Positions 1 to 64,000 of a stretch of DNA of 64,000 nucleotides are shown piece after piece. The translations under genes and the position numbers were made by a program. The notes beneath the pieces are model-generated. The model was given only the letters and a program-made list of their open reading frames with translations, was not told the DNA's origin and ran no database searches. The stretch's first letter is position 1. The number at the start of each line of letters is the position of its first letter. The DNA comes from Octopus vulgaris (lineage: Eukaryota): positions 124,930,001-124,994,000 of the forward strand of contig OX597814.1 of NCBI GenBank assembly GCA_951406725.2, read 5' to 3'.

Positions 1-12684: not shown

Positions 12685-13862
12685 TAATATAACTTTGATA
12701 ACTTTGATTGGCTTCGGCCAGTATAGGCCCAGGCCATGTCTAACTTAATAGCACCACATGGTGAAGTCTTTTATTCACATATAGAGCACCATGACCCGCT
12801 CTAGCAAAGAGTTATTATTGTTGGAGACATATCCGGGTGTAGGAGTTCGGTCCAGAATTTTTTGAAGAAATTTTTCTAGTGAACATTGGAAATTTATGGG
12901 ATCCGTTTCCGTTTTGACGTATTTTGGTATGGTATTAAAGAGAGTTGGACAGTATGAGGTAAAGTAATATTGCTATGTGTACTGAGTTCGATTTTTGTAG
13001 TGGGCGGATAGGACGGGGGCCAAGTCTTGGATAGATTTTAAAATTGATGCCAACATCATTTGTGCAATATTGATGGAATATTTTCCACACAACACAAATA
13101 ATGTAGCGCTCCCGGCGGCGTTGAAGAGAGTAGAGATTGAGTTTTTCTAGTCGACTCCAATAATCAATGCATCTCACGCCGTCTATCTTTCTTGTTATTG
13201 ACCTCTGGAGTGCTTCTACTTTCATAATGAGTTGCTTCGTATGGGGAGACCACAATAGGCAACAGTACTCAAGGTGGGGTCAGACAAAAGTAGAGTAGAA
13301 AAGGACGGTGGTGTGGGCATTTCTAGACCGGAAAGTTCTCAGAATTCAGGAGCCCATGTTGCTGGCCTAGTCAACCTTGCTGTTTACGTGGGAACTCCAG
13401 CTTAGATTGTTATTAACAATAACTCCAACGTCTCTGGTGTTGTTGGATGACATAAAGGAGGCGCTCGAGGGAAGAGCATACGTTAATTTCAGATTTTCCT
13501 CTTTTCCAAAGTGGGTCAAATCAAATTTATCTTCAATTAGAAGCAAATTGTTTTTTCCGCCCATTGGACAATAGCAAACTGATCTGACTGAAGACATGTT
13601 CGGTCTCCCATGCCGTTTATGGCTTTCTGGAGTTTGGAATCATCTGCAAAGATTTTCAATGTAGAATGTTGGATGACATCTACTATGTCGTTGATCTAAA
13701 TAATGAAGAGGACTGGGTCCAACACAGTACCTGGTGGTACACCACTACTGACTTTGGATGAGCTGTATCGTATTCCCTCAAACACAACATGTTGGGTTCT
13801 GTTCGTCAGGAAACACTTTATCCACTGCAGCAGCTTTCCACAGACTCCAATATTGGACAATT
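12685..13862 (-). mobile_element. 5'-truncated CR1/L2-like LINE with 3' tail
   Basis: SSGVPPGTVLDPVLFII, KIFADDSKL, RDVGVIVNNNLSWSSHV, PHLEYC...WSPH...EALQRSITRKI...RLEKLNLYSLQRRRERY. Short tandem (ATCAAAGTT)2 tail. Confidence 0.92.
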
Positions 13863-15132
13863 TCTTCTACACACACGAAGAAACACGCCTGTGTGTATAC
13901 AGATGTATGTGGGGGAGGAGTAAGAATCACCAACATACATCGACATAAGATTATGTAGGTGAACCAAAAATACAGTGCTTTACGGATGAAAACCCTTGCA
14001 TCGTGCTAGACACTCCCTTGAGATTCTTACTATCAGAGATGCAGTGAACCAGTGGTTAGTCCGTCGGAAAGCCACAACCAAAACGCTTTTGTTCATAAAT
14101 TACGATATAAAATAGAGAGACAGAGGAAGAAAATAGTAAAGAAGAGAAACAATACTGGAGAAGAAAATAAAAAAGGAAGCAAAAAAAAGCGTAGAAGAGG
14201 AAACTTAAATATCAGAGGTGGTTTGTGACAGTAGACGAGAAAGTAAAAAACGCACCGAGATAAATATTTTCCGACATGTCAGTCAGTGAAGAGACAGCAA
14301 CGTCAGTTTGAATCAACAGTAGCGTGTTTTACTGATTAGTGAAAGATGGCATAAAGTTTGAAGGACAGATGATTGATGTTCAAGGACAAGCCTGGTACTG
14401 TTTCTCTGAAAACGTGTTGAATGGCGGCAAATAATTCATTGTAGTCAATCACTGGTTTCGAGATCAAATGCGCCCCACCCCCTTGGACAGTGAATGTGTT
14501 GAATCATAGATTAACTCTCCACCTACTACAACTACAACTACTACTACTACTACTACTAATAATAATAATAATGATACTACTACTACAACTACTTTTCTTC
14601 TTTTTCTTCTTCTTTTTCTTCTTCTTTTTCTCCTTCTTTCTGCTGCTGCTGTCCTGTTACATATCTGTTTTTCTGATAAAAGCTTGTTAGCCTCTTTCAA
14701 ATCCACTTCTAGAGAAGGGTTACTAGGGATGGTACCCCATGTCATTCAACCCAGTGTAAATAAAATTCGTCTCCAAAATGCTTACACAAATATCACCAAA
14801 CAACATTGACAATGATTTTTTAAAAATGCAAATTTTAAAGAGAACTATATTGCTGGCAGTAATAACACCGATAAAAGTAGGATGTTGTTATCTCCCTTAG
14901 AAACATCACGCTTACAAATAAACCTTTTACTCAGATAAGAAACAATGCCAAAAATACCTTTTAAAGTGTGCAGTACAACAGTAATGGCTTCGAAAACACC
15001 TTTATAGAACTAAAACATTTGTATTTTCACTTACCCCAATGAAGTAGAAATCATTCAGAAACATTCTTACAATCAGAGAACACATTCAAAATTATACTCA
15101 AATTAGAATGGACAGTCCCTTCCTAAAAATTA

Positions 15133-16418
15133 TTGGGTTGTCCGGAAAGTTCGTGCCGATTTATAGTAGCTTACCTTTCGACTTATTTTAGAACATGGTT
15201 GAGTCCATAAAATAGGATTTTACTACATCTCCATTTAGAGCACAGCTTAAGCTATCTTTTCGTGGAAGAAGGTTTATGTTCCTATTAGCTGTGTTAATTC
15301 TGTAACCCCTTAAAATAGAAGATAAGAAAGTTCATTTTCGGCACTTGATGCTTTTCTTTTTCCGTAAAGGGAAAAATGCCTCACAAGCATCCAAAGAAAT
15401 ATGCGCAGTTTACGGTGATGTTTCTTTATCCGAAAGAACCGTACGGGAGTGGTTCGCAAGGGCCCAGAGCTGGAGATTGTAGCCTTATTGGTAAAGAGCG
15501 ATAAGGCAGACCATCCTCTTCAGATGATGACCAAATCAAGTCATTAATTGAGAAAAAACCCACATTGCACAACCCGAGAATTGGCAGAAAACCTCAACCT
15601 ATCAAAATCCGTCGCTCACGAGCACCTGGTAATGCATGGGTACACAAATCGTTACGATGTTTGGGTACCACATGGGTTGAGTGAGAAGAACTTTTTGGAT
15701 TGCATTTCCATCTGTGATTCGCTTTATAAACGGAATGAAAACGCGCCTTTTTTAAAGCAAATTGTGACAGGTGATGAGAAATGGATTATCTACCGAAATG
15801 TTCAGAGTAAGCGATCCTGGAGTAAGCTACATGAGCCACCCTTAGCCACCCCAAAAGCGGATCTTCACCCTAAAAAAAGTCTTGCTTTGTGTCTGGTGGG
15901 ATTGGAAAGGAATTCTGTACTATGAGCTTCTCTGAAGTAACCAGACAATTAATTCTGAGAAATACTGCACACAACTGGACGAGTTAAAAGCAGCAATTCA
16001 AGAGAAACGTCCAGAATTGGCAAACAGGAAGGGTGTTGTTTTCCAACATGACAATGCAAGACCGCACGTTTCTTTGGGAACCAGACAAAATTTGCTGCAG
16101 CTCGGCTGGGATGTGTTACACCACCCTCTATATTCACCAGATATTGCTCCTTCGGATTTCCACTTATTCAGATCTCTGCAGAATAGTCTTGATGGTAAAA
16201 ATTTCAATTCCTTGGATGACGTAAAAAGATATATTGACGAATTCTTTGCCATGAAACCACCTCAATTCTGGGAAGAGGGTACTTTCAAGTTAAAGGAAAG
16301 ATGGAGACGCATTGTGCAACAAAATGGTTCATATTTGGCTGATTAAAAATGTAATAGCAAGTATTTATTGACCTTTTTCTTTCCTTTAAAATTGGCACGA
16401 ACTTTCCGGACAACCCAA
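15133..16418 (+). mobile_element. Full-length mariner transposon (1286 bp), inactivated
   Basis: ~30-bp TIRs TTGGGTTGTCCGGAAAGTTCGTGCCGATTT, TA TSD on both sides, transposase motifs inside. Confidence 0.97.
15315..16346 (+). pseudogene. Mariner D,D34D transposase pseudogene
   Basis: WVPHGL, IVTGDEKWI, QHDNARPH, YSPDIAPSDFHLF. The start codon is ATA here but ATG in the derivative at 20695. Frameshifts and stops. Confidence 0.95.
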
Positions 16419-17337
16419 TATAAATGCTGGCTTTCAAAATAAAACCTAGTAACAGGAAAAATTTATATAAATACACACGCATTTGTATCGTCACCAATCT
16501 TAATAACCATCTCACCGGGTTATATAACTCAAACGATTTTGCACTTTCACAAACACCATCATTGGACAAAACTTCAGTAGACACAACATCTCCGGTCTTT
16601 AAATATTATAGATAACATATAACTAAAATAAGATAACTTATAGCTAAACTTCATAAACAATCCACGCCAACATACATACGCACGTAGCTCACCAAACCAA
16701 CTACGTCTCTTCGTTGGACATCACCTTCCTTTCCACAAACCGAACATCACAACTATTTGCCAAATAATTCCCCAACTTTCCTCGGACCACTTACCAATTA
16801 TCACCATAACACACTCGCACATCAAATGAGAAAGCAAAAACTCTTTTACGAGTTTCAAAAAGAACAATGGAACGAGTTCCATCAAGAAACAGAATCAAGG
16901 TTTTTCAGAATGAAATAATACCAGAATGAAACAACGTAGACACTGCTGTACGCACAGTCAATAAAATAAATATAGACACGTCTACAAAATATATCCCATA
17001 AGGCAACATTAAAAAAATACAACCCTAAAATCACACACCATAAACATCCAATGTCATAAAATAAAAGCAAAAAAAAAAAAACACAACAGAGACAACCTCA
17101 AACACAAAACATCAAAACCACACAAAACCAAAATAAAATTCGGCATCAAACAACGAGAAAAGAACCAAAAACTAAATAAATAAGTGAACTACAGAGAAAC
17201 AGAAAACGGGCAAACATTTGTATTCATCATAAAACACAAATCTAACAGTAAAATACTCTTCAGAGTAATTATCATCATCATCATCATCTGCAACAAGAAC
17301 GGCTACACCACATTATATACAATCTTATACAATCCCA

Positions 17338-17412
17338 GATAAAGATGTTTTCTTAGGGTTACAGTATTTGTATTTATACCCATACTTGTAACCCCAAGAA
17401 AACATTCTTATC
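17338..17412. repeat. Imperfect fold-back inside the LINE relic
   Basis: GATAAAGATGTTTTCTTAGGGTTACA / TGTAACCCCAAGAAAACATTCTTATC. Confidence 0.8.
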
Positions 17413-18560
17413 AGATTCCGTTTTGGGATTTGGTTTGCAAGATCCTTTATGTGAGTTCGTGTGTTGAAGCATATTCTGTTGTGTCTGGGGAGAGTTATCA
17501 GACATTTATCGAAAATCAGCTTGCAAAAACCTACCCACAAAGACAAGAATACAAAACGAAAATTACCCACTTTCCATGCAGACATCGATTTTTGGTCTCT
17601 TAATTCTTTCCATCAGACACCCAAAGAAGACAACAGAAATCTAAAACTAGGGACCTAAAAGAATTATTACACTCAGGAACCTCTTCAACTACTTGAAACA
17701 ACACCGTCAAATTCCCAGAAACTGGAAGCTGGACAAAATCATAGCAACTCTAAGGCCTAACAATAAGCGACATGAAACGACACTATAGAAACCTATCACC
17801 TTCCCATGTAAAACTTTAAAAAGTTTGGAAATTCTAACACTTGGCATCGCTGACTACACACATCAACCCCTCTAAATTTCAATATAATCTCCAATCACTA
17901 CACTCAACCACAATAATGCTCACAAACCCAACACAAAAATACAAGATGCATTCAATAGCAAAAGAAACTTCTCACGCCTACCACATTCTAATTCTCATTG
18001 ACATTAGCAAAGCTTTCGACTCCCAGCTATCCCCTCATTAAAAAATACTCAATACACCTTTAGAAAACAACGTAAAATACAGGTAAGCAAACTAACTGTC
18101 AGACAGCCAAACTTACGGAGTATGCAAAAGAAACATTTGCAGAACCTACAATTTCTGTATGCAATTCTAGATGCCTTATGGCAGATTATAAGGCAGGATT
18201 GTTACCGCCGGAATGTTTTTAATCATTAGAATAGCTAATGCTGTTTCGGAAACCTATGTTTGAACAACAACTTAAATCACATTTATCCCACGACATCAAA
18301 TCACACCAAAGTGTCATATAAAGAAGGGATGCATTAAAGAATGTACTGAATATACTATGGCAGAATATAAATAGAACGGATGGAATACTTCTCATCATTG
18401 GTCTGCTTAATCAAGGATAACTTGAAGTTAATAGAAATGCTACGTCACACCACACTTTACTCCACAAAACACACAAACTCAAACTAAACCATCTACATGA
18501 CATTATACCACTCAGAGGTTAGCTTTCCCTTTCATCCATTCAAAACTGATAATTAAAGTA

Positions 18561-18741
18561 GGAAAGGGCTGATGCAAAGTTCCTGGTTTTGAGTAAAAGA
18601 AGATACAGGAGGACCAGTTAATTATGATTTTATTTAACATATCCTCCTCTCAGATTCACACAGTAAAAGAACTCGGACGGCTGGTCCTCCAACCAAGCTT
18701 TCGCGATACCCTTAAAGCCAGAAATTTTTGGCACCCTCATG
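18561..18741. mobile_element. Old mariner-type MITE
   Basis: Diverged TIRs (..GGGCTGATGCAAAGTTCCTGGTTT / AAAGCCAGAAATTTTTGGCACCCTC..), flanked by TA. Confidence 0.6.
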
Positions 18742-19355
18742 TACCAGTTCTTGAATTGATATCAATTCTTCTCTTTCTTTCACTCTTTCTCATGGCAGAC
18801 TTACATTCTTTTAGAAATTTGATACGATCAGACCTAGAGAGGAATGGTCTCCGCCAGTTCTAAAAATGCTCAAGACACGCCGAATGTCACGATGACGTCT
18901 CTACGACCCTATCAAAGAGTTGAGAGCTATAACATCCACACATACCTTGCCATAATACACCACACCACACAACACTACACTTTACTACACTGTGAAACAC
19001 TAAAATATATTACATCACACCATACCTACCCCAGTAAAGTGGAAGTTGTTGAACTTTCACCCAGTCCAATTTGTTCACATTTTCCGTGGTTGCCACCAGA
19101 CTCTGCAATTGTACATGAATAGACCGGATAGTCAAGAGAGTACAGCATGTTCAGACCGTCACCCCACATTTCATACTCTTCACCATGACATGTGGTCCAC
19201 ATTTAGACAGAGATAGGTTAAAACTGGGAACATGGTTCTATGGATCAGGTTTCGTTTTGCAGCTAACTATCGGCATGCCATAGGACTGCTTCATCAGGGA
19301 TGACCTAGGAGCTAAGCAACAACTACAATACACTTCACTATACTATGCAAGACAG

Positions 19356-19677
19356 GCACTCTGTCGGTTAAGACGACGAAGGTTCCAGTTGATCCGATCA
19401 ACAGAATAGCTTGCACGTGAAACTAACGCGCAAGTGGTTGAGCACTCTACAGACACTCGTACCCTTAATGCAGTTATCAGGGTGATTCAGCGTGACACAA
19501 ATTGTGACAAGGCTGGCTCTTTGAAATACAGGTACTACTCATTTTTGCCAGCTGAGTGGACTGGAACAAAGTGAAATATAGTGTCTTGTGCAAAGATACA
19601 ATGTATCACCGAGTATTGAACTCACGACCTTACGATCGTGAGCCGAATACCCAAATCCCAAGGCCACGCGCCTTCAC
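19356..19677 (-). mobile_element. tRNA-derived SINE family D
   Basis: Head GTGAAGGCGCGTGGC...GAGTTCAAT. Copies at 41270-41412, 48030-48285 and 60371-60688. Confidence 0.88.
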
Positions 19678-20164
19678 TATGCAATACTATACAACAAAAT
19701 ATCAGACTTCAGTACATTAGGCTTCTCTGCTCTACACCATTTTAGGGTAAATACTTGTGCTCTGAGAGTGCCTTTGTATTGCGTTGCCAAACACAACAGT
19801 TGACATCTCATCAGGCGATGAAGCAGCTTTGTAGTGTTTTTGCCTCTTTCGCTGTCACACCAAAAGTGCCAGAGGCTACAGTACCTGCATTGTTGAGTCA
19901 GATGGTGCGACTCTGGGCCAGATGTTTCTATCATCCTCACTACTCGATCTTGCTGAACCACTTGTCCTCTTTCTTGAGTCCGATGTAATGACTTGGTTTT
20001 TTTAGTGGTTTACATAAACTAACCTACGCCCAACCGCACAACCATTCATTACACAACACAGCACAACATTCACTGTACAAGATTTTACTGCACCACACAA
20101 CACTACTCTTTAATTGCTGGTTATTTAAGAAAGGTATTCGTAGATGGTCAGTGAGTTGAATGCG

Positions 20165-20203
20165 GTACTGAAGAAGGAGAAAGAACTCCTGAGACATGTA
20201 TAT
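20165..20203 (+). ncRNA. Minimal type-I hammerhead-like motif (A14G variant)
   Basis: GTA-CTGAAGA-AGGAG aaagaa CTCCT-GAGA-CATG-TA-TAT. Perfect 5-bp stem II and palindromic stem III ACAUGU. Confidence 0.6.
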
Positions 20204-20208
20204 ACACT

Positions 20209-20384
20209 CAGGAGCGTAGCCAGGTTCTGAGGTTAAGAGAAGCGAACACACAAAAAGACGCTGTGACACACACCAAGCAATTTTTTAACGCGTTTTTAAA
20301 AGGCGCCAATTATAAAAAACTGTGCTCGGATTGAGTAGCGGTCGCTTCCTTGCTCCGTTTACTCCCCTATTAGCTGCGCCATTG
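20209..20384. mobile_element. Putative hAT-type MITE
   Basis: Termini CAGGAGCGTAGC / GCTGCGCCATTG (CAGTGGCGTAGC-like). The 8-bp flanks match only partly. Confidence 0.45.
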
Positions 20385-20512
20385 TATTACCTATTTTGCT
20401 ATCTTCGATCGCATTGTGTACATAAACGTATTCATATAACTTTCAGTGCTGTCTCTAATTTCTATAGAAAATCTTTGGAGATAACTTTAAAAAACAATCC
20501 TACACTATAATA

Positions 20513-21078
20513 TTGGGTTGTCCGGAAAGTTCGTGCCGATTTATAGTAGCTTACTATTCAACTTATTTTAGAATATGGTTGAGTCCATAAAATAGGATTT
20601 TACTACACCTCCATTTAGAGCACAGCTTAAGCTATCTTTTCGTGGACGAAGGTTTATGTTCCTATTACCTATATTAATTCTGTAACCCTTTGAAATGGAA
20701 GATAAGAAAGTTCATTTTCGGCACTTGATGCTTTGGGAACCAGATAAAAATTGCTGCAGCTCGGCTGGGATGTGTTACCCCACCCTCCATATTCACCAGA
20801 TATTGCTCCTTCAGATTTCCATTTATTCAGGTCTCTGCAGAATAGTCTTATTGGTAAAAATTTCAATTCCTTGGATGACGTAGAAAGATACCTTGATGAA
20901 TTCTTTGCCATGAAACCACCTCAATTCTGAGAAGAGGGTATTTTCAAGTTAAACAAAAGATGGAGACGCATTGTGCGACAAAATGGTTCATATTTGGTTG
21001 ATTAAAAATGTAATGGCAAGTATTTATTGACCTTTTTCTTTCCTTTAAAAATCGGCACGAACTTTCCGAACAACCCAA
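20513..21078 (+). mobile_element. Internally deleted mariner derivative (566 bp)
   Basis: Same TIRs and TA TSDs as 15133-16418. Junction CACTTGATGCTTT|GGGAACCAGA. Confidence 0.96.
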
Positions 21079-21735
21079 TACTTTTCACAATAGATCATAC
21101 CACACTATAACACATTATAGTACACCACACTACCAAACACCGTACTATGTTAGAACTCACCTTACCACACCTCACCATAGCACTACACCACACTGCATCA
21201 CACCCCATACCCCACACTCCATTACACTGTATCCTTACCACATGACCCGTACTATACTGCACAATAGTTTATTAAAAGAAACACCTCAAGATGGTTGCAA
21301 TATTTTATCAATGTCTTTTAACAACAACGACAACAGTTATAGCTGCTACGTGAGTCATAAAAATAGCCACAACCATCACTATCCAACGAACACAACAACC
21401 ACAAATACAAAAGCTATAATGACAATAATAACATCACAATCGTAAACAACCACAACTACAACAAAAACACTGATGACAACAAGATCAACAACAACAACAA
21501 CCACAACACCAATAACAACAACAGCAATACAATGACAAGACAAATGAAGGAGAAAGAGAGAAGAATGAAGAATGCTATGAAGTCTGTCTCGGCATCCATC
21601 GCCCTTGTGGCATTAAAGTAAAGATCGTCATCATCATCATCATTATCATCATCATCATCGTCATCGTCATCGTCGTCGTCGTCGTCGTCGTCATCATCAT
21701 CATCATCACCACCATCACCATCATTATTATTATTA

Positions 21736-21812
<77 letters not shown>

Positions 21813-21908
21813 GACAGTAAACGAACTAAATATAAAACACAATTAAACATTGATGAAAAACCAACAACAGATAAAAGTAACAAATGAAGTGATCAATAAA
21901 AATGGATC

Positions 21909-21976
<68 letters not shown>

Positions 21977-22149
21977 TGATAAATTTTACTGTTTTATTGT
22001 TGCTTTTTTCCCCACAGTTTTGTGGTATTGGATTTATATTATTGAATCAGTTCTTTTAGAAAGCAAATCACTAAAATCAATTAGCCTGAAATGAAAGCCA
22101 AATTTCACGAAACAGCGACAAGTTAATTCGCATGTGACACCGTTGAAAC

Positions 22150-25100
22150 TAAAAGTCAATTGTGTGTTTAATGTAATATCTGCTGCATGCATTTCTATTT
22201 AAGTGCAGAGAGATAGTAACGGAAATGTGAAGTTTACAAACAATCTTCTCACAAATGAGAAATCTACTTTTCAAATGGCTTGGTCCAAAATAGCTGTGGA
22301 ACGATTAAGTTAGTTTCTATACAGATGATAGTAACTGAATTTATTTGCAGCTATCAGGAAGCCATCCAAGAAGTCTCTGGCTTTGTTTCTACTTGGTTAA
22401 TTATTCCAGCACATCTGGTGCATCAATAGTTTTGAAAAGTCGCTTCCCGCGGTCTTTGCAGGTTAGTGAAGTCATTGGTGTTCAGTTTGATTGATTTATT
22501 GACTGGTGAGGTCAAGGTAGCTGATGTTTAGGTCTAACTGATGATAGGTGTGATCGATACAGTTGATGCGCATTTAGAAATTCGGTAGATAGATGTTCAT
22601 AGAGAAAAACGAAGACAGAGATTTAAAAAATAACTTTGTCTCAGTAAGTTATTGCGCGCACAGACGACATGACAACTCTCAATGATTGATTATAATCTGC
22701 TACAAACACTGAATAAATCAACAGCACAAGATGCCATCACTTTCTCGTCAACAACATCCAAGTAGTGAATTATAGAAGTCGCCTAATGATTCACTTAAAC
22801 AGGCGCCAATATAAGCCAAGACACTATGATGCTATCTTCATAAATCATTGAGGAATTAAATGAAAAATAGCTAGCGAAAAGACCTTTAAAAATGTTTTCC
22901 TCGACCACAAATCCACTTTTGGAAAAAAGCAAAATAAGAAAGAAGCCTCCTTATATATCGGTCCCTCGGTGACTTGTACAGTCACTGGGGGACCGATATA
23001 TTGATCACTTCGATATACGCCGGCCAATCATTTAACACAACAAACTCTACTTAAACTGAACGAGACAATACCAAATATTCACAGCAGAGAAATGTAATAA
23101 CCAGATTAACCAATACGAAATAGGAATGAAATCCTTTTGTCAATATATATCTAGTCATTGTGCAATTGACAATGATTACCAAATTGTAAATCAGAATATA
23201 GATTGGTGGAATAACATGATATAAACATATAAGTAACATGAATATAATATCTTCTATCTTCAGTTTTTAAGATTCTAGTAGACAATTACAAATAAAATAA
23301 GAATTATTTGATGATATAATCAATAACATGATTGGTGATCTGATCATGTAACTGCTGTAACTAAATTAGTTTCTTGTAATTCAATAATGCAGTTTCGTTT
23401 CTCCATGTGCATTGAGACTGGTTTCGAAAATTTGAATACCAGCCTAAATCAGTCGAAGACGTATTGGAGAACCATAGATATGAATCGGTTGATGTTAAAA
23501 GCTTAGTGATTGGTTGGTTGTATTGATTTAAGGTGCATGTAGTTGCACTGGTGTTTGTTGAGATGACTTATTAGGTGTCTTCCATTACTCAAATTTTACT
23601 AGTTGGGTGTTATAATGACGAGAAAGTGATGACTGACAGAATTGCTTTGTGCTGTTGGTTTGTTCAATGCTTATAGCAGATCCTAATCAATTACTGAAAT
23701 ATGTGGTTCCCTTTTCAAAATGTTCTTTTGCATAGAGCAACTCTGTCTGAACCATGTACTGTTATTCATATTGGCCGTCTTGTTCTTTGATGACTTGTTC
23801 GTTTCATTCTGGGAGATTTGGTCCAAATTGTTTTTGAAATGATACATTATCGCCTACAGTAAGTAATAAAAGTCTTTTTGTGTGCTCTGTTCATCTTCCT
23901 GCATTTTTCACCTGTCGGTTAGAGAGAACTTTCTTATGGACAGTTAGAGTTTCTTACCAAGTGTTACGCGAATGCTATTTACCTGCGGGCATCATAACGA
24001 ACATTCGTATTGTTCTACTGTTAACACATTGCTGGTAAGCACTTAGCATCCCTACCCACTAGAGGATAGCATACTGAAATAATCAGTAATGATGTCTCCG
24101 TTGGAATTGTATATTACTGATGATCAAATATTTGATTGTTTTGACAGCGATTTCAGCTGAACAACTGCAAGAAGCTACTGAAGAGAATCAATGGTGCACG
24201 CCCCAGTTTTTCAAAAATCATCGCCTTAGACTAGTAGTAAACTTCCAATCTCCATCAGAAACTAATTTATCAGGAATGACAAAAGAAACAATATATGCCG
24301 AGGGCTAGTCATAAGTCCATCTGCATCATTGAAGGCTGTCTGAACAGTTTGAATAACGATCTCAGATAATGAGATATTTGACGTCTTTGTGGTGAAAACA
24401 GTCAGCACAGATTCAATGAAATGAGTAAACAAATGAAATAAATGTTGTTGGAAGGGAATTTGGTTGAGAGATGCCATATAATTACGATGGTTGCATCTGC
24501 TACAAGTGGCGTTTATAGCAGACATTATTCCTTATCAGAATACATATGTATCGGCGTATTACTTCGTTAATGTGACATTTTGATTAGCAACGTGTAAAAT
24601 TTTAAAAACTGCTTTCTCGAGAGAAGTTATCCGATATCACACTCTGCCTACAAAGTATACCAACGACGATTTAGAGGTCATAGCGAAACTATGCTGAAAT
24701 TATAGAATACCATTCTTGCTGAAGATGGAGTAATATCTTCATTTACTCCGATGAGACGTTCTTTATTACATGTCACAGACGGTAATGGAGCCTAGAAAGA
24801 TATTGTAGAGGCAATGATGCATCACTGTGTCTGTCAGGATTCCTTGTGATATTTTTCCTTCCAGTATTGATAAAGAAGAACAGAGTTTCTTAATTCTGGG
24901 TTGTTAAATATTAAAGCCTTCCACAAAATCAATGAATATTAATTCAGAAGTTTTTCTCTCTGTTGAGTGACCCTGTCAACCATATATTCACGATGTTTCT
25001 TCGATATTTCGTAACTAAGGGTTTGTGACATCCTCCATGGCATTTTTTAGGAGTTCACAGCTTTGTCTGGGGACGTCTTTAATTGAAGTATACCGTAACC

Positions 25101-25190
25101 CAGCAGAATGTGCAAATCAGCTGCCAAAAAGAGTGCTTTTTTCTTCTTTCCACTCGGTACGACAAAAATAAAATGACTCTGAACTATAGC
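22150..25190. other. Ancient retroelement debris (Penelope-/LINE-like RT fragments, mainly minus strand)
   Basis: Short motif relics only: ISYLDLT (~22510) and LIFIDF..GF (~24930). No open frame. Confidence 0.35.
22953..23001 (+). other. 22-bp hairpin with 5-nt loop
   Basis: ATATATCGGTCCCTCGGTGACT tgtac AGTCACTGGGGGACCGATATAT: 20 Watson-Crick pairs and 2 G-U pairs on the plus strand. Confidence 0.8.
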
Positions 25191-25221
25191 GAAGATATTT
25201 GTCCTCATCTTGTTTGTTATT

Positions 25222-25267
25222 AACACAACGTTTCGGTTAATATACCCTCCAGCCTTCATCAGGTGTC
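25222..25267 (-). ncRNA. Minimal type-I hammerhead ribozyme motif
   Basis: GACAC-CTGATGA-A-GGCTG..TAACC-GAAA-CG-TT-GTGTT. Stem I ACAC/GUGU. The sister half-copy at 25431 retains CAGCC, which pairs with GGCTG. Confidence 0.75.
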
Positions 25268-25314
25268 TTGAGGAAATTTCGAAGCTGAGATCTCATTCCT
25301 AAGGTACTTTTCGA

Positions 25315-25360
<46 letters not shown>

Positions 25361-25366
25361 TATTCA

Positions 25367-25425
25367 GGGGCATATGGCATAGTGGTTAAGAGCGCGGGCT
25401 ACTAACCCTTAGATTCCGAGTTCGA
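25367..25425 (+). promoter_or_regulatory. Truncated tRNA-derived head with Pol III A box and partial B box
   Basis: A box TGGCATAGTGG at 25375-25385, anticodon-arm-like GCGGGCTACTAACCC, and GTTCGA at ~25420. Confidence 0.75.
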
Positions 25426-25633
25426 CATATCAGCCGAAACGTTGTGTTAATAACAAAAAAGAAGAGGACAAATATCCGTCAAATGTAAATAATGTAAATA
25501 ATGTATAAAATACGTTGTTGTCCTATATGATACGAATTAATCCCCATCAGACTAATAATACTTACTCGAGCTCCACACTGCAAACAGGTTGAATCTTGTA
25601 AATATCATACACAACATTAAATACGATACACAA

Positions 25634-26028
25634 TCTCTCTCTATATAAAGCTGAAGTTGTCTGTGTATGGCAGGTTTGGTAGCCTTCAACTAACACTATC
25701 TCCTCCGAGACCCTGCGGCGCAAGTTGACCAAAATTGAGAGTATGATAAAAAAAAAGGCTTGCTCTTCCTTCAATAGAAGAAAAAATTCAAATCGGACCA
25801 TGTTAACACCAAAAGTTATTTACATCAAAAAGGTGCTTTTTTTCTATGAAAATCCCTATTTTTTTACGATTTTTTGACTGCTGTGTCGCAATTTTTCGGT
25901 GTATTTCAACCAGAAAAATGTTCACTTAAAGAGAATACCAAGCTACATAATGCAAAAGTTTTACTTTTCAAAAATTCCAATTCTAAAGGGTCGAAATAAA
26001 CCCGAGCAACGCCGGGCGATACTGCTAG
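25634..26028 (+). mobile_element. Non-autonomous Helitron
   Basis: 5' TC, 3' hairpin CCCGAGCAACGCCGGG then CTAG. Inserted between A and T with no TSD. Confidence 0.9.
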
Positions 26029-26541
26029 TATGCAATATATCAAAGTTGACAGCTCTAAATGCCATTTCCAGTCGTTGTTATCATCCCGTAGACAGTCCAG
26101 GCACTTAAAATAGCATGTTGTTATTTAACCTCAGATTAGCCATGAATTAGGAGGCCTATGATCAAAAGTGTTCCAACCATGAACATCCCGACTTTTTATG
26201 TATTTATGACTATTATATTAAAAGTGTTGCTCTCCTATATGTCTTGAGTTGAATTTACTTGTTAAGATCTTATATTATTTTGTTAATAACACCGAAATAA
26301 AGCGAATCACCAGGGATGTAACTCTAATCAGACTAATAACACTTAGTGGGTTTCCTTAGTTAGATACTAATATACTAATGAATTTTTATTGTTTTCTTTT
26401 CTTATGTGATAACAGTTATAAAGAAATGGAAATTAAAAAAAAGCGAACAATACGTGTGTGTGTGTGTATATGTGTAACCGTGTAAGTTATTGTGTATGTA
26501 TATACATATGTGTATACACACATATATATACGGATACAAAC

Positions 26542-26603
<62 letters not shown>

Positions 26604-26699
26604 ATGTGTGTTTATGTTCAGCTTTAAGAAAAGCAAATTTTACATTAATCTGATGGGTTACTCTATAATTTTGCAGACCACAAATTTATTATTCTCGAA

Positions 26700-27098
26700 C
26701 AGGAGTGACTGTGTGGTAAGTAGCTTGCTTACCAACCACATGGTTCCGGGTTCAGTTCCACTGCTTGGCACCTTGAGCAAGTGTCTTCTACTATAGCCTC
26801 GGGCCAACCAAAGCATTGTGAGAGGATTTGGTAGACAGAAGCTGAAAAAAACCCGTCGTGTAAATTGTATATATATATGTGCGTGTGTTTGTGTGTCTCT
26901 GTTTGACCCCCAACATCGCTTGACAGCCAATGCTGGTGTTTACGTACCTGTAACTTAGCGGTTCGCCAAAAGAGACCTACAGAAGAAGTACTAGTCTTAT
27001 AAAGAATAAGTCCTGGGGTCGATATGCTCGACTAAAGGCGGTGCTCCAGCATGGCCGCAGTCAAATGACTGAAGCAAGTAAGAGAGTAAAAGAGAGTA
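26700..27098 (+). mobile_element. SINE family B
   Basis: Homology to the other family B copies. Confidence 0.9.
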
Positions 27099-28420
27099 GG
27101 ATTTTTAAAGTATCAAATGGTTATGATGGTCCACCCAAGTAAAATAAGGATCACAGGGGACCATAGGTAAAAATAAATTGTTGAGAACCCCTAATTTAAG
27201 CTAACAAAACCTGGGAGAAGAAGGCCTTACGCAATGCAGCGAAATCCAAAAGGAAGCCACAAGGCCGAACCCCCCTTTTGTCTCCACTGAGGACAAATGT
27301 ATAAAAACTTCCCATCCCTTTAACTTGATTGTATTCATGCCAATTTTCATTAGTGCATTCGGTTATGTTAATAAATGCCTAAGTCACAACCTGGAGAAAC
27401 TAGGATTTTCAAGTGAAGAAAGAGACCAGCGAGCATGAACTTTATAGATACCGACTGTAAGTGGAACAATAAAAATATACAAGACTTTCTTAAAGTTCAA
27501 TTTGTAACAATTATGAATGTTGTTATCCAAATTCGAATGGTGGAGCATTGTTAGAAACCAGCCCCCTTATTTTAGAAGGAATACTAAAGAATAAAAAGCA
27601 GAAAAAGACATATATAATAATTGAAAAATATAAAGCCTTTCTTTTTCTCAATCATACCCTTCTAAAAATTGTTTCTCATTCCCCTATTTCACTTCTATTT
27701 CTCTTTAATTTCCATACACACACTTTTTTTTCTTCTTATATTCACTTTCCTATTCTGTTTACTTTATTACAACTTCAGAAACAGACAAATGTCTCCGATA
27801 AAGACGAAATTTTCTTCCACTATTATATATATATATATTGTTTCGTGAAATTACATTTTTGAATGATTGCTTCAACTTTGAGTGTAAATAGAAAAGATAC
27901 AGGTAGCTTGTTCTATAAACTGATACAATATAGAATGTTTTTTTTTTTCAGTAACACATAATTTTCCATAACACGAGAAATACATTCTGTGTTTAAGAGG
28001 GAGTTTTCAGTAAACTTATTGAAATAACAAAATAGAAGAAAAGAACTCAAAGCGGGGGGAAAATGGTTTTTCTAACATAAAATTACTGATTTTTGTCCAG
28101 TTAGTTAAAGTAGATTACTTGGCCAAAAAGTGTGATTACGACCTGTAATTCCCACTGAAAATAAAAACCCATACAAAATCCCTGGTATTGTGGGTATACA
28201 ACAATGAATAAAGTTTTGTATCAGTTGGTGATGTACACGAATTCGCAATAACATATGACCTTTATTACAATTATACATTCATGTCCAAATGTCTGCAATA
28301 ATTTAACTGTTATGAAATGTATGTATATATGTCTATGCATGTGTATGTGCATGTACATAGATACACACACATACATATCTATATAAGTATATATATATAT
28401 GTGTGTGCATAGAGTAGTAA

Positions 28421-28735
28421 AGTGGAGGCGCAATGCCCCAGTGGTTAGGGCAGCGAACTCGCGGTCGGAGGATCGCGGTTTCGATTCCCAGACCGGGCGT
28501 TGTGTATGTTTATTGAGCGAAAACACCTAAAAGCTCCACGAGGCTCAGGCAGGGGGTGGTGGCGACTCCTGTTGTACTCTTTCGCCCCAACTTTCTCTCA
28601 CTCTTTCTTCCTGTTTCTTGAGTAACGCTGCGATGGAGTGGCGTCCCGTCCAGCTGCGGGGAACACATACGCCATAGAAACCGGGCCCATGAGCCTAGCT
28701 AGGCTTGAAAAGAGCGCATAAAAAAATAAAGTAAT
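28421..28735 (+). mobile_element. tRNA-derived SINE family C
   Basis: Head GGAGGCGCAATGCCCCAGTGGTTAGGGCAGCG...GGTTTCGATTCC and A-rich tail. Related sequence at 40745-40830 and 42217. Confidence 0.88.
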
Positions 28736-28844
28736 AAAAAAGCAGAAAATTCCATAGAAGATTCATAATTGTCTTGTACAGCTGTTTCTATAGATTAAAA
28801 CAGCACTAGCTATATAATTACATAATCAATATACAAAACTGATA

Positions 28845-29208
28845 AGGCGGTGAGCTAGCAGAAACGTTAGCACGCCAGGCGAAATGCTAAGCGGTATTTC
28901 CTGTCTTTACGTTCTGAGTTCAAATTCCGCCAAGGTCGACTTTGCCTTTCATCCTTTCGGGTTCGATTAAATAAGTACCAGTTATGCACTAGGGTTGATA
29001 TAATCGACTTAATCCATCTGTTTGTCCTTGTTTGTCCTCTCTGTGTTTAGCCCCTTGTGGGTAGTAAATAAATAGGTATTTCGTCTGTCTCTACGTTCTG
29101 AGTTCCGCCGATATCTACTTTGTCTTTCATCCTTCCGGGGTGGATAAATTAAGTACCAGTTGTGTACTGGGTTGATCTAATTTCTGGCATTTTGCCTAGA
29201 GTAGAAAA
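28845..29208 (+). mobile_element. SINE family A
   Basis: Homologous to 10636-11011. Confidence 0.9.
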
Positions 29209-30289
29209 TTATATACAAAACTGAATTAAATGCGAACGGCTATCCATATTGTGTGTATGCTTGTTTTTGAGTGTACGTGTGAGTGTATCTGTGTGTATGG
29301 AGAACAGGGTGTAGTGAGGCCATTTCGACTGCCTACATTTAGTTTACTCATGTCTCATGCGTTTTTGACAAATTTGGGCTCGATGTCAGTAAAGATAACC
29401 TTTTCATAACAGTACGTGAAAATCTATTCATTTTTATCTTTTATCACTCGGCAGACGTCACTTAATAGAGAACAGTTTTGCCCAACTTCTGATGTTTCAT
29501 TCCGATAGCAGTTATTTGTCAAGTCTTATTATATTTGGATTTCAAGTTAGTATCTATTTCGGCATAGCCTCGACAATATTTCTGTTAGTAAATACGTGTG
29601 CATTAAACTGACTTTTTCTTCTTCGATGACCATATATCTGTGTAATACGCTTTATAATACAAATTATTCCATCGGCACAACAGTGTATAAATATCTAAGT
29701 ACATTTTCCATAACATTTTCTACAACATAAAGTATCTAATTGACTTATTGATATAAGTTTTCACAAATACATTCCTGTAAATTGTGGTAAATTATATCTA
29801 GAATTTTCCATGTTCGAATTCTATATTTAACCTGTATTCTCAAGCCATGTACAGTTGAATTATTGTTGTTTTAGAATGCCAGCAAGATCCACAAAGAACT
29901 ATTTTCTCTGTGTGTAAATAGCAAAAGAAAAGAAAATTACATGCAACCAATTTTCGTTGTTATATTTACGAAAAAAACCAATGAAATATCCTATAAACAC
30001 ATACATACATACATACATACATACATACATACATACATACATACATACATACATACATTTCGAAGTGAAAATCTGGTAAAGCTAGCATTTTCAAGCAGAG
30101 AAAACAGTTAACAGGCACTTCGCAGATAAAATTAGTTGCCAGAGTTTCCTAAAGTTCAATACGTAAAAATCATCGACGCTGTAATCCAAATTCCAGCAAT
30201 GGAGCTTCTGCTTCTGTTTTGAAAATCATCTTTCTTCGAGGGAAAATTCTTTTAAATAAACAAAGCAAAGCATCCGCATCTATCTATCA

Positions 30290-30455
<166 letters not shown>

Positions 30456-30603
30456 TTATCTGTCTATCTATCTCTCTGTCTGTTTGTCTGTCTACCTCCC
30501 TGCCTGCCTGCCCGTCTGTAAGTCTGTCAATATATATGTATCGTCAGTAAATCATAAATCTGAAAACGAAGCACACTCTAAGTTAAAGAGCAGATGAGTG
30601 TTT

Positions 30604-30786
30604 AAAGATAGATTTGACCATTTATGGGGTTGTCCTGGGTTTCACGTCCATAAAGCGCTTAGCTTTATAGTGTTTCTTCAGATCTTAAACCTGTTGGCCA
30701 ACAGGTTTAGGTCTGAAGAAACGGTGTAAAACTAACAGCTCAATGGACGTGAAACCCAGGGCAACCCCATAAACCGGCCATATTTT

Positions 30787-30790
<4 letters not shown>
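30604..30790. mobile_element. Palindromic element with two back-to-back hammerhead-like motifs
   Basis: Spacer-less 24-bp centre (30686-30709). Each arm reads CTGAAGA-A-AC...CGT-GAAA-CCCAGG(G/A)CA-ACC. Abuts (TA)n. Confidence 0.75.
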
Positions 30791-30852
<62 letters not shown>

Positions 30853-31212
30853 ATATATATATATATATCTTTAGTTAAATATATTCAATGAGAATATTAT
30901 TTACTGAATTTATATTGAGTGCTCTATTGTATCAAAGTATTAATACTATTAAAGCATTTATGTATTTAATACGAGCGATTATATATATATTTTTAATATA
31001 TTATTATTAATATCAGGAAATCAATATTAGAAAATTCTTCAGAAAGATATATACGTGTGTAAAATAATTGTTGTATTAGAATAAAATATATATAAATATA
31101 TGTAAATTTGTATAAGTATAAATATATAATAATAAATATGACAGTTTAAAAGTTTCGAATTAAGTTTTGTTTTTAAAGCATCTTACGATCGTTTCGCAGA
31201 AGTGCTATCCCT

Positions 31213-31760
31213 ATAATGGAATCCTATATTGATAAGCATTATAGACAACACTTCTCCTCTTCAGAGATATAAAATGTGAAATTTGTATAATTTATCGAAT
31301 GGTAGCTTTTTTAAAAAATATGAATTAATATGGGGAAATGGTGTTTGTTTGAAATATAAGTTAAAAATTAAAAATTACTGCTTCTGATTTTGGTAAGTAC
31401 ACTTTAGTATGAGAGTTTTTAAATCCATATATGCTTCCTTGGTAAGTAATAATCCATAATAGTTATGTGTAAAATCCATTATATTGTCCGCTATTCCAAA
31501 TATAGTCCATAGACTTAGAGAATATAGAATAATGGAATCCTGTATTGATAAGCATTTATAGACAACTCTTCTGCTCCTCAGAAATATCAAATGTGAAAGT
31601 TGTATAATTTAACGAATGGTAGTTTTTTAAAATTATGAAGTAATATAGGGAAATGGTGTTTGTTTGAAATATAAATTAAAAAATACTGCTTTTGATTTTG
31701 GTAAGTATGAGAATCATGAAATTCAGATATGCCTCCTGTGTAAGTCTTCTGTAGTAATAC
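31213..31760. repeat. Diverged direct tandem duplication (~317-bp period)
   Basis: ATAATGGAATCCT(A/G)TATTGATAAGCATT... starts at ~31213 and ~31530 and stays collinear for >220 bp. Confidence 0.85.
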
Positions 31761-31796
31761 ATAATAATTATGTATAGATACAGGACAATATAATGG

Positions 31797-31847
<51 letters not shown>

Positions 31848-31911
31848 CACTGTACGTTTATAACAAATGCTTTCTCGAGACGAATGCCGCAGTTTACAAG
31901 ACTTTCAACTG

Positions 31912-31970
<59 letters not shown>

Positions 31971-31996
31971 TTTATTTTAAGCAGCAGAAAATTCAA

Positions 31997-32045
31997 CAAA
32001 ATCTGTTACTCTGAGTTTCTCGTTGCCGTTCATCAGACAGTTTTT
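31997..32045 (-). ncRNA. Minimal type-I hammerhead ribozyme (mirror copy)
   Basis: Exact reverse complement of the plus-strand motif. Confidence 0.85.
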
Positions 32046-32050
32046 GCTAG

Positions 32051-32100
32051 AAAAAACTGTCTGATGAACGGCAACGAGAAACTCAGAGTAACAGATTTTG
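32051..32100 (+). ncRNA. Minimal type-I hammerhead ribozyme
   Basis: AAAAAACTGT-CTGATGA-A-CG GCAA CG-A-GAAA-CTC A GAG-TA|ACAGATTTT. Intact core, stem I CUGU/ACAG, GNRA-capped stem II, predicted cut after 32090. Confidence 0.85.
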
Positions 32101-32196
32101 TTGAATTTTCTGCTGCTTAAAATAAAGCATATTACTCTACCACTGGTATTTGAGTACTCTTTTTTCCACCTTGTTTCACATTTATGTGTTTACTCC

Positions 32197-32266
<70 letters not shown>

Positions 32267-33202
32267 ATACGTATATAGATTGCTAATTTGAACACAATTT
32301 GGGGATATTTTTCTTCAGAGATATTGTTAAAGCACCTTATCAGCGTTACTTCATTTCTCCTCGTTTTCACTCTCTCACTGTATACACACATGTAAATACA
32401 AACACACGCACTCAAACACATGCCTGCACACAATACACACACACACTTATACACGCGCGCGCGCACACACATATTGTTTCGCCTATAGCTGATCTCTCAT
32501 AGTTTTGCCAACTCAAGAGGGAATGTTTGCTAAGCCTGGCAAATGTTCATTGCTTTTACCAGTTGGATTTCAATATCGTAGCTACCTTCGCCTGCTGCTT
32601 CCAGATTTTAATCACCTCTAGAAGAAGCTTTACTTGCTGATGATCGAAGTCTTTTGACTCACTATATTACAATTGCGAAACCCTATCGAAGCTGATAAAT
32701 TATACAGAAATGCTTTATGACTACTTTTGACTTTTCGCTGCCCCTGTCTTTTTTAGGGATGGTTTTATTATTGGAAATATTGCTGCTGATCTTAATGATT
32801 CATTCGCTTCCTTATTTGAACTAAATTTTTACATGGTTTTCTGTAAAATATTGTCGGTGAATTTTATGACTCATCTGCAAAACATTGAATCATCGTTTGA
32901 CTTTTTGAAGTTGGAGGTAATTTATAAAATAGAATTTTTGCATGCCATAGATTTCCCCCATCAAATTATCGTGGTCCGACAACATTTTACCAAGATATAT
33001 CCGTATCGTTCCTCTGTTACATGACAGTTGTTGGTCCCAAGTGAATTAGACGAATTTATATGGCGAGAGTTATTTGGAAAGAACAGATTCGAAGTATCTG
33101 GCATTTTATACCATATCATATTCCGTAGCCTCCTAAATAAGTTTTGCTATAAAATCCTTTGAATGCTGATAAATAACGAAATGTTTTCTTTATTGTTTCT
33201 TT

Positions 33203-33373
33203 ATTTGTTTCAGTCATTTGACTGCGGCCATGCTGGAGCACCGCCTTTAGTCGACCAAATCGACCCCAGGACTTATTCTTTGTAAGCCTAGTACTTATTC
33301 TATCGGTCTCTTGCCGAACCGCTAAGTGACGGGACGTAAACACACCAGCATCGGTTGTCAACGCACAAACATA

Positions 33374-33460
<87 letters not shown>

Positions 33461-33626
33461 ATGACTGACTTCTTTCAGATTCCGTCAACCAAATCCACTC
33501 ACAAGGCTTTGGTCGGCCCGAGGCTACAGTACAAGACACTTGCGCAAGGTGCCACGCAGTGGGAACGAACCCGGAACCATGTGGTTGGTAAGCAAGCTAC
33601 TTACTACACAGCCACTCCTGCGCCTA
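33203..33626 (-). mobile_element. SINE family B
   Basis: Homology to the other family B copies. Confidence 0.9.
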
Positions 33627-33692
33627 AATAACGAAATATGATACTTATGTATTCTATTGATAAAATGAGTGTGTGTGTATGTGTGTGTGTGC

Positions 33693-33724
<32 letters not shown>

Positions 33725-34978
33725 GTTTGTTTGCTTGTAAGTGTTATGTTAGACAGCTTGAGAGTTCCACTAGTAAAATATAACCGAGTCGAACTTGTTG
33801 CATGCTTGGATCGTCAGCGACTACATTGACACTCCCACAAAGCTTGCTCGGTGGGGTGGGTCATTTTGGACACCCTACAGGATAAAAAGGCTAAAAAGCA
33901 AGATTTGCTCTGTGTGACACTTTCGTTGTTGCTGGGAGCTAATATTTCAATACATTTCGATAGTATTTCGTCATCACGCAATCAATGGAGAGAAGCACTG
34001 ATGACATCAGGTAAAAATAGAGGTTCATTTGTTGCACACTGTACCATCTCTTTCTGCACTTTCTTGATTTCTTATAAGTAATCAACCCAAAGTTGGAGCA
34101 GCTGCAACATTACTAACAAGACAATTATTCTATTTTATTATTTCCCGAAAATCTCTTCGTTGCTCTCAAGCTCTCACATACTTCAATCTAATATATGACA
34201 AAGTATTATGAGCTTCCTTCTGTTGTCCACTAACCACTTCTCTACTTCCTTCCTAAGTCTAGTCTCAGCCACGTAGATTTACTACATGCACACAGTATCC
34301 CACATACAATGAACCTATTGTACGTCGACGACTTTGTGTGTTATATCTCTCTCTGTCATATTCTGAACAGCCACTTCATCTTGCCACTCTGTGAAATACA
34401 CAATAGGACAGAGATATTACTTATACATTAGGAGTTGAACATTTCTTACGAATCTGCTTGAACATTCTAGGTAATAACAATATTAAGAATTACTCACACA
34501 CACACACACACACAAGAGTGTGTGTGTGTGTATCTGTGATATGCAACAAAATTAGTTTTAGATTAAAATAGCCATCTGTATATCATACTGAGTATGAGAG
34601 AGAAAGAGAGAGAAGGGGGGAAGAAAGAAAGCATCAGCGGGTGAGGTCCAGAGATGTTCAATAAAGAAAACACGTATAGTACTCAAACGATTTGCTCTCC
34701 GAAGTCTTTATCGAGGTCTAAGTCTGCTGGGTAAAAAGCGACTATAAGAGGGAACCAGGAAAGTAGATATAAAGACAGTTTATTTGCATGTCTCTCTCTC
34801 TCTTTTTTTCTCTCTCTCTCTGTATGTATGTATACGTATGTCTGTGTGTGTATGTATATATATATATATATATATAAAATAAAGGGTAAAATTAATTAAT
34901 TAATTAATAATTAATAATTCTACCAAGTAGTGTTCGGCATGTTAAAAGGACCATTTCGGTAAACTTAAACAATATTTT

Positions 34979-35097
34979 TTATAATTATGAGTATAATTAT
35001 AATTAGGGTTCAGCAAAAAAATTTGCATAGCCATAAAGTTCGGTATGTGGTGAAGCAAATTTTTTTGTTGAACCCTAATTATAATTATACTCATAAT

Positions 35098-35102
<5 letters not shown>
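34979..35102. repeat. Fold-back, 48-bp arms (1 mismatch), 28-nt spacer, between (TA)n tracts
   Basis: TTATAATTATGAGTATAATTATAATTAGGGTTCA(G/A)CAAAAAAATTTGC and its reverse complement. Confidence 0.92.
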
Positions 35103-35129
<27 letters not shown>

Positions 35130-35400
35130 AAGTATGTATATGTATGTGTGTATATATGTGTATGTATATATACATATACATATATATATATATATACATA
35201 CACACACACAAACACGCACACACTCACACACACGTATATGTGCAGGCATGGTTGCGTGGTAAGAAGCTTGCTTCCCAACCACATGTTTCCACGTTCAGTC
35301 CCGCTGCCTGGCACCTGAAACAAGTGTATTCTGCTATAGCGTGCAGCTGGTTAAAGACCTGTGAGTGGATTTGGTAGATGGAAACTGAAAGTAGTCCGTC

Positions 35401-35441
<41 letters not shown>

Positions 35442-35941
35442 TGATTTTTTTTAAGAACTAAGAGAAATACTTCACTATGGCCAATAGCACGCATATAAGT
35501 AACATAGAAAAACGTAGGTACACTGAATACTATACAAAGTAAATTCGGGATTTATTAAAACTAGGACGTGTCACAATTAACATGCGGCAATTGAGACCAG
35601 TTCCATATGAGAATAGGATATATGTATGTATGCATATATATATATATGTATAATAATATCAAAACAGTTTGATTCAAATTCGTTGGTACTCTTGTGTTTC
35701 AAGTATGATGCTAGTCGTCACCCATTTTAAATTTGAATGACAGAAGTTGATTGCTATTGCCGGAAGGTGTGCTGCGATTGGTCGAGGAAAGTCACGTGGT
35801 GTCGTGGTTTGATGTTGGTATATGAGTAACAGTTAGTTGGATAATACGGCATGGTGAACAGAAAATGGCCTCGTGGAGAACATTCGAATTCAAAATGGCT
35901 GACGACATAAATATATTTACATATCTATGTATACATATATA

Positions 35942-36168
35942 CAGGATTGGTCAGAAGTCACCTGACACTAAATCAAAGTTCCATAAATGCTATATGTAAT
36001 TCTGTTTTGCCTTGAATGAAAAACTGTGTCGTGCAAGAAGGACTTCAGTTTGAACAATTTTCATGATGTTTTATATTTAGATGCTTTTATCAAATTCATT
36101 CTGTTGTTAAACAAATCTTGAAATTAAATGGTTTTGATTTACTGTCAGGTGACTTTTGACCAACTCTG
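35942..36168. mobile_element. Tc1/mariner-type MITE (227 bp)
   Basis: ~36-bp TIRs CAG(GA/AG)TTGGTCA(G/A)AAGTCACCTGACA(C/G)TAAATCAAA, with TA TSD. Confidence 0.88.
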
Positions 36169-36214
36169 TATATATAGATACACATACACACACACACATA
36201 TATATACACTATAT

Positions 36215-36296
<82 letters not shown>

Positions 36297-36479
36297 ATAT
36301 ATATTTTTTCTCTCACTGTTTTTTCTGTGTACCATTCTATAGAAAAGCCTAGGCTCAAAAAGTAAAAGACTTTTTCTATTCCTGAGCGCTATACTAATAC
36401 ATCTGTTTGTTTTGTACACCACCTGTCTTCGTCTTTTGTTTTTTTTCGTAAACTTTCCCTATATATATATATACATACA

Positions 36480-36785
36480 GACAACGTGAAAAAACATTCG
36501 AGCGAGGTCGTTGCCAGTGTCGCTGGATTGGCTTCAGGACTGACATGTAAAAAACACCATTTGAGCGTAGCCGTTGCCAGTATCGCCTGACTGGCCCTCG
36601 TTCCGGTGGCACGTAAAAGCACCCACTACTCTCTCGGAGTGATTGGTGTTAGGAAGGGCATCCAGCTGTAGAAACTCAGTCTGATCAGATTGGAGCCTGT
36701 TACAGCCATCTGGTTTGCCAGTCCTCAGTCAAATCATCCAATCCATGCTAGCATGGAAAGCGAACGTTAAACGATGATGATGATG

Positions 36786-36790
<5 letters not shown>
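36480..36790 (+). mobile_element. RTE-related 3'-end repeat (family E) with (GAT)n tail
   Basis: GCCGGTGGCACGTAAAAGCACC...CATGCTAGCATGGAAAGC..ACGTTAAACGATGATG. Related copies at 46570, 47660, 48450, 50745, 52500 and 58540. Confidence 0.85.
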
Positions 36791-36822
<32 letters not shown>

Positions 36823-37089
36823 TTCCACAAAGTTTGAGAGACCTCCATGGCGTGGACGAAGGGTTGTTTCAAAACAAAACTAGATCTCCTTCAGTCAAGG
36901 GTTCCGGATGAAACTACCTCTAGGCAAGAAACACATATGAGGGCAGCAACACAAACTCCCTCATCCACCAAATATCACATATTAGGTTTAGTGAATGTGT
37001 GACAAAGTAAACGGCGGTGCCCCAGCATGGCTGCTGTCCTTGGACTGAAACTAAAAGAAAAAGATAATATATACACATACATACATACC

Positions 37090-37167
<78 letters not shown>

Positions 37168-37221
37168 TACACACACATACGCATATACATGCACACACAT
37201 GTATATATATATATATACATA

Positions 37222-37264
<43 letters not shown>

Positions 37265-37863
37265 TAAGGGTTCAAAAATCAAAGAGTGTTCACAATAAGC
37301 TCCCCAACTGCTGCGTAACTTTTGTGAAAGACTGGGGATGTAACCTCCCTGTGTAATCTCATCGTTGTCCAAAAATGTAGAGTGGAGTATATATAGTAAA
37401 AATTGATCATAAATCAGAGAAACGATGTTTATTCCATTAGCTGATAGGTGCTTTGTAATCTGTGTTAGTCAATAAAACGAATGTACATCATCCGTCATTC
37501 ACGTATAAATAAATATACATATAAATGTATAGATACATCCATAAATATAATTGCACGGTAGTGTAACGAACAGATAATACTTCGGAATATTTCATGGCAA
37601 GGCAAACACCAAGCTCAGCTATAAATTGTAAATAGTTTCATTATATAGCTACATACCATATATGTAGCTGGCAGATTTCACTCTTTACAAATACTAGAAT
37701 TACGGAGAAGAATTAACGAAGCGATAACAGTCGACAGATACGAATTTAGAAAAAGAATACAGTAAAATAAAGTAAATAACTGTCTAAGGACGTGATGTTG
37801 CGCCTCTGATATCCTAAAGGTGGACAAGCAACAATAGCAGTGATAATGCCATAAGTACAAGAG

Positions 37864-38196
37864 CACAGACAAGAAAATATGTCGAATCGACTGGCGGCCT
37901 GTTCAAACATTGTCTGAGAAAACACAGGTCTTCTTTTAGAATACCAGAGAGGCACAACATCGTGTCCTTGACCAGCGTTTAAGAGAGGAGTGTACGCCAT
38001 ACACAATGAATTGGAAGCTCCTAGGGAAACCATGGCCATACTCAATGGGAGAAAATGTTGTAGACTTTGTTTTGCCGAAAGGGCAAACATTCTGAAAAAC
38101 TCACTCGACCCGGGGTCCTTTTTAAACTCCAAATGCGAGATGTTTTGTCAGTGCCCTCATCAAAGAAAATTCATGTTAGAAATATGGAATTCATAA
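37864..38196 (+). pseudogene. Penelope-like GIY-YIG endonuclease fragment
   Basis: RKYVESTGGLFKHCLRKHRSSFR (YIG-like) ... MNWKLLGK ... CRLCFAERANIL...FLNSKCEMFCQCPHQRKF, frameshifted. Confidence 0.8.
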
Positions 38197-38424
38197 TTTG
38201 CCGAGCAGGAAAATACTGCTAGCCTTAAACATCTCCAGCAAACCCGTTGCTGACATAACCCATACCGGTCTAGGGGGTTTAATTCCATCTCGCCCAAGGA
38301 TTTTCCAGTAAAGTTTAGCCCTGGTACTTTTGTTTGCAAAATTAACTGACCATGACGTTTTTCTGCCTCCATTTATAGAGATTTTATGTGCTTCGGCCAA
38401 TTGAGTCTGACAATTCGTCTATGA

Positions 38425-38910
38425 TAATTTAACGTCCGTTGTCCACGCCGGCATAGGTTGGATGGTTTAGCTGGAGTTGGTAAAGCCAGGGGCCGCCCCA
38501 GGCCCCATTGCTTCTTCTGGCATGGTTTCTACGGCCCTTCCTAATACAAACCCCTCCAGAGAGTGTTGTGGATGCTTTTAACATGGCACCAGTACGATTG
38601 CATTTTATGTAGCATACGTACCAGTATCAATTCAGTGGTGGTAGACAGGTCTTCTTCAGTATAGCAATGCACCAGATACCTCGGTCCTTAGTTATCTCCT
38701 TCGTAAATCTCAGTGTCTTGAGATTGGCCTTCCATACTTCGTCCCATGTCTTCCTGAGTCGCCCTTTTCCACAAGTTCCACCCACTTTAAGTGATCGGCA
38801 CTTCTGTATACTACTGTTTCCATCTGTATGTATGACCTACCAAACCAGTGCAGTCTTCTCTCTTGCACACTGCATCTAATTCCTCTTATGCCCAACTTTT
38901 TCTTTTCCTC
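38425..38910 (-). mobile_element. RTE LINE 3' fragment joined to the family E tail
   Basis: [19 protein letters not shown]...; the 3' UTR is homologous to family E. Confidence 0.85.
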
Positions 38911-38955
38911 AAAACACTAATGCTCTGTTGTACATGTGCACATGTATGTATGTAA

Positions 38956-39027
<72 letters not shown>

Positions 39028-39402
39028 ACATATATATTTCAAAAGTTAGACAGAGAAGGGAAAAATAGACGAAAACGGCGAAAATATAACGGACAGAAAA
39101 GGGAGACAAAACCATGATACAAGGCACATTCGCAGCTGATTTTTTCATCAGTTGGTTTCCAAGACGCCCTAGTGGTTTCACGCTATTCAAAACCAAGGCT
39201 ACTGTTATTAATGGCAGCTCCACAGCATAGAGCAACAGGAAAAGGTTGACGAATGTGTGCGAGAAGACAATAACATTGCGTGTACAATAAGAAATATTGA
39301 CAAGATATAACAGACAAGGAATGAAATAGATAGGTAGATGCATACATATACATTGTATATAACATATTATATATATATATAAACACAGTATATATTTTTT
39401 AT

Positions 39403-39488
39403 GAGCTACTGATAGTTTCATGCGATGAAAACAACTCAGACACCATTTTATAGCACGTCTGGTGCCTTCACGCAATCCTCAGATTGAG
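39403..39488 (-). ncRNA. Hammerhead-like motif with greatly extended stem II
   Basis: CTGAGGA-T-TGCG-TGAAGGCA-C-CAGAC...GTCTG-AGT-TGTTTTCA-T-CGCA-T-GAAA-CT ATC AG-TA. Core intact; stem I not evident. Confidence 0.55.
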
Positions 39489-40121
39489 TGACGAGTTATA
39501 AAATGTTGTCGTAGTCGTTTTTATTGCATGAAGTCATAAAAGAATATATACTGTGTCTATTAAATAATATTCAGCTCTCACATGATGGTGTGTTGTTTTT
39601 TTGGTTGATCTTACTATTACAAAACAGTGCATCATCATCATCATCATCACAACTTAACCGTGGTGATGATGATGTACTGTTCCATGATGGTAAGATCACA
39701 CACACATACACACACACAATGCACATATACATATATATATGTACACACACAAACATATATATATATGTATACATTATATGTATATATACTCATATACATA
39801 CATACACATATGTGTTTGTGTGTAATTGAATCTTTTGGGAACAAGAAGTGCATAATCAGTTTAATTATATTATCGCTTTTTCTGCTATAAGCGTTTAAAT
39901 ACTTTAAATACTTTCTGCTATAAACTACATTTCATTTTACTTGCACAGCAGAAGATATATACTGTTGCATGAGCATTCATCTCTAAGTGCACTACCTACA
40001 GTAGCAGAAACAGCTGTAAGGTAATGAATGATTACATAATTCTAGCCGAATGCATTAGTTTAAATTACATGTAATTTGAGTTTTAGCAACTGACTATTTA
40101 GTATTGCTATACCTAAGCAAA

Positions 40122-40193
<72 letters not shown>

Positions 40194-40442
40194 ATAGGAA
40201 AGAATGGAGCTGAACGAAGATTTAACAAAATTCCTTTATTTTATTTTCGACATATGTTTCGAAGTCTGCAAAGTCCCTAATTCTTTCCTATACTTAATAT
40301 ATAAAACTTCAAATTTCCGCACTAAGGCACGGATTTTATGCCCTATGGTCGTAACTTAAACCGTGCCTTTTCTGTTGTGAGTTTGCTACCCAGGTATCGG
40401 TTATCTTTCGAATTATCCGTAATAAGATAATTCATCTGTCTA

Positions 40443-40481
<39 letters not shown>

Positions 40482-40845
40482 TTCTATTTGTTTCAGTCAT
40501 TTGACTGCGGTCATGCTGGAGCACCACCTTTAGTCGAGTAAATCGACCCCTGGAAATATTCTTTGTAAGTCTTGTACTTATTCTATCAGTCTCTTTTGCC
40601 GAACCGCTAGGTTACGGGGCTATAAACACACCAGCATCGGTTGTCAAACGATGTAAAGGGACAAACACAAACGCACAAACACACAAATATATACACACAC
40701 ACACACAGACATATATACATACACACACCCACACACACACACGATGTGTGGGGAACACATACACCATTGAAACTGGGAAACCGGGCCCATGAGCCTGGAT
40801 AGGCTTTAAAGGGGCACATTTATTTATTATTATTTTATATATATA

Positions 40846-41217
40846 CTAGCAGTATCGCCCAGTGTTGCTCGGGTTTGTAAAGGAAATAACTATAAAGTAT
40901 TTTTAGAGAGTTATAGCCAAAAAAATGGAAAAGAATGATGGTAAATTTTTTTTTTAGTTAAAAAGGTCGAGTCGCGTCCCCTAGACAGTCTGTGGTTTGT
41001 GTTTCTGATTCTCGACTCCATGTCGAATTTATCGATTTTTTTCAGAACTGGGGGAACTTTTCAAAATTTTCGCTGCGTTAGTTTTGAATTATGACATTGG
41101 GCTATGTGTGTGTCAAGTTTCATCAGAATCGGTTGAAAGCCGTGGTCAGGGTGAGGGTACAACCTGACAGACACACAGAAACACACACAGACAAACTGCC
41201 GTTTATATATATAGAGA
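40846..41217 (-). mobile_element. Non-autonomous Helitron
   Basis: Minus strand 5' TCTCTATATATATAAA, 3' CCCGAGCAACACTGGGCGATACTGCTAG, A|T target. Confidence 0.9.
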
Positions 41218-41417
41218 TATATATGGCGTAAGTGTTTCAATGGCGTATGTGTTCCCCTGTCCATCGCACCATTACTCATTTTTGCCAGCTGAGTGGACTG
41301 GAGCAACGTGAAATGAAGTGCTTTGCTCAAGAACACAACGCGTCACCCGGTCCAGGAATCAAAACCACAATCTTACGATCATGATTCTGACACCCTAACC
41401 ACACGCCTCCACACAAC

Positions 41418-41516
<99 letters not shown>

Positions 41517-41784
41517 GCGGGTTTCTTTCACTTTCCGTCTACCAAATCCATTCAAAAGGCTTTGGTTGGCCGAAGTCTATAGTGGAAGAGACTTGCCCAA
41601 GATGCCATATAGTGGGACTGAACCCGGAACTATGTGGCTGGTAAGTAAGGTACTTACCACACAGCCACTCCCGCACCAATATAAAATTGACTTATCTTGA
41701 ATCTATACATGCAAATATTTGTATGTAGACGTGTGAACCTGCTTTGCATGGTATGTACAATTATTTGGATTTATATGTCCGTGT

Positions 41785-41849
41785 ATTGTGCTGACGAAGG
41801 AAGAAACCTATCTATTGCTTTAATTCAGAAACTGGAACCATTTCGCAAT
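41785..41849 (+). ncRNA. Type-I hammerhead-like motif (aged)
   Basis: ATTGTG-CTGACGA-A-GGA...TTC-A-GAAA-CTGG AA CCAT-TT|CGCAAT. 6-bp stem I AUUGUG/CGCAAU. Confidence 0.6.
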
Positions 41850-42216
41850 TAACATGAGGCCTTTTTAATATTCTTTCACTAGTCCGCTTTCAGCAAGGTG
41901 CATATTTATGTGAAGTTTTGGTAGTTGTTCTTTTGAAGGTATTGGCACTTCAAGCACGCTTGAGATAGGTCGTTTTCGCCCTTGGTCCCGTAATATAATT
42001 ATATAGATACATACATTAATATTAATTTATATAAATTTATATATACACTTTTACTCTTTTACTTGTTTCAGTCATTTGTCTGAAGCACTGCCTTTTAGTC
42101 GAACAAATCGTCCCCAGGACTTATTCTTTGTAAGCCTATCGGTTCTTTTGCCGAACCGCTAGGTTACGGGTTCGTAAACACGCCAGCATCGGTTGTCAAG
42201 CGATGTTGGGAGGACT

Positions 42217-42508
42217 TGCGGTTGTAGGATCGCGGTTTCGATTCCCAGACCGGGCGTTGTGAGTGTTTATTGAGCGAAAGCACCTAAAGCTCCACAACTT
42301 TCTTTCACTCTTACTTCCTGTTTCTGTTGTACCTGTATTTCAAAGGGCCGGCCTTGTCACTCTCTGTGTCACGCTGAATATCCCCGAAAACTGCGTTAAG
42401 GGTACACGTGTCTGTGGAGTGCTCAGCCACTTACACGTTAATTTCACGAGCAGGCTGTTCCGTTGATCGGATCAACCGGAACCCTCGTCGTCGTAACCGA
42501 CAGAGTGC
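42217..42508 (+). mobile_element. Chimeric SINE (family C 5' part + family D 3' part)
   Basis: GATCGCGGTTTCGATTCCCAGACCGGGCG (family C) joined to GTACCTGTATTTCAAAGGG...GTAACCGACAGAGTGC (family D). Confidence 0.85.
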
Positions 42509-42539
42509 TTCCATCCATCCATATGCATGTATGTATCAA

Positions 42540-43043
42540 AGGAAGACACTTCCCATCTGGAAGTGTAACAGCGATGCCCTTCCTGACATCCCTCCTTACT
42601 TTTTCATGTGCAACTCGAGATTTCTCAAAAGTGGCTGTCCCCTCGTGCACAATCCTTCCTCACCTGCTACGATCAATAGCTATGCCTTCCCATGTGTCAG
42701 GAGAGATGCAAGCATGCTGGACTCGAGAGTCATCTTCGTAGTCATAAAGCGAGACAGATGAGTGACAACCTGGCCACTGGTGGTGGTGTAACATACCATA
42801 CTAATCATATCTGTCGGGCATGTGGAAGAGAGTGTAATTCGGTAGGAGGACTTAAACGGCATGCAAAGGTACATGAAGCCCAGTTACAACTACAGCCGGC
42901 TATTACCGGTAAAGGTATTAGTTGCCAGTTCTGTACAAGACATTGTAGATCTTTAGCTGGGCTAAAAAGTCACATTCGATCACAGCACCAGTAAGAGTTA
43001 AGCTTCGTGCAATGGCCATACTCGAAAACGAGGGGGGGCCGTA

Positions 43044-43074
<31 letters not shown>

Positions 43075-43090
43075 TGTATGTATGTATGTA
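42540..43090 (+). mobile_element. 3' end of a LINE (RTE-like) encoding three C-terminal C2H2-type zinc fingers, with (TATG)n tail
   Basis: ORF 42692-42994: ..CQERCKHAGLESHLRSH, CRACGRECNSVGGLKRHAKVH, CQFCTRHCRSLAGLKSHIRSQH. Short 3' UTR then a tandem tail. Confidence 0.7.
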
Positions 43091-43460
43091 CACTTGCGTC
43101 AGAAATTAATTAGCACTTCTCAAATTTCTACATTAAATAGGTTAAATCAATTAACCTATGAGCTGTTCAAAACGTCTTACGCGATGAGAAAACTTAGTAT
43201 GGTGTGATTTCGGTCCTTGCGAGGCGCTATTAAACAAAGGAAGATTTGCCTGCATCCGCACTCCAAGTTGTTGTTGCACTGCTATGTCAACATCATAAGG
43301 CTGTAGACTCTCAAACTGCTCTGCAAACAAAGTTACGTCATCGTTCTGCGCAACAGTGAACTCGCAACAAAGCAATAGTTCGAGATATGGCCACTAGGTG
43401 ACAGCACATACCTTAAGTGAAGAGCAAATCAAGGGTGCTAATTAATTTCTGACGGTAGTG
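43091..43460. mobile_element. Non-autonomous Tc1/mariner element (370 bp) inserted in (TATG)n
   Basis: 26-bp TIRs CACT(TG/AC)CGTCAGAAATTAATTAGCAC, with TA TSD. Confidence 0.9.
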
Positions 43461-43669
43461 TATGTATGTATGTATGTATGTATGTATGTACGTACGTACG
43501 TATGCATGTATATGCAGTGATCTAAGCCTAAACAAAGTGGGTCTCTGCTATAAGCCAGTGAAACTTTATGCTGCATAGAACAAAATCAAACTATGTTATA
43601 TGTTGATACATGTAATTCCTACTAAATGTGATGAGTGCATTTTCCCATCATTTGTTCACTTACTTGTAT

Positions 43670-43711
43670 TCATACACAAAACACACACACACACACACAG
43701 ACACAGACACG

Positions 43712-43749
<38 letters not shown>

Positions 43750-43831
43750 TATATACATACATACGTACATATATATTATATATACATAAACATATTATAT
43801 ATATATATATATATATATACATATATATATG

Positions 43832-43887
<56 letters not shown>

Positions 43888-43933
43888 CATACATACATAT
43901 ACATGTGTGTGTGTGTGGGTGTATATATTTATA

Positions 43934-43969
<36 letters not shown>

Positions 43970-44727
43970 CATAGAAGCACACACACATGCACACATGCGC
44001 ACACACATGCTATAGCATTTGCAAGTTCTGTTTTTAGTTAATGTCCACAGTTTTCATGTGTATAAAAACATTTTAAACTATACGCATATTCACAGACACA
44101 CACACAGACATACACACGCAATAAGACACACAGATACCCCATACACACACACACACACACACACACACATGATGTAATATTAGTCAATGCATTAATAGTT
44201 GTGATAACAGTACATGCATACATACACATCACATAGCTTTCTTGCCAGATCAAAGTTTAATGGGCCAGTACTACACATACTCTGCTATAGTACTATAGTC
44301 TTATGAGAACTGGGGAATATAGTCAGGTCAAGGGTGGCATGTCATGTAATCATAACCAGGTTTTAAATAATAACAAACTAATGTGAAATTCACATATTGA
44401 CAAACTCCTGGGTACATATTGACTGGAGGAATATTATCATCATTATATCTTCACTATATACACTTGCAGGTATGTACATGTGTGTGTGTGTATGTGTGTG
44501 TGTGAATACATATATTCAGACATAAATAGATATGCATGTCGCATGTTTGTGCATGTGTGTGTGTATGTGTATATGGTATGTGTCTGTATGTGTGTATATA
44601 TGTATGTGTGTATGTATGTTTATATATATATATATATATTCATATATAAGCATATATATATATATATATACATATATGCATGTATATATATTTATATATA
44701 TATATTTACATACATATACATATATGC

Positions 44728-44779
<52 letters not shown>

Positions 44780-44786
44780 TCATATA

Positions 44787-44832
<46 letters not shown>

Positions 44833-44972
44833 CATATATATATGTATACATACATACATATGTATATGTGTATATATATATGTATAAATATATACATACA
44901 TACACATATATATATATGTTTGTATACACACATACTTGCGTGTGGGTATGCATGTGTGTTTGTGTATATATA

Positions 44973-45042
<70 letters not shown>

Positions 45043-45056
45043 CATACATACATACA

Positions 45057-45089
<33 letters not shown>

Positions 45090-45570
45090 GTACATACACA
45101 CATGCTTCTGCGTGTGTGTGTGTACATGTAGTGATTTAGATTTATGCATTTATGATATGTAACAAATTAAGTGTAACAGATTTTATGTTTGCATGAAAAT
45201 CAGATATTAAAATAACTATAGAATGTGTATAAAGAGCATGTGTATATGCATGTGTGTGTGTGTGTACATGTCTGTGTGTGTATTTGTGTATGTGTGCATT
45301 TATAACCACTATTAAAAAGAACAGTGATACAACCGCACACAAAGCCATACACACAAATACACACACACACATATACTTACACACATACACCTACACACAA
45401 ACACACACACACATATTTAAGATGTGTATGTCTAACATTATGTGTTTGCCTTGATTGTGTACATGAGTGTTTGTATATATGCACATGTATGTTTGTATAT
45501 CTATATCTGTGTGTGCCCATATATGTATGCCTATATATGATGATGTGTATGCATGTGTGTGTGTGTGTGT
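43670..45570. repeat. Compound (TA)n/(CA)n/(CATA)n microsatellite block
   Basis: Directly visible. Confidence 0.97.
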
Positions 45571-45969
45571 GAAGTTAAATATCTGATGTATTTACAGTTC
45601 CAATGAATGATAACTGAAATGTGGTAAAGACGATATTTGAACATGGCGATATTGAAAACAGCTTTAATTGAAGTAAGCCATTTAATTTTGAAATGAAAAT
45701 CAGACAGTTTAAACGTTACATCCTGCATACTGATTCTCTATGGTTACATTCTTGAATCAGCAGCAATTATCTTTGGTACTATATAGAGAGATGGTTGCCA
45801 GTTTGGTAATAAAATCTTTTATGCCTCCCGAATGATTTAGAAGAGATAGTGATAGATGTGCGGACAATCTTGCATTTGCTAAACCAGTGGTGGGATGGAA
45901 GGTACTTTGTTACATGTTCAAGACCCATTAAGGAAATCTGGGTTTATTTTGAGATTTTTCAATAGCTTC

Positions 45970-46022
<53 letters not shown>

Positions 46023-46482
46023 GATTATTATTATTTGTGTGTTTAGAAATTCTTTTAAAAATAAGATATTTATTATTGTTTTGAAATAGAATTTAAAATT
46101 TTTAAACCTTATAAATATACATCGAGGAGAAATGACATTGTGAAATTGCAAAAGTTATTACTTTAACACATACAGATATGGGTGCAGGTATGTTTGTGTT
46201 ATCAAGATATGTGCTATGTAATCAGGAAGCCGTTTGGTTCTGAGTTTAATTTCATTCTATGGAAACTTTAAATCTCTTCTTCTGTAGCATTACTTAATCA
46301 CACTCTTATGTATGAAATAATCTATCTGTCTATCTGTCTATCTATCTGTCTATCTATCTATCAATCTATCTATATCTATATCTATATATATATGTAAATA
46401 CATACATATATATGTATATGTATATATGTGTATATATATATATATATGCATATATATAAATATATATATAAACATATATATA

Positions 46483-46575
<93 letters not shown>

Positions 46576-46894
46576 GTGGCACGTAAAAAGCACCATCTGA
46601 TCGTGGCCGTTGCCAGCCTCGTCTAGCACCTCTGCCAGTGCACATAAAAAGCACCCACTTCACTCACGGAGTGGTTGGCGTTAGGAAGGGCATCCAGCTG
46701 TAGAAACACTGCCAGATCAGACTGGGCCTGGTGCAGCCTTCTGGCTTCCCAGACCCCAGTTGAACCGGCCAACCCATGATAGCATGGAAAGCAGACGTTA
46801 AATGATGATCATGATATATATATATAAATGTATATCATCATCATATGTATATATATGTGTGTATATAAATGTGTGTATATATATATATATATAT

Positions 46895-47088
46895 ATTAAG
46901 ATTAATCAAAGGATATACAAAGTATTCTACCTACTGGAAATAACAGTCAAAAGTCTTATTTAAATTGCTGAAAAATACTGATAATAACTACAGAAATTAA
47001 CCATGGTTTTCAGCATTCTTTCTAGCGAGTTTTCACTGTTATTTCCAGCAGATAGATATACTTGGTATGTCCCTTGATTAAGTTTAAT
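46895..47088. repeat. Diverged fold-back next to (TA)n
   Basis: ATTAAGATTAATCAAAGGATATACAAAGTATTCTACCTACTGGAAATAACAGT matches the reverse complement of ~47035-47088. Confidence 0.82.
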
Positions 47089-47234
47089 CCTTCAGCTATT
47101 TAATGCTTTTTGGGGTTTGCAATTGCCTATATTATTGATTCTGTTATTATCATTTTTAGTTGTTAAACTAGATAATAAGAGAGTCAATAATATCTTTGCA
47201 AATATTTTCTCTGGAATTATTTGCTCTGTATTGA

Positions 47235-47282
<48 letters not shown>

Positions 47283-47389
47283 CAAACATAAATACATACA
47301 TGCATGCATATATATATATATGTATATATATATAGATGCATACATACATACACACACACACATATAGACATATATATATATATATATAA

Positions 47390-47925
47390 GAAATCCAGGT
47401 AGAGGTAGACCCAGGAAGACATGGCATGAGGTGGTCATGCATGACCTTCAAGCGTTGGACCTTACAGAGGCAATGACAAAAGACCATGACCTATGGAGAT
47501 ATACTGCGACTGCGAAGATGCGACAAATGAAGTGAGCTCATGGCTCGCAGGACAGCCTGCTGTGCTTACCTTGCATCGTAGGGCAACCTGCTGAGGAGAC
47601 CTAATTGAGTCAAGTACATCAACATCAAAATAAAAATCAAATGGAAATTGGAATTGTGATACCCGTGCCGGTGGCACGTAAAAAGCATCATCCAAACGTG
47701 GCCGATGCTAGCACCACCTTGACTGGCGTCCGTGCCAGTGGTATGTAAAAAGCACCCACTACACTCACAAGTGGTTGGCATTAGGAAGGGCATCCAGATG
47801 TAGAAACACTGCCAGATCAGACTAGAACCTGGTACAGCATCCTGGCTTCCCAGATTCCGTTTGAACTGTCCAACCCATGCTAGCATGGAAAACGGACGTT
47901 AAACAATGATGATGATAATGATGAT
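47390..47925 (+). mobile_element. RTE LINE 3' fragment + family E tail
   Basis: RGRPRKTWHEVVMHDL...LTEAMTKDHDLWRY, then the family E 3' UTR and (GAT)n. Confidence 0.85.
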
Positions 47926-47926
47926 G

Positions 47927-47959
<33 letters not shown>

Positions 47960-47965
47960 CGTGTG

Positions 47966-48009
<44 letters not shown>

Positions 48010-48293
48010 TGTATGTATATAAACTAAACTGGCACTTCATCACTTATGACAATGAGTGTTCAAGTTGATCTGCCAAATGGAATAGCTGCTTGCGAAATGA
48101 ATGTGCAAGTGGCTGAGCACTCCATAGACATGCGTACCCTTAATGTAGTTCTCAGGGAGATTCAGCATGGTGCAGAATGTGACAAGGCTGACCCTTTGAA
48201 TTAGAGCTACTACACATTTTTGCCAGCTAAGTAGACTGGAGCAACTGTGAGCTGACTACCCTGACCACTAAGCCAGGTACCTCTGCACACATG

Positions 48294-48339
<46 letters not shown>

Positions 48340-49789
48340 CACACATACAAATACACACACACTCACATATACATAGTTTTTAATACATACTGAATCATGG
48401 GATAATTGAAAAGATACTTAGAAAAACCAACCGAGGACATTCTTAGTATTATCATCATCAACATCATCATCATTTAACGTCCATTGTCCATGCTGGCATG
48501 GTTTGGACGGTTTTTCTGGGTTGGCATACTGGAAAGCCACACTAGGCTCCAATCTGATTTGGCATGGTTTTCTATGGCTGTATGCTCTTCCTAACACCAA
48601 CCACTCTGAGAGTATAATGGGTGCTTTTACATGTCACCGACACAGATGCCATTTGCGTGACACTGGAGTGCATTTACTTGCCACTGTCACAGGTGCCAAT
48701 TCACGTGGCACTGGTATCAGCCATGACTGTGATTTTGCTTCACTGGAAATAATATAGTAATACGAGTCTGCATTTTAATTGGTTGAAATATTTTAACTCA
48801 CTTTGTAGGAGCATCAACTTAAGCATTTGATTTTCAAGGCTGTGTGGTAAGAAGTTTACTTTCCAACCCCATGGTTCTGTGTTCAGTCCGACTACATGGC
48901 ACCTTAGGCAAGTGTCTTGTTTTACTATATCTTCAGGCTGCCCAAAGTTTTGTGAGTACATTTGTAGATGGAAACTGAAAGAAGCCTGTCATGTATGTGC
49001 ATGTGTGTGCATGCATGTGTGCATGTGTATGTATGTATGTGTGTGAGTGTGCGTGTGTCTGCCTGTCTGTCTTTGTGCATGTGTTTGTCCCCCACCACTG
49101 CTTGACAACTGGTGTTGGTGTGCTTTTGTCCTCGTAGCTTAATAATTTAGCGACAGAGACCAATGGAATAAGTGTATCAGGCTTTACAAAATAATAATAA
49201 TTCCTGGTTTTAATTCATTCAATTAAAATTCTTCAAAGCAGTGCCTCAACATATCTGCAGTTTAATAACTGAAACAAGCAAAATATGGAAGATGAAAAGA
49301 TAGTATGCTCCAGGTTAATTTTCTTTAACCTATTTAAAGTCAGTACCAAAACACTCAATGTTGCTATCTAATACGTTGCCTGGTTTAACACCAAAACTTA
49401 ACTTGTGACTTTAGCAACACCTACTCAGTTGCAAACATTTGGTTTGTCTCTCATGTCTGAAGATACCCTCCTCCCTTCTCCACCAATATTGGGGTTCCTA
49501 AAAACATCATGAATGCTGTATTTTCTCTTTTGAATAAAATATGTAAAATTAAGACTATACACATATTTCAAAATGTCTGCTTCTACCACACTGACTCTTA
49601 ATGAACATTGGGAGAAGTCAGCTCAACAATATGGTTTCTTTTTGTTTTGCTTATTGTCTAATTGTTTAAAAACAAATTATAATTCAATAAAGACAATGTT
49701 TTTATGGTGCATACACTGAACTGAAATTTTGTGATTTTTAAGATAAAATCATTTTGACCATAATTTTATTCATGAAGCTAGCATGCTTC

Positions 49790-50356
49790 ACTAGAGGTGC
49801 AACGTCAGTGTGCATGTATGTCAAAGAGTAAGCATCTCAAGAGGAAAATTAGGTATAAGATTCATCAGAAGTGATGTGCAAGAGTGAAGACTGTGCTGGT
49901 ATGGCTATGTGATGCCTATGGATGAGGACAGTTGCATAAAAAGTGCCAGTCTTTAACTGTGGAGGGAACCTGCAAAAGACGTAGACCCCGGAAGACATGG
50001 GACGTGGTGGTGAAGCACAATCTTCAGAAGTTGAGTTTCATAGACGTGATGACAATTGATTGAGGCCTTTGGCAATTTGCTGTGCTTATGAAAACTCATG
50101 AAGTGAAATCACAGTTGTGGCTGGTGATGATGACATGTAAAAAGCACCTGTGCTGGTGACACACAAAAGCACCTGTTACGGTGACACGTAAAAGCACCTG
50201 TTCCACTGACACATAAAAACACCTGTTACAGTGGCATGTAAAAGCACTTGCCGCTAACACATAAAAGCACCTGTTATAGTGACACATAAAAGCATCTTTT
50301 ACAGTGACACAGAAGCACCTGTGCCAGTTATGCACAAAAACACCTGTGCCAGTGAC
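49790..50356 (+). mobile_element. RTE 3' fragment with an expanded ~25-bp tandem array (~9 copies, 50128-50356)
   Basis: VQE*RLCWYGYV...RPRKTWDVVVKHNL; array unit GTGACAC(A/G)TAAAAGCACCTGTTACA. Confidence 0.82.
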
Positions 50357-51239
50357 AGTAAATTTTCAATTGTAGGATCCCTTATCCCTTACATCCTCCC
50401 AACACAGGGAGCTCATAAAAGGTTCACAGCAGCTGCTTTTCATCTTTTGATTAAGCCATTAAAAACATACAAGGTACACACATGGGGAAAGTAATTCTAT
50501 TTGTTTCAGTTTTTTGTATGTATAGCTGTTTGATAGGTAATATATCTGCATTAGACTAGCCACCTCTACAGGAGTAAATTAGTTTCTAATCTGCTTAATT
50601 GACATTTATGCTTGGGGAAAGGTTAATTAAAATATATGCACCTATATACAAAGTAAAAACTGAGTAAAAACCAACAAGCACATCAATAACAATACTTTTA
50701 AAAATATATCAACAGCAACAACCACAAAAATTTTATATATAAATGATCATTGCCAGCGTCGCTTTACCGGCACATGAAAAACAACATTCAAGCATGGTTG
50801 TTGCCAGTGCTGCCAGACTGGCTCCTGTGCAGGTAGCACATAAAACACCTTTTGACTATGAGCGTGGTCATTGTCAGAACTGCCTGACTGGCCCTCGTGC
50901 CAGTGGCATGTAAAAAGCACCCACTACACTCTTGGAGTGGTCGGTGTTAGGAATGGCATCCAGCTGTAGAAACTTTGCCAGACCAAATTGAGCCTGGTGC
51001 AGCCTCTGGCTCACCAGTCCTCTGTCAAACCATCCAACCCATGCTAGCATGGAAAGCGGACGTTAAACTATGATGATGATGATGATGATGATGATGATAT
51101 AAAAACATTTACTATGCTTTTTTTAACTTGTCAGTCTGTGTCTGTTTTTTGTTTGTGCATTTACTATACATTCTTAACTTATATATATATATATACACAC
51201 ACAGACACACACTCCTCACACACACATACACATATACAT

Positions 51240-51292
<53 letters not shown>

Positions 51293-51437
51293 TCTTTAAA
51301 TATATGATTATATTCAAATTTTATCTTTATATATTAGATTTTGTATATTTTTATATTAGTTTTTCTTTTTTACCTGTGAATTGAGGAACTCTATTGTTCA
51401 AAGCCAGCTATAAAAAACTAATAAGAAAATATGATAA

Positions 51438-51812
51438 ATATTCTTATAATTAGGGATGGTCATTTTCTTCTCTCTTTTTTTCTTTTGACTTGTCAAATAA
51501 GCACAGGCTCTATATATTTGTTCTTCAGTCATTTATAATTGTTTTTATTTTATCTGGTGTTCATTGTCTGGAAATCTTTTGTCACATCTGTGATCTCTTC
51601 AGTGATTCTTCCATCCATGTGTATCCCCTTGCTCTGTTTAGTCCATTCTCTGAGAATGGACTAAACAGAACAGGAGGGTATGTGAGGAAAAATTTCTAGA
51701 CAATAGACATAAGATAATATCAAGACAATAATAAACAAGTGAAGAATGAATATGTAATGCATGAATTTATCTGGAAAGAAAAGAAAAATTACCATCTCAA
51801 AATATAACAATA
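51438..51812. repeat. Large diverged fold-back with perfect 18-bp central arms
   Basis: TCTGTTTAGTCCATTCTC t GAGAATGGACTAAACAGA (51633-51669). The outer arms translate similarly on opposite strands. Confidence 0.85.
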
Positions 51813-51814
51813 TC

Positions 51815-52028
51815 TCTTTTACTCTTTTACTTGTTTCAGTCATTTGACTGTGGCCATGCTGGAGCACTGTCTTTAGTTGAGCAAATCGACCCCAGGACTT
51901 ATTCTTTGTAAGCCTAGTACTTATTCTATCGGTCTCTTTTGCTGAACTGCTAAGTTATGGGGATGTAAACACACCAGCATCGGTCGTCAAGTGATGTTGG
52001 GGGGACAAACACAGACACACAAACATAT

Positions 52029-52082
<54 letters not shown>

Positions 52083-52245
52083 GATGGGCTTCTTTCAGTT
52101 TCCGTCTACCAAACCACTCACAAGGCTTTGGTCAGCCCGAGGCTATAGTAGAAGACACCTGCCCAAGGTGCCATGCAGTGGGACTGAACCCGGAACCATG
52201 TGGTTGGTAAGCAAGCTACTTACCACACAGCCACTCCTATGCCTA
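51815..52245 (-). mobile_element. SINE family B
   Basis: Homology to the other family B copies. Confidence 0.9.

Positions 52246-64000: not shown

Follow-up and report, generated by a model that had tools for sequence, protein, structure and literature searches.

The occurrence of two hammerhead ribozymes on opposite strands of an almost perfect palindrome raises the question of whether such a layout constitutes a genetic unit in its own right or the by-product of an insertion process. The palindrome lies in a 64,000-nucleotide stretch of the Octopus vulgaris genome (assembly GCA_951406725.2, contig OX597814.1, positions 124,930,001 to 124,994,000 of the forward strand), hereafter the window, in whose coordinates all positions are given. 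A preliminary description of the sequence had interpreted it as a young, non-autonomous unit derived from Penelope-like elements (PLEs), working as a self-silenced ribozyme and double-stranded RNA cassette. Our analyses identify it most likely as a palindromic 3' stump of an endonuclease-positive (EN+) PLE, likely of the Hydra type; it is a known kind of insertion from a new family.

The layout itself is as originally described. Exact 76-bp inverted arms (31970-32045 and 32052-32127) surround a 6-nt spacer (32046-32051), within which two further pairs form and one G.A mismatch is left. The right arm had been said to run about 70 bp further than the left, and the right side indeed extends to 32198/32199, through a 67-nt tail (32133-32199, + strand) present at one end only. 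The (TA)n reported on both sides occupies 31926-31969 and 32199-32257, both tracts likely being pieces of the target microsatellite; as regards a target-site duplication, both flanks of the palindrome consist of (TA)n. Two copies of a PLE 3' end, both truncated at 5', lie here head-to-head with their 3' ends outward. The direct copy (32052-32199, + strand) includes the tail and is matched both by an nhmmer profile and by the RNA model R1 described below. Its 5' end is adjoined by an inverted truncated copy without tail (31970-32052, - strand), whose 3' end faces outward into the left (TA)n at the mirror of 32127-32132 and which retains C, the base typical of the family, at the mirror position of 32051. 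The head-to-head junction (32046-32052) carries an imperfect CTAG microhomology and is the presumed joining point of two cDNAs. The first family 3' end (32128-32132, + strand) is likely one copy-start site, just before a hairpin (hairpin 1), and the end of the tail is likely the second. The palindrome 31970-32127 has neither a second copy nor a tandem copy in the 64-kb window. Just to its left, 31213-31745 holds a tandem duplication of about 316 bp (79-96% alike), the left part of which is repetitive in the sequencing runs.

An intact type I hammerhead core (CUGANGA, GAAA, UH and stem I) was found on each strand, in agreement with the preliminary description. The minimal ribozyme of the + strand spans 32057-32094, with C3 to A9 at 32061-32067, G12 at 32078, A15.1 at 32081, U16.1 at 32089 and A17 at 32090, a numbering that predicts cleavage after 32090, the same site as proposed before; its mirror copy on the - strand spans 32003-32040, with C3 at 32036, and is matched by model R1 with an E-value of 3e-5. 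Stem I pairs CUGU with ACAG and is extended by A-U pairs as stated, with an A.A mismatch in between, and comprises 12 pairs in the - strand copy, while the 9-nt stem III (ACUC-A-GAGU) is self-complementary. The GCAA-capped stem II needs refining: its helix has just two pairs (C-G and G-C), with an A68.A77 mismatch at its base, and the hammerhead is devoid of the conserved G10.1-C11.1 pair at that place. This mismatch need not represent decay, since an unpaired stem II base is the rule among Hydra-type cores, occurring in 26 of 40 distinct cores (21 with U.U, none with A.A). A strict descriptor demanding a palindromic stem III of at least 8 nt was matched in 0 of 300 dinucleotide shuffles of the window, and a relaxed hammerhead descriptor in 39 of 300. 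The Rfam hammerhead models gave no match at gathering score and none at E<=10, the best Rfam matches on the palindrome being microRNA hairpin models under their cut-offs. A frame of 18 codons starting from an ATG within the ribozyme core runs into a stop.

Hammerheads of this class have been described before. The minimal PLE hammerheads reported in 2014 (PMC4209133) share with those of the palindrome the full core, the palindromic stem III and a predicted dependence on dimers; in that report single minimal PLE motifs did not cleave and dimers cleaved weakly. Paired minimal hammerheads on opposite strands were also noted there, so that the palindromic layout is in print: the pairs are 100-700 bp apart, most motifs being single and stemming from truncated PLEs, whereas the two motifs of the palindrome are about 25 bp apart and have a stem II of two pairs over A.A in place of one closed by G10.1-C11.1. 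The non-LTR retrozymes of Li et al. (2026 preprint, 10.64898/2026.07.22.740005) are likewise non-coding and PLE-related and bear type I hammerheads; they are presented as head-to-tail tandem arrays, whereas the palindrome is a single head-to-head pair with no double hammerhead in cis. The consulted text of the O. vulgaris repeat paper does not mention hammerheads.

The proposal of a self-silenced cassette holds in part. In silico the long hairpin clearly prevails over the ribozyme fold (-138.8 kcal/mol for the whole palindrome versus -7.5 for the monomer hammerhead), it is predicted for transcripts of either strand (-138.8 and -137.9 kcal/mol), and the computed probability of the hammerhead pairs within the whole palindrome is 0.0; function, transcription and selection at the locus found no support. 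Two hammerhead copies are predicted to co-fold through stem III at -26.6 kcal/mol, versus -24.4 for two monomers. Each transcript contains a single ribozyme in sense orientation, of a kind presumed to require dimers, and even the right arm plus tail alone reaches the hammerhead fold with a computed probability of only 0.001-0.014, so that silence is expected without any selection. Read-through RNA is accordingly predicted to form a 76-bp hairpin with a single dimer-dependent ribozyme and not to cleave itself, and silencing is, as far as these folding models go, a consequence of the layout and not a demonstrated function. None of the sequencing runs that hold the region is recorded as RNA; the one guessed to be RNA (X11) contains the family sequence and leaves the unique flank 32259-32374 of the locus uncovered, which is uninformative either way.

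The PLE origin proposed at the outset was borne out, and could be narrowed to the Hydra type through models derived from PLE loci and through the hairpin downstream of the ribozyme. The loci were reached by way of a relic within the window, the decayed remains of a Hydra-type PLE ORF, frameshifted and comprising its C-terminal endonuclease end (37845-38190, + strand; tblastn E 2e-8). The relic has no Pfam match and a first homolog search with the fragment was empty; a search of the full library gave five matches, whose long relatives are RT proteins of about 700 residues, and a profile built from these relatives recovers the relic (iE 3.4e-6) and fetched 78 loci (L001-L078). These include near-identical families and are not independent, so that all counts based on them overstate independence. 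Section 11 of Craig et al. (2021; PMC8557442), where the Hydra clade is described as inserting in (TA)n and carrying hammerheads, gives RWK, DKT, CxCX5C and a lack of CCHH as protein marks of this clade; of the first three, we found ADKT in 63, CxCX5C in 72 and RWK in 53 of the 78 loci. A minimal hammerhead with a palindromic stem III occurs in 44 of the 78, and 51 of 52 matches lie on the ORF strand.

Several comparisons connect the palindrome with these loci. Model R1, built from 25 Hydra-type loci only and acting as a sequence model (only two pairs are present in its structure), matches 32053-32162 along positions 1-120 of 120, with 43.7 bits and an E-value of 6.4e-9, the best of eight matches at E<=1. 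An nhmmer profile from 22 loci recovers 32055-32161 (E 2.5e-6), and the arm is closest to loci L065, L063 and L058 (blastn E 1e-6 to 2e-3). The terminal-repeat RNA, i.e. the hammerhead and the downstream hairpin, resembles that of ORF-bearing Hydra-type loci in a comparison made with Hydra-type loci only, and insertion into (TA)n agrees with the clade. As published (PMC8557442, section 11 and files S1, S2 and S7), the Hydra clade shares with the palindrome the (TA)n target, the CTGT/ACAG stem I, the 9-nt palindromic stem III and the unpaired stem II base. The published Hydra set contains an octopus family with (TA)n preference and a ribozyme unlike that of the palindrome, the ribozyme of the palindrome family differs from that of Hydra-1_Obim, and the stem III and hairpin strings of our finding have no match in the supplement of that paper; an exact-pattern scan of metagenome contigs for the family also gave no match. 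The family's own ORF was not found in the 64-kb window, where just the relic of another PLE, with no visible similarity to the palindrome family, is present. Clade assignment rests for this reason on likeness at the RNA side, which makes the Hydra clade likely, not proven.

A second palindromic stump, from another Hydra-type family, occurs at 63073-63234 (+ strand; model R1 E 0.027), again with (TA)n on both sides. Its exact 46-bp arms (63073-63118 and 63121-63166) are cut inside the hammerhead, and hairpin 1 is found at 63173-63193, followed by a 68-nt tail. Since the same layout recurs with a broken ribozyme, it is better read as an insertion product than as a device. The second stump forms the centre of a 1.5-kb inverted duplication (62408-63890) with arms of about 660 bp, in which 360 of 365 aligned non-microsatellite bases are identical and which may be a fold-back element of greater age, target flank that was duplicated during insertion, or a misassembly. 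Faint, decayed hammerhead-like remnants of Hydra type were also seen at 39360-39447 (- strand; model E 0.3, nhmmer E 0.018) and 10544-10626 (+ strand; model E 0.24).

The ends of both stumps relate to a repeated hairpin. Hairpin 1 of the palindrome (TACTC...GAGTAC; 32133-32157, + strand) starts 56 nt past GAAA, within the range of 46-67 nt at which a RCTC...GAGYAC hairpin starts in 35 of 38 cases among the loci; its A-U pair replaces the usual G-C, present in 52 of 57 locus hairpins, none of which has A-U. The chance rate of such a hairpin in the window is 0.0125 per 100 nt. All 23 hammerheads with an ORF start downstream are followed by at least one hairpin, and 18 of the 23 by two, spaced by 43-79 nt (median 66.5), the duplicated GCTC...GAGCAC preceding the start codon. 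The tails of the two stumps in the window (32052-32199 and 63073-63234) measure 67 and 68 nt, and in both stumps one arm stops short of hairpin 1 and the other extends for 67-68 nt more, to the place expected for hairpin 2; hairpin 2 itself falls outside both stumps, just its expected distance fitting. A second ACTC at 32192 and 63217, 8-18 nt before the stump ends, could represent the start of hairpin 2, and both stumps would then overshoot by 8-18 nt, unlike the loci. Among 22 3' copies, ten are without a close partner and four reach the contig end, leaving eight that are informative: five end at most 4 nt from the start of hairpin 1 or 2, and three (L034, L040 and L045) do not end at a hairpin. 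Taken together, the repeated hairpins and the stump ends suggest priming on both nicked strands, one per hairpin. Published consensus sequences of Hydra elements, e.g. Hydra-1_Ajap, display a GCTC...GAGCAC hairpin; the words hairpin and stem-loop are absent from the text and supplement of PMC8557442, and we found no published description of a duplicated post-ribozyme hairpin in Hydra-type PLEs in the literature outside subscription papers and Repbase.

To place the palindrome among other copies of its family we turned to public sequencing runs, 20 of 24 of which hold part of 31500-32700; four of these (X1, X3, X7 and X11), from four studies and under three species labels, were analysed. In all four the element is covered far deeper than its flanks, with a summed contig depth of about 1e5-2e6 compared with 50-59 in the flank, a sum that we take solely as a sign of abundance, not as an estimate of copies. 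In all four runs (30, 40, 13 and 3 contigs) position 32132 is followed by loose (TA)n, which makes 32132 a second 3' end of the family, and the left arm stops at the mirror of this position. Loose ends behind 32052 in three runs indicate that family sequence continues past the centre, and consequently that the centre is a junction. Of 49 joints, the 15 best supported were examined, 14 of them in the element: these 14 are all at different places, have 0.8-2.2 times the depth of the flank, and just one is common to more than one run. The fold-back junction, whose constancy had been at issue from the outset, thus varies between copies (14 examined of 49 joints), and the differing junctions, their depth of 0.8-2.2 times the flank and the family sequence beyond the centre speak against a fixed, non-autonomous propagating unit. 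In a selection of 13 from at least 49 joints, ten junctions have one end at 32091-32107, just past the predicted cut, a hint of a tie between junction ends and cleavage site, given that the range was picked after seeing the data.

Variation among family copies bears on the ribozyme as well. The core change U4C (32062) accounts for 26-95% of the depth at its site in runs X1, X3, X7 and X11, so that the family core is not uniformly kept; this change reduces activity in vitro and still permits viroid infectivity (Perreault et al. 2011; PMC3088659). Common family variants affect N7, loop II, position 11.1 and sites outside the ribozyme besides U4; at position 11.1, A to U restores a pair (A-U) and A to G does not (A.G). 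At 32051, A>C reaches 25-51% of the depth in three DNA runs; a perfect-palindrome subfamily was considered for this variant and dropped, C being the family's own base. Other candidate patterns were rejected on similar scrutiny: a truncation profile, suggested by the drop in depth on approaching the centre, on account of edge effects; a shorter direct copy in 13 of 13 junctions, because a palindromic reference gives each joint an equivalent mirror reading; and the joint 31776-32432 (X1 and X3), as an empty allele, because its 22-letter side lies in repeats and 32280-32432 is as deep as the flank in both runs. Upstream of 32120, related subfamilies are seen to diverge in the sequencing runs. As to the youth ascribed to the element, the identity of the 76-bp arms is compatible with it.

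These results converge with what has been published on PLE insertions, in which an inverted, 5'-truncated copy frequently lies alongside and a tail is present on one side only (legend of Fig. 2 in PMC8557442; PMC3846280). The EN+ PLE insertion units in these sources share with the palindrome the inverted truncated copy placed head-to-head, the palindrome at the junction, the tail at one end, the hammerhead in the terminal repeat and the microsatellite target; the stump differs in measuring 230 bp without an ORF and in a tail of 67 nt versus the published 30-40 bp. We regard it as quite probable that the locus is a head-to-head palindrome of two 5'-truncated, hammerhead-bearing 3' ends of a PLE, likely of the Hydra clade, likely from one insertion event and likely a dead-end by-product. 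The two-hammerhead palindrome is, in short, an ordinary PLE insertion product.

Under the mechanism that we propose, the RT-endonuclease of the element would nick both strands of a (TA)n tract, and each nick would prime cDNA synthesis on the RNA of the element, at an A/U-rich stretch that immediately precedes one of two repeated RCUC...GAGYAC hairpins. With starts near 32132 for one cDNA and near 32199 for the other, a tail would be left on one side only; both cDNAs would halt at the hammerhead (in this case shortly beyond stem I) and would be joined via a few matching bases around CTAG. Biochemical precedent exists in the Poseidon PLE of Anolis (PAc; Frangieh et al. 2024, PMC11167929): the purified enzyme nicks and extends both target strands in vitro, two RT start sites delimit the tail, and insertion is independent of ribozyme cleavage. 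The two systems share these start sites bounding the tail, the nicking and extension of both strands and an AT-rich target. In PAc, a single AC-rich stem-loop within the ORF contains both starts and the start codon is overlapped by the ribozyme, whereas in the palindrome family, judging from its relatives, each start would precede one of two repeated hairpins that are themselves located upstream of where the ORF begins. A literature search for twin priming with Penelope found no paper whose title concerns the PLE mechanism.

Extended to the clade, this leads to a tentative model, which we hold somewhat less probable than its negation: reverse transcription of Hydra-clade PLEs would begin at two repeated RCUC...GAGYAC hairpins separated by about 65 nt, with an enzyme dimer priming both nicked (TA)n strands, one per hairpin, and both copies would be prone to end at the hammerhead or at the site of its cleavage, palindromes of 160-230 bp being snapshots of two-ended priming. 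If true, two-ended priming would account at once for the tail and the inverted terminal copy of PLEs, and would provide a minimal RNA by which insertions into (TA)n could be programmed. The value of the locus is mechanistic, the origin of PLE inverted terminal copies and one-sided tails being named as open in Craig et al. (2021; PMC8557442), and the repeated hairpin gives a sequence-level prediction of copy-start sites and of a tail of about 67 nt. Stumps of this kind are frequent in the genome (two clear and two faint in 64 kb) and are liable to pass for MITEs, for microRNA hairpins or for novel ribozyme devices.

The strongest alternative, which we consider unlikely, retains the PLE stump and derives its inverted half from an antisense template or the first cDNA, copied by self-priming or by fold-back. 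It has a precedent in Arkhipova et al. (2013; PMC3846280), where such palindromes are attributed to self-priming on an antisense template, and would account for two family-minority bases (32095 and 32119) that are present in both arms and point to a single source, as well as for the short CTAG palindrome at the centre. The outer end of the inverted arm suggests a priming site, as it falls where plain direct copies (L031 and L075) stop before hairpin 1 and pass into (TA)n. Moreover, the direct arm falls 7 nt short of the inverted arm on the 5' side, and copying from a direct cDNA would require trimming.

A non-autonomous palindromic mini-element, transcribed and retroposed whole by a PLE enzyme and possibly kept as a source of double-stranded RNA or as a self-silenced cassette, is improbable. 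The identical arms and the dominance of the 76-bp hairpin in the predicted fold agree with it, as do the family sequence in the run guessed to be RNA and two diverged pieces (record 17 of X3 and record 25 of X7, runs of two other species labels) that span the same centre register. Copies propagated whole are difficult to reconcile with 14 differing element junctions (of 49 joints) at about single-locus depth, one of them common to runs, and with family sequence running past the centre; both outer ends coincide with 3'-end sites of PLEs, another family has the same layout with its ribozyme cut in half, and no second copy of the palindrome exists in the 64 kb.

A fold-back artefact of amplification or assembly is very improbable indeed: palindromes between (TA)n tracts are difficult to assemble, the exact junction of the window is not among the best 32 of 15,853 pieces and the second stump lies inside the unexplained 1.5-kb inverted duplication, but a fold-back would have mirrored the tail and the right flank, neither of which is mirrored, the left end coincides with a family 3' end in four of four independent runs, and similar fold-back junctions occur in contigs of independent runs at about single-locus depth.

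The window contains further repeats and remains. A mariner-type transposase remnant (Pfam Transposase_1) occupies 15548-16346, with related short pieces at 20507-21081 and 57537-58086, and a 21-bp minisatellite with open frames on both strands lies at 2534-3012. Two abundant families of short interspersed repeats are represented, one at 7311-7756 and about ten related places, the other at 102-518 and related places. An exact 27-bp inverted repeat with a 10-nt spacer is located at 6573-6636, and 42680-42994 (+ strand) holds a short frame that has two motifs resembling C2H2 zinc fingers and may be a LINE end.
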